This document shows positions 1 to 64,000 of a stretch of 64,000 nucleotides of DNA, piece by piece; position 1 is the stretch's first letter, and each line of letters opens with the position of its first letter. Under the pieces are notes generated by a model that saw only the letters and a program-made list of their open reading frames with translations, did not search any database and was not told the origin of the DNA. The translations under genes were made by a program, and so were the position numbers. Source of the DNA: Pseudomonadota bacterium (GTDB taxonomy: Bacteria > Pseudomonadota > Gammaproteobacteria > Steroidobacterales > Woeseiaceae); NCBI GenBank assembly GCA_022572185.1, contig JACZWL010000001.1, positions 28,387 to 92,386 on the forward strand, read 5' to 3'.

Positions 1-74
1 TGTCATATTACATAAGCCAGAAATTTTGGCACAGATCTAAGAGCTGCTCCTACCGCCCTTCCCACCAACCTGGT

Positions 75-1550
75 CTACCCGGTGCCACCGACAGTCAACT
101 GGTCGATTTTCAGGGTCGGTTGACCGACACCGACCGGCACCGACTGTCCTTCCTTGCCGCAGGTACCAACACCACTATCGAATTTGAGATCCGTACCGAC
201 CATCGAGATCTGGCCCAGCACAGCAGGCCCGTCACCGATGAGCATTGCACCTTTGACCGGAGCGGTCAGCTTTCCTTTCTCGATGAGATAGGCCTCATTC
301 ACGGAGAAAACGAATTTGCCAGACGTAATGTCGACCTGGCCGCCGCCGAAGTTCGGCGCATAAAGGCCTTTGTCAACCGAAGCAATGATCTCCTCGGGAT
401 CGTGCTTGCCTGCCAACATGTACGTATTGGTCATACGCGGCATCGGGATATGTGCAAAAGACTCCCTGCGGCCGTTGCCGGTCGGTGCGACCCCCATCAA
501 GCGTGCATTCAACTTGTCTTGCATATAGCCGCGAAGAATGCCGTTTTCGACCAGCACGTTGTACTGCCCCTGCGTGCCCTCGTCATCGACGGCAAGCGAT
601 CCACGACGATTTGCGAGTGTTCCGTCATCGACGATCGTGCAAAGCTTTGATGCAACCTGCTCGCCGACTCGCCCGCTGAAAGCAGAAGTGCCTTTTCGGT
701 TGAAGTCACCTTCGAGCCCGTGACCGACAGCCTCATGTAGAAGAATGCCTGGCCAGCCGGCGCCAAGAACTACCGGCATCATGCCGGCCGGTGCTGGCAC
801 TGCCTCCAGCTGCACGACTGCCTGCCGTACGGCGTCCCTCGCGTATTCCATCGGCAGATCGCTGCCAAGAAAATAATTCAGGTCAGCTCTCGCTCCGCCC
901 CCTGCATAGCCTTGCTCACGGCGCCCGTTTTCCTCGATGATGACGCTGATATTCAGCCTGACCAGCGGTCGGACATCGGCTGCCAGGGTGCCGTCCGAGG
1001 CTGCGATCAAAATGAGGTCCTGACTGCTGCTCAGACTGATAATGACCTGCTCGATGCGTTTGTCCAGTGCGCGGGTTTTTTTGTCAATATCACTGATCAA
1101 TGCCGTCTTTTGTGCGTCCTGAATACTCGCGATCGGGTCAAGTGCGGGGTACAGGTCCTGCCGTTCGCCGCGCGACCATGCCTGCACGGCCTTCATCTGA
1201 CCTTGTCGCGAAATCGCACGTGCGGCTCCGGCGGCACGTTCGAGAGCGGGCAGCATCAGTTCATCGGAATAGGCAAAGCCGGTTTTTTCGCCGCTCACTG
1301 CACGGACGCCGACACCCTGATCCAGGTTGAAGCTGCCTGCCTTGATGACACCGTCCTCTACCGTCCAGCTTTCCTGGCGGCTAATCTGAAAATACAGGTC
1401 GGCGATATCGATGTCTCGCGTCATGATGGATCCGAGCGTTCGGCTCAGGTGCCGCTCCTCAAGCCCTGCCGGTGCCAGCACGCGGGACATCACCGTATCT
1501 ATCGCATTATCGTTATTGTGCGTGTCTGACACTGGTTGTTGTTCCTTCAA
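75..1550 (-). CDS. tldD: Metalloprotease TldD
   Basis: 491-aa ORF with PmbA/TldD-family sequence, including the [11 protein letters not shown] zinc motif. Lies beside yhdP/rng as in E. coli. Confidence 0.9.
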
Positions 1551-1595
1551 TTGAAGTCGCGGTGGCGGCGTGGCTCGCTGTCAATTCATTACTCC

Positions 1596-2444
1596 TTATT
1601 TGAACACACGGTGACTGAGCGCCGGAAATTCCCGGCGCAACTTTTGCGGCAGGGCCGGGTCCAGATCGCTGCTGATGACACAATTGCTTTCTGCTGCCTC
1701 GGCAAGAATCCGACCCCAGGGATCGATAATCAGCGAATGGCCATAGGTCGTTCTGCCGTCGCTGTGTCGGCCGAACTGACCGGGTGCAATCACATACGCG
1801 AGATTTTCGATCGCGCGAGCCCTGAGCAAAGTATGCCAGTGAGCATTTCCCGTCACAAACGTAAATGCTGCCGGAACCGACAGTACGACTGCCCCCATCT
1901 CGACCAGTTTGCGATACAGTTCCGGAAAACGTAAATCGTAACAGATTGAAAGGCCCACACAACCGACAGGTGTATCTTGAACCACGAGCTTTTCGCCTGG
2001 CATCATGCTGGCCGACTCCCTGTAGCGCTCACCGCGATCAGGTAGGTCGACGTCGAACAAATGAATCTTGCGGTAGCAATTCTGCGTATTCCCGTCCGCA
2101 TCCACGACCAGCGTCGCGCCATAGCAGCGGCCAGGATCCGTTGACCTGAGGGGAATACTCCCGGAAATTATCCATAAGTTGTTGTTGCGCGCCGCATCGG
2201 CGAGAAAATCCTGAATCGGGCCGGCTCCCAGCTCTTCGGCATGTTGAAGCTTGTCTGTACCCCGCGCACTCATGAACGGAAAATTCTCCGGCAGGACTGC
2301 CAGCGCGCAACCGTCGGCTGCAGCTTCCGTGAGCAGCCGGGCAGCGAGTTCCAGGTTTTGCTTCAGATTGTCGCCGCTGTTCATTTGCACAGCTGCAACC
2401 CGAACCGGTGACGATGCTGAATCCTGTTTGCTGTTGTCAGACAC
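1596..2444 (-). CDS. Carbon-nitrogen hydrolase (Nit-type amidase)
   Basis: 282 aa. Nitrilase-superfamily Glu/Lys/Cys context is present (LPENF, RKIHLFD, SICYDLRFPE). Confidence 0.8.
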   Translation of the reverse strand: MSDNSKQDSASSPVRVAAVQMNSGDNLKQNLELAARLLTEAAADGCALAVLPENFPFMSARGTDKLQHAEELGAGPIQDFLADAARNNNLWIISGSIPLRSTDPGRCYGATLVVDADGNTQNCYRKIHLFDVDLPDRGERYRESASMMPGEKLVVQDTPVGCVGLSICYDLRFPELYRKLVEMGAVVLSVPAAFTFVTGNAHWHTLLRARAIENLAYVIAPGQFGRHSDGRTTYGHSLIIDPWGRILAEAAESNCVISSDLDPALPQKLRREFPALSHRVFK

Positions 2445-2451
2445 GGTTTTT

Positions 2452-5400
2452 CTATTCCGCTTGCTGCAGGCAGCCGGCCGCTTCGTAGGTTTTCGCGAAT
2501 TGCTCCGCGTCCGTTACTTCCATCGTCGGTTCGTCCCAGGAACCGCCGATGCTGTAATAGACCTGTCCCATATCGTGCAAGGGTTTCTTGAATATCTGCG
2601 AGAAAATCAACAGGGCGGCCGCAACCCCCGGTCCCGCGACCACCGCACCCACGATGGGTAGCGTATTGCCAAGGCTTGCGCTGACCATCGCGGACTGTTC
2701 GTAGTCGCGCGATCCCAGCCCTGCCCGGCCGACGATGCCGATATCTGCGGCGGGACTTTTTAGTGACAGGTCGCAGGTAAATGTTTCACCGCTGACAACG
2801 CGGAAGTTTCCGGTAATTTCGTCAAACCCGAAACCTTTCCCCAGCACGTCACGAAAATCCAGCGCCAGGCGCCTGGGCAGGGCGACGACACTCAAGAGAC
2901 CGAAGACGCGGCCTGCGCCCGGTTCGACTTCGTCGAGTTGTCCGGAGCCCAGGCGAATGCCGATGTTGCCGTCCAGATGGGCAAGAATATCTTCACGCGG
3001 CCCACCTGGCCAGCTCACGTCGATGTCGACCTCCATATCCCGGCCGACAATGCCCGGCTGATAGTTCAGGCGCGCTGTGGTTTGCTGGATATCTCTGCTT
3101 ATGAGCTTTGCCGTCAGGTAACTGCGCTGGCCGGCGTCATCTGCCGGCTCGACCACCCATCGCCCGGTACCACTCATCTCGAAACTGTCATCCCTGGTCG
3201 TGATACTCACTGCCTCGAGACCCGTTTCCATGCGTACAAATTCGGCCTCAAGGCTGCCGAAATGACGCAGTCCCAAGGCGAAGTCGTCGACCTTGATGGA
3301 AAGTGGTGGCAGCGTGCGTGGATCGGTCAAGTCGCTAACATCGCGTTGGACTTCATCTCTCCCCGGCAGAATCAGCCTTGCCATATCAACGACCAGCGGC
3401 TTGTCGCCGGAGAAATCGTAGGGCACAACCAGCGAACCGATGGCTTCTTCACCGTCAATCTCGATAAGCCATTCTTCGGCGCCACGGTCTACCCGGACCC
3501 GATGCCTCGAAAAATGCTGCCCCAGTGCATAAAGGTTATCGACAATCAGATCTATCGACCGTATGCGTGCACCGAAACCGGGGCTATCAGACCCCTCCGG
3601 CCGCATGTTCAGCCACTCGTTTAGCCGGATTTCGGGTGTCTCGCCGACGATATGCAGTCCCCGCGTCTCCGGTTCCATTACTTCTGCACCGCCGACGGCG
3701 ATAACGCCCCGGTCGAAATCCCATTGCTCCTGCTCTTTCAGAAAATTCACTGACCATTTGAAGTTTTCAGCGGAACGACCAAACGAGTCGATTCGACCAG
3801 CCCCGGGAAATTCGATGCGCATTGACAGGGGCCGGGTCTCGCCGGGCGCTTTTCCGACAGGCGCCGGGAATTCGAGGGCGAGGCCTTCGAGGTTCGTTTC
3901 AATCGCGATATGCAGGGGCACCGGCTGCTCTACGTCGCCACGGGAAAACAGGATTCTTGCGCTGTAAGGGGTGGAGCCCCGCAGCCGGCCCGCAAGCGGC
4001 AGGCCAAGTTCCCGGATCAGGCCTTCGCCGCTAACGATACCTGTCGCTGACGCGATGACGGAGTATTTTGGCATAGCGTCTGTAGCACGAGCCAGATCAA
4101 TACTGACCGGCTCGCCAAGAAAACGCCCTGTCAGCGTCTCTGATTGAATGCGGTCGCGGGTCACCGTGACCAGACCGCTGAGTTCGGTAAGGGGAGGTGT
4201 GAATCCTTCAATGCTTAAGCGGCCATTGTTGCTGCGAACGCCGACCGTGAACGCGTAATTCAACTTGTCAGCGAGCGGGTAGCGCAATTGCAAGTCGAAT
4301 GATGTCTCGCCGTCGACCTGAATACGGTCGAGCTGGCCGCCGAATACATTGGCAATCGGACTTTGCATCGATAATTGACGCATGGTCTCGAGCGTGCCCG
4401 TTACGTAGGCGTCGACCGTCAGTACCGGCTCCCTTAAATCAGCGATTTCAACTTTTGCGTCTACCGTACTGTTGCCAACAGTTGTCCCGGAGTTGTGATT
4501 TGAATAAAAGTGCATGTTATCGACGAAAATATCCGCATTGAGTTGTTCGACCATGGGCCAGCTTGGGTGATATCTCAGCGCCAGGTCTTCGATCTGTGCC
4601 TCGACCCGGAATGACCCTTCTCCATCTTCGAAGGGAAACTTGTCGAGCGGCCCGGTAAACCGGATCGTGCCCCGCGGCACACGGCCGGCAACCAGTGCGT
4701 TATCAAACCAGGCGTATAGATTCGGCTTCATCAGTTTACCGGGCAGATAACGGGAAACTGCCGAGAGGTCGGTGATGTTCCAGTTGCTGACGAAGTCGAT
4801 CACCGGGGAACCGCCGTTTGCCGGCAAGCTTATTTGCAGGCTGCTGCGGGTGTCGAGCTCTGCATTTCTGATGCGAACACTGTCGGAGAGAATGATCGTG
4901 GTCTCGCTATTACGGCGCCAGATGACGGTGCCGATCGCATCGTCGAAATCGATGGGTTCAGCGAGAAATTCCGGCAAATCCAGCCGCAAATCGCTTGACT
5001 CGATCTCAATTCGCCCGCCGGAGCGGTCCGCACGAACCTGACCACTGAATCCGCTCACGCCAGGCCACTTGTTTCTTGCCCTGATACCAGCTTCCTGGAG
5101 CTCGGCCGACAAATCGAAACGGACGGATTCTGACTCAAGATCCGCAAGCCCTAACTCGAAACCGTGTACCATGCCGGACGGCCCGAATGCATCCAGCATC
5201 GATCTTTGTCTCTCCGGCAACCAGGGGGTCAATAGCTTCAGATTATCGAGATTTATGAACGACGCGCGGGCATTCACTGTCAGGATCTTGCCCGATGTAT
5301 CGGTCGTCACGTCGACCCGAATAGAGGAATTGGGCCATTCGCCGGCAATCGTCTGGAGCCTGAAATTATCCGCCGCGAGCAACCAGCCCCCCGGGTCATG

Positions 5401-6300
5401 CGAAAACTCGAAGCGGCCCTGAATATCGAAAGGCACATTATCGATCGCATCGCCGGCGACGAGATCGGTGACGACCAGATTTCCGGTAGCGCTACGAATC
5501 CCGTCCTTCGAGCGCTCCAGCCAAAGGCTCAGATCAGCCCGGCCCGACCTCACGATCGGAAGTTCCGAAGCTTGAAAACGTGTCCAGCCGGCGACTTCCA
5601 GGGACCTGCCTTCTACAAAGAACTGCCACACGCCGTTGTCGGCCGCATCCGCCAGGCGCTTGTTTGCTGACACCTCGATTCGCTCCCCGAGCTCGTCCGG
5701 CAAATCGATAGTCGCCTCGATATCAAGCTGCAGCTCGTCGCGCAGCACCCGCAAGCTGTCAATCATCAGCTCGAGCGGCTCCTCGGCTCCCGGCGGCCAG
5801 TAGTCCACGCTGATGCTCTGTCCGATAACAGTCACCGCAGTACCGCCACCTTCCGGCAAGTCCTTCCTGAAGCCGATCAGCTCTTCGAGGGGGACGCCCT
5901 GCAATAGCCAGGCACCATCATCGGCCTGCCGCAGATCAAGGCTGGTATCTCTTATCAGCACCCGGTCGACAACCAGCTCGCGGTCAACCAGCAGACGCAT
6001 CAGGCCGACGCTAATGCTGAGTTCGTCGACGCTGAGCAGGCTGTCCGAACCATCCGGCCGCATGAGTTCAGCGTTGTAGAAGTTGAGTTCAGGCCCACTG
6101 AATCGCCAGCGCGCGTCCATGCCCGTGAAGTCGACCTGCATGCCGACCACCGCGCTGGCCCAGTTCTTGATTTCCTGCTGGTATTCCGGAAGTCGCGGCA
6201 ACATCAACCGGAACAACCCGACCGCAATCGCAAGAAGAATAACGACAGCCGCCGCAGAGTAAGCGAGATACTTGGCCAATCGTTGTAGCAGTTGCTTCAT
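2452..6300 (-). CDS. yhdP: YhdP-family (AsmA-like) envelope protein
   Basis: 1282 aa with a single N-terminal TM helix. Size and position between rng and tldD match E. coli yhdP. Confidence 0.8.
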   Translation of the reverse strand: MKQLLQRLAKYLAYSAAAVVILLAIAVGLFRLMLPRLPEYQQEIKNWASAVVGMQVDFTGMDARWRFSGPELNFYNAELMRPDGSDSLLSVDELSISVGLMRLLVDRELVVDRVLIRDTSLDLRQADDGAWLLQGVPLEELIGFRKDLPEGGGTAVTVIGQSISVDYWPPGAEEPLELMIDSLRVLRDELQLDIEATIDLPDELGERIEVSANKRLADAADNGVWQFFVEGRSLEVAGWTRFQASELPIVRSGRADLSLWLERSKDGIRSATGNLVVTDLVAGDAIDNVPFDIQGRFEFSHDPGGWLLAADNFRLQTIAGEWPNSSIRVDVTTDTSGKILTVNARASFINLDNLKLLTPWLPERQRSMLDAFGPSGMVHGFELGLADLESESVRFDLSAELQEAGIRARNKWPGVSGFSGQVRADRSGGRIEIESSDLRLDLPEFLAEPIDFDDAIGTVIWRRNSETTIILSDSVRIRNAELDTRSSLQISLPANGGSPVIDFVSNWNITDLSAVSRYLPGKLMKPNLYAWFDNALVAGRVPRGTIRFTGPLDKFPFEDGEGSFRVEAQIEDLALRYHPSWPMVEQLNADIFVDNMHFYSNHNSGTTVGNSTVDAKVEIADLREPVLTVDAYVTGTLETMRQLSMQSPIANVFGGQLDRIQVDGETSFDLQLRYPLADKLNYAFTVGVRSNNGRLSIEGFTPPLTELSGLVTVTRDRIQSETLTGRFLGEPVSIDLARATDAMPKYSVIASATGIVSGEGLIRELGLPLAGRLRGSTPYSARILFSRGDVEQPVPLHIAIETNLEGLALEFPAPVGKAPGETRPLSMRIEFPGAGRIDSFGRSAENFKWSVNFLKEQEQWDFDRGVIAVGGAEVMEPETRGLHIVGETPEIRLNEWLNMRPEGSDSPGFGARIRSIDLIVDNLYALGQHFSRHRVRVDRGAEEWLIEIDGEEAIGSLVVPYDFSGDKPLVVDMARLILPGRDEVQRDVSDLTDPRTLPPLSIKVDDFALGLRHFGSLEAEFVRMETGLEAVSITTRDDSFEMSGTGRWVVEPADDAGQRSYLTAKLISRDIQQTTARLNYQPGIVGRDMEVDIDVSWPGGPREDILAHLDGNIGIRLGSGQLDEVEPGAGRVFGLLSVVALPRRLALDFRDVLGKGFGFDEITGNFRVVSGETFTCDLSLKSPAADIGIVGRAGLGSRDYEQSAMVSASLGNTLPIVGAVVAGPGVAAALLIFSQIFKKPLHDMGQVYYSIGGSWDEPTMEVTDAEQFAKTYEAAGCLQQAE

Positions 6301-6322
6301 AAGCGTCCTGAGTCCGACCCGG

Positions 6323-7804
6323 TTATATCAACACAACGTCAAACTGGTCCTGCAAGTACAGAGACTCGGGTTGTAGTCGAATCGTCTTGCCGATCTGTTC
6401 TTCAAGTTCAGCGAGCGCGTTCGATTGCCCATCGAGCAATAACTCGATCACCTCTTGATGCGCCAAGACAAGTATTTCGTCAAACGTAAACTGCCGGTGT
6501 TGCCTGATGATCTCCCGAAATACTTCGAAACACACGGTCTCGGCCGTCATGATGAAACCGCGACCATCGCAATTGGGACAATCCTCGCAAAGAATATGTT
6601 GCAGGCTCTCCCGCGTCCGTTTGCGTGTCATCTCAACCAGGCCCAGCGGCGACACAGCTGTGATCTGGTGCCGGGCATGGTCGCGAACCAGCGATTGCTG
6701 CAGCGCCTGCATGACTCTTTGCCGGTGTCCCTCTTCTTCCATATCGATGAAATCGATGATGATGATGCCACCCAGGTTTCTAACACGCAGCTGCCGCGCA
6801 ATCGTAACCGCCGCCTCCAGGTTTGTCCTGTATATCGTCTCCTCGAGATTGCGATGACCAACATACCCGCCCGTATTAACATCGACCGTTGTCATCGCCT
6901 CCGTCTGATCAAAAATTACATAGCCACCGGACTTCAGTGGAATGCTCCTGTCCAGCGCTTTCTTTATTTCATCCTCGGTGCCATGAAGATCGAATATCGG
7001 CCGGCGCCGTGTATACAGCTCGAGCATTGGCTCCACTTCCGGCAGAAAAGTAGCCGCAAAGGATTTCATTGCGTTGAAGTCCTGTTCCGAGTCCACACGA
7101 ATTCGTCCGACATCGCTGGTCACAAGATCGCGTAAAACTCTGGCTGGCAGCGGCAAATCTTCATGGACGAGTGTTTTTACCTTACCTTTCCTGCACTGTT
7201 CCTGAACCACAGTCCAGAGTTTCCACAAAAACTGCATGTCTGCCCGCAGGGCATCGTCGCTGGCACCTTCCGCGGCCGTCCGAACGATGACCCCGCAGGG
7301 GAAGTCGACCAGCAATTCCCCAAGAAACTGGCGCAGGCGCTCACGCTCTTCCTCGTCCTCGATACGTGCGGAAATTCCGACGCTGTCGCCGGCGGGCAGG
7401 AGAACCAGATATCGCGACGGCAGCGTGATGAATGTGGTCAGGCGCGCACCCTTGTTGCCGAGAGGGTCTTTCACAACCTGCACAGGGATTTCCTCGCCTT
7501 CGCGGACGAGTTCCCTGATGTCCGGCAGCGGAATGTCGTTGTCCTCGTCATCTGCACGTCTTGACCGGGCGATATCGGAGGCATGCAGAAATGCGGTGCG
7601 TTCCAGCCCGATGTCGACAAAGGCGGCTTGCATGCCCGGCAGGACACGTGACACACGACCCTTGTAGATGTTGCTCACCAGGCCACGGCGGGCAGCGCGT
7701 TCGATATATACCTCCTGAAGAACGCCGTTCTCGAGCAACGCTGCACGCACTTCGCTGGGTGTCACATTGACGAGAATTTCCTCTTTTGGCGATTCATCAG
7801 GCAT
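6323..7804 (-). CDS. rng: Ribonuclease G
   Basis: 493 aa with RNase E/G catalytic-domain sequence (S1-like N-terminus, CPxCxGxG zinc link). Directly follows maf. Confidence 0.9.
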   Translation of the reverse strand: MPDESPKEEILVNVTPSEVRAALLENGVLQEVYIERAARRGLVSNIYKGRVSRVLPGMQAAFVDIGLERTAFLHASDIARSRRADDEDNDIPLPDIRELVREGEEIPVQVVKDPLGNKGARLTTFITLPSRYLVLLPAGDSVGISARIEDEEERERLRQFLGELLVDFPCGVIVRTAAEGASDDALRADMQFLWKLWTVVQEQCRKGKVKTLVHEDLPLPARVLRDLVTSDVGRIRVDSEQDFNAMKSFAATFLPEVEPMLELYTRRRPIFDLHGTEDEIKKALDRSIPLKSGGYVIFDQTEAMTTVDVNTGGYVGHRNLEETIYRTNLEAAVTIARQLRVRNLGGIIIIDFIDMEEEGHRQRVMQALQQSLVRDHARHQITAVSPLGLVEMTRKRTRESLQHILCEDCPNCDGRGFIMTAETVCFEVFREIIRQHRQFTFDEILVLAHQEVIELLLDGQSNALAELEEQIGKTIRLQPESLYLQDQFDVVLI

Positions 7805-7805
7805 G

Positions 7806-8399
7806 CTATCGATCCGAATCCAGGGGCAAAATGACCAGACCCGCCTTGCTCAGGAGTTCTGCCGTTTCGAAGACAGGCAGACCGACGACCCCGGAATAAC
7901 TTCCCGATATGGTCTCAACGAAGATGCCTCCGATACCCTGCACCGCATAGCCGCCGGCCTTGTCGCGTGGCTCTCCACTTTGCCAGTAGCTGGACGCCTC
8001 ATCGTGATGGATCTCCCGGAATCGCACTTCCGTGACCGACGTTACGCTCATAATCTCGCCCGCGTAGTCGAGTGCGACCCCGGTCAATACCTTGTGCGCC
8101 CGGCCGGACAGGGAGGCCAGCATTTCCACCGCCTCGGCCTCAGACTCAGGTTTGCCGAGCACATGATCATCCAGGGCCACGGCGGTATCTGCGCCGAGCA
8201 CAGGTAGCGACCGGTCCACCGTCGCGCGTGCCGCGCCAACCTTTGCCACCGCCAGCCGAACCACCATGTCGGTGACCGGCTCACCAGCGTAGCGCGTTTC
8301 ATCGATATCGACGCCGGCTGCCGTGAATCTGATGCCCATCGCCGCGAGGATTTCACGGCGCCTCGGCGACGACGATGCGAGGTGAATGTCCATTCTCAT
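7806..8399 (-). CDS. maf: Maf-family nucleoside triphosphate pyrophosphatase
   Basis: 197 aa with Maf motifs (LASSSPRRREIL, KAGGYAVQG). Separated from rng by a 1-nt gap. Confidence 0.85.
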   Translation of the reverse strand: MRMDIHLASSSPRRREILAAMGIRFTAAGVDIDETRYAGEPVTDMVVRLAVAKVGAARATVDRSLPVLGADTAVALDDHVLGKPESEAEAVEMLASLSGRAHKVLTGVALDYAGEIMSVTSVTEVRFREIHHDEASSYWQSGEPRDKAGGYAVQGIGGIFVETISGSYSGVVGLPVFETAELLSKAGLVILPLDSDR

Positions 8400-8621
8400 C
8401 GGCGCAAGCCCGAATGTTTCATCAGTTGCTGCGCAGGACCGCTACAGAATTCGTTTGGCTGCAGGATTTTCTGAGTAAGTGACATATCAGTGACTATTTC
8501 CGATTGCGCCGCTCTCGTCTATCCGTAGGCCCCGCGGCGTTTGGACGTCCTGCCCGGCAGAAAATTCCGTCAGGCGATCAAAGGCTAAGCGAGAGTGCAG
8601 CATACTGATGATAAGTTCGAG

Positions 8622-9092
8622 CTATGCTCGATGGTAGGGATGTGCCGTCGAGACCGTCCAGGCCCTGTACAGCTGCTCCACGCACAGCACCCGGGCCAGT
8701 CCGTGCGGCAGGGTCAGCTTCGACAACGACCAGCGAAAATCTGCTCGCTCCATGCAGGACTTCGAGACGCCATCAGGCCCGCCTATGACAAAGCAGAGAT
8801 CCCTCCCCGCCGCTTGCCACAGCGACAATTCCTCCGCCAGTTCAACGCTGGAAAGCTCGGTGCCATGCTCATCGAGCACGACCAGCTGCTCGCCGGCTTT
8901 GACCTTCCCCAGGACTTTCTGTCCTTCCGCCTCAACAGCAGCGAGAGGATCAGCACTTTTTGAGCGATGGCTGGTCGCCACCGTGTCCAGCCGAAACTTC
9001 CATTGCCGCGGCAATCGCTGCGCGTAACCGTCAAAGGCGTCAGAGACCCAGGATGGCTGCCGATCGCCGACCACAATTAATCGGATGTGCAT
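8622..9092 (-). CDS. rlmH: 23S rRNA (pseudouridine1915-N3)-methyltransferase RlmH
   Basis: 156 aa, SPOUT/RlmH-like. Follows rsfS, the conserved order. Confidence 0.85.
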   Translation of the reverse strand: MHIRLIVVGDRQPSWVSDAFDGYAQRLPRQWKFRLDTVATSHRSKSADPLAAVEAEGQKVLGKVKAGEQLVVLDEHGTELSSVELAEELSLWQAAGRDLCFVIGGPDGVSKSCMERADFRWSLSKLTLPHGLARVLCVEQLYRAWTVSTAHPYHRA

Positions 9093-9095
9093 ACT

Positions 9096-9449
9096 TCACC
9101 CGTCGGTCGCAGCCATGTCGCCTGACGGGGTCAGCGACCAGAGCTTTTCGAGCTTATAAAACTCGCGGACTCGCGGCAGCATGACATGCACGAGTGTGTC
9201 CTGGAGATCAAGGAGAACCCACTCGCTGCCGTCCTCACCTTCTATTCCGAGAGGGCGATGACCCGCATTTCTTGATTTTTCCGCGACGGCGTCAGCCAGC
9301 GCCTTGACGTGACGATTCGACGTTCCGCTTGCCACAATCATGTAGTCAGTGACCGTGGTCAGCATCCTTACATCAAGCTTGACGATATCTTTGGCTTTTA
9401 CCTCTTCTAACGCATCTACGACAAGGTCGCTGAGTTGTTTGCTATTCAT
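9096..9449 (-). CDS. rsfS: Ribosome silencing factor RsfS
   Basis: 117 aa with the RsfS/Iojap signature DYMIVASGTSNRHVKALADAV. Confidence 0.85.
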   Translation of the reverse strand: MNSKQLSDLVVDALEEVKAKDIVKLDVRMLTTVTDYMIVASGTSNRHVKALADAVAEKSRNAGHRPLGIEGEDGSEWVLLDLQDTLVHVMLPRVREFYKLEKLWSLTPSGDMAATDG

Positions 9450-9499
9450 TCACCATTCCGAAAATGACTCATTTCAAATTCTGTGCCGCAGGCAACATG

Positions 9500-10171
9500 T
9501 CAGCCCTCGTTAACTGCATCTGTGACAACGTTTTCATGTGCCGCGTAGCAGCCGCTTTGATCAATCAATTCACGCACGCCGTCAGGCATCAGGAACCGCG
9601 GGTCCCGCCGGGCGGCAACCAGGTCGCGAATTTCACTTGACGAGATCTCGAGCTGGGTGACGTCGTGAATAATAATACGTCCTGATATTGCCTGATGGAG
9701 GTCTCCTATGCGGTGCGTACCGCTGTTGGCCAGCAATTCGCCGAGTGGCCCCATGTCGGGTGCTCGCCAGCCTGGCCGGTGTGCTACGACGATATGCGCC
9801 AGCTGCAGGATTTCGCGCCAGCGGTACCACTTGGGCAACTCCAGGAACGCGTCCATGCCAATGATCAAAGCAAGAGGACGCAGCGGAAACTCCTCCCGCA
9901 ACGCCGTTAAAGTGTCCACAGAATACGATGGACCGTCGCGCAACAGCTCCCGGTCGTCGACGACAAAACCAGCTTGGGCTTCGATCGCCACCTGCACCAT
10001 CTTCAGGCGCAATGCGGCATTGGCGATCAGCTTACTCCTGTGCGGCGGATTGCCGCAGGGCATGAACCTCACTTCATCGAAACTCAGTGCCTGCAGCATT
10101 TCGAATGCCGTGCGTAAATGCCCGTAGTGAATCGGGTCGAAAGTGCCGCCAAAAATGCCCATCGGGCTCAT
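9500..10171 (-). CDS. nadD: Nicotinate-nucleotide adenylyltransferase
   Basis: GGTFDPIHYGH motif. The track ORF runs to 10240, but the ATG at 10171 (MSPMGIFGG) fits the family N-terminus and avoids overlapping holA. Confidence 0.85.
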   Translation of the reverse strand: MSPMGIFGGTFDPIHYGHLRTAFEMLQALSFDEVRFMPCGNPPHRSKLIANAALRLKMVQVAIEAQAGFVVDDRELLRDGPSYSVDTLTALREEFPLRPLALIIGMDAFLELPKWYRWREILQLAHIVVAHRPGWRAPDMGPLGELLANSGTHRIGDLHQAISGRIIIHDVTQLEISSSEIRDLVAARRDPRFLMPDGVRELIDQSGCYAAHENVVTDAVNEG

Positions 10172-10211
10172 CGGCACGGTCCCTGGCGGTAGGCGCGTGA
10201 ACGAATCTGCC

Positions 10212-11231
10212 TCATGCGGCTTTAGCACTTCCCATCGCAAGGCTCAGGACGATGTCCGTTGCCAATTGCCAGACATCCTCGCCTGACTGGCCTTTTGCAG
10301 CAGCATCGGCTCGTCTCGCGACTTTCAGCAGACGGTAAAAGTCACTCGCCCGGTGGCGGGCCACGCAGGACCTGACGATACCCTGGCGGTTGCGCCAGAC
10401 TCCCGATTTCTGCAATGCCGAACCCAGTTCAACGCCTGACTGCACCATATTGGCCAGCCGGCCCAAAGTCCGCAGCTCCCGTGTAAGGGCCCACATGACA
10501 ATGACCGGTTCAACACCTTCTGCCCGGACACCGCCGAGAATACGCAGCGCCCTGGAGGGCTCACCAGCGACCGCAGCATCGGCCAGTTTATACACGTCGA
10601 AACGACTGCTGTTGGCAACGGCTTCATTGACATCGTCGGCGGAAACCGGTCCCTCGCCCAGCAGTAATCGCAACTTTTCGATTTCCTGGTCGGCTGCGAG
10701 CAGATTTCCCTCTACACGATCCGCGATCAGTCTGACTGCATTTCTGTCCGGCGTGAGACCCGCCTCTTGCATTCGCTTGCCTATCCAGGACGGCAATTCG
10801 CGCCGGTCGACGGGCCATACCTGAACCAGTGCGCCCCGGGTCTCTATGGCTTTGGCCCATTTCGATGCCGCGGTACTCCGATCCAGCTTGGGGGCGCTGA
10901 CCAGGACCAGCAGGTCGTCAGCAGCATTCTGCAGCAGTTCCACAATCATGGCGCCGCCCTGCCGCCCGGGTTTTCCGGTTGGCAAGCGCAATTCAATGAT
11001 GCGCTTTTCCGCAAACAGGGACATGTTCGCGCCGGCGCCATTTAGTTCCGCCCAGTTAAAGTCCGTGCCCGCAATGTACAGTTCGCGCGCGCCGAATCCC
11101 TGCCGCCGGGCACCGCCCCGGATAAGGTCAAGCGCTTCCTGTACGAGCAGGGGCTCGGCACCAGTAACCAAATAGCAGGGCAACAGCGCTTTTTGGACGC
11201 TCGACGAAAGCTGATTAGGCGGGATTTTCAC
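10212..11231 (-). CDS. holA: DNA polymerase III delta subunit
   Basis: HolA-like sequence upstream of nadD. The family N-terminus (VKIPPNQL...) starts at the GTG at 11231; the track ORF extends to 11339. Confidence 0.8.
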   Translation of the reverse strand: MKIPPNQLSSSVQKALLPCYLVTGAEPLLVQEALDLIRGGARRQGFGARELYIAGTDFNWAELNGAGANMSLFAEKRIIELRLPTGKPGRQGGAMIVELLQNAADDLLVLVSAPKLDRSTAASKWAKAIETRGALVQVWPVDRRELPSWIGKRMQEAGLTPDRNAVRLIADRVEGNLLAADQEIEKLRLLLGEGPVSADDVNEAVANSSRFDVYKLADAAVAGEPSRALRILGGVRAEGVEPVIVMWALTRELRTLGRLANMVQSGVELGSALQKSGVWRNRQGIVRSCVARHRASDFYRLLKVARRADAAAKGQSGEDVWQLATDIVLSLAMGSAKAA

Positions 11232-11537
11232 ACAAAAAATAGGAATGGTGTCTGGGCCCGATGATACATGGCAGCGATAGCACCAACCAGACCTCCAGGA
11301 GTCTGCGCGGTAGAAATATCCGTCGCGAAAAAGTGCCACAGCGAGACCACTTTTTCGTTCTTTTGAGGCGCATAGTGGGATTACGCAACGACAAATCGGC
11401 AGGATAGCCGATTTGCACGACCGAAGGTCGCCTCATCGAGGTGCAGCACAGGGATGTGCTGCATGAATAAGAACGGGAAAATGGGCCGCTGTGGCGCTTT
11501 TGCAGCAGGAATATTTTCTGCCGTGCAGACTCCCGGT

Positions 11538-11792
11538 TCAGTCAAGCTGATTCAGCTCAACGGACGCCCCCTCGAGCAGCACCGGAATACCGTCATTGAC
11601 CGGATACATGATCTTGCCATCGTCGGTTATCAGGGCCTCTTTGAGAGACTCGGACAATATGGCGCCATCGCGGTTCGCGAGCCTGCCTTCACTGATCGCT
11701 GTATTGATCTTCTTCAGGTGGTCGGGCCGCACGACACTCAGGCCTTTATGTGTCACGGGACAACAGAGAACTGAAAGCAATCGTTTATTCAT
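11538..11792 (-). CDS. Trm112/YcaR-family small protein
   Basis: 84 aa. Starts with LLxxLCCPVTHxxL and ends with YPVNDGIPVLL, typical of Trm112p-like proteins. Confidence 0.7.
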   Translation of the reverse strand: MNKRLLSVLCCPVTHKGLSVVRPDHLKKINTAISEGRLANRDGAILSESLKEALITDDGKIMYPVNDGIPVLLEGASVELNQLD

Positions 11793-11935
11793 CGTTTGAA
11801 GAAAGCAAAAACCTTTAAGAGTCAGTAACTTGCATTTTGTTTTGTTATGTTATACCATTTTGTTTTCTAGCGACCGTTGCAATGGTCGGTACTTTGGGGG
11901 TGATTCTCTTTTGCGAAGCATAGCGGCAAGCGGCC

Positions 11936-12355
11936 ATGGATGACAATTCTTCAAAAACGACGAGCCTGCTGGACAACGCCGCTGTCGCCCTATCCGGACT
12001 GTGTTTGCTGCACTGCCTCGCCCTGCCAATGCTAATCGCAGTGCTGCCGTTTCTGGGTCAGTTCGGCGCAGGTCATTTTCATATTCAGATGCTCATTGCC
12101 GTCGTGCCCGTAAGTATTATTGCTTTTGCGCTCGGCTTTCGCCGCCACCACAGCAGGAGTGTCGTCGCCTGGGGCGGAGTTGGCGTGTTGCTCCTGATGG
12201 TTGGCGGCACTATTGCACACGGTTCGTATGGCATCGTCGCTGATCGCCTGTTGACGATTTGCGGGGCCTTGATTCTCGCTGCCGCACACTATTTCAACAA
12301 TCGCTTTTCGCGCCATCGCAAGTACGACGACGAGGCAGTTCTCATCAATATCTGA
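11936..12355 (+). CDS. MerC-domain membrane protein
   Basis: 139 aa with four hydrophobic helices and an LCLLHCLALP motif, as in MerC-like proteins. No other mer genes are nearby. Confidence 0.6.
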   Translation: MDDNSSKTTSLLDNAAVALSGLCLLHCLALPMLIAVLPFLGQFGAGHFHIQMLIAVVPVSIIAFALGFRRHHSRSVVAWGGVGVLLLMVGGTIAHGSYGIVADRLLTICGALILAAAHYFNNRFSRHRKYDDEAVLINI

Positions 12356-12401
12356 TGGCCCGATCCGCCCAGGTGACCGGTGCCGGGCACCGAACTCGCT
12401 T

Positions 12402-13391
12402 CTATTCCTTCAGGTATTTTATGAGGTCGTCGTTACCCTGACGTTCAGCCGCCGCCAGCGCCGCATCCCTGTCTTTTGCCAGCGGTTTGAATCGCTTATT
12501 CTCGAGCAGACAGCGACTCATCAATTTTAGTGCCTCGACATCCCGTTGCTGGAGCAGCAGCCTGGTCAAGTACGTTTGCGCAAAAAAGAGCGCGGCGTCT
12601 GTCGACTCCCATTTCAACATCCGCTCAAAAAACCATCGGTAGGCCTCGTCAATATCGATCTCATTTTCGATCCGCCGGTAAAGATGTTGCAATCCGCCCG
12701 CCCGGTTGCCGCGGCTGATAAAGCCATAGGCATGGTTGAGCGCTTTTGTTCGGTCGCCTGTCAGCTCGGCGTCCAGTTGCTCTGCATCGGGTTCCCGTGC
12801 CAGCGTCAAATCTACCTTGATCGCCGCCATATTCTCATGCAACACGCTGCCCGTCAGTGTAAACATGAGAAACGACGCGTACATCGCAGCAGCTCTTGTC
12901 AGTACATAGGGCGTATCGAGAATAACGAGATACCAGATCAGAACGGATATTGCGGCAATGATCAAAGGAATCATCAGATAAACGCGGCCACAGGCCTTTA
13001 CAAGGACGAATATTGCTGCCGGATTCAGGCTCTCGACTGGCGAATGTGTCATGGCGAGAACGGCCATCGATGCGGGAAACAGAAAAAGAACGAGCACGCC
13101 CGGCACCAGAGCTGCCGCAAAAGACAGGTTCCTGGCCAGAAAATACTCTCCCACTATCACGAGGCAGAGGAGTATGAGTGGAAACAGGCCCCAAAAGTTT
13201 TCAAACCAATTAATGAGCTCGACACCGATAGCAGGTGCCTCCTGGCCCTTCGCCCTCGCTTCCAGCAAAATTAAGAGGTATCTGAAGTATACAGGCAGCA
13301 CGATAGCGCCCAGGAAGATCCCAAGCAGTCCCACAGCTTCAATAAACATTTCAAAGATAAGAAAAGTAATCAGGGCGAGCACGACAGCCAT
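12402..13391 (-). CDS. Membrane protein with C-terminal helical-repeat domain (function unknown)
   Basis: 329 aa. About 6 TM helices in the N-terminal 200 aa, followed by a soluble alpha-helical tail. Lies downstream of yidD. Confidence 0.5.
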   Translation of the reverse strand: MAVVLALITFLIFEMFIEAVGLLGIFLGAIVLPVYFRYLLILLEARAKGQEAPAIGVELINWFENFWGLFPLILLCLVIVGEYFLARNLSFAAALVPGVLVLFLFPASMAVLAMTHSPVESLNPAAIFVLVKACGRVYLMIPLIIAAISVLIWYLVILDTPYVLTRAAAMYASFLMFTLTGSVLHENMAAIKVDLTLAREPDAEQLDAELTGDRTKALNHAYGFISRGNRAGGLQHLYRRIENEIDIDEAYRWFFERMLKWESTDAALFFAQTYLTRLLLQQRDVEALKLMSRCLLENKRFKPLAKDRDAALAAAERQGNDDLIKYLKE

Positions 13392-13435
13392 ATCCGTAAG
13401 CGGATACAGAATCTCCCTGATGATTTCCCTGGGAC

Positions 13436-13747
13436 TCAGTTGCGCCGCTCCGGTTCATCGTTGTCTTCCCGGTGTGGCACCGGGTCATAACCGGAGCCGC
13501 CCCAGGGATGACACCTTGCGATTCGTTTCAGTACCAGCCACCCCCCCTTGAATCCACCGTATTCGCGCAGCGCCTGATCGGCGTACGCGGAACAGCTGGG
13601 TTCGAAACGGCAGTTGGCACCCAGCAGGGGCGAGACGCCTGTGCGATAGAGCCAGACGAGGCCAAGCAAGGGCCACGCAATGAGCCGCCCGCTGGGGTTC
13701 ACGCCGCTCGTACCGTCAGGCGCAGGCATCAGCCGCTGCGCCGCCAT
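13436..13747 (-). CDS. yidD: Membrane protein insertion efficiency factor YidD
   Basis: Conserved CRFxPSCSxY...HPWGGxGxDPVP motif. An alternative ATG at 13729 overlaps the cysS stop (TGATG). Confidence 0.8.
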
Positions 13748-15108
13748 CGCGTGCCGCCTGGTCCGTCTTCGATGGACACGCTGTTGGCCGCCAACTGATC
13801 GCGAATAGCGTCTGCAGCCGCAAAATCCCTCTCCGCACGTGCTTCATTTCGTTTGGCAATCAGAGACTCGATTTCACTGGCAGATATCGCGCTGTCATCA
13901 GCGCCAACAAACCATTTCTCCGGATCACTTTGCAGCAATCCGACCAGGTCGCCGGCCGCAAGAATTTCTGTCGCAAGTCGCGACCGCTCGGCCTCATCTT
14001 TGGTCTTGTTAAGCGCCCTGGCCAGATTAAACATTTCCGCCAACGCCTTTGGCGTATTGAGATCATCCTCGAGTGCGGCGAGAATGGCCGCCGGTGGTTC
14101 TGCCCCTGCCCGCTCGTCTGCCGATACCTCTATGCCGCGAATGGCACCATAAAGCCGGTCGAGCATTCGTCTTGCAGATTCAAGCGTTTCATCAGACCAG
14201 TCGAGCGGCTGGCGATAGTGCGCGCTCAACAGGGCGAGACGGATGACCTCGCCCGGAGTGCTCTTGATCAGGTCATGCACAAGCAGGACGTTGCCGAGCG
14301 ACTTCGACATCTTCTCGTGGGCAATGCTCAAGAAGCCGTTATGTAGCCAGTACCGGGCAAAGGTATCGCTGTCATGGGCACAGGTGCTTTGCGCGAGCTC
14401 GTTTTCATGATGCGGAAATACGAGGTCCTGGCCGCCGGCGTGAATGTCGATCGTGCGCCCGAGATGTTTCGCGGCCATTGCAGAACACTCGATGTGCCAA
14501 CCAGGCCGCCCCCGGCCCCAGGGTGAGTCCCAGCCCGGCAGCTCCGGTGTCGATGGTTTCCACAGCACGAAATCATGCGGAGACTTCTTATACGGCGCAA
14601 TCTCGACGCGCGAGCCGGCAATCATCTCGCGTAGATTTCGCTTCGACAGCTGGCCGTAGGTCTCGTTTGCCGCCACATCGAACAGCACATGGCCTTCCGC
14701 TTCATAAGCATACCCCCTGTCGATCAGGATGCGGATCATCTCAATCATCTCATCGATATGCCGGGTTGCCCTGGGCTCGATATCCGGTGGCAGCACACCG
14801 AGGGCTGCCATGTCTTCGTTATAGGCCCTGATGAACCGCTCGGTGATCTCGTCGATGGGTTTGCCCGATTCGATGGAGGCCGCGTTGATCTTGTCATCGA
14901 CGTCCGTGATATTGCGCGCGAAAGTCAATTCATAACTGCGTCGCAGCAATCGCACCAGGAGATCAAAGACGACTGCCGGACGAGCATTGCCGATGTGCGC
15001 ATAGTTATAAACAGTCGGACCGCACAGGTACATTGTCACGTGACCCGGTTTCAGCGGTTCGAATGCAATCTTCTTGGCCCTTAGCGTATCGTGCAGATAA
15101 ATCGTCAT
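13729..15108 (-). CDS. cysS: Cysteine--tRNA ligase
   Basis: Class-I aaRS with HIGN and KMSKS motifs. The family N-terminus MTIYLHDTL begins at the ATG at 15108; the track ORF extends to 15255. Confidence 0.9.
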
Positions 15109-15267
15109 ACTTGTAGCGCCCCGCAAAGGCCCTGTGTCCTCATAGCCGCCGGCGGCCGCAAAAGCGCAATGATAGCAAGGTCCGAATATCGCAACGACAG
15201 CCTGTTCCAGGCGAGAGCGCAGCGGGCAGCACTCCAGGCCGTACTCCGTAGGCATGGAATATGCGGG

Positions 15268-15963
15268 CTAAAAACGGCCCTTCGGCTTCGGTTGCCTTCC
15301 CGCACGCCGTTTGGCAACTGCCGGCTGCGGCTCACGCATCGCGATCACCCGGGCCTGATAGGTATATTCGATGGTGCCGATCAGCCACAGGTAATACGCG
15401 GCCAGTTCCATGAATTCCTCGACCGCGATCTTGACGATGCGCCGATAGTCCTCGCCAAGGATGGCCATCCATAGTGGCTCGTGGGCGGCAAATTGCACGA
15501 AAGCGAACATGATGATCGCACCGGCAAAAAGTATTGAAAGCCCGGGTGATGGCCAGATTCGGCCCCATGCAATTCGAAACCGCCGGCGATGTCGATAAGT
15601 ATAGACAATGACCAGTGCTGCAGGTATCGCGACCAAGACCTGCCACAGATTGTCGACGAGCCGGTCCAGGAAAAAATCGAGTTCGCGAATAAAAAATGCC
15701 AGTGCGATGCCGCCGAAAAGAAATGCGATCGGCCTTTGCGACGGACAGTTTTTGGCAACCCATGCCAGCAACAGCCCGCAGATTGCCAGAATACCCAGTT
15801 GAATGATTTCGACAGGCGAGTATTCGCTTGTAGCGAACGTGTCGGCCGGATTCAGATAGACCTGTAATTTCAGACTGCCCGGTGAGGATATTTCGAGTTG
15901 CGTCAGGAGCCACGTGATTATTGCGACGCCGAAGAAATACAGGATGTATCGCAGGAGGGCCAT
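15268..15963 (-). CDS. Integral membrane protein, unknown function
   Basis: 231 aa with about 6 hydrophobic helices and a basic C-terminal tail. No family recognised. Confidence 0.5.
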   Translation of the reverse strand: MALLRYILYFFGVAIITWLLTQLEISSPGSLKLQVYLNPADTFATSEYSPVEIIQLGILAICGLLLAWVAKNCPSQRPIAFLFGGIALAFFIRELDFFLDRLVDNLWQVLVAIPAALVIVYTYRHRRRFRIAWGRIWPSPGLSILFAGAIIMFAFVQFAAHEPLWMAILGEDYRRIVKIAVEEFMELAAYYLWLIGTIEYTYQARVIAMREPQPAVAKRRAGRQPKPKGRF

Positions 15964-16215
15964 CAGGACAGTTTAGTTTCTGAACGGATCGCCGGCAATT
16001 CGAAGAAAATCGATGCACGCGCCCGTCCGGACGGGCGATGTGCGACGACACCGAAAGAATCAACGCAGGAGCCAGCCTTGACGGGCGATTCACGCCTGGC
16101 GAAGGCGGAATATCGGACGTCTGTCGGCCTGAAGAAGGCTGTGTCTTTTGAGCCATGCGCCGGCATCTTCGGCATCCTCTTCATACCAGCGCCTCGTGCT
16201 GCCGAGACGAAAACC

Positions 16216-16503
16216 TTAAGCCCAGCCATCCATGTCTCGCATGAGCCGTGCTCTGCCCGCTCCGGGAAGCTTGCTTGCCAGAATGATCTGCAAGTAACAC
16301 ACGGCACACTCCTCGAGATCGTCACCGCCCGCATCGCCTTTGAGCTTCGATCTTCTTGCCGGCGTCATGCGGACAATGTGGGAGATTTCGTGAAGCACGG
16401 AGTGAATCGGTGTGTCGTCTCGAACAAAGACCCGGTCACCGACAATACCTGCTTCAGGTTCTGCCCAGAAACTCCCGTTAATAGAATGACCGCCGGGTAC
16501 CAC
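16216..16503 (-). CDS. Small HExxH-motif protein (possibly interrupted)
   Basis: 95-aa ORF containing HEISH. The same frame continues for 41 protein-like codons after the TAA stop (see findings). Confidence 0.35.
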   Translation of the reverse strand: MVPGGHSINGSFWAEPEAGIVGDRVFVRDDTPIHSVLHEISHIVRMTPARRSKLKGDAGGDDLEECAVCYLQIILASKLPGAGRARLMRDMDGWA

Positions 16504-16609
16504 TTCGATTGAAAGGCCGCCCTATCGAAGCAGCTCAGCTACAGAGTGCGCAGCCGAATCGGATATCAGCAGCATGCTAGTACTCCGTCAAGGTGATATT
16601 GATGGACCA

Positions 16610-19547
<2,938 letters not shown>

Positions 19548-19785
19548 TCACTAGTGCTTTCAGTTGCAGATACAGGCTTCGCCAAAAGGCGGAAGGATAA
19601 CTCAAGGACGATCGGAAATCGCCCGTCATAAGCGGGCCAATCGCCCGTCATCCGGCTGAGTGATTAGCTCAATGCCTGTGATCACGTCGCAGCTGCCAGG
19701 CCAGGATATCCCATTCGCTCGGACAGTAGAACTCGCTCGGTGGGACACACCGGCTTGGCAGCTGCGACTCTCGAAAAAGTAAACA

Positions 19786-21315
19786 TCAACGTTGTTGTCG
19801 GGTGCGCCAGGCAAACCAGACAAGGATGACGAAAAGTAAGGATATGACCGGCCAGTTTCCGGTTCGAACATACGGCGTTGAGCCCGTGTACGGGATGACA
19901 TCCATGGTCATCGTCGCACTCTCGAACTGCGGCGCTATATCGAGCAATTCCCCTTTCGGCCCGATGAATGCGCTGAGCCCGGTATTGGTCGCCCTGACAA
20001 CGTAGCGGCCCGCTTCGAGTGCACGCATGCGTGCGATCTCGAGATGCTGGTGTGGCGCAATGGAATCGCCGAACCAGGCGTCGTTGCTGACGTTGATCAA
20101 AACGGTTGCCTCGGGGAGAGCATAGAGCTGCTCGGCACCGTAAGCGTCTTCGTAGCAGATCGCGACGGCGAGTTTATTGCCACTCAGAGATTCGAGCAGG
20201 GGTTGCTCGTCGTCGCCAGCGCTCAGATCGCTGCTCGGCAAACTCATCAAACGCATCCATCGCCGCACGAAATCCGGTACTGGAAAGAACTCGCCGAACG
20301 GCACGAGGTGACGTTTTCGGTAGATCTGCCGATCGTGACCATCAAGCATGACAACGCTGTTATAGGTTTTCTGTGATGCGAGGTTCCGTTCGAGGATGCC
20401 GAAAAGAAGCGTCTTCGGCTGTACCCGAAGGTCGGACTGCAGTACGCCGAGATAATTTTCGACCTGATCGAGCACCGCCGGAATGGCAACTTCGGGCCAG
20501 ACGACCAGATCACTTTGACGGTGCTTCAGTGTTGCGTTCCGGTACAGATCAAGCGTGGGTTGAAACTGTTCGCGCGACCATTTTCGATCCTGCGAAACTC
20601 CACCTTGCACGATTGTCGTACGCAGTGACTGGTCCGTTGCCTGGGTCCATTGAACAGGCTGAAGTGCGGCACCGATGATCCACGGTAATACGACGATGCC
20701 TGCCGCTAGCCATCGCTGACGGCCGCTCACAATCATCACGACAAGCAGCGCGGCCGAACTCAGAACGGTGAGTACGGACGTGCCGTAAATACCGATAAGC
20801 GGTACCCAGCCGGATAAAGGCGAATCGATTTGGCTGTAGCCGACGGCAAGCCAGGGAAACCCACTGAGAAACCAGCCGCGAAGCCACTCGATGCTGACCC
20901 ATGCGGCCGGTGCAATAATCAGCATTCGCCATGTGTCGCCTTTGACGAGGCGTGAAATCATCCAGCCGGCTGCTGAGCAGTAAGCGGCCATGATAAGGAC
21001 GAGACAAACCATGATGAGAATTGCGACCCAGAGAGGCGCCTGTCCAAAAACGTGAATCGAGATGTAAAGCCAGTATGTCCCGCTGAGAAACCATCCCGTG
21101 CCAAACCAGAAAAGTTGTTTTGCCGCAACGCGAGGCGGCGAGTTGAGACAGGTAAACAAGGCCGGTAACAAGAACACCGGCATCAGGAAGTACAGGCCGA
21201 ACGGTGCAAAGGCCAGCGTCAGCAGCATGCCGAATACGAAGAAGAAAAGTTGACTTACGCGCGGCCTGCTATCGAAAAACCGCCGGACCTGATCAAGCTT
21301 ACGAATATCAGGCAC
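19786..21315 (-). CDS. lnt: Apolipoprotein N-acyltransferase
   Basis: 509 aa. Multi-TM N-terminus plus a C-N hydrolase domain. Follows corC as in E. coli. Confidence 0.9.
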   Translation of the reverse strand: MPDIRKLDQVRRFFDSRPRVSQLFFFVFGMLLTLAFAPFGLYFLMPVFLLPALFTCLNSPPRVAAKQLFWFGTGWFLSGTYWLYISIHVFGQAPLWVAILIMVCLVLIMAAYCSAAGWMISRLVKGDTWRMLIIAPAAWVSIEWLRGWFLSGFPWLAVGYSQIDSPLSGWVPLIGIYGTSVLTVLSSAALLVVMIVSGRQRWLAAGIVVLPWIIGAALQPVQWTQATDQSLRTTIVQGGVSQDRKWSREQFQPTLDLYRNATLKHRQSDLVVWPEVAIPAVLDQVENYLGVLQSDLRVQPKTLLFGILERNLASQKTYNSVVMLDGHDRQIYRKRHLVPFGEFFPVPDFVRRWMRLMSLPSSDLSAGDDEQPLLESLSGNKLAVAICYEDAYGAEQLYALPEATVLINVSNDAWFGDSIAPHQHLEIARMRALEAGRYVVRATNTGLSAFIGPKGELLDIAPQFESATMTMDVIPYTGSTPYVRTGNWPVISLLFVILVWFAWRTRQQR

Positions 21316-21320
21316 CGCGA

Positions 21321-22190
21321 TCAGCCGGTCGCGGCATCCCTTCTGTCACGCTGCACCTGCAAAGTATCGATGCGTCGGCGATCGGCTTTTGTTACCTGAA
21401 AATGGAATCCGTCGAAGTGCAAGCGCTCGCCGCGGCGAGGCAGGCGTCCCAGCTGATGCATGACAAGGCCGCCGATGGTATCGTAATCATCATCGGTCAG
21501 TTCGCAATGGAAATAGTCGTTAAAGGCTTCGATCCGTGTCAGGGCGCGTACCGTGTAGCAGGGATGCCCGTCCTTTTCCGCGTCCTTCTGGATGAACTCC
21601 GCTTCTTCGTGGTCGTGTTCATCATCGATTTCGCCGACGATTTCCTCCAGCACATCTTCGATGGTCAGGAGACCGGAGACTCCGCCGTATTCGTCGACAA
21701 CGATGGCCATGTGATTGTGGCTGTCGCGAAACTCCTTGAGCAATGCGTTAAGGCGTTTTGACTCCGGTATGACCGACACCGGGCGTACCAGCTTGTCTAT
21801 TTGTGGTCCATCCGCTGTGGAGTTGCCGAAAAAACGCAGCAGATCTTTGGCAAGCAATACACCCAGCACGTCGTCCCTGTCCTCACCGATCACCGGAAAG
21901 CGTGAGTGTCCCGATCGAATAATCAGCTCGAGCATCTCATCCAGGCTGTGGTCGCGCTCGATAACGACCATCTGGGACCGTGGAACCATCACCTCGCGGA
22001 CCTGGGTTTCGGCCACCTCGAAAACGCCGGTGAGCATCTCCTGCTCTTCCGGGTCGAAAACACTTTCAGCCTGTTGTAGTAAATCGTGAATTTCTTCGCG
22101 GCTCCAAGGTGCACCTTTGATTGCGCGAATTACGCGCTTGAATACGCCGGTCGCTCCTGGGCCGCTGGTACTTGGCGGTTTGTCGTTCAT
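21321..22190 (-). CDS. corC: CBS-domain Mg/Co efflux-associated protein CorC/YbeX
   Basis: 289 aa with a CBS pair and a CorC_HlyC C-terminal domain. Part of the ybeZ-ybeY-corC-lnt block. Confidence 0.85.
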
Positions 22191-22237
22191 CGAAATCGTT
22201 ATACTTTACCTTAACTCAAGATTGTAACAGTTCGGGA

Positions 22238-22735
22238 TCAGCGTACCCGGTAGGGATCCTCAAACCCCCGATCTGCCAGTAATTGTTTCTCCATTGTTTC
22301 CATCTCGGCCGCCTGACTGGATGTCTGGTGGTCGTAGCCCAGCAAATGCAGCATGCCGTGCACAAGCAGGTGACCCCAGTGGCTGGCAGGGCTCTTGCCC
22401 TGCTCTTCGGCTTCCGCCTCTACCAGCGGGCCACAGATAACAAGATCACCGAGCGCCCGGATTTCATCCTCCGGCAGGCCAGTCATGCCATCCGGACTGC
22501 CCGCCGGAAAGGCCAGCACGTTCGTCGCCTCGTCCTGCTGTCGAAACTGCTTGTTCAGTTTGCGGCTCTCCTCCTTGCCAACAATCCTGACGGCAACCTC
22601 GCATTGTCTCGAAGTATTTCGGGCGCCTGCCTGAAAAGCCTGTTCCAGCCACGCATGGACTTCCGCCTTCATCGGAATACTATCGACCTCACACGCCACC
22701 TGGAAATCGACGGATACGCTTCTGGACTCACCCAA
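22238..22735 (-). CDS. ybeY: rRNA maturation endoribonuclease YbeY
   Basis: HGMLHLLGYDH zinc motif. Confidence 0.9.
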   Translation of the reverse strand: MGESRSVSVDFQVACEVDSIPMKAEVHAWLEQAFQAGARNTSRQCEVAVRIVGKEESRKLNKQFRQQDEATNVLAFPAGSPDGMTGLPEDEIRALGDLVICGPLVEAEAEEQGKSPASHWGHLLVHGMLHLLGYDHQTSSQAAEMETMEKQLLADRGFEDPYRVR

Positions 22736-22753
22736 GACGGTTCCAGGCAGCCG

Positions 22754-23758
22754 CTACTCTTGGGATCCGCCGTTGCCGTCGGACTCGTACGCTTCGACGA
22801 TCCGCTGAACCAGTTCGTGCCTGACTACATCATTCGGCGTAAAGAACGTAAACAGGACACCGTCGACATCACCAAGGATATCCACGGCGTGCTTCAGGCC
22901 AGACTGTTGTCCCGGCGGCAAATCGATCTGCGTAATGTCGCCCGTGACCACTGCATGTGACCCGAATCCGATGCGCGTCAGAAACATCTTCATCTGAGCG
23001 ACACTGGTGTTTTGCGCTTCATCGAGAATGACGAAGGACTCGTTAAGTGAACGTCCGCGCATGAACGCAAGCGGGGCAATTTCAATGACGTTTCGCTCGA
23101 TCAGTCGCCCGACATGTTCAGGACCCACCATGTCGTATAGTGCGTCGTACATAGGCCGCAAATATGGATCGACTTTTTGCGACATGTCGCCCGGCAAAAA
23201 GCCGAGTCGCTCGCCCGCCTCGACCGCCGGGCGCACCAGGACGATTCGCCTGACCTGTCCCGTCTCGAGCGCATCGATTGCGCTCGCTACGGCCAGATAG
23301 GTCTTACCCGTACCGGCGGGCCCGATACCGAACGCGAGATCGTTGGCGCGAATATTCGCAAGGTAGGAGCGTTGGTTCGCACCCCTCGCGCGCACGAGCT
23401 TGCGTCGCGTCTGGATTTCGAAGCGATCATTCTCTTCGTCAGTCGAGCCCGGCTCCGGTTGCGCGTCGGCAAACTCACCATCTTTCATGACAGACTCCTG
23501 CAAGCACATATGCACGTGCTCCCGGTCCAGCCGTTCAGTGCTGGTGAGCTGGAAAAGCGAGAGAATTACGTCCCTGCCGATCTGGGTGGCACCCGGATTA
23601 CCGGAGACCCTGAAGCGATTTCCTCGGCTGGATATATCGACGTTGAGGCGGCGTTCTATTTGCCGCAAGTGCTCATCAAACTGGCCGCAAAGATTAGCCA
23701 GGCGGTTGTTATCGACGGGTTCCAGGACGATGTCCTGAGATACTTGTACGGTGTTCAA
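22754..23758 (-). CDS. ybeZ: PhoH-like ATPase YbeZ
   Basis: 334 aa with Walker A GPAGTGKT. PhoH family, downstream of miaB. Confidence 0.9.
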   Translation of the reverse strand: MNTVQVSQDIVLEPVDNNRLANLCGQFDEHLRQIERRLNVDISSRGNRFRVSGNPGATQIGRDVILSLFQLTSTERLDREHVHMCLQESVMKDGEFADAQPEPGSTDEENDRFEIQTRRKLVRARGANQRSYLANIRANDLAFGIGPAGTGKTYLAVASAIDALETGQVRRIVLVRPAVEAGERLGFLPGDMSQKVDPYLRPMYDALYDMVGPEHVGRLIERNVIEIAPLAFMRGRSLNESFVILDEAQNTSVAQMKMFLTRIGFGSHAVVTGDITQIDLPPGQQSGLKHAVDILGDVDGVLFTFFTPNDVVRHELVQRIVEAYESDGNGGSQE

Positions 23759-23879
23759 TGTTTGGGTATTTGACCTCTTGCTACGGTATTTAGTGCCTGT
23801 CCAGGCACATTAGTTCAACGTTTCCAAGCCTACCCCGAAGGCTGGCCACATGGAATACCGGAGTTAACAAATAAAGCGT

Positions 23880-25220
23880 TTACGCGACAGCCTGAGCGCT
23901 TACGAGACGTCCCCGCAAGGAATTCGGCAAAGCCTCAGTGATCACAACGTCCACGAACTGCCCCAGGCAGGAGGCATTGCCGTCGAAATTCACCCAGCGG
24001 TTGCATTGCGTCCGGCCGGCATACTGGGCTGGATTTTTCTTTGATGGCCGCTCGACAAGCACGGACTGTATCGTACCCACCATAGCCTTGCTGATCGCCA
24101 TCGCCTGATGGTTGATGCGGGCCTGCAGGATCTGCAAGCGCTTCTTCTTGACGGCCATCGGCGTGTCGTCGGCAAAACTCGCCGCGGGCGTACCGGGACG
24201 CGCGCTGTAAATAAAGCTGAAGGACTGATCGAAACCGATATCGCCGATCAGCTTCATCGTAGCCTCGAAATCAGCATCGGTCTCACCCGGAAAACCAACG
24301 ATGAAGTCTGACGATATGGAGATGTCCGGCCTGGCTTCGCGCAGCTTGCGAATTTTTTGCTTGTACTCGATGACTGTATGGCCGCGCTTCATCCGCGCAA
24401 GAATGCGATCGGAACCGTTCTGCACTGGCAGATGAAGGAAACTGACGAGCTTCGGAACTTCCGCATAGGCCTGAATCAGGCTGTCGGTGAACTCGACAGG
24501 ATGAGAGGTCGTGAACCGGATTCTGTCGATGTCATCGATAGCAGCGACGTAATATATAAGCGTAGCAAGATCGGCAATTTGTCCGTCATACATCAGCCCA
24601 CGATAGGCATTGACATTCTGGCCGAGCAAATTGACTTCGCGAACGCCCTGGCCGGCGAGGCTGACTATTTCCGTGATGACACCATCCAGCGGACGGCTGA
24701 TCTCTTCGCCACGTGTGTAGGGTACGACACAGAATGTGCAGTACTTGCTGCAGCCTTCCATCACGGAAACGAAGGCCGTTGGTCCCTCCGCGCGCGGCTC
24801 GGGCAAATTGTCGAATTTCTCGATCTCGGGAAAAGAGATATCGACAACAGGCAAGCCTTTGTTGCGCACTTCATCAATCATCTCAGGGAGACGGTGCAAG
24901 GTCTGCGGGCCGAAGACAATATCGACGAACGGTGCCCGCTTGCTGATGCCCTCACCTTCCTGGCTGGCGACGCATCCACCGACACCGATCAGCAAATCGG
25001 GGCGCTCGTCTTTCCAAATACGCCACCTGCCCAGCTCCGAAAACACTTTCTCCTGCGCCTTCTCGCGAATGGAACAGGTATTGACGAGCAGCAGATCCGC
25101 GTCCTCTGGCTTCTCGGTCAGCACATAGCCGTGCGACTCGCGCAGTACGTCCGCCATCTTCTCCGAGTCGTACTCGTTCATCTGGCAGCCGAAAGTCTTG
25201 ATGTAAAGCTTGTTAGCCAT
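23880..25220 (-). CDS. miaB: tRNA-2-methylthio-N6-dimethylallyladenosine synthase
   Basis: 446 aa with a radical-SAM CxxxCxxC motif (CSKYCTFC) and N-terminal FGCQMN. Confidence 0.9.
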
Positions 25221-25294
25221 GCATTTGATTAATAAGTTACTGAATAAAAAGAAGTAAATCCAGAAATTCCGGAAAATTAAGTCTGTCCCTGTAA

Positions 25295-27007
25295 TCAGCG
25301 AATGAAACCCATGCTTTCCAGCTTCACTAGCACCCGGTGTGCCGCGAGATCCGGTGAAATCGCGGTCGTATCGATCACCATTTCCGGCGATTCGGGCGCT
25401 TCATAAGGATCGCTGATGCCCGTGAACTCCTTAATGACGCCGGCACGCGCTTTCGCATAGAGACCCTTTCGATCACGATCCTCGCAGACTTCCAGCGGCG
25501 TCGCCACGTGTATTTCGATAAACCCGCCATACGGGCTGATGCTTTCGCGAACCATTCTGCGAGTGTGGGCGTACGGCGCAATCGGCGCACAGATCGCAAT
25601 ACCGCCGTTTTTCGTTATCTCGCTCGCAACGTAACCGATGCGAAGAATATTGAGGTCGCGGTGTTCTTTCGAAAACCCGAGCTCGCTCGACAGATTCTTT
25701 CTGACGATATCACCGTCGAGCAAGCTGACATGCCGTCCGCCGAGTTCCATCAGCTTGGTCATCAACGCATTGGCGATCGTCGATTTGCCCGATCCGGACA
25801 GCCCTGTGAAAAATACGGTGAAGCCTCGCAGGTGGCGCGGCGGATGCGTTTTCCTGAGTTCTTCGACAACATCGGCAAAGGAAAACCAGTCCGGGATATC
25901 AAGGCCTTCCTGCAGGCGCCGGCGTAATTCCGTCCCCGATATATTCAGCACATGATCGTCGTCGGTCGTTTCGTCGATCGGCACGTACTGGGCACGGTTT
26001 TCCGCATAGACCATCAGGCGAAATGGCACCATCGTAATGTCGAGTTCTTCCTCGTACTTCTTCAGAAGTTCCTGTGCATCGTAAGGGCCATAAAAATCCT
26101 TGCCCTTGCTGTCCTTGCCGGGGCCGGCATGATCGCGGCCGACGATCAAATGCGTACAGCCGTAATTCTTGCGAATGATCGCGTGCCACAACGCCTCCCT
26201 GGGGCCGCCCATGCGCATCGCCAGCGGCAACAGACTCAACATGCTGGTCTGCTCAGGATAACGCTTGACGATGTGCTCGTAGCAACGAACGCGCGTGAAA
26301 TGATCGATATCGCCGGGCTTGGTCATGCCGACGACCGGATGAATCAACAGGTTTGCCTCGGCCTCCCTGGCCGCTCTGAGTGTCAGCTCCTGATGCGCCC
26401 GGTGCATCGGGTTGCGTGTCTGGAACGCGACGACCTTGCGCCAGCCAAGCTTGCGAAAGCGCTCGCGGAGTTCAGCAGGACCGTCGCGAAGGTGCTTGAA
26501 ATCGTAGTGAGTCGGCGCTTCGACCCCCAGCAGCCTGCCGCCGACATAAATAGAATTCCCTATATTATTCAAATAGTTAACAGCGGGGTGCGTTTCGTCT
26601 GCCGTACCGAAAACGTTTTTCGCCTCGGCCTTTTTGTCAGGCGTCCAGATATCGCCGACCTGAAGTGTGGCGTTGAGCACGCCTTCCGGATCCCGAAGCG
26701 CGATGTGCTGACCGGATTTCAGGTCGGCCGCAAAGTCCTCGCTGACGTCCAGCGTGATCGGAATCGGCCAGAGCACACCGTTCGCGAGGCGCATTTTCTT
26801 GACGACGGAATCGTAATCGTCCTCGTTCAGAAAGCCTTCGAGCGGCGAGAATGCGCCATTGAGCAGAAGTTCGAGGTCGCAGAACTGACGGGGTGTCAGG
26901 TCCCAGGAAGGATAGTCCTTGGCCTTGGCCTTTTCCTGTTCTGCCTCTTGCGGAGAAAGATAGAGGTTTTTTAGCTCACCGCCATGTGGTTCTTTGAATG
27001 CGCCCAT
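25295..27007 (-). CDS. Bifunctional sulfate adenylyltransferase / adenylylsulfate kinase
   Basis: 570 aa. ATP-sulfurylase motifs ([18 protein letters not shown]) followed by a C-terminal APS-kinase P-loop (GLSGSGKST). Confidence 0.85.
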
Positions 27008-27149
27008 AATGATTTGTCCAGTAGATTCCAGTAATTCTTAGTGGTAGAAATGGGCGTGCACGGTAGTTGTTGTGTGGTCAACGCGCGTTGACCCGTATCA
27101 CACATTGCATCGTGATCTGGTCGCTCGCGGACGCCGGGAATTTGCTTTC

Positions 27150-27581
27150 CTAGAACGGAATGTCGTCGTCGAAATCGTCCCCGGATGGCTGCACAGCGGC
27201 GCTTGCCGGAGGGGAATCGCTCATGGCCGGCGCGCCGCCGCCCGACCTGCCGCCGAGCATTTGCATTTCATCGGCAACGATCTCGGTCGTATAACGATCG
27301 TTACCGTCTTTGTCCTGCCATTTCCGTGTGCGCAGCTTGCCTTCTATATATACCTGAGAGCCTTTACGCAGATACTCTGCCGCGATCTCGGCCAGCCGCC
27401 CGAACATTGCCACGCGATGCCATTCGGTGCGGTCCTTTTGCTCCCCCGTCTGCTTGTCTTTCCACGATTCGTTGGTCGCAACACGCAAATTGGTCACGGC
27501 TGATCCGCTCGGCATGTACCGGGTCTCGGGATCCTGCCCGAGATTACCGATGATGATTACTTTGTTTACCCCACGGGCCAT
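27150..27581 (-). CDS. ssb: Single-stranded DNA-binding protein
   Basis: [16 protein letters not shown]-terminus and an acidic DDDIPF C-terminal tip. Start taken at the ATG at 27581, not the longer track ORF. Confidence 0.9.
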
Positions 27582-27740
27582 AGCTGGTTCCCTGTTATTG
27601 GTGGTGTATTGCTCGATCGTGAGGCCAAACAAAATGCCGGGGCTTTTGCGCGACCGCATGCGCGAGGGGTGCCTATTTTAGGCCCTGCCTCACCAAATAC
27701 CAGCCCGATTTCCGGCTGTTTGACCTGAAATCGCGCTGTT

Positions 27741-28943
27741 TCAGGCCTTTTTCTGCTGCCCCCGCCCGGAACCGCCGAGCTGATGGATAAGCAGCCAGAC
27801 GCCGGCCAGAGCCGCACAGACCATGAATACCCGGGACGGCTGCCCGCCGGCCAAGAATATCCCACCAATCAGACCGCCGGCAAAAGCCCCGAGGAACTGA
27901 GAACTCGAGAAAACACCGAGGGACGCCCCGCGAAGCTCACCGTCTGCCAGGATCGAGAGGCGCGCCGGCAGCCCTGCCTCGAGAAAATTAAAGCCGGCGA
28001 AAAACACCGCCAGGGCGATAAACACAGGTAACACGGCGAAACTACCGAACGCCAGAATCAGCTGCCCGATGAGCAGCAAGCCAATAGCCAGTCCGATCGT
28101 TCCCGCACGGCCGCGCCTGTCATCCACGAGAATCAGCGGAATGGTTCCCGCCAGCGACACGATCAGGGCGCCAACGTAGATTTTCCAATGTTCCGTCAGG
28201 ACAAGATCAAGGCGATTACGGAAGAGGAAAGGCAATGCTACAAAGCTTGCCGTCAGCAGCGCGTGCAATACGAAGATATAGAGATCAAGGCGAAGCAGTT
28301 CGGGACGCAAAACCGCAGCCGGCCGTAAAACTACCGAAGCCTTCGGCTTCTCTATGCCGGCGGGCAAGGCCATCAGCAAGAGGCCCGCTACGAGCGCCAG
28401 AGTGGCGGCGATCCAGAACAGTGAGCGGACCCCGCTTTGCGCGGCAATGATGGGGCCGATAATCAGCGCCAGCAGAAATGACGCGCCTATGCCGATGCCG
28501 AGCACAGCCATCGTGCGCGTCCTGACCTGCTCCCGGGTCGCGTCCGCCATCAAGGCCGTCAAGGTTGCTGAGATGGCGCCAGCCCCTTGCAGGAACCGGC
28601 CCGCAATGACGCCCGCTATGGTGTCGCTCAAGCCCGCGAGAATACTGCCGGCCGCGAACAGCGCCAGACCGAAAATGATGACCGGCAGGCGGCCGATCCG
28701 ATCCGACAGCAAACCGAAGGGGATCTGCAGGGATGCCTGCGTGAGTCCGTATCCGCCGACGGCCAGGCCGACCAGGATCGGTGTCGCCCCCGTGAGATCT
28801 GCTGCGAAGAGGGACAACACCGGCAACAGCGCGAACAGACCGAACATGCGGCACATCGCGACCAGCGCAATAACGGCGACTGCGCGTCGCTCTTTCGGCA
28901 GCATTGCATGAAAAACAGCGCTGTATTCGTTGCTTGTTGTCAT
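27741..28943 (-). CDS. MFS transporter
   Basis: 400 aa with about 12 TM helices. Lies between uvrA and ssb, the arrangement known from Pseudomonas. Confidence 0.8.
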
Positions 28944-29023
28944 GTAGACGTCACGTGCCTTTGCGCCCGACCGACGCGGCGGCGTATATTAGCAGGTTGT
29001 TCGGCGTTCACTGCAGAACCTTC

Positions 29024-31876
29024 ATGAAATCCATAGACATTCGCGGCGCGAGAACGCACAACCTCAAGAACCTGGACTTGAGCCTGCCGCGCGACAAGCT
29101 GATCGTTTTTACCGGCCTGTCCGGATCCGGCAAGTCGTCGCTCGCGTTTGACACAATTTACGCCGAGGGGCAGCGGCGCTATGTCGAGTCTTTATCGGCA
29201 TACGCCAGACAGTTCCTTTCGATAATGGAGAAACCGGACGTCGATCATATCGACGGATTGTCGCCAGCTATTTCGATCGTACAAAAGTCCACTTCGCACA
29301 ACCCGCGCTCGACCGTTGGCACGGTTACAGAGATTTACGATTACCTGCGTCTGCTGTATGCGCGCGCCGGTACTCCGCGTTGTCCGGATCACGGCGTGAC
29401 ACTCGAGGCGCAGACTGTCAGCCAGATGGTCGACCAGGTGCTCGCGCTTGCCGACGGTATACGCCTGATGCTGCTGGCACCGGTGGTCGCGAATCGGAAA
29501 GGCGAACACGTGCAACTTATGCAGGACCTGAAGGCGCAGGGGTTCATTCGTGCACGCATTAACGGCGAAGTCTATGAACTCGACGATCCGCCAAAACTGG
29601 ACCTGCGGCGCAAGCACAACATCGACGTTGTTGTCGACAGGTTCAAAGTTAAAGCCGACGCAGGGCTCCGGCTCGCAGAATCTTTCGAGACCGCATTGCG
29701 CCTGGCAGACGGTGTCGCCCGGATCGCCTGGATCGAACAGGGAAACGATGAGGAGCTGGTATTCTCCGACCGGTTTGCCTGCAACATATGCGGATACAGC
29801 CTGACCGAACTGGAACCGCGTCTTTTCTCATTCAATAATCCGAGCGGCGCGTGCCCCACGTGTGATGGTCTCGGCGTAAAACAGTTCTTCGACCCGGACC
29901 GGGTGGTAGTGAATTCCGATTTGTCGCTTGCCGGCGGCGCCATTCGCGGATGGGACCGCAAGACGACCTACTACTTTCAGATGATCCAGAGTCTTGCCGC
30001 TCATTACGATTTCGATATCGAGACGCCTTTTTGCGAATTGCCGGATAACATTCGTCAGGTCGTGCTTTTCGGCAGCGGCAAAGAGAAGATCGAGTTTCAT
30101 TATGCCAATTCGCGCGGCATGCAGATCCGGCAACAGCACCGCTTCGAAGGGGTTATCCCTAACCTGGACCGCCGCTACCGCGAGACCGAGTCGGGCGCCG
30201 TCCGCGAGGAGCTCGCGCGCTTCCTGAACAGCCAGCCCTGTCCCGAGTGTGGCGGAACGCGGCTGAATCGGTCGGCCCGCAATGTCTTCATCACGGACCT
30301 GGCACTCCCCGAAATCAGTGCCATGTCGGTCGGCCGTGCCAGGGCGTTTTTCGAAAAGATGAAGCTCGAGGGCTGGCGCGCAACGATTGCCGACAGGATC
30401 GTCAAGGAGATCAGCGAACGGCTTGGATTCCTAAGCGACGTCGGCCTCGATTATCTTTCGATCGATCGAAGTGCTGAAACGCTTTCCGGCGGCGAAGCGC
30501 AACGCATCAGGCTGGCAAGTCAGATCGGCTCCGGTCTCGTCGGCGTCATGTACATCCTTGACGAACCCTCCATCGGCCTGCACCAGCGCGATAACAAGCG
30601 GCTCCTGGGCACCCTCCTGCATCTGCGGGACATCGGTAACACCGTTATCGTCGTCGAGCATGACGAGGAAGCCATCATGGCCGCCGATCACGTTGTCGAC
30701 CTTGGCCCGGGAGCCGGCGTGCACGGTGGACAGATCGTCGCCGAGGGTCCTCCGGCGACGATCCTGGAGAACGCGCAATCGTTGACCGGCCAGTATCTCT
30801 CGGGGCGACGCAGTATCGCCGTACCGGAAAACCGTGTTGCACCGGACAGGAAGCGGCAATTGTCGATTTGCGGCGCGCGCGGCAATAACCTCAAGTCTAT
30901 CGATGCTGAAATACCGATCGGCCTGATGACCTGCGTTACCGGCGTATCAGGCTCCGGCAAGTCGACACTCGTTAACGATACGTTATACAAAGCCGCCGCA
31001 GAGCACATTAACCGCGCGAGCCGCAATCCGGCACCTCATGATGAGATTGCCGGCCTTGAATTTATCGATCGCGTCATCGACATCAGTCAAAGCCCGATCG
31101 GACGAACGCCGCGTTCGAACCCGGCAACTTACAGCGGTTTGTTCACACCGATACGCGAACTCTTCGCCGGTACTCAGGAAGCCCGGTCGCGCGGCTACAT
31201 GCCGGGGCGATTCAGTTTTAACGTCAAGGGCGGTCGATGCGAAGCCTGTCAAGGCGACGGCGTCATCAAAGTCGAAATGCACTTCCTGCCCGACATATAC
31301 GTACCCTGTGATGTTTGCCGCAGCAAGCGATACAACCGGGAGACACTGGAGATTCGTTACAAGGGCCGCAATATCCATGAAGTGCTCGACATGACTGTTG
31401 AAGATGCTTGCGAGTTTTTCCGTAACGTACCCGTCGTCGCGAAAAAATTGCACACGCTAATGGACGTCGGCCTGTCGTATGTGAAGCTCGGCCAGAACGC
31501 GACCACCCTGTCCGGTGGTGAAGCCCAGCGCGTTAAACTTGCGAAGGAACTGTCAAAGCGGGATACGGGCAGCACGCTCTATATTCTCGACGAACCGACC
31601 ACCGGACTGCACTTTCACGACATCGAACACCTGCTTGCAGTTCTGCACCGCCTTCGCGACAAGGGGAACACGGTCGTTGTCATCGAGCACAATCTCGACG
31701 TCATCAAGACGGCCGACTGGATTATCGATCTTGGGCCGGAAGGCGGCGATGGCGGCGGTGAAATTATTGCCACCGGAACACCGGAGGACGTCGCGGCAAA
31801 TGATGCATCATTCACTGGTCAGTACCTCAAGCGCAAGCTTGCCACCGCAGACAACAGACAACGCGATCGGGCCTGA
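29024..31876 (+). CDS. uvrA: Excinuclease ABC subunit A
   Basis: Two ABC ATPase modules and zinc fingers. The family N-terminus [16 protein letters not shown] begins at the ATG at 29024; the track ORF starts at 28904. Confidence 0.95.
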
Positions 31877-31895
31877 AGGGCCCCTGCGGCGGTTC

Positions 31896-32450
31896 TTAGA
31901 GCTTCCCTTTGTCGTGAGCAACCATCGTGCGATTGAAACTGTACAGCATCGCTACCCGGTTTCGCGGCTCGAGCCCCGCCTCGACCTCTTCGTGAATCAG
32001 TTCGCGCAGACCACCGCTTGCATCTTCATAATCGAGTTGAACGAAGCCGTGTCTTGCGTAGAAAGGCGCATTCCACTGCAAGTGTCGAAACGTAATCAAA
32101 GTGATACCCGGGAATCCGGCAGCCCTTGCCCAGCTAATAACGGCGTCCAGCAGCTGACTGCCGATCCCCTGCCGGCCGTGCTCCGGATGAACGCCCATTT
32201 CCTCGAGATGCGCGTAAACATCGACGCTGCGGGCCAGAGCAAACCCGACCGCATTTTTCTTTTCGTCTAACGCGATCCATAAACGCTGGGCACGCTGTGC
32301 CTCGATCAGGGTCTCTGTGTCGGTAATGAGAAAACGCAGTTCGGGCGGCAGGTCGGCTTCGGTGAACATTGCGGCGGCCGCCTGTTCAATGGCGGGTATT
32401 GCCCGCAGGTGGTACTCCGCTGCGAGTTCGATCGTGTAATGCTGCCGCAT
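31896..32450 (-). CDS. GNAT-family N-acetyltransferase
   Basis: 184 aa with acetyl-CoA motif A (HPEHGRQGIGSQLL). Last gene of the giant-protein operon. Confidence 0.7.
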   Translation of the reverse strand: MRQHYTIELAAEYHLRAIPAIEQAAAAMFTEADLPPELRFLITDTETLIEAQRAQRLWIALDEKKNAVGFALARSVDVYAHLEEMGVHPEHGRQGIGSQLLDAVISWARAAGFPGITLITFRHLQWNAPFYARHGFVQLDYEDASGGLRELIHEEVEAGLEPRNRVAMLYSFNRTMVAHDKGKL

Positions 32451-32471
32451 CGGCTTGGTCGAGCAATGCGA

Positions 32472-33104
32472 TCAGGACGACGAATCTATAAAGCCGTCAG
32501 CTTCGAGCTGGCGGTCATGGATACGACCGAGAAACGCCAGTGCGATGACTGCCCCAAACAGCGCATAAGCCATGTCGGACTGCGTATCCCAGACGTATCC
32601 CTGCGTTCCCAGGAACGCCTCAGCTGCATCTTCTGATGTCAGGGCAACGATCCATTCAATTAACTCATACAGGGCGCTAAAGCCCAGGCAAAAGCTGACA
32701 ATGAAAAAATCTCGCCATCCAGCATAGTTGAATACGCGATGACGCACGACGATTTCTCGCGCAATCATGGCCGGCACGAATCCTTGCACGAAGTGCCCGA
32801 GTTTGTCGAAATTATTCCTCTCGAGGTCAAATGTTTCGCGCAACCAGTCGAACAGCGGCACCTCGGCGTAGGTATAGTGGCCGCCGATCATCAGGATAAG
32901 GCAGTGGATGAGAATCAGGACATAGACCATCCTGGTCAGTCGAAACAGGCTGCGCGTGTACCAAAGAATCGCAGCACCCAGAAGCGCGGGGAAGACCTCG
33001 AGAAACCAGGTCGCATAGTCCTTCGGGCCGATTCCCGACCAGAGCAGCACAATCAGGAATATGGCTATCCAGGCATATTGCCTGGCTGGCGATATGGCAT
33101 TCAT
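32472..33104 (-). CDS. DUF2238 (YjdF-like) inner-membrane protein
   Basis: 210 aa, multi-TM, with GGHYTYAEVP and LGHFVQGFVPA segments typical of YjdF-like proteins. Its ATG directly follows the upstream stop (TAAATG). Confidence 0.7.
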   Translation of the reverse strand: MNAISPARQYAWIAIFLIVLLWSGIGPKDYATWFLEVFPALLGAAILWYTRSLFRLTRMVYVLILIHCLILMIGGHYTYAEVPLFDWLRETFDLERNNFDKLGHFVQGFVPAMIAREIVVRHRVFNYAGWRDFFIVSFCLGFSALYELIEWIVALTSEDAAEAFLGTQGYVWDTQSDMAYALFGAVIALAFLGRIHDRQLEADGFIDSSS

Positions 33105-36100
33105 TTACGGCTCCTTGTGCGCAGATCCGGACAAGTCGAGACCTCGTCTTGGTCGCCACAGGCCCTGACTGACGAAACACTCCCATACCCAGGGAAGCCA
33201 TCTCAGCAGGGCGAAACTAAGCCAAAGGGCCCAGGCCAGTAAAAGAACCTTGTAGGTCCACATTGGCAGTGAAAAAACAGACGCAGCAGGTAATACGGTA
33301 TCGCTCCTGTCTGCAAACCAGCGAAGTGTATTGCCGGCAGATCCATTTCCGGCAATGTGCATGTCCGGTGTGCCGAGCAGGCCGCCTGGCAAACTGACTA
33401 CGATCGATGCAAGTGCAATCACTGAGACCATTGCAAAAATCACTTGCAGTAAATTGAACTGCCACCATGGAACATCAGGTTTCCAGTTGCGGCGTGCGCC
33501 AGTTGCCAGTAGCCAGACAACGACCACGGCCAGCACGGACCAGGAAAAAGTACTGAAGCCCAGCCCGAGGAGGACCCAATGGCGCGTGTTCAATGGCGTC
33601 ACTTTTATGCGACCCAGAATCAGGGCAAAGAGAACCAGCGCTGCCAGTTCAGACCAGTACATGACGGCGGGACCAAGCCTCGGGCCGCTGGTCGCGAGCA
33701 CCCATCGATTGGGTGGCAGTTCAATGGAAAGGTTGATATTGCTGGCTGCCGCAGCAAGATCGAGATCGCGGACAGTCTCACGAGAAGCCATTTGCCTTTG
33801 ATTCCGCCAGGCTATGTTCACTCTATGCTCGCCTGGCAGAATCGGAATGCTCAGTTCTCCCGATTCGGCGCGCAGCGGTTCGGTTTTTCCGTCGATTGAC
33901 ACGGAGCTTATCTCCGCACCGTCAGGCAATCGAATGACGTGCTGCGAGCCCCTCGTGCTACGGTAGGCAAGATTCAGATTCACCGTACGGGACCGCTCAC
34001 CAACGCTTGTTTGCATATGGACGGCATCAAATGCCAGCGTTGTACCGAGACTCGCTTCGGGGCGGCCTGCGACGAGCGTGAGGGTCTCGCCTGCCCGCGG
34101 ATAGAATTCCGCCACACGGATATCTCCGTCATCGTATGCTGATTCGCTCTCCGGAACGCCGCTGAAGTTTGTATGCCAGATGCTGCCAACCGCGAATCGC
34201 CACACTTCCTTCCACGGGCCGTCTGCTCGCGCCTTTAGCGTCAGTGGTGAATGCCTCGGCAGCATTGACCGCCAACTCACTGCGTTCTGGCCGGGGTTCA
34301 TCGTCACGAGCACTTCATCGTCAGTGACTGTGAAATCCTCACTGGTAATGGACTCGCCCTCAAGCAAGGGAACCTGCAAGGTCAATGCGCCCTGTTGCGG
34401 CGCGACCCGCACGACAGTCGTCGTCACCCACCAGTCGAGATCCATGCCTATCTCTCGTTCAATGCGCACGAATACCGGAAAACGACTACTTTCCCAGCGC
34501 GTCGTCGAATCGCCTTCACCCTGCTGTTGCAGTCGCGTCAGTTGCAATGATCCGGACAACAGTCGTCGATCCTGAATGCCCGCAATGAACCACGCGTCGG
34601 ACTCGGCACGAATGACCCGCGGCGGCGCCGGAAACGGCAGCTCGAGACTGTCCACCGGGGGGATCGGACCCCTGAGTGTCAATTGGTGGCGCCCTTCGGT
34701 GACTCGGATCCAAAGAACGTTATCGCTGTGCAGGAAGACCTGCGTAGCCGCTGCGCGATTGAGCAGTATCTGCTCCGGCCTCCAGCCCTGTAATGAGCCT
34801 GGCAACGGCACCGCAACCTCTTCCAGGGCGTGCAGCTCGAGCCTGACTGTCAGCACGTCGGCGTCAACAACAACGGACGCATCGACGATCTCTGCACAAT
34901 TCGGCGTACAAGGCGGTGCCGCAAGCAGGCGCTTTTCAAGTTCTACGAGAATGGCTGATGACGGCGTGTCGGCATTTGCCGTCGGACTTGCGGTCAGTGC
35001 CGCAACCACCAGCAAGAACCCAGGTAAGGCGCTGGCCGTTGTGCCGGACGTCTTTGCAATGCCGCCCGGCCACTGCCAGCGGCGATTCAATATTTCGAAC
35101 GCGAACACGGCGGCGAATGCGCCCAGCAACAGCACTGCGGCGAATCGAACGCCGCTGACGAGCCAGCGTGGCATGACGAAGAGGCGCAGCGTTCTTTCGG
35201 CATCGACGGGGCCGCTCCAGGTCAGCCGGTAATTGTTCCAGCGCCATGAAGGCCTTCCCGGACCTGCCTGCACGATGGCATTCGGTGCATAGCGTGCGTA
35301 GCTTCTTGCTTGCGCCCTTTTCCGGGCCACGATTAAGGTATCCCCTGCCCCGCCCAGTTCAAGTAAGCCAGGCTCAGGGCGCTTGCGGGCGTCAGACGTA
35401 AAATCCTGATCCTCAGCTGCGATACTAGACAATGCTGCTGCCCTGTCGGCCGGGCTTGCCGGGCCGAATACGTCAAATGTACGGGCAACCTGGGATTCGA
35501 GCTGCGGGTATATGGCAATGCGCAGCTGGCCGGTCACAAAGGGCACGAGAAAAACGATCAGCAAGGCAAAACTGAACCCTCTGTACAGCTTGAGGTAACG
35601 CATCAACCGGCCTGCCGGCGCCACCCGCAGCAGCGCGATGGCAGCCAGCATATTGAGCCAGGTCCATTCAGGCGCGCCAAACTCGTGCAAGCTCAAGGTC
35701 AACGCGAAAAACGCAACGGCGCCGGTTGCTCGGCCGAATAAGCGCGCGGCAGCAATTGTGATGATCAACACCAGAAAGAAGTCCAGCAGCTTCCAACGAT
35801 CGACCCAGCTGCCAGGCGAACGGTCAGCGCCGACGGCGGCGATCAGCTTGTGTCCGGGAGGCAGGCTGAGATTGGTACTGACCCGATTGAAAGTTGTCTG
35901 CCAACCGCTCACCGGCATTTTGCCGCGTGTCTCAGACCGTCCAAGCGCATGCAGATCAACGTTGGCCTGCCGCAACTCGACACCAGCCAGTCCTTCTCCG
36001 TCACCCCTGGTCACCAGGAGGTTTTCGCCCGCTTCCGCGGCACTGAGCAGTTCATAGGGCACCGCCATATCGAGGCGCCACCCGCTGCGCATCTTGCCGC

Positions 36101-37214
36101 CAACCCGATCGCTGAAGACGTAACCGTCACCGTTGAAGTCCAGCCACAGCTGTCGATTGAGTTGCAGGTCGTTGTCTGTCGCCACTTTGCCACGGCTGCG
36201 TTCGGCGATCGTCAGCGATTCGCCCGGTTCAATGCGAAAGGCCGGTAGTTCGACCCAGCCATCGGGCACCGACACCTGTGTCGGGTCAACAGGCCTCAGG
36301 GCTTCGGGCGCCGTCACTCTGAGCCGGTCGTTCGAGCGATAACTCCAGATCTCGGAATCCGGTAAATTGTGTTGGGGCGACGGCAATGTGATGCTGTTCA
36401 GCACACCGGGCCCCCGCGCAAGCAACGATATCTCCCATCTCCCCGGCCGCAGCTGCAGACGCAAATTGCCGTCCGGTTCGAACCGCGCCGGCAACTCGCT
36501 TTCGATCGCCAGTGGTACGAACCCATCGGGCAACGCAGGACCGATGAGTTCCTCGCGCACACTGCCTGCAACCTCTAAAAAAAGCGTCGTTGCCAATCGT
36601 GTCGGCACATCGTCAGCAACCAGACGGTAGACCTCGACACTTAGCGCGTCCTGTACCTGTTTCTGCTGCTCGCGCTCGCCCAGCCAGACACCGGATCGAT
36701 TCCGGTCCGGGCGGGAGACCCGGTCTCCGTCTATTGTCAGGTCAACCAGGCCCGTCTCGGCGGGAACCGCCAGCGTCCCCGGTCGTTCGTCCCATGCAAA
36801 CCGGCCCGCAATGTTGTAGCGGCCCGGTGAAAGCCGGATCGTGGGTGCTGAGCCGCGCATGACAACTGCGGCAGCCTGTCCGTTCGCGGTAACGCGCTGC
36901 GGCCAGTTTTCGGCGTTGCCAGGCAACGGCACCCACTCATCTGTCGCATAAATGGTCCATGACTGACTGAAACGCCCGCCGTGCGCATTAATATTCAGAC
37001 TAAGTTGGTCCGGCCAGGCACAAATGAACCCGTTGCGTGCGGCTTCCCTCTGATTGAAGAAGAACGGGCATTCACGGTATTCCTGATCCTGCAGGACCCA
37101 ACCCGTCCATGACTGCAGTTCATCCGGTATATGAACGTCTGTCCTCGCGGCGTCAGCAGCCGCCGCCGTCAGTACCAGCAAGAACAGAAGTATCGATTTC
37201 AGACAAGTGGACAT
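33105..37214 (-). CDS. Giant secreted/membrane-anchored protein, unknown family
   Basis: Uninterrupted 1369-aa ORF with an N-terminal signal peptide, two large non-hydrophobic domains and three clusters of TM helices. No recognisable motif. Confidence 0.7.
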   Translation of the reverse strand: MSTCLKSILLFLLVLTAAAADAARTDVHIPDELQSWTGWVLQDQEYRECPFFFNQREAARNGFICAWPDQLSLNINAHGGRFSQSWTIYATDEWVPLPGNAENWPQRVTANGQAAAVVMRGSAPTIRLSPGRYNIAGRFAWDERPGTLAVPAETGLVDLTIDGDRVSRPDRNRSGVWLGEREQQKQVQDALSVEVYRLVADDVPTRLATTLFLEVAGSVREELIGPALPDGFVPLAIESELPARFEPDGNLRLQLRPGRWEISLLARGPGVLNSITLPSPQHNLPDSEIWSYRSNDRLRVTAPEALRPVDPTQVSVPDGWVELPAFRIEPGESLTIAERSRGKVATDNDLQLNRQLWLDFNGDGYVFSDRVGGKMRSGWRLDMAVPYELLSAAEAGENLLVTRGDGEGLAGVELRQANVDLHALGRSETRGKMPVSGWQTTFNRVSTNLSLPPGHKLIAAVGADRSPGSWVDRWKLLDFFLVLIITIAAARLFGRATGAVAFFALTLSLHEFGAPEWTWLNMLAAIALLRVAPAGRLMRYLKLYRGFSFALLIVFLVPFVTGQLRIAIYPQLESQVARTFDVFGPASPADRAAALSSIAAEDQDFTSDARKRPEPGLLELGGAGDTLIVARKRAQARSYARYAPNAIVQAGPGRPSWRWNNYRLTWSGPVDAERTLRLFVMPRWLVSGVRFAAVLLLGAFAAVFAFEILNRRWQWPGGIAKTSGTTASALPGFLLVVAALTASPTANADTPSSAILVELEKRLLAAPPCTPNCAEIVDASVVVDADVLTVRLELHALEEVAVPLPGSLQGWRPEQILLNRAAATQVFLHSDNVLWIRVTEGRHQLTLRGPIPPVDSLELPFPAPPRVIRAESDAWFIAGIQDRRLLSGSLQLTRLQQQGEGDSTTRWESSRFPVFVRIEREIGMDLDWWVTTTVVRVAPQQGALTLQVPLLEGESITSEDFTVTDDEVLVTMNPGQNAVSWRSMLPRHSPLTLKARADGPWKEVWRFAVGSIWHTNFSGVPESESAYDDGDIRVAEFYPRAGETLTLVAGRPEASLGTTLAFDAVHMQTSVGERSRTVNLNLAYRSTRGSQHVIRLPDGAEISSVSIDGKTEPLRAESGELSIPILPGEHRVNIAWRNQRQMASRETVRDLDLAAAASNINLSIELPPNRWVLATSGPRLGPAVMYWSELAALVLFALILGRIKVTPLNTRHWVLLGLGFSTFSWSVLAVVVVWLLATGARRNWKPDVPWWQFNLLQVIFAMVSVIALASIVVSLPGGLLGTPDMHIAGNGSAGNTLRWFADRSDTVLPAASVFSLPMWTYKVLLLAWALWLSFALLRWLPWVWECFVSQGLWRPRRGLDLSGSAHKEP

Positions 37215-37303
37215 TTTCGACTCCCGAAGCCGGGTTGAGGGCTTTGTCTCCCTCGCACTATAACCGTGAACGCCAACTCGCGGTGATCAGGTCCAGTGCC
37301 GGC

Positions 37304-37612
37304 TCATTTGAACCAGAATTCTATTTCCGAAGTATCGAGTTCGAATCTCGCAGCATGCTCCTCATTCGCATCAAGGGAGTACCAGTCGCCGACTCCGTAT
37401 CTCGTCTCCCTTCCCCCACTGGTCAGAAACAATTCCCCCTGCGTAATCACACCGCAATTTCTTGTCGGGTGCACGTGTGGCTCGATCTCGGTGCCAGCCG
37501 GATAGGTGGCAAACAATACGTCGCAGTCGCCTGCCTTGAGCCGATAAGCATCGAACGGGCCTTCGAAGCCTGGTAATTGACGAATGATTTCAGGGAAATG
37601 GTCCTGTTTCAT
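37304..37612 (-). CDS. Cupin-domain protein
   Basis: Cupin core (GTEIEPHVHP...GDWYSLDANEEHAA). Start set at the ATG at 37612, because the longer ORF start (37672) lies inside the 170-bp repeat. Confidence 0.65.
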   Translation of the reverse strand: MKQDHFPEIIRQLPGFEGPFDAYRLKAGDCDVLFATYPAGTEIEPHVHPTRNCGVITQGELFLTSGGRETRYGVGDWYSLDANEEHAARFELDTSEIEFWFK

Positions 37613-37644
37613 GGTTTCGCTCTCCAGAGAGAATTCAAGCGCCC

Positions 37645-37814
37645 CTAAGCTGATGTTGAAAAAGTCATCCATGACTTATTCAACCACGCGATCCGAAAAG
37701 TGCGATTTTCGGATCGCTCACATTTTTGATGGCCGTAAGCCATTAAAAATGACGGTACATCCCTGTACCGACCAGCACGCCGCCAAAAAACAGGGTTTTT
37801 CAACAGCCGGCTAA
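37645..37814 (-). repeat. 170-bp multi-hairpin intergenic repeat, copy A (inverted relative to copy B)
   Basis: Its reverse complement aligns end to end with 44870..45039. Shared hairpins include GGTACAGGGATGTACC and GATCCGAAAA-N6-TTTTCGGATC, plus GTTGAAAAA-containing terminal inverted repeats. Confidence 0.8.
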
Positions 37815-38026
37815 TAGTGCGGTGGACGTTCATCTGTTGCTTGATCGGCAGACGAGCCATCCAGCAGCGATTTCATTCTATCAAGCAAGGACCGGCAGAA
37901 AACTTCGAGCTCGCTTATTTGGGCTTGCTGGTCCGTCAGGGCATCGTTGAGCTTGGACAGAAGGTGTTCCTGGTGAGCCAGCTTCGTCTCGATCTCGATC
38001 ACGCGGTTGTCATCCAAGGTCATCAC
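37811..38026 (-). CDS. slyX: SlyX-family protein
   Basis: 71-aa coiled-coil protein with a typical SlyX N-terminus (RVIEIETKLAHQEHLLSKLN). Its stop codon lies inside repeat copy A. Confidence 0.7.
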   Translation of the reverse strand: MMTLDDNRVIEIETKLAHQEHLLSKLNDALTDQQAQISELEVFCRSLLDRMKSLLDGSSADQATDERPPHY

Positions 38027-38144
38027 CTCCGTTGGCAGCCACAGACATTACGACTGTCACGCAAATTGTTCAATCCGATTCGCTACCGTTTTCGACCAGC
38101 GTGTATGCTTGTCACACCAGCAACATTTCGATTTAGATTTCCGC

Positions 38145-40055
38145 ATGTCTCTCGTTCATTTCAAAGAAGTGTCGCTCGAGCTTGGCGACCAGAAAATTCT
38201 GACTCAGGCCGATTTCACCATCGAGCCGGGCGAACGCGTTTGCCTTATCGGACGTAATGGCGCCGGCAAATCGACGACCCTGAGACTGATAACTGCCGAA
38301 ATCGAGCCTGACTCAGGCGACATCGTTCGCAGGTCAGGGCTTGTCATCAGCCAACTTGCCCAGTCGCTGCCCGAGGCAATAGATATGCAGGTCAGCGAAG
38401 TCGTGAAATCAGGGCTCGCTGGCATTCAGCTGCTACTCGACGAATATCGCAGGCGCTCGCAGGAAAAGCTCGACCAGCAGGGCCTGCGTGAACTCGAGAA
38501 TCTTCATCAACTGATAGACGCGCACGGAGGCTGGCACATCGAACAACGTGTCGTGACGACGATGACCGAACTCAGTCTGCCCGCTGACCGGAGAATGAAT
38601 GAGCTATCGGGCGGCTGGCGCCGCCGTGTGGCACTGGCCAAAGCCCTCGTACAAAAACCGGACTTGTTGCTACTGGATGAGCCGACAAATCACCTGGATA
38701 TCGTCACAATAAAGTGGCTCGAGAACACGGTACATACCTATCCAGGCGCCGTCATCTTCATCACACATGACCGTGCGTTTCTGCAGCGCCTGGCGACCCG
38801 GATTCTGGATATCGATCGGGGTAAATTGACGAGTTGGCCCGGTGACTACCACAAATATGTGATTAATAAAGAAAAACGCCTTGAAGACGAATCCCGCGGA
38901 AACGCGAAGTTCGACAAGAAACTCGAGCAGGAGGAGATCTGGGTTCGGCAGGGTATCAAGGCGCGCCGAACGCGGAACGAGGGACGTGCCAGGGCGCTCG
39001 TGAAAATGCGTGAAGAAAGGTCCAGGCGCATTGCCAGAGAAAAGGGCGCACGAATACACATCGAAGAAGCGGAACGATCGGGACGCAAAGTCATTCGGGC
39101 CCGTAAGGCCAGTTATCGGTATCACGATGAGCCGCTTATCGAAGACTTTTCAATCAACATAATGCGCGGTGATCGAATTGGCCTGCTCGGCAACAACGGA
39201 GTCGGCAAGACAACATTACTGCGCTTGTTGCTCGGCGAACTCGAGCCACAGTCGGGTGTCATTAAACACGGCACCAACCTGAAGATCGGATATTTCGACC
39301 AGCTGCGTCAGACGCTGGATCTCGACAAATCCGTGGCGGAAAACGTCGGCGGTGGGCGGACATACATCAAACTCAACGGCAAGGACCGTCATATCATTGG
39401 TTACCTGAAAGGCTTTCTTTTCAGTCCCAAACGATCGTTGATGCCGGTGAAAGCGCTGTCAGGCGGAGAGAGGAATCGCATCATTCTTGCGAAATTATTT
39501 ACGCAGCCCGCCAATCTCCTGGTCCTGGACGAGCCAACCAACGATCTCGATATGGAAACCCTGGAAGTGCTTGAGGAGAAACTGGCCGAATTCAATGGCA
39601 CATTGATCATCGTCAGTCACGACAGGCAATTCCTCGACAACGTCATAACCAGTACATTGGTGTTCGAAGCCGATGGCAGTATCCAGGAATACGCAGGCGG
39701 CTATAGCGACTGGGCCCGCCGGGGAAAGGAACTGGCCGAGGCCGATAATCCGAATGTGAAAAAACGCAGTCAGCGCGGGCGCCGAAAATCACCGGACAGG
39801 CAGCGGCCGAAGAAACTCGGCTTCAAGGAACAGCGTGAACTCGAGCAACTCCCGTCGGCTATTCAGCAACTTGAAGCGACCGTTGCCGGTCTGGAGGAGC
39901 AGATATCGGCTCCCGACTTCTACAGCCAGGACCACGTCGAAGTCGAGAAGGTCCTGACGCAGCTCAAGGAAGACCACGCAGCGCTCGACAGGGCGATCGA
40001 GCGCTGGGCCGAGCTGGAACAACGGCAACAATCGTATCGTAGCAGCCCGTCCTGA
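38145..40055 (+). CDS. uup: ABC-F family ATPase Uup
   Basis: Two ABC cassettes (GRNGAGKST, GNNGVGKTT) and a basic coiled-coil C-terminus. Start at the ATG at 38145 (MSLVHFKEVSL). Confidence 0.9.
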   Translation: MSLVHFKEVSLELGDQKILTQADFTIEPGERVCLIGRNGAGKSTTLRLITAEIEPDSGDIVRRSGLVISQLAQSLPEAIDMQVSEVVKSGLAGIQLLLDEYRRRSQEKLDQQGLRELENLHQLIDAHGGWHIEQRVVTTMTELSLPADRRMNELSGGWRRRVALAKALVQKPDLLLLDEPTNHLDIVTIKWLENTVHTYPGAVIFITHDRAFLQRLATRILDIDRGKLTSWPGDYHKYVINKEKRLEDESRGNAKFDKKLEQEEIWVRQGIKARRTRNEGRARALVKMREERSRRIAREKGARIHIEEAERSGRKVIRARKASYRYHDEPLIEDFSINIMRGDRIGLLGNNGVGKTTLLRLLLGELEPQSGVIKHGTNLKIGYFDQLRQTLDLDKSVAENVGGGRTYIKLNGKDRHIIGYLKGFLFSPKRSLMPVKALSGGERNRIILAKLFTQPANLLVLDEPTNDLDMETLEVLEEKLAEFNGTLIIVSHDRQFLDNVITSTLVFEADGSIQEYAGGYSDWARRGKELAEADNPNVKKRSQRGRRKSPDRQRPKKLGFKEQRELEQLPSAIQQLEATVAGLEEQISAPDFYSQDHVEVEKVLTQLKEDHAALDRAIERWAELEQRQQSYRSSPS

Positions 40056-40071
40056 CGGGCGACAACTTACA

Positions 40072-40419
40072 TCAAATGAGCTGCAATACAATCGCCACCT
40101 GACAGGCAAAGCCTGCGACAAAGGCCAGTGTCCGCACCCAGGGAATCGCGAATGTGTATGCGAGAAGATGCACGACACGCGACCAAAGGTAGATAGTGCA
40201 GGCGAGAACCGTGGTTTCGTTGCTGACGCCGGCCGCGTTTGCGATCAGCACCAGCGCAGCAAAAACAACAAGGTTTTTGACGGCGTTCGCGTGTGCCGCT
40301 TTCATTTTTTGCGCCCATCCAGCGAGCGGTTTCGGATCTGCAGGATAGCCAACGGCATCCACCAGCCCGCGAACGGCAATCATGTTCAGGGTATAGGGCA
40401 TCCACAGGATCGCTGTCAA
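40072..40419 (-). CDS. MAPEG-family membrane protein
   Basis: 115 aa with 3-4 TM helices, MAPEG-like. Confidence 0.6.
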   Translation of the reverse strand: MTAILWMPYTLNMIAVRGLVDAVGYPADPKPLAGWAQKMKAAHANAVKNLVVFAALVLIANAAGVSNETTVLACTIYLWSRVVHLLAYTFAIPWVRTLAFVAGFACQVAIVLQLI

Positions 40420-40476
40420 TGCGGTTACTCAGGTGAGACTCATCAGTTCACTGCTCATGATCTTCTCCCTGTTTGT

Positions 40477-40857
40477 TTATTCCCATTGATTGGCTTTTTT
40501 TTCGAAATCGGCGCTGCTAACCGGCACGATGCAAAACCGCTGGCCGGTTGGCGCCTCCATCACGCACCATTTCTTTATGTTGGCAATTCTCTTCGCACCC
40601 AATGCTTCAAGCCTGTCCGCCTCGGCTTCGATGTCATCAGATTCAATATCAATGTGGACCCGGCTCGGATGCTTGACGGCCTGCACCTCAACATAGTTTT
40701 CGCCTGCCGGCATCACGAGTTCTACGTACGGGCTTTCCTCAATGTTTGCGGCCGACTTCGGTGGAGCGCCGAGCGCCTTGCCCCAAAAGGCGGCGGCAGC
40801 ATCGAGGTCGTCGGTTTCACAGTCGATGAGCAGTCCGGCCAGTCTGCTGCGGTGCAT
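40477..40857 (-). CDS. VOC (glyoxalase/bleomycin-resistance) family protein
   Basis: 126 aa, VOC-fold-like sequence. Confidence 0.7.
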   Translation of the reverse strand: MHRSRLAGLLIDCETDDLDAAAAFWGKALGAPPKSAANIEESPYVELVMPAGENYVEVQAVKHPSRVHIDIESDDIEAEADRLEALGAKRIANIKKWCVMEAPTGQRFCIVPVSSADFEKKANQWE

Positions 40858-40876
40858 GTTTGACTCTCCTTTGCCT

Positions 40877-41434
40877 TTACAGATCCGCCTGGTGCACCAC
40901 CGGGCGAGTCATATAAATGCAGGTATCGGCCATCTCGTCGCCAACGGGCATCTGCCGCTCCTCGAATCCCATTCCCGCGTAGCAGGCCTGCGCAGGATAG
41001 TTGTCTTTGCAGACATACAGCGAATACTCCTGGAGCGGAAAACTCTCGCGCCCTATTCTCATCAGCAGTGCGACAAGCTGCTTGCCAATACCCTGCCTGC
41101 GTCGGTTCGGAGACACCACAAGTCGGGCGAGATTGACCCGTCCGAGGCGCTCGTAAATCTGCCCAAACGCCAGCATGTCTCCGGCCGGATCGACCAGGCG
41201 GTAGCTATCGATCTGCTGCCAATGCACATCTTCGAAAAATGTCTCCGCTGTAAACGGATAGCGAAACTTCGGGCCGCCCCAGATGCGGACGCTCCGAGCC
41301 GTTGGAAACCAGGATATCAAACGGCTGATATCCACCTCGGTGGCAGCGTTGAGCTTTATATCGCCAACATTCAATGTGCACGATTCTTGTTGTAAAGCGT
41401 TGTTCGGACGTGCGTCCATTACTTGAGGATACAC
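40877..41434 (-). CDS. GNAT-family N-acetyltransferase
   Basis: 185 aa with the RRQGIGKQLV acetyl-CoA motif. GTG start. Confidence 0.7.
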   Translation of the reverse strand: MYPQVMDARPNNALQQESCTLNVGDIKLNAATEVDISRLISWFPTARSVRIWGGPKFRYPFTAETFFEDVHWQQIDSYRLVDPAGDMLAFGQIYERLGRVNLARLVVSPNRRRQGIGKQLVALLMRIGRESFPLQEYSLYVCKDNYPAQACYAGMGFEERQMPVGDEMADTCIYMTRPVVHQADL

Positions 41435-41474
41435 AAAAAAGCCCGATGCATAACTGCTCAGTTACACATCGGGC
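41435..41474 (-). terminator. Rho-independent terminator downstream of the csp gene
   Basis: Stem GCCCGATG...CATCGGGC (41441-41474), followed by a T6 run on the minus strand. Confidence 0.6.
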
Positions 41475-41533
41475 CGTATGCTTATTGACCACCTGCCACC
41501 AGATCCGGCGGCCGGATGTTGCGCGGAACTCGC

Positions 41534-41743
41534 CTATAGAGGCGTAACGTTCTCTGCCTGTGGTCCTTTCTCTCCCTGAGTCACTTGCATTGAGACCTTC
41601 TGGCCCTCGTGCAAGGTCTTGCGACCATCAGTGGTGATAGCGCTGAAGTGAACAAAAACATCTTTTCCGCCTTCACGTTCGATAAAGCCGAAACCCTTTT
41701 CATCATTGAACCACTTAACGGTCCCTTCTACTTGCTCTGACAT
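41534..41743 (-). CDS. Cold-shock protein, CspA family
   Basis: 69 aa with RNP1/RNP2 motifs ([14 protein letters not shown]). Confidence 0.9.
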
Positions 41744-41830
41744 ATTTCTCTCTTACATTTCGTTGCCATCTCTGATGGCGTTTTAAATACCGGCGAAATT
41801 GCCGGCGGTTTGCTCTCTACCCTGACAAAT

Positions 41831-41853
41831 AAAAAATCAGCGCAGGGCGCTGA
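41831..41853 (-). terminator. Rho-independent terminator downstream of the SRPBCC gene
   Basis: Stem TCAGCGC-AGG-GCGCTGA, followed by a T6 run on the minus strand. Confidence 0.5.
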
Positions 41854-41999
41854 CGCTATTCGGCAGGAATTAGATGACCGTATGGTACGCCGACCGGGCC
41901 ACAGTTCAAATTTTCCGGTCGATCGAATTTGACCGTGACATCATAAAATGTAGAAAATTGACGAAACGCCTTGTTTTCAGGGGTTCCCGGGGCCTGCCG

Positions 42000-42401
42000 T
42001 CACTTTTCCCGCCTTTGCAGATAAGTGAGCCAGGGCGCAAAGTAGCGCGATTCCCATCCGCCTGAAACGCCCTGAAAGTCGTTTTCGGGCACATCCAGAT
42101 GGATGAGATCAATACGCCCGTCATCGTCCTCAGGCGAGAATGAAATGATCAGCGTCGAGTCCGGGTCTTCATCGGCGAAATTAACAGATCGCCACGACTG
42201 GACGATCAACATCGGTTTGACAACCTGCAGCATCGTGCCTGTCAACAGTCCACCGAAGGCTTCAAACGGCGACCCGGGTTCCTCGCTGATGCTGGCGGGC
42301 GCTCCGGTGAACGCCGCGTGTATTTCAGCGTCCATATACATCGCAAAGAGTTCCGCCGGACTGCCCGGCAAAACGACGGTTTTATAAATCGTGCTGCGCA
42401 T
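42000..42401 (-). CDS. SRPBCC/AHSA1-domain protein
   Basis: 133 aa. N-terminus typical of Aha1-like SRPBCC proteins (VVLPGSPAELFAMYMDAEIHAAFTG). Confidence 0.7.
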   Translation of the reverse strand: MRSTIYKTVVLPGSPAELFAMYMDAEIHAAFTGAPASISEEPGSPFEAFGGLLTGTMLQVVKPMLIVQSWRSVNFADEDPDSTLIISFSPEDDDGRIDLIHLDVPENDFQGVSGGWESRYFAPWLTYLQRREK

Positions 42402-42492
42402 CCTGCCTCTCCCGCCCTTCCGACTGTTGCCCTATGTATAGCGCATTAGCGGCCCTATGTCCTGACGCTCAAGCCTCGCGGGTCGGGCCATT

Positions 42493-42506
42493 ATTGACCG
42501 GTCAAT
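42493..42506. promoter_or_regulatory. Perfect 14-bp palindrome ATTGACCGGTCAAT (possible operator)
   Basis: Read directly from the sequence. About 90 nt upstream of the SRPBCC gene start. Confidence 0.25.
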
Positions 42507-42529
42507 GATCTGACTTTGTTTTCTGAAAA

Positions 42530-42883
42530 TCAGCTCAGTTTCGACTGAAAGCTGACCGGGAGCCCGCCCGGTGCGTTCAAATAATAGATGCGTTCCCCGT
42601 GTTCATCCATTGGTCCGGTCGGCTCGAGTCCGTTCTTGCGCGCGTTTTCCGCCCACGCATCGGCATCGTCAACGACTATCTGCAGCATGATTCCCGGCGG
42701 CATTCCCGGCCCTTCAGGCCAGACTTCTATCCAGCTCTTACCAGCCGGGAAGACCGCACCGCTGAACGGCGCACCGTCTTCCGTGAATTTCTTCCCGGGA
42801 AGCCCGAGGCCGTTACCGAGAAAGGTCGCGATCTCTTCGGCTTCAGCCGAAACTGAACAGAAACGAATTCCCAACACCTGCAT
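42530..42883 (-). CDS. VOC-family protein
   Basis: 117 aa, glyoxalase-like fold pattern. Confidence 0.6.
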   Translation of the reverse strand: MQVLGIRFCSVSAEAEEIATFLGNGLGLPGKKFTEDGAPFSGAVFPAGKSWIEVWPEGPGMPPGIMLQIVVDDADAWAENARKNGLEPTGPMDEHGERIYYLNAPGGLPVSFQSKLS

Positions 42884-42903
42884 GTCGAACTCTCCGTTCC
42901 CGG

Positions 42904-43368
42904 TCAGCTTTCCTGCCCGGCAAAATATCGTTCAAAAGCCCTGTGCCTGGTATCGGGGGCGATCTCGATGATCTCGCCGGCGACGTTCAGCATATCCATC
43001 TCGTCGACACTCGTGTGGCCGTCCGCGGCGGCGACTTTCAAGAGCATGACCGCAATATCCTCTTTCTCCTCAGGGGTCAGTATGTGGCCGAGCTCTCGCA
43101 GCAGGCTATTCAGGTCCGGGTTCTCGGCGAGATCGGCCATGGCCCGGGTCAGTAACGCCAGGGACTCGGCGCTGTGCAGATGAAAATGCTCCTCGACGAG
43201 CTGGAGCATTTTATCGGCTTCCTGTTCGGAGATGTTGCCATCGCCTTTTGCCACGCATACGAGGAGTGCGGCGACGAGGAACTGGGAATCATACGTTTCC
43301 GGGCCACTGCTGGTTTCGATGACGAGTGTTGTGCCCTCGAACCGGGGTTTTGCGGGTTCTTCAATCAA
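42904..43368 (-). CDS. TerB-like (tellurite-resistance/co-chaperone N-domain) protein
   Basis: 154 aa, helical, with DGNISEQEADKM and AADGHTSVDEMDML repeats as in TerB-family proteins. Confidence 0.55.
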   Translation of the reverse strand: MIEEPAKPRFEGTTLVIETSSGPETYDSQFLVAALLVCVAKGDGNISEQEADKMLQLVEEHFHLHSAESLALLTRAMADLAENPDLNSLLRELGHILTPEEKEDIAVMLLKVAAADGHTSVDEMDMLNVAGEIIEIAPDTRHRAFERYFAGQES

Positions 43369-43546
43369 TGTATTGCTCCCTTACTCTTTATCCGGCGGCC
43401 TCTATCGGCCGCCTGTGATGGCTTTTGGCTGCCAATGACAGCATTTCGATCGATATTTTGCCGGACTGGCTTATCAGTTTACCGAAGTCGGAGAATGCCG
43501 GCACGACACACATGCTTTTCAGCTTTGCCATCTCTGCCCCGGTTCA

Positions 43547-44167
43547 CTAACGGGTGCCGAAAAGCCGGTCGCCGGCATCGCCAAGCCCCGGCACGATGTA
43601 TTTCCGGTCGTCGAGATGATCATCAACGCTGGCCGTATATATTTTCACGTCCGGGTGCTCCGTCTCGACTAAGGCAATGCCTTCGGGACAGGTGACAATA
43701 CAGATAACGACAATGGTTGCAGCCCCCTGTTCCTTGAGAAAATCGATAGTCGCAGCAGTGGAGCCGCCGGTCGCGAGCATCGGGTCAATCACGATGCAGG
43801 TACCACCGTCGGTTTCTTTCGGTAATTTGTGATAGTAGGACACCGGTTTCTTCGTCCCCGCTTCGCGGTACATGCCTACAAAACCGACTCTGGCGGTAGG
43901 TACCAACCCAAGAATGCCCTCGAGCATGCCCACTCCGGCCCGAAGTATCGGGACGACCACCAGCTCATTGGCAATCTTGTGACCTGCCGCCTCCGCGAGC
44001 GGCGTTTGAACGGTGACCTCCTTAACCTCGATTTCCTTTAGTGCCTCGTAACACAGGAACATCGTGATTTCGGTCGCTAATTCGCGAAATTTTTTGTATC
44101 CGGTGTCCTTATTCCGAATCAGGGCCAGTTTATGTTGAACGCATGGGTGTTTGACTTCCTCGTGCAT
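43547..44167 (-). CDS. upp: Uracil phosphoribosyltransferase
   Basis: Upp motifs VPILRAG and DPMLATGGS. Start at the ATG at 44167 (MHEEVKHPCVQHKL); the track ORF extends to 44269. Confidence 0.9.
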   Translation of the reverse strand: MHEEVKHPCVQHKLALIRNKDTGYKKFRELATEITMFLCYEALKEIEVKEVTVQTPLAEAAGHKIANELVVVPILRAGVGMLEGILGLVPTARVGFVGMYREAGTKKPVSYYHKLPKETDGGTCIVIDPMLATGGSTAATIDFLKEQGAATIVVICIVTCPEGIALVETEHPDVKIYTASVDDHLDDRKYIVPGLGDAGDRLFGTR

Positions 44168-44498
44168 TGACCTTTGCTCCCTTGTTATCGGCCGCGAGTA
44201 TATAGCCAGCATACCAAGCTTGCATATTTCACCGGGGACCGTGGATCCTGGGTGAAATATGCCGGCCAACCGTCAGGTCAGTGAACCGGCCCTCGCTCAA
44301 CCGTACGAACTACCCGGTACATCAGTGCCAAACTGAATACCAGCAGAAACGGCGCTGTATAGACACCTGGAAAACAGGCGCCGGCGCAAAGACATCGAAT
44401 AGACGGAAATAGAATTCTTCGATCGAGTGAGCTGCCTGAGATATCGCGAGGCCCGGGAAAAGTCCGTTTTTCCCCATTTGCGTGTCGAGGGATTATCT

Positions 44499-44852
44499 CT
44501 ATTTGTCGGACCAGATCGCGTATTCATTTCCGTTGGGATCTGTGAAATGAAAGCGCTTGCCGCCCGGAAACGGGAAAACGTCGCGGCTGATCGTGCCGCC
44601 GAGTTCGACAACCCGGGCGCTCGCCGTGGCAAGGTCTTGTTTGTAGAAAACGAGCAGCGGGCTGCCCTTGTCAACCGCAACAGCGACATCCGCCCGCCGA
44701 AATCCTCCGCCCAGACGCCCGTCATGAAAGCTGCAGTAATCCGGACCGTAGTCCTCGAATTTCCAGCCAAACAGTGCCGTGAAAAACTCCCTGGCCCTGG
44801 CCGGATCCTTTGCGGGGATCTCGACATAGTCAATCATGTTTTCCGGCGTCAT
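44499..44852 (-). CDS. VOC-family protein
   Basis: 117 aa with a typical VOC N-terminus (IDYVEIPAKDPARAREFFTALFGW). Confidence 0.7.
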   Translation of the reverse strand: MTPENMIDYVEIPAKDPARAREFFTALFGWKFEDYGPDYCSFHDGRLGGGFRRADVAVAVDKGSPLLVFYKQDLATASARVVELGGTISRDVFPFPGGKRFHFTDPNGNEYAIWSDK

Positions 44853-44869
44853 GCTGTCTTCTCCATTAT

Positions 44870-45039
44870 CTAGCAGGCTGTTGAAAAACTCTGTTTTTCT
44901 ACAGCCTGTTAGCTGGTACAGGGATGTACCATCATTTTCGATGGCTATAAGCCATTGAAAATGTGAGGGATCCGAAAATCACACTTTTCGGATCGCGCCG
45001 TTGAAAAAGTCATGGAGGACTTTTTCAACATCCTGCTAG
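44870..45039 (+). repeat. 170-bp multi-hairpin intergenic repeat, copy B
   Basis: Terminal inverted repeats CTAGCAGGCTGTTGAAAAAC / GACTTTTTCAACATCCTGCTAG and four internal hairpins. Matches the reverse complement of 37645..37814. Confidence 0.8.
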
Positions 45040-45074
45040 TAGTCCAACAAGTTTATATTGATGGACCACTTGAT

Positions 45075-45476
45075 TTATGCCACCGGGCCTTTCAATCGCA
45101 GAATTGGCCGTTCCGCATCAATTTCGACCTGACCGAATTCACCGGTTATTTCATAGTGTCCTTCGCCGACACGTCTCAGGCCGGCGATCGCACCATGCGT
45201 CAGTGCCTCCACCGCTTCAGAGACAGACTGGCTGCCTCCCGTGTCGGCACCGGACTTGATACTGGAACAATATGGAAATTCCAGAAACGCCGGCCGGAAA
45301 CACGCCTTCTCAGCCGGCCTGGGCTTTTCATAAAAAGCATGGTCAGGACGAAGAAAAAGATCCAGATCGATGAGCAGCGACTCGGATGCCATACCCCAGG
45401 ACAACACAAACGACTTTGTCAGTTCGACCGCGCTGAATTCCCTCATTTCTCTCCAGTCGGTTACATCGTCTGTCAT
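45075..45476 (-). CDS. Hypothetical protein
   Basis: 133-aa ORF in the same orientation as its neighbours. No family recognised. Confidence 0.45.
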   Translation of the reverse strand: MTDDVTDWREMREFSAVELTKSFVLSWGMASESLLIDLDLFLRPDHAFYEKPRPAEKACFRPAFLEFPYCSSIKSGADTGGSQSVSEAVEALTHGAIAGLRRVGEGHYEITGEFGQVEIDAERPILRLKGPVA

Positions 45477-45538
45477 CTTGATATCCCGAGTCGATTAGTC
45501 CAATACTGAAGTACGTTCGGCGCCTGTGAACTCGAACG

Positions 45539-46072
45539 TCAGGTAACGGGCTCGGTGATTATTTCTGTCTTGACCGAATTTGCAATAAAGCACTGTTCGT
45601 GCGACTGCTGGTGTATCTCGTCGATCTGCGCTGTCGTCGGACACGTGTCACCTGAGAACACCACCTTGGGGCGCAGTACGACTTTCATCATAGCCAGTCT
45701 CCCCTGGTCATTTTTCGCCATCCGCCCGATCGCACAATCCGTATATTTATCAACCATATAGCCATTTTCTCTGGCGATCGCAAGAAAGAAAAGCATGTGG
45801 CAACTGGATAATGAAGCGACAAAAGCCTCTTCCGGATCAACATTTTCGGCAACTGACTTCGGCAGCGGCACGACTTGCGGCGACGCTGATGCCGGAACGT
45901 GGAGACCACCGTCGAATTCCCAAGTATGGCTCCGGCTGTAGTTATCATCGAGAAAATCCTGACCGTCACGTTGCCATTTGATCGTTGCTGTGTATTCCGA
46001 CAATTGTCTGTTCTCGCTACCTGGCCGTTGGTCGCAATTCTCCGTGCTTCGCCCCGATGTAAAACAGAGCAT
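45539..46072 (-). CDS. OsmC-family peroxiredoxin-like protein
   Basis: OsmC-like core (YSRSHTWEFDGG, SLSSCHMLFFL). The true start may be the TTG at 46003 (LSEYTATIKW). Confidence 0.7.
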   Translation of the reverse strand: MLCFTSGRSTENCDQRPGSENRQLSEYTATIKWQRDGQDFLDDNYSRSHTWEFDGGLHVPASASPQVVPLPKSVAENVDPEEAFVASLSSCHMLFFLAIARENGYMVDKYTDCAIGRMAKNDQGRLAMMKVVLRPKVVFSGDTCPTTAQIDEIHQQSHEQCFIANSVKTEIITEPVT

Positions 46073-46157
46073 CGAGGTCGGCTAACCGGTTCTGATTAGC
46101 GACGACCAAGCTGGAATGAATATCCCGTCGTAATTTTTCGTCGCTCATGTTTATCCC

Positions 46158-46496
46158 CTAAGCAAGTCTTGATCCATTATTGGCCGGCTTGTCTGGCACC
46201 GCAAGCACGACACTTGCATCTTCCTGCACGAAGCCGGTCACGAGACACTCGGAAATAAACGGCCCTACCTGTTTGGGCGGAAAATTGACAACCGCGACAA
46301 TCTGCTTGCCGACGAGATCTTCGCACTTGTACAAGTCCGTAATGCGGGCAGATGACCTCTTGATGCCAAGCTTGTTGCCGAAATCGATCGTCAGTTTATA
46401 GGCAGGTCTTCTTGCCTCAGGAAACTCCTCGGCCGACAAAATCGTGCCAACCTGCAGTTCGACTTTTTCAAAGTCCTGCCAGCTAATCTCCAACAT
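46158..46496 (-). CDS. tRNA-binding domain protein (CsaA/YgjH-like)
   Basis: 112 aa from the ATG at 46496 (MLEISWQDFEKVELQVGTI...), a typical tRNA-binding OB domain. The 268-aa track ORF overlaps the LysE gene. Confidence 0.75.
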   Translation of the reverse strand: MLEISWQDFEKVELQVGTILSAEEFPEARRPAYKLTIDFGNKLGIKRSSARITDLYKCEDLVGKQIVAVVNFPPKQVGPFISECLVTGFVQEDASVVLAVPDKPANNGSRLA

Positions 46497-46567
46497 CAAA
46501 GCCTCCTGCCACCTCACAGTAATCTGTCGCGCCCGCATGGCCCTGGACAGTGATTCGCTTGATCCCA

Positions 46568-47191
46568 TCAGTTCGTTTTGATTTCTTTCAGACCGAGCAG
46601 GATAGCTGCACCGACGAGCAAGGCACCAGAAATCTGGTTCATATGATGTCCGACCTGGTGCCGGAACCGCGATTCGATCCAGCCGGCAAATCCACCATAA
46701 ATCGTTAGAAAACAAGCATCTATGACAAGGTACGTCACTCCCATGATGACCAACTGCTTGCCAGTCTGCAGGGCTGGATTTACGAACTGTGGAAATAATG
46801 CCGCGAAAAAAACAACGGCCTTCGGATTGGCAGCCGAGGTCATGAAGCCCTGCCAATACAGCGACCGCAGCGTACGAATGCGACTGAGTACTGCGACCGA
46901 CGGGTCGAAGCGCTTCCTGAATTTCATTACACCCATGAATATCAAATAGGAAACACCTGCCCACTTGAAAACATCAAAAAATTCCTGTGATGAATGAATA
47001 AGACTGACCAGACCGAGTGACGCAACTGTCATTTGCACAATGTTTGCCGACAGGTCGCCCCCTGCCGTTGCCAGAGACCGGTTGAAGCCATTGCCCAGGC
47101 TGTTCGACAGCATCAGCAGGTGACTGGGACCCGGCGTGCTCATCAGAATCAACACCGTTGTCACGTACGCCAACCAGAGCTCTGTGCTCAT
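46568..47191 (-). CDS. LysE/RhtB-family amino-acid exporter
   Basis: 207 aa with about 6 TM helices and an N-terminal PGPS motif. Confidence 0.8.
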   Translation of the reverse strand: MSTELWLAYVTTVLILMSTPGPSHLLMLSNSLGNGFNRSLATAGGDLSANIVQMTVASLGLVSLIHSSQEFFDVFKWAGVSYLIFMGVMKFRKRFDPSVAVLSRIRTLRSLYWQGFMTSAANPKAVVFFAALFPQFVNPALQTGKQLVIMGVTYLVIDACFLTIYGGFAGWIESRFRHQVGHHMNQISGALLVGAAILLGLKEIKTN

Positions 47192-47540
47192 ACGTCACCT
47201 TCGAAGACAATGACACGGTTTCCGGCCGGATCCCTCAAGTACACGTAGGTGCCGCCCCAGGGTTTCTCTTCCGGCTCGCAGTTCTCATAAATCCCGGCCA
47301 GTTTTATTAAAAAAATCGTCCGGATTATCTATTCTGAATTGCAGGCAAGTCCTGGTCAAAGCTGTCCTGTCGAGCACGGATGCAATCTCCAGGAACCCGT
47401 TCGCGTCGATATCGCTCAAACCGAGTATCGCACCGGTGTCACCTTCTTGGTTCCATTCGCGAATAATTTACAGGCCTGGTGGTCCAACGAGGTTATATCG
47501 ATGGGCTCAATACGTGTCTTGATCGCCGTGAGCACGGTGA
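47188..47540 (-). pseudogene. VOC-family pseudogene (frameshifted)
   Basis: A VOC C-terminus (...KPWGGTYVYLRDPAGNRVIVFEGDV*) is readable at 47188-47301. Upstream VOC-like segments lie in other frames, and one frame break is at an A7/T-rich run near 47300-47320. Confidence 0.45.
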
Positions 47541-47550
47541 ATGATCCGTC

Positions 47551-48090
47551 TTATGCAAATGCCGTGTGAACCCAGGCACCGATATAGTAAGAAATAACAA
47601 TAACGGCGACGGCGATGCCCAGGTGCTCGAATACGACCGGCAAGACTGCGTTTTGCTGTCCCCTGGCGAGAAAAAAGCTCAGTAGAGCGATAATAACCAG
47701 ACCCCAGCACATAGAAACGATGACAGCCGTCTGTAACGGCAGCCACATGACCGGGACCGCGAAGGTAATCGCAACCACGAATTTTGTAAAAAACGTTGCG
47801 AAGGTTGCTGCCCAGATGTGGTCGCTCGTCGAGTCCGGATCCGCCTCCTGAGCTATATGCATCCCAAGCGCGTCCGACATTGCGTCTGCTACCGCGATAA
47901 CCAAGATACCACCGAGTACAGCAACGACGGATTCTGTTCCCGCATACAGCCCGGCAATCAGCCCAACCGTTGTGATTACGCCGGATGTAGCCCCGAAATA
48001 CACACCGGATCGCGCACCCTTATTCTTGAGAAGACGTTTCAATCGGAGAATTCCTTTGTTCGGGACCATTTCCAACGATAAAGAACCCAC
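47551..48090 (-). CDS. VIT1/CCC1-family membrane protein
   Basis: 179 aa with 5 TM helices, VIT-like (GLIAGL...AVADAMSDALG). The start is uncertain because the ORF overlaps the upstream gene by 52 nt. Confidence 0.6.
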   Translation of the reverse strand: MGSLSLEMVPNKGILRLKRLLKNKGARSGVYFGATSGVITTVGLIAGLYAGTESVVAVLGGILVIAVADAMSDALGMHIAQEADPDSTSDHIWAATFATFFTKFVVAITFAVPVMWLPLQTAVIVSMCWGLVIIALLSFFLARGQQNAVLPVVFEHLGIAVAVIVISYYIGAWVHTAFA

Positions 48091-48425
48091 GCATAGATAA
48101 CAACGTTCACGACGACTACGCAGCCCGCAATCCAGAACTGAATAGTGCGAGTCAGGCCAGCCGGATAAATGACCGGCAGAAGGTAGTGTTCGACAAAGCT
48201 GTCTGCGTATCCGGATTCGCCGGCGCTTTGTCGAAAGCTGTTTTCCCAGATCGTCAGGGGGCAGATACGGCCAGTAATTTCAACAAATGCGCCCCAGACA
48301 GCCGCCGGAACATGCATGGTTACCACCCAGCGATATCGCAGGATCAGCAATCCTCCTAACACGACGAATGCAATGAAACCCAGATGCAGAGCCAGAACAA
48401 GATCGGCTGCTATGCGATAAAACAT
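48039..48425 (-). CDS. DUF2784-like membrane protein
   Basis: 128 aa with 4 TM helices and a CPLTxWEN motif. Confidence 0.6.
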   Translation of the reverse strand: MFYRIAADLVLALHLGFIAFVVLGGLLILRYRWVVTMHVPAAVWGAFVEITGRICPLTIWENSFRQSAGESGYADSFVEHYLLPVIYPAGLTRTIQFWIAGCVVVVNVVIYAWVLYRWKWSRTKEFSD

Positions 48426-48551
48426 GTCTTTGTCGGCAAACTATGTGGTCAGAATGCGGCGCATATGACTAATCCAGGTTCCCTTGCCTTGCGCCGGCGT
48501 TTTCGATCAGCGGTACGCCAGACCTGTCTGCTCGAAATCGCCCGCTGACTG

Positions 48552-49064
48552 TCATTGCGAATCCGACACGAAAACTTTCAGCTCTTCATCATCATCGGCC
48601 CGTCGGTTCATGCGCTCGAATGTCAGGCCAATCTTTTCAAACAGCCTGGTCGAGCTGTGATTATCCGGCGAAACGATCGCAAGGATTCGCTGCAAGTTGA
48701 GCGTCTCGCGCGCATGTCTCATAACGCCTTCGGCCGACTCAGCCGCGTAGCCCTGTGACCAGTGCTGCTCAAGCAACGCATAAGCAATATCCGCGTCATC
48801 GAGGTATTCTCGTTTCACCAGGTCGCACATGCCAACCGGCTCGCCGGACTTCTTCAGCTCCACCATATTCAGGCCCTGGCCGAAACGGTCATAGCTATCG
48901 ACAGGGCCACTCAAGAGGTATTGTTTCGCATCTTCGCCGCTTCGTACACCTTTATCGCCGATGCGCTTGATAAACGACGGCTCGTTCAGTAATCGGATAA
49001 TAAATTCGGCATCGTCGATGCAGAAGTGGCGAAGAATCAGCTGTTCGGTCTCAAGCACCTGCAC
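48552..49064 (-). CDS. GNAT-family N-acetyltransferase (RimJ/RimL-like)
   Basis: 170 aa with the N-terminus LETEQLILRHFCIDDAEF. Confidence 0.75.
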   Translation of the reverse strand: MQVLETEQLILRHFCIDDAEFIIRLLNEPSFIKRIGDKGVRSGEDAKQYLLSGPVDSYDRFGQGLNMVELKKSGEPVGMCDLVKREYLDDADIAYALLEQHWSQGYAAESAEGVMRHARETLNLQRILAIVSPDNHSSTRLFEKIGLTFERMNRRADDDEELKVFVSDSQ

Positions 49065-49081
49065 GCAACGGCTTCCTTGTG

Positions 49082-49450
49082 CTACTGAGATTTTCGACCC
49101 GCATAATTAAGCCATGCCTCGGCGGAAAATATAACAACTACGATTGCGGCTGCATTGAACAGACCGACCAGCATCGCCGCCATGAAAAATTCGCCGCTCT
49201 CCCGGCCGGCCCCGGACTCGACTGCAGCGATGTGCTGATAAAGGGTGTGGACGATCTCCGCCCCGATACTGCCGCCAAGCGCGGCTGCAACGATCGCAAT
49301 AACTCTGTCGCGCATGCGTGCGTGACGAAATACATAAACCACGGCCCCGATTACGCCGACGGATACGAACATCACACCCGATTTTTGAATCGCTGCGAGG
49401 ATTGCAAGCGTGGCAAGGCTCGACATCATGATGACCATTCTCTTTTCCAT
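49082..49450 (-). CDS. Small membrane protein, unknown function
   Basis: 122 aa with 4 hydrophobic helices. Confidence 0.45.
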   Translation of the reverse strand: MEKRMVIMMSSLATLAILAAIQKSGVMFVSVGVIGAVVYVFRHARMRDRVIAIVAAALGGSIGAEIVHTLYQHIAAVESGAGRESGEFFMAAMLVGLFNAAAIVVVIFSAEAWLNYAGRKSQ

Positions 49451-49599
49451 TTTCTTGTCAGGTCTGGGTTAGCTTGATATCAACAACCGCCGCGCTCTCG
49501 ATAAACTGGTATTCCCTGTCCCTGACCGTGTCGAGTCAGGTCCGAAAAGGAATCATAACAAAGGGCCATCAGACCTGCCGTCATGCAAGGGCGAGATGA

Positions 49600-50190
49600 T
49601 CACGGCATAGTCGCGTACGGCCGGTGCTGGTAATACTTGGGATAGGAGTCCAGCCGGATATGCAGCCAGGAGACACCGAGACCTGAAGTGCTCAGCCACA
49701 ATTTCCGCTCACTCAGGTTTTCGCGCACCGCCCGTCCGGTTTCACGCCAGAGATTTTCGATCCGCGACTGCGAAGCCTGACGCACAAAAGCCGCCAGATG
49801 GGCACAGGCCTCGGGCGACTCGGACGGCCGGGGAGCAAGCAGAACGGCGTCACCACCCAGACTGCGAAACGAAACGATTTCACCTTCCCGGTCGCGCTCG
49901 AAATGCGCGCTGAACGGCTCGGGATCGGGCTCCAGCCTGGCGAGCGCCGGACTATCGAGCAATACAAACTCGACCCCTGAATCAATGTTTGCATCACTAA
50001 GTGGCGGATGCTCCCAGAAGAATGCTGCATAGTCAGCCCCGGCCAGCAGGTCGGTGAACCAGGCAGCAAATCCCCGATCTTCCTCCAGCAACTTCAGGTA
50101 CGCGCCGAACGAGACAGGATCCTCGCCCTGATATATTTGAATCCGATGGCCGTTTTGTACGTTTTCAGTCTTTGCGATCCACACAGTCAC
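49600..50190 (-). CDS. Hypothetical protein
   Basis: 196-aa ORF. No family recognised. Confidence 0.5.
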   Translation of the reverse strand: MTVWIAKTENVQNGHRIQIYQGEDPVSFGAYLKLLEEDRGFAAWFTDLLAGADYAAFFWEHPPLSDANIDSGVEFVLLDSPALARLEPDPEPFSAHFERDREGEIVSFRSLGGDAVLLAPRPSESPEACAHLAAFVRQASQSRIENLWRETGRAVRENLSERKLWLSTSGLGVSWLHIRLDSYPKYYQHRPYATMP

Positions 50191-50195
50191 CTCAT

Positions 50196-50981
50196 CTACT
50201 GTCGAGGATGCGTAGCCAGAAACACGCTCAATACGTTCGAATAGCGTGGAAACATCCCGATCGTGTTGTGGCCGGCCCCCGGGATTACTTCGATAATCAC
50301 CTGAGATTCGGGAAATGCCCCGGCAAGGGCATCCGAACGCCGCCTCGGGATAATCTCATCGTCCTCAGCGATGACGACGAGAACAGGCGCGTCGATTTCA
50401 GCGACATGCCCCGCCGAGTCGAACTTGTCTTTGAGCAGCAATGACACAGGGAACACGGGGAAAGCTTTTTTGGCAACGTTCTCAATGCTGTCGAACGGCG
50501 TAACGAGTACGAGTTTATCGATGTCTTTCACCGATGCGAGATAGCTTGCGACGGCACTGCCAAGGCTGCGGCCAATAACTGAGATGTTCGCGTACTGGGC
50601 ACGTATCTCGTCAAAAACGGCCAATGCATCCTTATAAAGGCCGGCTTCTGATGGCGAACCTGTACTACCGCCATAACCGCGGTAGTTGACCAGATAAACG
50701 GCGTGTTCCGGAAAAATGTTTCTGAAGTCCGGAATGTTGCCGGAGACATCCTCGGCATTGCCGCCGAAATAAATGATTGCATTTGGCCCGCCGGCATTGG
50801 CCAGACGCCAGATTTTCAGCGTCTCGCCATCGCTTTCGAGCCTGAGTTCTGCCACGTCCGGGACGTGTACTTCGGGAGTCGGGTAATACATGACGCTACG
50901 TTGAGACGCGTAAAGGAGCACACAGCATCCCGCGTAAATCAGCCCCACAATTGCAATAATCGTCACGACCGCCTGCCTCAT
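50196..50981 (-). CDS. Alpha/beta hydrolase
   Basis: 261 aa with an N-terminal TM anchor and the nucleophile elbow GRSLGS. Its ATG overlaps the upstream cupin stop (ATGA). Confidence 0.75.
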   Translation of the reverse strand: MRQAVVTIIAIVGLIYAGCCVLLYASQRSVMYYPTPEVHVPDVAELRLESDGETLKIWRLANAGGPNAIIYFGGNAEDVSGNIPDFRNIFPEHAVYLVNYRGYGGSTGSPSEAGLYKDALAVFDEIRAQYANISVIGRSLGSAVASYLASVKDIDKLVLVTPFDSIENVAKKAFPVFPVSLLLKDKFDSAGHVAEIDAPVLVVIAEDDEIIPRRRSDALAGAFPESQVIIEVIPGAGHNTIGMFPRYSNVLSVFLATHPRQ

Positions 50982-51322
50982 ATCATTCGAGCCCCGGCTT
51001 GTTCACCACCTGCCGGACCGTAGAATATCACCCAGGCAGCAAAATCATCGCTGAAGTCCTCGAATCGATGAACATCACCCGCCGGAACAAAAAGTGCTTC
51101 GCCGGGCTCGAACGGCTCTCTGTTCTCACCGTGAACAAAGAATCCCGTTCCTGACTGAATAATATAAATCTCGTCGTGATCGTGAGGTTCTTGTGGATCA
51201 GATCCTTCAGGCTTGTAGAACCCAAGCTCCATTGTTCCATGCTGTAACAAGATGCCATAGTCGCCTCGTTCAGACCCGGCAGCGATGCCTGAAGCATGTT
51301 CGACGGTATATCTCTCAGTCAT
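50978..51322 (-). CDS. Cupin-domain protein
   Basis: Cupin core (HDHDEIYIIQSG...VPAGDVHRF). Start at the ATG at 51322 (MTERYTV). Confidence 0.65.
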   Translation of the reverse strand: MTERYTVEHASGIAAGSERGDYGILLQHGTMELGFYKPEGSDPQEPHDHDEIYIIQSGTGFFVHGENREPFEPGEALFVPAGDVHRFEDFSDDFAAWVIFYGPAGGEQAGARMI

Positions 51323-51374
51323 TTGTTGGCTCCGAGTATTGTTGCAAGATCGTCGAGATTGTCGCAACACTCGC

Positions 51375-52532
51375 TCATGTCAACGCGTCCCTGAATCTTT
51401 GCCCGATGCCGCGCAGTCTGTCAACAGGCTCATTCGAGAATACTATGCGCACATAATTAGTGCTGGCGCTCCCTCCCCAGTTGACCATCGGCGTCGCCGC
51501 GATCTTGCCCTTCTCCAGCAGGCGCCTGGACGCTTCGGAACCGTCCATGCCAAGGGACGACACATCGACAAGAAATGACCAGCCGCCATGCGGCGGAATG
51601 ACCGTAAAATCTTTCAGCTCTTCGAGCAACACATCACGACGTTGCCGCCACTCCGCAACGCAAACCTTGATACCGTCGTTCGGGTCATTGATTGCGGTGG
51701 CAACAGCACCCATCGCGATGCCGGTCTGGCAGACGACATTACTGATGCTGACTCGCGCGATGTCTGCGATAAGGCCGGCAGGACCAACGATCCAGCCAAC
51801 CCGCCAACCAATCATTCGGTATTCCTTGGATGCCGAGCCGACAGAAATAACTTTATCCCGCATGTTCGGAAACGACGCCGGGTGAATTACGCTCCGGCCG
51901 TCGTAAAGAATGCGCTCCATCGCCGTGTTGTTGATAATCAGGCAATCGGCGTGCCGGCAGAATTCGATCAATGCGCTCCAATCATCGGCATCGAAAACTC
52001 CGCCCGTTGGCATTGCGGGGCTCATCAGGAGCGCGAGTTTCACGGGTGCCGGATCGATATGCCGAAGCGCATCCGTATCCAGCTGCCAGCCCTGATCCGA
52101 CGGCATCAACGGCACATATCTTGGCACACCACCGGCCAGTCGAACCCGATTGATCAAGCCGACATAAATCGGATCTGTCATGAGGACTTCGTCGCCGGGC
52201 TCCAGTATCGCGAGCAACACGTTCAAAATGCCAGACAGTCCCCCGGCACTGATGACGCATTCTGTTTTCCAGTCATATTGATGACCGGACTGGTGGGCGA
52301 CGAGGCCCGTCGCTGCCTGCCGCAACGTGTGCAGGCCGAAAAATGGCAGGTAGCTGTTGGCATCGTCGTCATGGACGGCCTGCCTGGTGTACTCGAGCGC
52401 CGAGGCCGGCGGGCGCAGGTCCGTATCGAGGTTCTCGAGCCGCAATACGTCCGGATCGGCCAGCGTGTCGGCAAGGTCCCCCATGTCTTCAACGCCAATT
52501 TTTGTTATGTGTTGCAAGCGGGAAACTGACAT
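51375..52532 (-). CDS. PLP-dependent aminotransferase (class I/II)
   Basis: 385 aa with SASKEYRMIGWRVGW around the PLP-binding lysine. Confidence 0.85.
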   Translation of the reverse strand: MSVSRLQHITKIGVEDMGDLADTLADPDVLRLENLDTDLRPPASALEYTRQAVHDDDANSYLPFFGLHTLRQAATGLVAHQSGHQYDWKTECVISAGGLSGILNVLLAILEPGDEVLMTDPIYVGLINRVRLAGGVPRYVPLMPSDQGWQLDTDALRHIDPAPVKLALLMSPAMPTGGVFDADDWSALIEFCRHADCLIINNTAMERILYDGRSVIHPASFPNMRDKVISVGSASKEYRMIGWRVGWIVGPAGLIADIARVSISNVVCQTGIAMGAVATAINDPNDGIKVCVAEWRQRRDVLLEELKDFTVIPPHGGWSFLVDVSSLGMDGSEASRRLLEKGKIAATPMVNWGGSASTNYVRIVFSNEPVDRLRGIGQRFRDALT

Positions 52533-52661
52533 GATTTTCCTATCCGGTCAGGACCGGTTTCTGGCGATGGTTCGAGGGCCCCGCCGGCCCGTCTTTGAAT
52601 CGAACAGCGTACAGTCACTCGTGGCACTTATTCGCGACGGATATTTCCGCCGCGCAGACAT

Positions 52662-53426
52662 CTAGCTGCGCAGGTAGGAAGCGCCATTGACGTCGATTAT
52701 CGTGCCGGTCGTGAATTCAGCGCCGGCAGACGCAAGGAAAAGAACGGCATTTGCGACTTCGTCGGGCCGGGCGACACGGCCGACTGGGCTTTGTGCTCTG
52801 ATGGCGTCGCCCGCTGGGCCCGCCAGCATGTCTGTGACCATATCCGTTTCAACGAATCCGGGAGCAACAACGCCGACAAATATGTTGTGCGGCGCGAGCG
52901 CGACAGCCAGCGACTGGCTAAGCGCGTTGACGCCGGCTTTGCTGGCACCGTATGCGGGAGCATCGGGTTCACCGCGAAAGGCGCCACGCGATGAAATATT
53001 GACGATACGACCCCCGCCGCTTTCCATCATGTGACGCGCGGCAAAGTAACAGATATTGGCCGGCCCCATCAGGTTTACGTTAATCGTCTTTTGCCAGAAC
53101 GAACACCACTCGTCGAACCCAACCGAATCAAGTGGGTGAACCTCGTAAATCCCGGCGTTATTGACCACGATATCGAGCCCGTTCAGCTTGGAAACGGATT
53201 CTTCCACGGCGCTCCTGGCCCCGTCCGGCACCGACACGTCTGCCTGAACGAGGACATGCCCCCCTCCATCCAACACATTCAGGGTTTCTGACGCCGACTT
53301 CTTGTTATTTCTGAAATTGATGGCGACTTTGCCTCCCATCGCAGCAAAAGCCGTAGCGACAGCGCGCCCGATGCCTCTCGACGCACCGGTAACCAGTATC
53401 TTTTTTCCCGCAAAATCCAGCATCAC
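52662..53426 (-). CDS. SDR-family oxidoreductase
   Basis: TGASRGIGRA cofactor motif and YGASKAGV catalytic motif. Confidence 0.85.
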   Translation of the reverse strand: MMLDFAGKKILVTGASRGIGRAVATAFAAMGGKVAINFRNNKKSASETLNVLDGGGHVLVQADVSVPDGARSAVEESVSKLNGLDIVVNNAGIYEVHPLDSVGFDEWCSFWQKTINVNLMGPANICYFAARHMMESGGGRIVNISSRGAFRGEPDAPAYGASKAGVNALSQSLAVALAPHNIFVGVVAPGFVETDMVTDMLAGPAGDAIRAQSPVGRVARPDEVANAVLFLASAGAEFTTGTIIDVNGASYLRS

Positions 53427-53444
53427 CGTGTTTCCTGCAATGTG

Positions 53445-53657
53445 CTACGAATCTGGCTTGGCACTAACGAGGCGAATCGCCCAGGCACACAGGGCTGCAG
53501 TGACTACGAACCCAACCCAGGACGCCCCGACAGGGACCGAGACAGGCCCAAGCTCGAAAGTCCATCCGTTCACAGCGCGCAACAGATGGATGACGGCAAC
53601 CAAGCCGAAGATCACTCCGGAGATTACGACATATGTGCGTGCATTGGCCGGTTCCAT
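53445..53657 (-). CDS. Small two-TM membrane protein
   Basis: 70-aa hydrophobic ORF. Confidence 0.4.
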   Translation of the reverse strand: MEPANARTYVVISGVIFGLVAVIHLLRAVNGWTFELGPVSVPVGASWVGFVVTAALCAWAIRLVSAKPDS

Positions 53658-53726
53658 AAATCACCTTCGTTCAGTCAGCAAAAAGCAGAGCCGGGATGTT
53701 ACCGCAAATAACTTGCTTGCTCTGAT

Positions 53727-53831
53727 GAATAACGGTTCGGGCATTCTCACCACGCCATGACCAGCCTTTCTACGGATATGGCCCGGCGCGCTATGCGACT
53801 GCCAAGGGAGTCATGCAGCGGTAAATTCTCT
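53727..53831 (-). repeat. attC-like site G (degenerate)
   Basis: GAATAACGGTTCGGGC ... CATGCAGCGGTAAATTC. The arms resemble the other copies, but the R boxes are mutated. Confidence 0.35.
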
Positions 53832-53842
53832 GCCGCCGTCTC

Positions 53843-54106
53843 TTAGACGTCGCGTTCGGATAGCCGGGACTTGATTTCGCGGTGAGATAACCCGCTGATT
53901 TTAATTACCTTTCTGGGAGAGGAAGCTCCCACGGACACGGTGACGTCTTGCTTCGGGATGCGCAATGTCTCCGCTAGCAAAGAGACAACCGCGTCGTTGG
54001 CTTTTCCTTTTTCTGGATTTGCCGTTACACGAATTTTCAAAGATTCGCCCAACCACCCGGCTATATGATTTCTGGAAGAACCAGGTACTACCTTGATCTT
54101 TAGCAA
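53843..54106 (-). CDS. DUF167 (YggU-like) protein, cassette-borne
   Basis: 87 aa with a DUF167-like sequence (KVVPGSSRN...GKANDAVVSLLAE). TTG start. Confidence 0.6.
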   Translation of the reverse strand: MLKIKVVPGSSRNHIAGWLGESLKIRVTANPEKGKANDAVVSLLAETLRIPKQDVTVSVGASSPRKVIKISGLSHREIKSRLSERDV

Positions 54107-54134
54107 CGAGATGACGCTGACCCCGGAGATAGGC

Positions 54135-54231
54135 GTCTAACGGTCTCGCTTATGAGCGCCAGTGTCTGGTGAGATGGTTGGAAAAGCAAGCTACGTGACA
54201 TACATGCAGCCAGCGCAGCAATTTGCCATGC
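54135..54231 (-). repeat. attC-like site A
   Basis: GTCTAACGGTCTCGC ... GCCAGCGCAGCAATTTGCCATGC. The left box fits RYYYAAC; the right box is degenerate. Confidence 0.5.
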
Positions 54232-54239
54232 CCACGGTA

Positions 54240-54707
54240 TCATCGGTCGATGATTTCAAAATGCGGATTAAAAATTAGTCCGATCAGATTGCCATAAGGA
54301 TCCAGTACACTTGCAACCTTGATATCACCACCAACATTTTCGACTGGTTTATGTGGCTTCGCACCAATTTTCAGCAATCGGTCCAGCTCCTCGTCTATGT
54401 CGTCGACGCCCCAATAAACCCTGACCCCTGACCCTACCGGCCGGGCCACAGTTCCCTTCGGGTTGAGAGCTAGCTCATAACCACCTACGTTGAAACCGAC
54501 ATAGTATGGTTCATCGACATACGGCTTTACCCCCAGCGCCTCGGTATACCAGTCTTTGGCACGCTCTAGGTCCGGCACTCCGTAAACAACAGTTCTAAGT
54601 CCTTGCAGTCTCGACTCTCCAGTTTGTTCGCCGGAATGAGAGCAAGCGATCATAGCGGTCAAACTGATCGCAAAAACTGCCCCCATACTTGCCAACCTAT
54701 TGTCCAT
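54240..54707 (-). CDS. VOC-family lipoprotein, cassette-borne
   Basis: 155 aa. Signal peptide with a lipobox (MIAC), then a VOC domain. GAGGAG SD (Shine-Dalgarno) sequence upstream. Confidence 0.7.
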   Translation of the reverse strand: MDNRLASMGAVFAISLTAMIACSHSGEQTGESRLQGLRTVVYGVPDLERAKDWYTEALGVKPYVDEPYYVGFNVGGYELALNPKGTVARPVGSGVRVYWGVDDIDEELDRLLKIGAKPHKPVENVGGDIKVASVLDPYGNLIGLIFNPHFEIIDR

Positions 54708-54724
54708 GAAACTCTCCTCTCGCT

Positions 54725-54828
54725 GCCTAACGGTTCAGCGATTAACAATGCAGCGTTTGACGCGTCTATTGCCATCCTTGCAAGAGACATGACAGCCGCC
54801 AATTGGCCAGTGCAGCGGTTTGTTAGGT
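54725..54828 (-). repeat. attC-like site B
   Basis: GCCTAAC ... GTGCAGCGGTTTGTTAGGT. The ends fit RYYYAAC / GTTRRRY. Confidence 0.65.
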
Positions 54829-54835
54829 GACTCAT

Positions 54836-55171
54836 TCATTCCTTGTTCGGATCGTCCATATAATCTTCTAAACCAAACGGATACACGCAACGACCCTTGC
54901 GACAACCCGCACCTCCTGCGAAGAGGTTCGGATCTGAACAGACAGCACGTTCTCCTTCGCGCGTCACTTCCTGCCGCGACCAATCCTGGTATACAAGCGT
55001 GTACTTTGAGTTGACAGCGACGGTCTTGCAGAAAGCATCATAGACCACGACACACTCGAATCGAGCCTCACAGGTGAACCAGGACTCTGAAAATTCAATA
55101 TCCGTCTCGTAAGGAGGTGGCTGTGAACAGCCAACTGCCAAGAAGACGCACAGTTTCGCGACAAATCGCAT
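54836..55171 (-). CDS. Cys-rich lipoprotein, unknown family, cassette-borne
   Basis: 111 aa from the ATG at 55171 (MRFVAKLCVFLAVGC lipobox), with a GAGG SD 4 nt upstream. The 204-aa track ORF runs through attC C into the next cassette. Confidence 0.55.
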   Translation of the reverse strand: MRFVAKLCVFLAVGCSQPPPYETDIEFSESWFTCEARFECVVVYDAFCKTVAVNSKYTLVYQDWSRQEVTREGERAVCSDPNLFAGGAGCRKGRCVYPFGLEDYMDDPNKE

Positions 55172-55184
55172 AGCCTCAGGACTC

Positions 55185-55286
55185 ACCTGACGATTTAGCT
55201 CACGGGCAACTAAGCGTAAGGCACGCTTGTTGCCACTGCAAGAAGCGTGACTGAAGCCAGTTGGCAGGTGCAGCGATTTGTCAGGC
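55185..55286 (-). repeat. attC-like site C
   Basis: ACCTGACGATTTAGCTCAC ... GTGCAGCGATTTGTCAGGC. The stop codon of the GFA gene lies in the right box. Confidence 0.65.
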
Positions 55287-55778
55287 GTCCTGATCCTCCA
55301 AACCGAGACGTTTGTGCCATTCCGCGATGGATTCGTCCGGATAGCCATCAAATATCGTATCGTTTCCCCCTTGTCGAAGCTCAACCCACGAAGCCTTCGA
55401 GCCGACCATGAGATGGGTGTGCTCAGGAGGCACAGGCAAATCCGTATCAATGGCTGAAGCGAAAGGATGAATTAGCTCTGGCCATCGCGGATCCCAAGCC
55501 CATAGTGCGCTGCCACAAATTCGGCAAAAATGCCGCCGCGCCGGGCTTTCCCTCGTCGTCTCAAATTTCTGGTCTCGTACCTTGGCTCGGTACACCGTAA
55601 TGTTCTCTTTGCCTTGAACCTGTAGCGTCGAATTTTCCGCCCCCAAGTTGATTGCATAACCACCGCCACCAGCTGTCTTCCGGCAGATGGAGCAATAGCA
55701 AAAGTTGAATGGGTATGGATGCGCTGAATGAAGGGTAAAACGCACTCCGCCACAATGACACGATCCCTCAAGGTTCAT
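55281..55778 (-). CDS. GFA-family (glutathione-dependent formaldehyde-activating-like) protein, cassette-borne
   Basis: 165 aa with CHCGGVRF and CxCxxCRK zinc-site motifs. Confidence 0.8.
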   Translation of the reverse strand: MNLEGSCHCGGVRFTLHSAHPYPFNFCYCSICRKTAGGGGYAINLGAENSTLQVQGKENITVYRAKVRDQKFETTRESPARRHFCRICGSALWAWDPRWPELIHPFASAIDTDLPVPPEHTHLMVGSKASWVELRQGGNDTIFDGYPDESIAEWHKRLGLEDQDA

Positions 55779-55800
55779 CTTCGTTCTCAGCCCCAGGGAC

Positions 55801-55920
55801 GCCTAACGGTTTAGCTCACTGGCGCCACGTAACTGGCGCACTTCGTGAGGAACCGCGATCATAACAGTGCACGAAGTGTGACGGGAACCGGCCGGCGGCC
55901 AGTGCAGCGATTTGTTGGGC
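55801..55920 (-). repeat. attC-like site D
   Basis: GCCTAACGGTTTAGCTCACTGGCGCC ... GGCGGCCAGTGCAGCGATTTGTTGGGC. Best match to RYYYAAC / GTTRRRY, with two extra bases on the ORF-proximal arm. Confidence 0.7.
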
Positions 55921-55923
55921 GAC

Positions 55924-56223
55924 TCATGCCGCACTTTTTTGGAAATCGAGCTCAATCTTGAGGCGTCCACCAAGAGCTTGAACCGCACTTTGCAATGTTT
56001 GCAAAGTCACTGATGAGTTATCGGGATCCAGAAGTCTATCCAAGGCAGAGCGGCTCGTTTCCATCCGTCGAGCCATTTCGGCTTTGCTTAGATTCGTTTC
56101 TGACATTTTCTCAGCAAGCTGAAATGCAATAAAACGCTTTACAGCTACAGCCGTCGCCTCTTCAAGAAGACCTTCCTCTACAAGAAACTCGTCAAAGTCA
56201 CTACCAATATTTCTCTTAGCCAT
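55924..56223 (-). CDS. XRE-type HTH antitoxin
   Basis: 99 aa with an HTH segment (LSKAEMARRMETSRSALDRLL). Immediately follows the toxin gene. Confidence 0.75.
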   Translation of the reverse strand: MAKRNIGSDFDEFLVEEGLLEEATAVAVKRFIAFQLAEKMSETNLSKAEMARRMETSRSALDRLLDPDNSSVTLQTLQSAVQALGGRLKIELDFQKSAA

Positions 56224-56225
56224 AA

Positions 56226-56570
56226 TTACAATCTCAACTTCGTCAATCTTCGTTTCGCAGTCGCCAATTCATTTGATGGGGTTTTCTGAGATTTCTTAAT
56301 AAATCCGTGCAACAGAACGATCTTCCTTTTGAATATAGTAAAGAAAGTCCGAGCAATCCCAGACGACACATGAGAACGTATCTCCCAAAGACCGTCATCT
56401 ACCTTCCTGGCAAGCGGCATTCCCACCGGCCAACCAAACTGCAACGTCATAATGTCCTCGCCAACGGATTTGCGATTCGTCCGATTCATGTCTTTCAGCC
56501 ATTCCCTCACAGGCTCACGCCCAGAATCCAGTCGAAAGAAAACTACGGGAATCGGCCTATCCACTGGCAT
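56226..56570 (-). CDS. RelE/HigB-superfamily toxin (Gp49-like)
   Basis: 114 aa with the VREWLKDM...GLWEIR...RTFFTIFKRKIVLLHGFIKKSQKTP pattern of Gp49/HigB-like toxins. Confidence 0.75.
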   Translation of the reverse strand: MPVDRPIPVVFFRLDSGREPVREWLKDMNRTNRKSVGEDIMTLQFGWPVGMPLARKVDDGLWEIRSHVSSGIARTFFTIFKRKIVLLHGFIKKSQKTPSNELATAKRRLTKLRL

Positions 56571-56578
56571 CAGGTTAG

Positions 56579-56596
56579 TGTACCATTATTGGTACA
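56579..56596. promoter_or_regulatory. Inverted repeat TGTACC-ATTATT-GGTACA upstream of the toxin gene (likely TA operator)
   Basis: Perfect 6-bp arms, 9 nt upstream of the toxin ATG. Confidence 0.45.
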
Positions 56597-56629
56597 TATG
56601 TCAATGTCTAGGAAACGGCTTGGAGAGTC

Positions 56630-56732
56630 GTCTAACGATTTAGCTCACCGGCGCCCAGTATCTGGCGCGTGGGTTGCCACTGCAAGCCGCATGACAGATA
56701 CGTCCGGCGGCCAGCGCAGCGATTTGTCAGGC
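56630..56732 (-). repeat. attC-like site E
   Basis: GTCTAACGATTTAGCTCACCGGCGCC ... GGCGGCCAGCGCAGCGATTTGTCAGGC. The higA stop codon lies inside the right box. Confidence 0.7.
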
Positions 56733-57020
56733 AGCGCATAGTTTTTTTACGCGAAGCTTCTTTTTCGCTCTTTTTGCAGTCCAGAGATCATACTGAGTCT
56801 GCTGATTGAGCCAGCTCTCCGGTGTAGTATCGAAGGCCATAGAAAGACGTAAAGCCATTTCCGGGCTAATTCCAGCGTGACCATTCAGAATTGCCGATAA
56901 AGTCTTCCTGCTAACTCCGAGACCTTCGGCAGCCTCAGTAACACTCAATTCCAGCGGCTCAAGACAGAGCTCCCGAATAATCTCACCGGGATGAGGGGGA
57001 TTGTGCATTTGCATAGTCAT
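56727..57020 (-). CDS. higA: HigA-family antitoxin
   Basis: 97 aa. HPGEIIRE...[14 protein letters not shown]...SPEMALRL is classical for HigA/VapI. Confidence 0.8.
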
Positions 57021-57022
57021 GA

Positions 57023-57301
57023 TTAGTGGTAATCCTCGTAATTCACTTCAATCGCATCAGGCCCAGCAAATCTGAACGTTACTCGCCAGTTTCCGCTAAC
57101 GCGCACGGATCAAACACCGTGACTCGTCCCTTTGAGTTGGTGAAGGTACAAACCGGGAAGGCCCATGTCCTTCGGCGAAACAGATGCATGAAGCCTAAAT
57201 AATATGAGCCTCAGTTTCGACGAGTGTACCGCCTGGATTCCAGCCTTCGTACCACGCAGAAAGAAGCGTTCCAGTCCCTTGTGTTTGAAGTTTCGAATCA
57301 C
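57023..57301 (-). pseudogene. higB: HigB toxin gene with an in-frame TGA at the conserved Trp codon
   Basis: GTG start. 63 codons (MIRNFKHKGLERFF...LKGTSHGV), then TGA at 57110-57112, then 28 in-frame codons (SVRVSGNWRVTFRF...NYEDYH*). The total of 92 codons is the normal HigB length. Confidence 0.7.
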
Positions 57302-57310
57302 AACGATAAA

Positions 57311-57331
57311 GTGTAACGTGTTACGTTACAC
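57311..57331. promoter_or_regulatory. Inverted repeat GTGTAACG-TGTTA-CGTTACAC upstream of higB (likely HigA operator)
   Basis: Perfect 8-bp arms, 10 nt upstream of the higB start. Confidence 0.45.
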
Positions 57332-57350
57332 GTGTTAAGTTCGAAGCGCC

Positions 57351-57431
57351 ACCTAGCGGTTTAGCTCACTGGCAACTGAGCGTATGGCGCGCTTGTTGCC
57401 AATGCAAGAAGCGTGACTGAAGCCAGGTGGC
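57351..57431 (-). repeat. attC-like site F (truncated; R''/L'' arm missing)
   Basis: ACCTAGCGGTTTAGCTCACTGGCAAC... is close to site C through ...GACTGAAGCCAGGTGGC. It then diverges 14 nt before the trpS stop. Confidence 0.5.
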
Positions 57432-57444
57432 GAGTCATGGGTCT

Positions 57445-58455
57445 CTAACCGAGCTTTCTGATGCCAACCGCATATCTGATCTCGTCCAGATACGGCACGG
57501 AGATCTCACGCGCTTTCTCGGCGCCTTTTAACAATTTCTTTTCGACGATAGCGGGGTCGTCGACCAAGCGCTGGTACTCGTCCCGGGCCGGCTTGATGTG
57601 CTCATTGATGTATTCGAAAAGGACCTGCTTCATCTCGCCCCAGGCAATGCCTTCGGCGTATCTCTTCTCGATGTTCTTGACTTCTTCTTCAGTGGCGAAT
57701 GCTTTGTACATGTCATAGAGCGTCGAGCCTGCGGTGTCTTTGGGTTCACCCGGCTCGAGGCTGTTGGTCTTGATCTTCATGATGAGCTTGCGTAGCGACT
57801 TCTCGTCAGCGAAAAGCGGAATGATGTTGTTGTAGCTCTTGCTCATTTTACGGCCATCGAGGCCGGCCAGCACCGCGGTGCTGTCGCTGATGGCGGCTTC
57901 CGGGATGGTGAAAATATCACCGTAACGGTGGTTGAAGCGTTGCGCGATGTCGCGCGTCATTTCCACGTGTTGTTTCTGGTCACGGCCAACCGGTACCTTC
58001 GTACTCTTGAACATCAGGATGTCGGCTGCCATCAGAATTGGGTAGCAGTAAAGCGCCATCATGATGCCCTTGTCCGGATCCCTGTTGCCGCTTTCCTCGT
58101 TGGCCTGCACGACTGCTTTGTACGAGTGCGCGCGGTTCATGAGACCTTTGGCTGTCACGCTGCTCAGAATCCAGGTCAGGTGCGGAATCTCTTCGATGTC
58201 GGATTGCCGGTAGAAAACTGCATTTTCTGTATCCAGGCCGAGCGCCAGCCAGGCCGCAGCAATCTCGAGTGTGGAACGATTGATGCGTTCGGGGTCTTCG
58301 GCCTTGGCGAGTGCATGATAGTCAGCCAGAAAGTAAAAATTCTTTTTTGACTTGTCCTTGCTCGCAGCGATGCCTGGGCGGATTGCTCCGACATAGTTGC
58401 CGATGTGCGGTGTGCCGGTCGTAGTAATGCCGGTGAGATAGATGTCCTGGCTCAT
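57445..58455 (-). CDS. trpS: Tryptophan--tRNA ligase
   Basis: 336 aa with the HIGH-type motif TPHIGNYVG and a KMSKS motif. Confidence 0.95.
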   Translation of the reverse strand: MSQDIYLTGITTTGTPHIGNYVGAIRPGIAASKDKSKKNFYFLADYHALAKAEDPERINRSTLEIAAAWLALGLDTENAVFYRQSDIEEIPHLTWILSSVTAKGLMNRAHSYKAVVQANEESGNRDPDKGIMMALYCYPILMAADILMFKSTKVPVGRDQKQHVEMTRDIAQRFNHRYGDIFTIPEAAISDSTAVLAGLDGRKMSKSYNNIIPLFADEKSLRKLIMKIKTNSLEPGEPKDTAGSTLYDMYKAFATEEEVKNIEKRYAEGIAWGEMKQVLFEYINEHIKPARDEYQRLVDDPAIVEKKLLKGAEKAREISVPYLDEIRYAVGIRKLG

Positions 58456-58473
58456 AAAGCTGTTCGCGTATCC

Positions 58474-60186
58474 TTAGTATCCGGCCGCATGGCCATCCTT
58501 GCGAGACTCGGATGCGCCGTAGTAAACACCCTGCTCTTCGTCCCACATGATTGCCTGGTAGCCGCCGAAGCTGCCATCGGATTCTCCCAGTGTGTGCCCC
58601 ATCTTCTCGAGGGCAGCACGGGTTGCATCACTGAATCCTGTTTCAAGATGTATGACGCCGCCGGTCGTCATGATCGTGTCAGTCGGCTCCGACGACCCGC
58701 TGTGATTGAGGCGCGCAGCATCACCTGCCTCCTGAAGATTCATGCCAAAATCGATTATGTTGACAATTATCTGGGCATGGCCCTGCGGTTGCATGGCGCC
58801 ACCCATCAGGCCAAAACTGATCCAGGGCTTGCCGTCTTTCATGATGAATGCCGGAATGATGGTGTGGAACGGCCGCTTTCCTGGTTCGATAACATTGGCA
58901 TGGCCCTCGGTCAGGCTGAACAACTCCCCGCGGTCCTGCAGAACAAATCCAAGGTCACCTGGGGTCATACCCGAGCCCATACCGCGATAGTTGCTTTGTA
59001 TCAGTGACACCATATTGCCATCGCTGTCCGCCACCGTCAGATAGATCGTATCGCCATCTTCCAGTTGTCCATCTCCGGCAGGATAGCTCATGGCTGCTTT
59101 ATTGGTGTCGATCAGCTTGCGTCGTTCGTTCGCATATTCCTTTGAGACGAGTTTGTCGACGGGAACATCTACGAAATCCATGTCCGCATAAAATTTTGCC
59201 CGGTCTTCGAATGCCAGTTTCTTTGCCTCGACAAATGTATGAATGTACTCGGCTGTGCCAAACCCCATACTCTTGATGTCGAAACCTTCGAGAATATTCA
59301 GTATCTGCAGCGCCGCGATTCCCTGCCCGTTCGGTGGCAATTCGTATATGTCATAGCCACGGTAGTTCGTCGATACCGGCCTGACCCACTCCGATTTGTG
59401 TTCGGCCAAATCTTCGTATCGAAGGAAACCCCCTTGCTCGGTCATGTAGGAATCGATTTTTCTCGCGATCTCGCCCTTGTAAAAGGCATCGCGGCCATCA
59501 TCGGCTATTAGCTGATAGGTTTTTGCCAGTCGTGGGTTCCTGAAGACCTGGCCTTTCCTCGGCGCTTTGCCGCCGGGCATGAAGGTGTCGGCGAAGCCAG
59601 GATAGTCTTTGAGGTTCTCCGCGTTTATCGCCCACCCGTAAGCGATGTACTCGGATACTGGAAATCCATCAGTCGCATATGCGATTGCTGGTGCCAGCAA
59701 CTCATTCATTGGCAAGCGTCCGTATCTGGCATGCAGTTCGAACCATCCGTCCACGGCGCCCGGCACACTCACGGGCAACGGGCCTCGCGGCGGAATACTG
59801 TCGAGACCCAGGTCTTTGAAGGTCTGCAGACTGAGCGCTTTCGGGGCGCGGCCTGAGCCGTTGAGTCCGGTCAATTCTTCCTTTTCGGCGTCCCAGACGA
59901 TAGCGAACAGGTCGCCTCCGATGCCGGATCCTGTCGGCTCCATCAGGCCGAGCGCTGCGTTGGCCGCGATGGCCGCGTCAGCGGCGCTGCCGCCGGCTTT
60001 CAGGATATCCAGCGCAATCTGAGTGGCCAGCGGCTGACTCGTCGCAGCCATGCCGTGCGGGGCAATGATCTCCGATCGGGAGGCAAACGGCTTGCCTGAT
60101 ACGCGATCGAAGCCTGGTGCCGCAGCGGACATATTAGCCATGGCCGCCATCGCCAATATCAATACTCGCAATCGTCTGTAGTTCAT
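58474..60186 (-). CDS. ggt: Gamma-glutamyltranspeptidase
   Basis: GGT-family sequence with a signal peptide. Start at the ATG at 60186 (MNYRRLRVLILAM), which has a GGAGA SD; the track ORF starts at 60216. Confidence 0.9.
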   Translation of the reverse strand: MNYRRLRVLILAMAAMANMSAAAPGFDRVSGKPFASRSEIIAPHGMAATSQPLATQIALDILKAGGSAADAAIAANAALGLMEPTGSGIGGDLFAIVWDAEKEELTGLNGSGRAPKALSLQTFKDLGLDSIPPRGPLPVSVPGAVDGWFELHARYGRLPMNELLAPAIAYATDGFPVSEYIAYGWAINAENLKDYPGFADTFMPGGKAPRKGQVFRNPRLAKTYQLIADDGRDAFYKGEIARKIDSYMTEQGGFLRYEDLAEHKSEWVRPVSTNYRGYDIYELPPNGQGIAALQILNILEGFDIKSMGFGTAEYIHTFVEAKKLAFEDRAKFYADMDFVDVPVDKLVSKEYANERRKLIDTNKAAMSYPAGDGQLEDGDTIYLTVADSDGNMVSLIQSNYRGMGSGMTPGDLGFVLQDRGELFSLTEGHANVIEPGKRPFHTIIPAFIMKDGKPWISFGLMGGAMQPQGHAQIIVNIIDFGMNLQEAGDAARLNHSGSSEPTDTIMTTGGVIHLETGFSDATRAALEKMGHTLGESDGSFGGYQAIMWDEEQGVYYGASESRKDGHAAGY

Positions 60187-60331
60187 GCATGTCTCCGGGC
60201 CACCCTGGAAAACCACGAATGATGCCTAGATTGGGAGGGGATTGAAACTCTATGTGAGCCTGACCTGAAAGGGAACCGGGTCATAGCGCCGGGGTCGCTG
60301 CGGCCTCCCGCTCCGGTTATGATGCGAATCC

Positions 60332-61666
60332 ATGAGCAGCAACTATGCAGAGCCGGGCCAGCTCTACCCGGCGCATATCGAGGCGATCAAAGCACGGCAC
60401 GACCGCGCGCTCGAAAAAGCGGGAGCAGGCCACGCTGTCATATTTTCCGGTGCGCCAAAGCTCGTTTTTCTGGATGACTACTACTATCCGTTCAAAGCGA
60501 ATCCGCACTTCGTGGGTTGGCTGCCGCTGACCGCGACACCATTCTGCTACCTGATTCATACGCCGGGTGATGTGCCGGTACTTGTCTATTATCAGGAGAA
60601 GGATTACTGGCACACGCCGCCCGCCGACCCGCAGGGCTACTGGATCGATCATTTCGATATTAGAGTCGTGCACACGGTTGATGACATCGCCCGGCACCTG
60701 CCCCACGCTCGCGACAAATGCATCCTTATTGGCGACATTGGCGATGAAGCGCATGCGTTCAGTATCGAGCGTGTCAACCCGGCTTCGGCGATCAATATTC
60801 TCCATTATGCGCGGAGCGAGAAAACCGGCTACGAACTTGCTTGCATGCGTGCTGCCTCCCGGCGCGCCGTGAGGGGTCACCGGGCGGCCGAGGAGGCGTT
60901 TCGTGCACGCAAGGCGGAATACGAGATTCACTTCGCCTACTGCCGGGCGGCAAAACACACGGAAAACGAACTACCGTACGGCAACATCATTGCGCTGAAC
61001 GAGAACAGCGCAATCATGCACTACCAGCACCGGGCCCGGGAGGCCCCTGCCAAAATCCGATCATTTCTGATTGATGCCGGCGCAAACGTGCACGGCTACG
61101 CGTCCGACATCACACGGAGCTACTCTTTCGAAGACAGCGAATTCCGCGAATTCATCGATCGCCTGGACGCATTGCAGCTTGAGCTGGTGAGTGAAGTCAA
61201 AGCCGGTGTCGACTTCAAAGACCTGCATTTCCTGACACATCGTAAAATTGCCGATTTGTTGGTGACTGTAGGCCTGGCATCCGGAAGTGTTGAATCTCTT
61301 ATCGAAAACGGTGTCACCACGGCGTTTTTCCCGACAGGCCTGGGCCATCTTCTCGGCATACAGGTACATGACGTCGGCGGATTTATGCAGGACGAGAGCG
61401 GCAATACAATCGACAGACCAAGCGGCCATCGCTGGCTGCGGCTGACAAGAACGCTCGAGGTGGACCAGGTGCTGACAATCGAGCCCGGTTGCTATGTTAT
61501 CGACATGCTCCTCGAGAACCTGCAAGGAACGCCCGGCGCTGCTATGGTCAACCGGGACAAGGTCGACTGGCTGAGGCCGTTTGGCGGTGCCCGCATCGAA
61601 GACAACGTGCGTGTTCTCGCGGACGGCTGCGAGAATTTCACACGCGCGGCGTTTGCCGAACCGTAG
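60332..61666 (+). CDS. pepQ: Xaa-Pro dipeptidase
   Basis: 444 aa, M24B family. Length and sequence resemble E. coli PepQ. Confidence 0.85.
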   Translation: MSSNYAEPGQLYPAHIEAIKARHDRALEKAGAGHAVIFSGAPKLVFLDDYYYPFKANPHFVGWLPLTATPFCYLIHTPGDVPVLVYYQEKDYWHTPPADPQGYWIDHFDIRVVHTVDDIARHLPHARDKCILIGDIGDEAHAFSIERVNPASAINILHYARSEKTGYELACMRAASRRAVRGHRAAEEAFRARKAEYEIHFAYCRAAKHTENELPYGNIIALNENSAIMHYQHRAREAPAKIRSFLIDAGANVHGYASDITRSYSFEDSEFREFIDRLDALQLELVSEVKAGVDFKDLHFLTHRKIADLLVTVGLASGSVESLIENGVTTAFFPTGLGHLLGIQVHDVGGFMQDESGNTIDRPSGHRWLRLTRTLEVDQVLTIEPGCYVIDMLLENLQGTPGAAMVNRDKVDWLRPFGGARIEDNVRVLADGCENFTRAAFAEP

Positions 61667-61727
61667 ATTTTCTGCGTCGCAAGTATCGCCCGTCCTGGTG
61701 GCGAATCCCATGCAAAGGTTTACGTCG

Positions 61728-62015
61728 TCATGTCCCCGCCAGCGCGTTCATCTTCCTGGCCAGTTCGACATCAAGGCTCGTGATTCCTCCGGCACTGTGG
61801 GTCACAAGCTGTACGCTGACCTTGCTGTAGACGTTGAACCACTCGGGATGATGGTTCATTTTCTCGGCTTCGATCGCCGCGCTGGTCATGAAGCCGAAGG
61901 CTTCAACAAAATTGGCGAACTTGAAGTCCCGATTTAGTTTTCCGTTCTCCAGGGTCCAGCCGTCGAGCCCGGCCAGAGCATCTTCAATTTCGCCGTCTGT
62001 AAGCCTGTCAGCCAT
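61728..62015 (-). CDS. phhB: Pterin-4-alpha-carbinolamine dehydratase
   Basis: 95 aa with the HHPEW motif. Confidence 0.85.
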
Positions 62016-62230
62016 GCGCGGCCTCTTGTTGTGCAGGCGCTTCGAAGAAACTGCCGAACGTGAAAGCGCCCGGCGTTGGTCCGGGCTGCAGCAGAAGATC
62101 GACGTGATGACGGACTTCGAGTATTGAGCGCATTGATTCTGTCCAGGTTATCGACGAAGCCCGCGAAACGTGGATCTTCGCACGTGTACCGGGCGATTGC
62201 GATATTCACCTGTACGAGGTGAAAGTTCAC
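62008..62230 (-). pseudogene. Remnant of a DUF3291-like gene (internal deletion plus frameshift)
   Basis: An N-terminal stretch (NFHLVQVNIA...[14 protein letters not shown]) and, in another frame, a C-terminal stretch ([14 protein letters not shown]...) both resemble DUF3291 ends as I recall them. The middle is missing. Confidence 0.35.
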
Positions 62231-63072
62231 CCGCCCTGCTTCTCCTCCATTTGGCGCATCCGGGCTTTCAGTTTTCGTTTGACGATTCGGCCTTTTCGAA
62301 TCATGAGCGGCAATACCAGACGCCCGAGCCAGGGGAAGAGATACATTGTTGTCGTCAACAGACCACTGATGGGCGGCATGGATCGTTCCCGCTTCTTGTT
62401 TGCCGTGAGATTCAGAATTTCCTGTGCGACTTCATCGGCGGTGCTCATTGGCTGGGAAAACGTGATGTCCGTGACATCATCGATGTTGGACATGATGAAG
62501 CCAGTGTCGATAGGCCCCGGCGAGACCGCCGCGAGCTTGATATCACTGCCCCTCAATTCTTCGCCGAGGGCAAATGTGAACGCTCTCAAGCCGAATTTGG
62601 TCGCCGAGTAGGTCGCTGCACGGGGTACCGGTGTGCGACCGGCGAGAGATGCGACGTTGATGATGGCACCGCCACCGGCCTGTTTTAGATACTTGATGGC
62701 GAGCTTGCACAGGATGATCGGCGCTTTGAGATTAACATCGATCATCGCACCAAGATCTTCTACTGAGACAGACTCCACCGGGCCACGTTCGTGATAGCCG
62801 GCGTTATTGACCAGGATGTTGATGTTGCCGAACTCGAACTCCGCCTTCTTAAAGAGATTGACACAGGCATCGGTGTCCGAAACGTCCATTGCAATTACTT
62901 CGACGCGTGTTTTGCCGCGTAATTCTTCGGCAATCCGGTCCAGATTCCTTTTGCTTCGCGCAACCAGAACGAGATTCGCACCGTGCTCTGCAAACTTTCG
63001 GGCGGTTGCCGCACCGACACCTTCCGAGCCGCCGGTGATGATGACGGTTTTGTCTTTGAAGTCGTAATCCAT
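62227..63072 (-). CDS. SDR-family oxidoreductase
   Basis: TGGSEGVGAA cofactor motif and YSATKFGLRA catalytic motif. C-terminal hydrophobic tail. Confidence 0.8.
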   Translation of the reverse strand: MDYDFKDKTVIITGGSEGVGAATARKFAEHGANLVLVARSKRNLDRIAEELRGKTRVEVIAMDVSDTDACVNLFKKAEFEFGNINILVNNAGYHERGPVESVSVEDLGAMIDVNLKAPIILCKLAIKYLKQAGGGAIINVASLAGRTPVPRAATYSATKFGLRAFTFALGEELRGSDIKLAAVSPGPIDTGFIMSNIDDVTDITFSQPMSTADEVAQEILNLTANKKRERSMPPISGLLTTTMYLFPWLGRLVLPLMIRKGRIVKRKLKARMRQMEEKQGG

Positions 63073-63195
63073 CGGCGCAGTCTAGACGAACGCCGTCGCC
63101 CTTGAAAGACAAGCGCTAGTCGGGATGAACGTTCCTGCAATATGCTCGTCAATGTCAGTCGTTGGCTGTCGGAGTCCGTGCCGACGGGCGCATAA

Positions 63196-63230
63196 AAAGG
63201 GGCCGGATCAAAAGACGATCCGGCCCCTTT
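63196..63230 (-). terminator. Rho-independent terminator
   Basis: 12-14-bp GC-rich stem (AAAGGGGCCGGATC / GATCCGGCCCCTTT) with a 7-nt loop, followed by a T5 run on the minus strand. About 15 nt after the stop at 63245. Confidence 0.7.
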
Positions 63231-63244
63231 CTCGAATCTTCAAA

Positions 63245-63520
63245 TCAGAAACCGAGATAGCCCCGGATCTTCTTCCACAATGACGACTCCCAGCCATAAA
63301 CCTCGAGTTGGTCGGCACCCAGTACGGCCACGGGCATGGTCGTTGACGCCTTGTTGGTTTCATTGGCCACATCATCCGGGCGCATTTCGAGCTTGCCATC
63401 GGCGCGCTCGCCTGAGCTAGTCAGGCCATCGACGGCCAGGCTCAGAAACGGCAGGACCTCGTCGTCGACGATGTCGTCCAGAAATACGGCGTCCGGATCA
63501 AAGGCATCCCTGTCCAGCAC
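63245..63520 (-). CDS. Hypothetical acidic protein
   Basis: 91-aa ORF with a GTG start, followed by a strong terminator. No family recognised. Confidence 0.4.
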   Translation of the reverse strand: MLDRDAFDPDAVFLDDIVDDEVLPFLSLAVDGLTSSGERADGKLEMRPDDVANETNKASTTMPVAVLGADQLEVYGWESSLWKKIRGYLGF

Positions 63521-63785
63521 GACGCATTCGTCAAATGAGTTTTGCTTGCTAATCGCTCATCCCCGGAACCAACCAGCCACAAGGGTAGAGTCATTGCCGG
63601 GGAAAGGCTGTGAGGCCCCTCACAAGACCTACAATTATCCGTATTGTTATTATGAATCATGGTGTTACGAGCGAGGGCGCAGGAATAAATCGGCTCCGCA
63701 CCATCGCTCGCGCGGTCATCATATGGGGTTGGTGACCCGTCAGATGTAGCCAGGTCTTATTATGTTAAGAACTCCCTTGGCGGCT

Positions 63786-64000
63786 TTATTCTTCCTCGGC
63801 CTCAGCCTCGGCCACGGGTCCATCGACGAGCTGCACGATAGCCATCGGTGCCGCATCGCCCGGCCTCGGCCCGGTTTTCAGAATCCGCAGATACCCGCCG
63901 GGGCGATCCTTGAATCTGGGGCCGATATCTTTGAACAATTTGCCGACCGCTTCCTTGTCCCGTAAACGGTCGAATGCCAGGCGACGCTTGGCAACACCGT
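63786..64000 (-). CDS. rplQ: 50S ribosomal protein L17 (3' part; gene continues beyond the window)
   Basis: Not in the ORF track because it has no start in the window. My translation reads ...[70 protein letters not shown], typical of the L17 C-terminus. Confidence 0.85.

What the first reader, a model, noticed from the sequence alone, without database searches (positions are those of the whole stretch)
33105..37214. 1369-aa envelope protein with a duplicated 'signal - large ectodomain - TM cluster' layout and no recognisable family
**Seen in translation.**
- A cleavable-type signal peptide (MSTCLKSILLFLLVLTAAAADA).
- A non-hydrophobic domain of about 450 aa.
- About four TM helices (about aa 475-562).
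- A charged segment of about 120 aa rich in Arg and Ala.
- Two more hydrophobic helices. The second (aa about 728-748, ALPGFLLVVAALTASPTANA/DT) looks like an internal signal peptide with an AxA site.
- A second non-hydrophobic domain of about 430 aa.
- A final cluster of about 4-5 TM helices ending in a Trp-rich tail.

I see no catalytic or repeat motif that I can name. The layout suggests a fusion of two similarly organised modules. The ORF is unbroken for 4.1 kb in a window that contains several decayed genes.
Basis: partly seen in the sequence, partly recalled or inferred. Interest (0 to 1): 0.6.

Follow-up and report, generated by a model that had tools for sequence, protein, structure and literature searches.

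The report
Two-module unannotated bacterial membrane protein
This is a real gene for a 1369-residue inner-membrane protein made of two ancient copies of one module (export signal, large periplasmic beta-sandwich domain, five membrane helices); it belongs to a very large bacterial family that no database names and whose function is unknown.

Summary
Every element of the layout was confirmed.

- **No named family.** Pfam, NCBIfam and PDB sequences give no match, even with a family profile. The family is nevertheless large: 3435 clusters at 50% identity, almost all 1330-1460 aa. It occurs in Gammaproteobacteria, Desulfobacterota, Verrucomicrobiota and other diderm phyla.
- **Duplication.** Profile-profile comparison shows the two halves are homologous (96.5%, E 1e-9, 380 collinear ectodomain columns; reversed control E 0.48).
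- **Fold.** AlphaFold models (pLDDT 85 and 80) give each module the same order: anchor helix, all-beta ectodomain, four helices, beta-hairpin, fifth helix. In Foldseek each ectodomain independently hits the non-catalytic oligosaccharyltransferase subunit Ost1/ribophorin I best (E 1e-7 to 1e-8, but TM-scores only 0.12-0.24).
- **Topology.** Lys+Arg density across 141 homologues puts both ectodomains in the periplasm.
- **Internal signal.** The internal signal-like segment is conserved. In two lineages the modules are separate genes split exactly there.
- **Context.** There is no conserved operon and no STT3 in the genome.

Function is inferred only: probably a heterodimer-like periplasmic binding platform. 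This scan met the same family before on other DNA (e1-3924834, e1-4117620).

The parts
33105..37214 (-). Whole ORF, 1369 aa plus stop (P0001)
   Evidence: Full-length homologues.
37221..37225 (-). Shine-Dalgarno GGGAG, 7 nt upstream of the ATG
   Evidence: read from the sequence.
37149..37214 (-). N-terminal signal peptide, aa 1-22 (MSTCLKSILLFLLVLTAAAADA)
   Evidence: Hydrophobic segment; helix 2-22. All aligned homologues have a signal-like N-terminus. Cleavage is inferred.
35805..37148 (-). Periplasmic ectodomain 1, aa 23-470: a short helix, then all-beta sandwiches. Invariant C49 and C65.
   Evidence: AlphaFold model with pLDDT mostly above 90. Best Foldseek hits are Ost1/RPN1, E 1.8e-7. 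Cys are invariant in 144 of 144 representatives.
36123..36146 (-). Conserved motif WLDFNGDG, aa 357-364 (family consensus WLDFDGxG...D369)
   Evidence: It resembles a calcium-binding loop, but position 363 is variable, so that reading is weak.
35511..35795 (-). Membrane helices A-D of module 1, aa 474-568
   Evidence: Helices 476-493, 495-508, 516-531 and 536-568. Loop K+R density alternates 0.25 / 0.05 / 0.22 / 0.03.
35280..35501 (-). Variable Ala/Arg-rich linker, aa 572-645, predicted disordered and periplasmic by topology
   Evidence: Low conservation and many gaps; pLDDT below 50 for aa 597-650.
35091..35279 (-). Conserved loop (QxGPGxPxW), beta-hairpin aa 661-681 and helix E aa 683-708 of module 1
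   Evidence: W657 in 144 of 144. Natural stand-alone N-modules end just after this helix.
34971..35090 (-). Short cytoplasmic loop plus internal signal-peptide-like segment, aa 709-748, ending ANA/DT
   Evidence: A positive n-region, apolar run and Ala-rich c-region are conserved in 141 + 144 homologues. pLDDT is low at 44-58. The same position is a true N-terminal signal peptide in the split gene of G022.
33675..34970 (-). Periplasmic ectodomain 2, aa 749-1180, homologous to ectodomain 1. Invariant C769 and C773.
   Evidence: hhalign E 9.7e-10. Model. Best Foldseek hits are Ost1/RPN1, E 2.8e-8. Conservation.
33171..33674 (-). Membrane helices A'-D', conserved loop GLLGxPDMxxxGNGS, beta-hairpin and Trp-rich helix E', aa 1181-1348
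   Evidence: Loop K+R density 0.21 / 0.00 / 0.20 / 0.04. Q1257 is invariant in 144 of 144.
33108..33170 (-). Basic cytoplasmic tail, aa 1349-1369
   Evidence: K+R density 0.23 across homologues.
32472..33104 (-). Downstream gene for a DUF2238 ('Wok' family) membrane protein. Its ATG directly abuts the stop codon of the large ORF.
   Evidence: Pfam PF09997, E 3.2e-56. It is the same-strand neighbour only in Woeseiaceae-like and Lysobacterales loci, 6 of 18, so it is a lineage-specific partner at most.
31896..32450 (-). GNAT acetyltransferase gene, next downstream on the same strand
   Evidence: Pfam Acetyltransf_1, E 7.7e-17. Not conserved with the family.

Best explanation
**Shown.** The gene encodes a polytopic inner-membrane protein that arose by tandem duplication of one module. 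Each module has, in order:
- an export signal;
- a short helix with a conserved cysteine pair;
- an all-beta periplasmic domain of about 400 residues, built from beta-sandwiches of the kind seen in Ost1/ribophorin I and in the N-domain of M1 aminopeptidases;
- five membrane helices (out-in, in-out, out-in, in-out, then a periplasmic loop with a beta-hairpin, then out-in).

Both ectodomains face the periplasm. Both module ends are cytoplasmic.

**Inferred.**
- The conserved internal signal-like segment (aa 729-748) re-exports the second ectodomain.
- Signal peptidase I probably cuts after it. The polypeptide would then behave as two paralogous subunits that pair into a pseudo-symmetric heterodimer.
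- The cytoplasmic loops are tiny. There is no ATPase or kinase domain and no conserved operon partner. No catalytic motif is universally conserved.
- The most likely role is therefore a non-catalytic periplasmic binding or holding platform, anchored in the inner membrane, for an envelope polymer (a glycan or an exported polypeptide). This is analogous to what Ost1 is thought to do beside the catalytic subunit of oligosaccharyltransferase.
For: - **Real, conserved gene:**
- **Duplication:** hhalign 96.5%, E 7.8e-10 over 484 columns. Ectodomains alone give E 9.7e-10; the reversed control gives E 0.48.
- **Same element order in both modules:** AlphaFold models with mean pLDDT 84.9 and 79.8.
- **Topology:** Lys+Arg density of the loops alternates high and low across 141 homologues, for both modules. 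Four cysteines in the ectodomains are invariant.
- **Fold:** each half independently has Ost1/RPN1 chains as its five or six best PDB hits (E 1.8e-7 to 2.8e-8, prob 1.00, about 375 of about 435 target residues). The next class of hits is the N-domain of M1 aminopeptidases/LTA4H.
- **Ost1 itself:** it is described as two similar beta-rich luminal domains that bind glycosylated peptide (PMC7226087).
- **Internal signal:** the n/h/c layout and an Ala-rich c-region just before the conserved [YF]PP are kept in all aligned homologues. Its pLDDT is low, unlike the bundle helices.
- **Natural fission exactly at this boundary:** in G022 the N-module stops after helix E, and the C-module gene on another contig starts with its own signal peptide. 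Candidatus Magnetomorum has a stand-alone 699-aa N-module.
- **No partner genes conserved:**
Against: - No experiment or expression data exist for any member.
- Cleavage at aa 748/749 is not shown. The apolar run plus c-region (median 19 residues) could also serve as an uncleaved membrane anchor.
- Foldseek TM-scores to Ost1 are low (0.12-0.24). No sequence method links the family to Ribophorin_I, so the resemblance may be only a shared beta-sandwich fold.
- The membrane halves are not significantly similar in sequence on their own (E 0.27).
- Pairing of the two modules was not modelled.
- Several polar residues near the periplasmic membrane surface are well conserved: D478 119/144, R565 129/144, Q1257 144/144, D1302 143/144. 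These could instead mark an active or transport site.
Confidence: 0.4

Rival explanations
1. It is a membrane-embedded enzyme acting at the periplasmic face of the inner membrane on a lipid or lipid-linked substrate. The beta-sandwich domains would hold the polymer part of the substrate.
For: Conserved polar residues cluster at the periplasmic ends of the helices and in the D-E loops: D478, H510/E511, Q563, R565, Q571, Q1257, the PDM...GNGS loop and D1302. In Woeseiaceae and Lysobacterales the gene is followed, here with abutting stop and start codons, by a DUF2238/'Wok' protein. That family is predicted to be a lipid head-group enzyme with an outward-facing site (bioRxiv 10.1101/2025.01.14.632903). 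One Syntrophobacteraceae locus has a PMT_2 glycosyltransferase next door.
Against: No known catalytic motif is present. H510 is kept in only 89 of 144 representatives and E511 in 112 of 144. There is no Pfam or PDB relative. The DUF2238 link is limited to one clade, 6 of 18 loci. Other neighbours are unrelated to each other.
Confidence: 0.2
2. It is a proton-motive-force-driven transporter or translocation helper with RND/SecDF-like logic. That layout is (TM + large periplasmic domain + 5 TM) x 2, encoded fused or split, with periplasmic domains that move.
For: The count and order of hydrophobic segments (1+5+1+5) and the two large periplasmic domains copy the RND/SecDF layout (the RND layout is from general knowledge). 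Fused and split gene versions both exist, as for secDF.
Against: No ACR_tran, SecD_SecF, MMPL or Patched match at any threshold. No RND chain appears among the 50 best Foldseek hits of either model. The 'TM1/TM7' equivalents look like signal peptides with low pLDDT. No charged pair lies in mid-membrane; the conserved charges sit near the periplasmic surface. A long periplasmic loop with a hairpin separates helices D and E, unlike RND.
Confidence: 0.1
3. It has the same architecture but is not processed. The internal hydrophobic segment is a permanent eleventh membrane helix, and the protein works as one chain.
For: The apolar run plus c-region has a median of 19 residues, enough to span a membrane. 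Almost all of more than 3000 family clusters keep the fusion. The crude -3/-1 rule used here is permissive.
Against: The Ala-rich c-region followed by an acidic residue sits at a fixed distance from the conserved [YF]PP motif. AlphaFold does not pack this helix confidently (pLDDT 44-58). In natural split versions the N-module lacks this segment altogether, and the C-module uses it as an ordinary N-terminal signal.
Confidence: 0.35
4. It is an accessory subunit of a bacterial N-glycosylation (oligosaccharyltransferase) machine, and a true homologue of Ost1.
For: Ost1/RPN1 are the best structural hits for both halves.
Against: The 96%-complete genome has no STT3/PglB family gene, while the archaeal controls did match. 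There is no Ribophorin_I sequence match. The protein has five helices per module instead of Ost1's single anchor. No glycosylation genes are conserved nearby.
Confidence: 0.03

Closest known systems
Ost1 / ribophorin I (non-catalytic subunit of eukaryotic oligosaccharyltransferase; Pfam Ribophorin_I PF04597)
   Same: Signal peptide followed by beta-sandwich domains on the non-cytoplasmic side of the membrane, then a membrane anchor. It is the best Foldseek hit for both ectodomains (E 1.8e-7 to 2.8e-8, about 375 aligned columns). No catalytic residues are known in either.
   Different: No sequence similarity is detectable. TM-scores are only 0.12-0.24. This protein has five helices per module against one in Ost1, and the module is duplicated. 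It is bacterial, and the genome has no STT3.
N-terminal beta-sandwich domain of M1 aminopeptidases / leukotriene A4 hydrolase
   Same: Single-domain structural matches of 150-175 columns with rmsd 3-8 A and probability 1.00.
   Different: No peptidase (HExxH) domain follows. Those enzymes are soluble or single-pass. There is no sequence similarity.
RND superfamily / SecDF
   Same: Internal duplication of 'hydrophobic segment + large periplasmic domain + five helices'. Both fused and split gene forms exist (the RND layout is from general knowledge).
   Different: No sequence or listed structural match. The first segment of each repeat looks like a signal peptide. The periplasmic domains are all-beta. 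There is a long periplasmic D-E loop and no mid-membrane charge relay.
Gram-negative YidC (signal anchor, periplasmic beta-supersandwich P1, five helices)
   Same: Same order of parts and the same N-out/C-in topology of the five-helix core (general knowledge).
   Different: No 60KD_IMP or YidC_periplas match. There is no cytoplasmic coiled-coil hairpin. YidC does not appear among the 50 best Foldseek hits.
Cytochrome b/c1 polyprotein (FbcH) of Bradyrhizobium japonicum
   Same: A precedent, from my own knowledge and not checked here, for a bacterial membrane polyprotein cut at an internal signal peptide into two subunits of one complex.
   Different: Unrelated proteins. In this family the cleavage is only inferred.

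Membership tests
Ribophorin_I / Ost1 (PF04597) | Sequence match to the family profile | tested here: not met
   No Pfam hit for P0001 at E <= 0.1. None in 34 diverse members at E <= 5. PF04597 found nothing in the genome (but its controls were silent too). The family profile against PDB sequences did not find Ost1/RPN1.
Ribophorin_I / Ost1 (PF04597) | Two tandem beta-sandwich domains on the luminal/periplasmic side with the Ost1 fold | tested here: inconclusive
   Foldseek E 1.8e-7 to 2.8e-8 and prob 1.00 for both halves, but TM-scores 0.12-0.24 and rmsd 16-22 A. No domain-wise superposition was possible.
Ribophorin_I / Ost1 (PF04597) | Single C-terminal membrane anchor and partnership with an STT3 catalytic subunit | tested here: not met
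   Five helices per module. No STT3 (PF02516) in the 96%-complete genome, while four archaeal controls matched.
RND / SecDF superfamily | Match to ACR_tran, SecD_SecF, MMPL or Patched profiles, or to their structures | tested here: not met
   No such Pfam hit. No RND chain in the 50 best Foldseek hits of either model.
RND / SecDF superfamily | (1 + 5) x 2 hydrophobic segments with large periplasmic domains after segments 1 and 7 | tested here: met
   This is a resemblance of layout only.
YidC/Oxa1 insertases | 60KD_IMP five-helix core and YidC_periplas domain profiles | tested here: not met
   No hit.
Sec-type (SPase I) signal peptide, internal copy at aa 709-748 | Positive n-region, apolar h-region, small residues at -3/-1, followed by an exported domain | tested here: met
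   Median n-region charge +2, h-run 15 residues, and Ala commonest at -3 to -6 before the conserved Pro751, across 141 and 144 homologues. The same segment is N-terminal in the split gene of G022.
Sec-type (SPase I) signal peptide, internal copy at aa 709-748 | Actual cleavage by signal peptidase I | not testable with these tools
   This needs protein chemistry. No SignalP was available.
DUF2238 / 'Wok' (neighbouring gene 32472..33104) | Match to PF09997 above the gathering score | tested here: met
   E 3.2e-56, 189.5 bits against a cut-off of 26.4.

The most novel reading that the evidence does not exclude
The family is a previously undescribed, widespread piece of envelope machinery in diderm bacteria. 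It would be a membrane 'polyprotein' cut by signal peptidase at a conserved internal signal peptide into two paralogous subunits. Their Ost1-like periplasmic domains would share ancestry with the ribophorin I subunit of the eukaryotic and Asgard glycosylation machine, and would hold glycans or exported polypeptides at the outer face of the inner membrane.
Probability: 0.15. Interest if true: 0.75.

Novelty: categorically new. Interest (0 to 1): 0.55.

Why it matters
Thousands of bacterial genomes from at least seven phyla carry this single-copy 4-kb gene. Yet no curated family, solved structure or paper found in the searches run here covers it. It is therefore a sizeable blind spot in envelope biology.

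Three features make it directly testable:
- a clean internal duplication;
- a conserved internal export signal, which predicts processing into two subunits and is rare for bacterial membrane proteins;
- ectodomains whose nearest structural relative is a eukaryotic oligosaccharyltransferase subunit, which bears on where such accessory subunits came from.

The function claim is weak, and the family has already been met by this scan on other DNA. This window adds a member and some new evidence: the topology statistics, the natural split genes and the conservation of the internal signal. It does not add a first discovery.

Tried and rejected
- **Plus-strand reading of the coordinates:** full of stops; the gene is on the minus strand.
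- **Named families:** Pfam and NCBIfam on the protein, on 34 diverse members and on the six longest members gave nothing.
- **PDB by sequence and by profile:** nothing.
- **Conserved gene neighbourhood:** ORF clustering over 12 + 18 loci and Pfam of flanking genes gave unrelated neighbours: SSF, aminotransferase, AHSA1, UPRTase, PycTM, GAF-HD, PMT_2, ABC exporter. Only DUF2238 recurs, and only in one clade.
- **DUF2339 + DUF3999 pair upstream in one Desulfobacterales locus:** hhalign of the DUF3999-like protein against the family gave probability 1%, so they are not related.
- **Domain fusions in unusually long members:** none. The 2060-aa frame in G075 is a spurious in-frame extension over an ABC exporter gene.
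- **Apparent split genes:** G015, G324 and L045 are frameshifts. G374 and G967 are contig breaks. Only G022 (with relative P0393) and Candidatus Magnetomorum (P0506, P0488) are accepted as real fissions.
- **Membrane halves compared alone:** not significant.
- **Calcium-loop reading of WLDFNGDG:** weakened because position 363 is variable.
- **His510-Glu511 as catalytic pair:** weakened by 62% and 78% conservation.
- **OST-subunit idea:** rejected because the genome has no STT3.
- **Size limits met:** a 1369-aa query was too long for the representatives search, so aa 1-1200 was used. The first structure job was too large, so a 52-row alignment was used.

Full report
**1. Observation**

The coordinates hold an ORF on the minus strand. 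The plus strand is full of stops. The reverse complement translates without a stop into 1369 residues, kept as P0001. A GGGAG Shine-Dalgarno sequence lies 7 nt before the ATG.

A Kyte-Doolittle scan finds hydrophobic segments at aa 1-23, 474-500, 541-570, 683-711, 724-746, 1180-1209, 1213-1241, 1250-1283 and 1319-1343. It also confirms the Ala/Arg-rich linker (A 14.8%, R 12.5% over aa 563-690) and the Trp-rich C-terminal part (W 8.2%).

**2. The gene is real and conserved**

- A word-indexed search returned more than 2800 relatives. The best 120 are all about 1350-1390 aa, and those that carry a source name are all 'hypothetical protein'. The closest named sources are Woeseia/Woeseiaceae.
- An exhaustive HMMER search with aa 1-1200 found 3435 clusters at 50% identity with E <= 0.001, and 1720 with E <= 1e-30. 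Nearly all of the best 150 are full length.
- The window's own genome (3.14 Mb, 96% complete) has one copy.
- Matches were found in 50 of 400 sampled genomes of the class, in 18 of 301 of the phylum of a Desulfobacterales carrier, and in 28 of 301 of the phylum of a Verrucomicrobiaceae carrier.
- Named records also include Dongiaceae, Lysobacterales, Rhodanobacteraceae, Rudaea, Methylococcales, Beggiatoa relatives, Nitrospira, Acidobacteriota, Myxococcota, Bdellovibrionota and Candidatus Scalindua.

**3. No named family**

- Pfam and NCBIfam give nothing for P0001.
- Pfam gives nothing consistent for 34 diverse members, even at E <= 5, and nothing for the six longest members.
- PDB sequences give no relative with the single protein or with a 142-sequence profile.

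**4. Internal duplication**

- BLASTP of the halves gave one weak hit: aa 95-138 against aa 802-848, E 0.002.
- Profile-profile comparison of a 141-sequence alignment settled it. N half against C half gives 96.5% probability, E 7.8e-10, over 484 collinear columns (about aa 64-568 against about aa 772-1282).
- With the ectodomains alone the result is the same: 96.5%, E 9.7e-10, 380 columns. A reversed-sequence control gives E 0.48.
- The membrane parts alone are not significantly similar in sequence (E 0.27). Their equivalence rests on the models and on the collinear extension of the full alignment.

**5. Structure**

Two AlphaFold2 jobs were run with 52-row alignments:
- aa 1-720: mean pLDDT 84.9.
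- aa 470-1369: mean pLDDT 79.8.

Both modules show the same order of elements:
- an N-terminal hydrophobic helix;
- a short helix;
- about 400 residues of beta strands;
- four helices (476-493, 495-508, 516-531, 536-568; and 1186-1201, 1210-1221, 1225-1243, 1250-1280);
- a loop with a beta-hairpin (661-681; 1296-1317);
- a fifth helix (683-708; 1318-1348).

The linker aa 597-650 and the internal signal-like helix aa 729-741 have low confidence.

In Foldseek against the PDB, each model's best hits are chains of yeast and human oligosaccharyltransferase:
- N model: 7oci_A, 6ezn_A, 8agb_E, 8b6l_O and 6c26_1, E 1.8e-7 to 1.2e-5.
- C model: 6ezn_A, 7oci_A, 8pn9_E, 6c26_1, 6s7o_E and 8agb_E, E 2.8e-8 to 5.7e-7.

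By my knowledge of those entries, and by their lengths, these chains are Ost1 and ribophorin I. The alignments cover about 375 of about 435 target residues. However, TM-scores are only 0.12-0.24. This is expected if the domain arrangement differs, but it is also a warning. The next hits are the beta-sandwich N-domains of M1 aminopeptidases and LTA4H (150-175 columns, rmsd 3-8 A). A review describes Ost1 as two similar beta-rich luminal domains plus one membrane helix, thought to hold glycosylated peptide (PMC7226087).

**6. Topology**

Across 141 homologues the Lys+Arg density of the loops alternates:

| Loop | K+R density |
|---|---|
| A-B | 0.25 |
| B-C | 0.05 |
| C-D | 0.22 |
| after D | 0.03 |
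| E to internal signal | 0.18 |
| A'-B' | 0.21 |
| B'-C' | 0.00 |
| C'-D' | 0.20 |
| D'-E' | 0.04 |
| tail | 0.23 |

By the positive-inside rule each module has five membrane passes. Both ectodomains and both hairpin loops are periplasmic, and both module ends are cytoplasmic. Four ectodomain cysteines (C49, C65, C769, C773) are invariant in 144 of 144 representatives. That fits a periplasmic, disulfide-forming location.

**7. The internal signal peptide**

- In all aligned homologues, helix E is followed by a basic stretch, an apolar run and an Ala-rich c-region. This ends a few residues before the conserved [YF]PP..LL...RLL..P.C.P.C start of ectodomain 2.
- The internal and the N-terminal signals have similar h-run lengths (medians 15 and 14) and the same median n-region charge (+2).
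- In 144 representatives, Ala is the commonest residue at -3 to -6 before Pro751, and Asp/Glu at -2.
- I could not run SignalP, so cleavage is an inference.

Natural gene fission supports it.
- In genome G022 (closest named relatives are Beggiatoa-like) a 713-aa gene encodes the N-module and stops 6 residues after helix E. A separate gene on another contig encodes the C-module. That gene starts with an ordinary signal peptide, MNFKRKFTYFHLCVWLVGNLFAALTYA/ES. Both genes lie well inside their contigs. A 79%-identical relative (P0393) ends the same way.
- Candidatus Magnetomorum HK-1 has a stand-alone 699-aa N-module inside a 44-kb contig.
- Other apparent splits were frameshifts (G015, G324, L045) or contig breaks (G374, G967).

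**8. Context**

- In the window the stop codon is directly followed by the ATG of a DUF2238 gene, and then by a GNAT gene. A cupin gene lies upstream. uvrA and uup flank the group on the other strand.
- DUF2238 is the 'Wok' family of the Lipocone superfamily. It is predicted to be a membrane enzyme acting on lipid head groups (bioRxiv 10.1101/2025.01.14.632903).
- This neighbour recurs only in Woeseiaceae-like and Lysobacterales loci, 6 of 18.
- Elsewhere the neighbours are unrelated to each other.
- The genome has no STT3/PglB gene, while archaeal controls matched. It also has no Ribophorin_I match.

**9. Interpretation**

*Shown:* a conserved inner-membrane protein built from two homologous modules with periplasmic all-beta domains.

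*Inferred, moderate confidence:* the second ectodomain is exported by the internal signal. That signal is probably cut, giving two subunits that pair.

*Inferred, low confidence:* a non-catalytic binding platform for an envelope polymer, by analogy with Ost1. The supporting points are the tiny cytoplasmic loops, the lack of any energy-coupling or signalling domain, and the lack of a universally conserved catalytic motif.

The conserved polar residues near the periplasmic membrane surface keep an enzymatic or transport role open: D478 119/144, R565 129/144, Q1257 144/144, D1302 143/144. The layout also recalls RND/SecDF and YidC, but no sequence or listed structural match supports membership.

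**10. Earlier notes of this scan**

- A follow-up on another genome (e1-3924834) reached the same description: a duplicated beta-sandwich module resembling Ost1.
- I reached the same reading from my own searches before seeing those notes. They are not independent evidence.

**11. Verdict**

The family is unnamed and far from anything characterised, but its function remains a hypothesis. Interest 0.55.

Noticed in passing
window 32472-33104 (-) and 31896-32450 (-): A DUF2238/'Wok' membrane protein gene starts on the base after the large ORF's stop codon, and a GNAT gene follows it. The DUF2238 link recurs only in Woeseiaceae-like and Lysobacterales loci (L014, L016, L031, L034, L035).
   Followed up: partly
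L039 (G022:C156) 2443-4581 and L040 (G022:C207) minus-strand ORF (2074-4149 counted on that strand; tblastn match at 2380-4233 in + coordinates): In one Beggiatoa-like genome the family gene is split into two complete genes on different contigs. The break is exactly at the cytoplasmic loop before the internal signal peptide. Two relatives in the same family (G237, G384) keep the fused gene.
   Followed up: yes
L046 6001-8100 (Candidatus Magnetomorum sp. HK-1, JPDT01001437.1): A stand-alone 699-aa N-module, followed by a convergent glycosyltransferase gene. The whereabouts of a C-module in that genome could not be checked because the genome is not held.
   Followed up: partly
L028 1261-7891: In a Desulfobacterales MAG the family gene follows, 14 nt downstream, a DUF2339 (1287 aa) and DUF3999-like (932 aa) pair of large membrane proteins. 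The DUF3999-like protein is not related to the family (hhalign 1%).
   Followed up: partly
L043 (G015:C115) and L044 (G324:C212): Family genes interrupted by single frameshifts inside conserved regions. These are either pseudogenes or assembly errors.
   Followed up: no
window 37688-37717 (+): A 12-bp-stem hairpin (GCGATCCGAAAA...TTTTCGGATCGC) lies between the cupin gene and uup. It lies inside the 170-bp repeat that another note of this scan describes (e1-2983996).
   Followed up: no
P0001 aa 341-349 (window about 36168-36194, -): An invariant Arg-Gly (family consensus RRGDPxPAPD) sits in a loop that AlphaFold leaves at pLDDT below 50. A conserved but flexible surface loop is a candidate partner-binding site.
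   Followed up: no

What the first reader, a model, noticed from the sequence alone, without database searches (positions are those of the whole stretch)
53727..57431. Integrase-less integron cassette array (CALIN-like): six cassettes and seven attC-like sites
**Seen in sequence.**
- A 97-120-bp imperfect palindrome recurs after every small minus-strand ORF between 53.7 and 57.4 kb.
- On the plus strand its left ends read GCCTAAC, GTCTAAC or ACCTGAC.
- Its right ends read GTTAGGT, GTTGGGC or GTCAGGC.
- The arms are conserved (TAACGGTTTAGCTCAC ... GTGCAGCGATTTGTYRGGC) and the centres vary.
- In sites D and E the ORF-proximal arm carries two extra unpaired bases relative to the other arm.
- ORF stop codons lie inside the right box (GFA gene, higA) or within 10 nt of it.
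- The next ORF starts 13-28 nt after the site, which leaves no room for a promoter. The two toxin-antitoxin (TA) cassettes are exceptions, with 49-59-nt spacers that contain palindromes.

**Established knowledge.**
- attC sites end in RYYYAAC and GTTRRRY boxes.
- They have an unpaired central spacer, extrahelical bases on the '' arm of the bottom strand, and a variable centre.
- Chromosomal arrays are rich in TA, VOC and GNAT cassettes.

**Inference.** This is a sedentary cassette array. No ORF in the 64 kb looks like a tyrosine recombinase, so it is either a CALIN or is separated from its intI.
Basis: partly seen in the sequence, partly recalled or inferred. Interest (0 to 1): 0.75.

Follow-up and report, generated by a model that had tools for sequence, protein, structure and literature searches.

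The report
Integron cassette array that lost integrase
This is a real integron gene-cassette array in an uncultured marine-sediment bacterium (family Woeseiaceae) that has lost its integrase gene; related bacteria still carry that gene at the same spot next to trpS, so this is a clear example of a known kind of element.

Summary
Window 53.7-57.4 kb carries six small minus-strand cassettes separated by 97-120-nt imperfect palindromes found nowhere else in the 64 kb.

- **attC identity.** I built a covariance model only from attC sites of related metagenomic arrays that sit beside a bona fide integron integrase. It hits six of the seven sites: F, E and D strongly, C moderately, and B and the damaged G weakly. 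Site A is a relic the model does not detect.
- **Architecture.** The plus strand is the recombinogenic bottom strand. It shows a 7-bp R box, a 5/6-nt unpaired spacer, and an L box with bulged bases on the ORF-proximal arm.
- **No recombinase.** The window contains no tyrosine recombinase or recognisable fragment of one.
- **Origin.** Four related Woeseiaceae lineages carry intI-attI directly downstream of the trpS orthologue, where the window has only the damaged site G. The array is therefore a CALIN left after integrase loss. Other lineages lost intI too, probably independently.
- **Within-species variation.** Array variants differ by whole cassettes, but their breakpoints lie in shared attC stretches rather than at G|TT. 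This indicates homologous deletion, not integrase activity.

It is a known kind of element and of moderate interest.

The parts
57351..57431 (-). attC site G. It has an intact centre, L' and R' (GCTAGGT), but its R''/L'' arm is damaged or deleted. It begins about 13 nt after the trpS stop codon.
   Evidence: - 89% identical to site D over 82 nt.
- Covariance-model hit of 32.7 bits, E 8e-8, when forced to full length.
- The same damaged site is present in every strain of this species.
56636..57356 (-). Cassette 1, a higB/higA toxin-antitoxin pair. higB spans 57024-57301 and carries an in-frame TGA at 57110-57112. higA spans 56727-57020.
   Evidence: - Pfam HigB-like_toxin and HTH_3.
- The TGG>TGA change is seen in several independent assemblies, and the codon is intact in others.
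- A promoter-like site lies at 57338-57310.
56630..56732 (-). attC site F
   Evidence: Covariance model 94.3 bits, E 5e-28.
55807..56635 (-). Cassette 2, a Gp49-family toxin (56226-56570) with an HTH_37 antitoxin (55924-56223).
   Evidence: - Pfam assignments.
- Promoter-like TTGACA-16-TACACT at 56604-56577.
- The cassette is absent from strain variants L002 and L004.
- It is present at 74-81% identity in other arrays.
55801..55920 (-). attC site E
   Evidence: - Covariance model 88.0 bits, E 6e-26.
- The + strand DNA fold shows the R box, the unpaired spacer, and an L box with two bulges on the 3' arm.
55191..55806 (-). Cassette 3, a GFA-family protein (55281-55778). Its stop codon lies inside R''.
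   Evidence: Pfam GFA. No promoter-like site.
55185..55286 (-). attC site D. Its R boxes read ACCTGAC and GTCAGGC, an AAC>GAC change that is compensated on the opposite arm.
   Evidence: - Covariance model 69.7 bits, E 6e-20.
- The + strand folds at -29.2 kcal/mol (z -4.9) against -21.7 for the - strand.
54731..55190 (-). Cassette 4, a 111-aa predicted lipoprotein (54836-55171) with no Pfam family.
54725..54828 (-). attC site C
   Evidence: Covariance model 47.0 bits, E 1.5e-12.
54141..54730 (-). Cassette 5, a glyoxalase/VOC-family protein (54240-54707).
   Evidence: Pfam Glyoxalase.
54135..54231 (-). attC site B. It is decayed: R'' reads GCATGGC while R' reads GTTAGAC.
   Evidence: Covariance model 25.6 bits, E 1.6e-5.
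53733..54140 (-). Cassette 6, a DUF167/YggU-family protein (53843-54106), at the fossil distal end of the array.
   Evidence: - Pfam DUF167.
- An orthologue in Woeseia MAG L007 lies at the same end of the array and is not followed by a recognisable attC.
53727..53840 (-). Relic A. It keeps only GCTGCA and AACCGTTAT fragments of an attC.
   Evidence: Not found by the covariance model at E<=10. Its fold is no better than shuffled sequence.
57445..58455 (-). trpS, the conserved flank. It is transcribed towards the array. In relatives it is followed by a small ORF and then intI-attI.

Best explanation
**What it is.** This is the cassette array of a sedentary chromosomal integron that Woeseiaceae carry immediately downstream of trpS. 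In this species the integrase-attI module has been deleted, leaving a CALIN.

**Anatomy.**
- The top strand is the window's minus strand.
- Each cassette is a promoterless ORF followed by its attC. The two toxin-antitoxin cassettes are the exception and carry their own promoters.
- The plus strand of each attC can fold into the recombinogenic hairpin: R box, unpaired spacer, L box with extrahelical bases, and a long variable stem.
- An integron integrase would cut that hairpin at RYYYAA|C.

**Present state.**
- With no integrase at the locus, the array appears to change only by homologous recombination or slippage between its similar attC repeats, which removes blocks of cassettes.
- Distal sites (C, B, A) and the trpS-proximal site G are decaying.
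- One toxin gene carries a nonsense mutation.

**Shown:** attC identity, orientation, absence of intI in the window, presence of intI at the orthologous locus in relatives, and the positions of the strain breakpoints.

**Inferred:**
- Loss of intI, rather than intI never having been present.
- Present immobility.
- Expression of the promoterless cassettes by read-through from trpS.
For: **Repeats and the attC model**
- The repeats are confined to 53.7-57.4 kb and far exceed chance.
- Model R1 was built from 14 attC sites of integrase-linked arrays only. It hits F, E, D, C, G and B on the minus strand. Nothing else in the 64 kb scores better than E 0.04.
- R1 finds 339 matches in 85 related sources.

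**Structure across 150 sites**
- 93.7% of cells are paired, against 29-37% when the partners are slid.
- 322 cells show compensatory changes.

**Integrase linkage in relatives**
- L044, L054 and L032 carry IntI homologues divergent from arrays of this attC family.
- The L044 and L087 proteins pass TIGR02249.
- Relatives of these proteins are named as Woeseiaceae or Woeseia integron integrases.
- intI lies directly after the trpS orthologue in L087/88, L044, L101/102 and L103-105.

**Absence in this species and in the window**
- Ten contigs with 100% identical TrpS all lack intI and begin with the damaged site G.
- The window contains no tyrosine recombinase by tblastn. A search of the six-frame translation with an IntI profile gave a best E of 2.2.

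**Variation and expression**
- Strain variants differ by whole cassettes, with breakpoints inside shared attC stretches.
- The only promoter-like sites lie upstream of the two TA cassettes.
Against: **Gaps in the evidence**
- The rest of this genome could not be examined, so an integrase acting in trans is not excluded.
- IntegronFinder's general attC model could not be run. My model is specific to this attC family.
- No intI pseudogene fragment marks the deletion. 'Loss' therefore rests on comparison with lineages whose TrpS is only 83-85% identical.

**Departures from the canonical attC**
- The extrahelical bases on the bottom strand are C16 and G24, separated by a 7-bp stem. The canonical pattern is G16 and T23/24 with a 6-bp stem.
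- Sites D and G lack the conserved AAC triplet.
Confidence: 0.85

Rival explanations
1. The array is still a working part of an integron. An integrase encoded elsewhere in the same genome (a split integron or a second integron) excises and reshuffles these cassettes in trans.
For: - Sites F, E and D score as high as sites in integrase-linked arrays.
- At least one Woeseiaceae-type intI lies at a non-trpS locus, in L089.
- About half of CALINs lie in replicons that encode IntI (PMC4889954).
Against: - All four within-species junctions examined lie in shared attC stretches, not at G|TT.
- All variants can be derived from one larger array by deletion alone.
- Sites C, B, A and G are decaying.
- No intI lies within 64 kb.
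Confidence: 0.25
2. The array never had its own integrase here. Cassettes were inserted at a secondary (non-att) genomic site downstream of trpS by an integrase acting from elsewhere.
For: This is a known route to CALINs (PMC4889954; title, 10.1101/2022.09.11.507474).
Against: - Four lineages have intI-attI at exactly this locus.
- The array starts with about 80 nt of a damaged attC rather than a bare G|TT junction.
- Other integrase-less lineages show different deletion scars at the same place.
Confidence: 0.05
3. The palindromes are REP/BIME-like intergenic repeats or transcription terminators unrelated to integrons.
For: They are intergenic imperfect palindromes lying after ORFs.
Against: - None occur outside the array in the 64 kb.
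- In related loci they always form co-oriented arrays, some of them beside intI.
- The R box / unpaired spacer / bulged L box geometry is conserved, with covariation.
- No T-tract terminators coincide with the sites.
Confidence: 0.02

Closest known systems
[quoted passage not shown] 2016, PMC4889954)
   Same: - At least two attC sites with no nearby intI.
- Small array of non-resistance cassettes.
- No neighbouring intI pseudogene, as in 95% of CALINs.
   Different: The origin can be traced here, because orthologous loci in sister lineages keep intI-attI next to trpS. For most CALINs the origin is unknown.
Sedentary chromosomal integrons such as the Vibrio cholerae superintegron
   Same: - attC sites are highly similar within the element and have long variable stems (PMC5027507).
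- The TA cassettes carry their own promoters.
- By GC skew, the bottom strands appear to lie on the leading-strand template, as in 25 of 30 SCIs (PMC5371416).
   Different: - The window has no integrase, attI or Pc promoter.
- There are only six cassettes.
- The attC extrahelical bases differ from the canonical ones.
Xanthomonas chromosomal integrons at a fixed housekeeping locus (ilvD) with frequently inactivated intI. This description is from my own knowledge. A 2025 preprint on Xanthomonas integrons appears but was not read in full.
   Same: - An integron fixed beside a housekeeping gene across a clade.
- Array content differs between lineages.
- The integrase has been lost repeatedly.
   Different: - A different clade (Woeseiaceae) and a different anchor gene (trpS).
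- Here intI is cleanly deleted rather than left as a pseudogene.

Membership tests
Integron attC recombination site (definition in PMC5027507) | R box: the bottom strand carries 5'-RYYYAAC-3' (R') paired with GTTRRRY (R'') | tested here: met
   - On the + strand, C reads GCCTAAC/GTTAGGT, E reads GCCTAAC/GTTGGGC and F reads GTCTAAC/GTCAGGC.
- D reads ACCTGAC/GTCAGGC, a compensated variant.
- B and G are degenerate.
- Across 150 family sites the inner five R-box pairs are 93-100% paired.
Integron attC recombination site (definition in PMC5027507) | Conserved AAC triplet at the crossover point in R' of the bottom strand | tested here: inconclusive
   - AAC is present in B, C, E and F.
- D has GAC and G has AGC.
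- It is near-invariant across the family: the C in 150/150 sites and each A in 143-148/150.
Integron attC recombination site (definition in PMC5027507) | Unpaired central spacer of 5-6 nt on each arm between the R and L boxes | tested here: met
   - The spacer is GATTTA or GGTTTA (6 nt) on the 5' arm and GATTT (5 nt) on the 3' arm of the + strand.
- RNAalifold leaves it unpaired.
- In L087 its sequence changes on both arms without becoming complementary.
Integron attC recombination site (definition in PMC5027507) | Extrahelical bases on the '' arm of the bottom strand: usually G at position 16 and T at 23/24, separated by a 6-bp stem | tested here: inconclusive
   - The arm and the positions (16 and 24) fit.
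- The bases do not: C16 is invariant in 150/150 sites, and the second is G24.
- The stem between them is 7 bp.
- The second bulge is a prediction without covariation support.
Integron attC recombination site (definition in PMC5027507) | Variable terminal structure; total length 57-141 bp | tested here: met
   The sites are 97-120 nt. The centre forms an imperfect hairpin with compensatory changes.
Integron attC recombination site (definition in PMC5027507) | Lies at the 3' end of co-oriented, mostly promoterless ORFs | tested here: met
   - All six cassettes are on the minus strand.
- Stop codons are 0-8 nt from R''.
- Promoter-like sites occur only in the two TA cassettes.
Integron attC recombination site (definition in PMC5027507) | The same site family is found next to an integron integrase | tested here: met
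   Arrays in L044, L054, L032, L087/88 and L103/104 (L104 is the same contig as L052) lie beside intI. The L044 and L087 IntI proteins pass TIGR02249.
Integron attC recombination site (definition in PMC5027507) | Detected by the general IntegronFinder/HattCI attC models | not testable with these tools
   Rfam gave no gathering-score match in the window, so the search was uninformative about attC. IntegronFinder's model was not available.
Integron attC recombination site (definition in PMC5027507) | The bottom strand is recombined by an integron integrase | not testable with these tools
   This needs an experiment.
CALIN (PMC4889954) | At least two attC sites with no integron integrase nearby | tested here: met
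   There are six model-supported sites. There is no tyrosine recombinase or fragment anywhere in the 64 kb.
Complete integron / sedentary chromosomal integron | intI, attI and a Pc promoter adjacent to the array | tested here: not met
   These are absent from the window. They are present at the orthologous trpS locus in L044, L087/88, L101/102 and L103-105.
REP/BIME-type dispersed palindromes | Copies scattered through ordinary intergenic regions | tested here: not met
   There are no copies outside the array in the 64 kb. The whole genome was not available.

The most novel reading that the evidence does not exclude
After integrase loss, the array has been domesticated as a trpS read-through transcription unit that now evolves only by homologous deletion between attC repeats. 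In addition, the Woeseiaceae IntI/attC pair uses non-canonical extrahelical bases (bottom-strand C16 and G24 with a 7-bp spacing), which would imply an integrase with a changed strand-selection pocket.
Probability: 0.2. Interest if true: 0.5.

Novelty: new member of a known kind. Interest (0 to 1): 0.38.

Why it matters
- **CALIN origin.** CALINs are common, but their origin is usually untraceable because most lack an intI pseudogene nearby (PMC4889954). Here a whole clade of abundant sediment bacteria shows both states at one locus, trpS-intI-array and trpS-array. Loss of the integrase has probably happened more than once, independently.
- **A natural series for studying decay.** The clade shows what happens to a cassette array once its integrase is gone: attC decay, deletions driven by repeat homology, and toxin inactivation in TA cassettes.
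- **Limits.** None of this changes the integron paradigm, and no resistance genes are involved.

Tried and rejected
- **Rfam.** A gathering-threshold scan of the whole window gave no hits, so it was uninformative about attC.
- **Failed Pfam calls.** Two Pfam calls failed because the higB coordinates contained stop codons. The scan was repeated without those coordinates.
- **Species-representative genomes.** The two-arm attC pattern found only two genomes, a Woeseia MAG and a Gammaproteobacteria MAG. The window's own genome is not among the representatives, so a genome-wide intI search was not possible.
- **Same-MAG intI.** I looked for an intI contig from the same MAGs (GCA_022545605.1, GCA_022567765.1) using four integrase look-ups. 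None came from those assemblies.
- **Integrase-type junctions.** I looked for G|TT junctions among strain variants. All four junctions are in shared attC stretches instead.
- **Counting losses.** TrpS identities between lineages are star-like at 83-87% and do not resolve whether intI was lost once or several times. The different deletion scars argue for several losses.
- **Literature.** A search for Woeseia plus integron found no paper that appeared, from titles and abstracts, to describe this element.
Full report
**1. The observation**

Between 53.7 and 57.4 kb, every small minus-strand ORF or ORF pair is followed by a 97-120-nt imperfect palindrome.
- The arm motifs TAACGGTTTAGCTCAC and GTGCAGCGATTTGTYRGGC each occur four times within 3 mismatches. 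All copies lie between 54.8 and 57.4 kb. Chance expectation is 0.13-0.18, and no shuffle reached four.
- Repeat families link the sites.

**2. Strand and architecture**

All ORFs are on the minus strand, so the minus strand is the integron 'top' strand and the plus strand is the 'bottom' strand. Site D on the plus strand reads:

5'-ACCTGAC GATTTA GCTCAC ... GTG[C]AGC GATTT GTCAGGC-3'

This gives the following layout, which matches the published attC description (PMC5027507):
- a 7-nt R' box;
- a 6-nt spacer;
- the L' box;
- a long centre;
- the L'' box with one bulged base;
- a 5-nt spacer;
- the R'' box.

As single-stranded DNA the plus strand folds at least as well as the minus strand:

| Site | + strand (kcal/mol) | - strand (kcal/mol) |
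|---|---|---|
| D | -29.2 (z -4.9) | -21.7 |
| E | -29.0 | -24.5 |

The fold of E shows two bulges on the ORF-proximal arm.

**3. Where the window comes from, and strain variation**

- The TrpS protein encoded beside the array is 100% identical on at least ten public contigs. Two are from NCBI MAGs; the others shown are metagenome assemblies.
- All ten have trpS followed directly by the same damaged site G and the higBA cassette. None has an integrase.
- Their arrays differ by whole cassettes:
  - The window type carries higBA, Gp49/HTH_37, GFA, the 111-aa lipoprotein, VOC and DUF167.
  - The L002 type lacks Gp49/HTH_37 and has three extra ORFs (DUF302, 242 aa, 55 aa).
  - The L004 type lacks four cassettes.
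- L046, a close relative, lacks higBA.
- Three-way alignments place every breakpoint inside a stretch shared by two attC sites, never at the canonical G|TT crossover. The stretches are CTGGCCGCCGGACG, TGGCAAC, CACTGGCC and GGCGCC.
- All variants can be derived from one larger array by deletion alone.
- This points to homologous recombination or slippage between repeats rather than integrase action.

**4. Link to integron integrases**

- An exact two-arm pattern found a Woeseia MAG and a Gammaproteobacteria MAG among species-representative genomes. It also found 78 metagenome contigs.
It found full-length IntI homologues in L044 (49% identical to IntI1), L054 and L032. Each is divergent from an array of this repeat family.
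- The L044 and L087 proteins pass NCBIfam TIGR02249 'integron integrase' with 451 and 456 bits against a cut-off of 265.
- Close relatives of these proteins are named integron integrase of Woeseiaceae or Woeseia by NCBI.

**5. An attC test that does not use the window**

- I aligned 14 attC sites taken only from integrase-linked arrays (L044, L087, L054, L032).
- RNAalifold, run without constraints, recovered the R box, the unpaired spacer, the bulged L box and a variable stem. Ten pairs showed compensatory changes.
- The covariance model built from this alignment, run with filters off, scored the window's minus strand as follows:

| Site | Bits |
|---|---|
| F | 94.3 |
| E | 88.0 |
| D | 69.7 |
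| C | 47.0 |
| G | 32.7 |
| B | 25.6 |
| A | not found |

- The best hit elsewhere in the 64 kb had E 0.04.
- Across 85 related sources the model finds 339 matches.
- On the best 150 sites, 93.7% of cells are paired against 29-37% for slid controls, with 322 compensatory cells.
- The first bulge is invariant (top-strand G, so bottom-strand C16). A second bulge (bottom-strand G24) follows a 7-bp stem.
- The canonical pattern is G16 and T23/24 with a 6-bp stem (PMC5027507), so this family is a variant in these details.

**6. Origin of the integrase-less state**

In four IntI lineages the integrase gene lies directly downstream of the trpS orthologue, in the same GGT-trpS neighbourhood as the window. 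It is convergent with trpS and divergent from the array.
- L087/L088.
- L044: its contig ends within the 3' part of trpS.
- L101/L102.
- L103-L105.

In the window, 13 nt separate the trpS stop codon from the damaged attC G.

Other integrase-less lineages show different scars at the same place:
- In L041, a small membrane-protein gene abuts an attC.
- In L064 and L078, a cupin gene follows trpS.
- In L008, a cupin fragment is fused to the tail of an antitoxin gene.

Loss of intI has therefore probably occurred more than once. The window contains no integrase remnant: a search of its six-frame translation with an IntI profile gave a best E of 2.2.

**7. Function**

- Cassette products: HigB (nonsense allele)/HigA, Gp49 toxin/HTH_37 antitoxin, GFA, an unassigned lipoprotein, a VOC/glyoxalase-family protein and DUF167.
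- The only two sigma-70-like promoter matches in 53.4-58.6 kb lie in the long spacers upstream of the two TA cassettes. The other cassettes would need read-through, plausibly from trpS, which points into the array. This is an inference.
- GC skew is negative on the plus strand across the whole window. That places the bottom strands on the leading-strand template, as in 25 of 30 sedentary chromosomal integrons (PMC5371416). This too is an inference.

**8. Verdict**

The element meets the CALIN definition (PMC4889954). It is best explained as the remnant of the Woeseiaceae trpS-linked chromosomal integron after integrase loss, now shrinking and decaying.

It is a new member of a known kind and resembles the Xanthomonas situation (from my own knowledge). 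Whether an integrase elsewhere in this genome still acts on it could not be determined.

Noticed in passing
window 57110-57112 (minus strand), within higB 57024-57301: The HigB toxin gene has a TGG>TGA nonsense change at a conserved Trp codon. The TGA allele appears in at least eight independent assemblies of this species and the intact TGG in others, so it is a real population polymorphism. The antitoxin gene is intact.
   Followed up: yes
window 57431-57450: The 5' flank of site G (CGCCACCT) is complementary to AGGTGGCG, which is the end of R' plus the first bases of the cassette. This gives the damaged site a new 8-bp closing stem. The stretch AGACCCATGACTCGCC could be a decayed R''/L'' arm or a remnant of the cupin start region seen after trpS in L008, L064 and L078.
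   Followed up: partly
window 53727-56732; also L002 and L052: attC model scores fall steadily from the trpS-proximal to the distal end: F 94, E 88, D 70, C 47, B 26, A undetected. L002 shows a similar though not strictly monotonic decline, and the integrase-linked array L052 drops only at its last two sites. This suggests the older distal cassettes are being fixed as their sites decay.
   Followed up: partly
L101 1540-2545: In one integrase-bearing lineage, a Gp49/HTH_37 toxin-antitoxin pair homologous to window cassette 2 lies inverted between trpS and intI, outside the cassette array.
   Followed up: no
L008 6130-6300: Downstream of trpS in this related MAG, the first 31 codons of a cupin gene are fused to the last codons of an HTH_37 antitoxin gene, followed by an attC. 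This is a deletion scar different from the one in the window.
   Followed up: partly
L089 / L090: A Woeseiaceae-type integron integrase (70% identical to the L044 IntI) lies at a non-trpS locus next to DAGK and EptA-like genes. Some members of the clade therefore carry an integron elsewhere in the chromosome.
   Followed up: no
window 19691-19763 (minus strand): This is the weakest above-noise hit of the attC model outside the array (15.2 bits, E 0.04). It is isolated and most likely chance.
   Followed up: no
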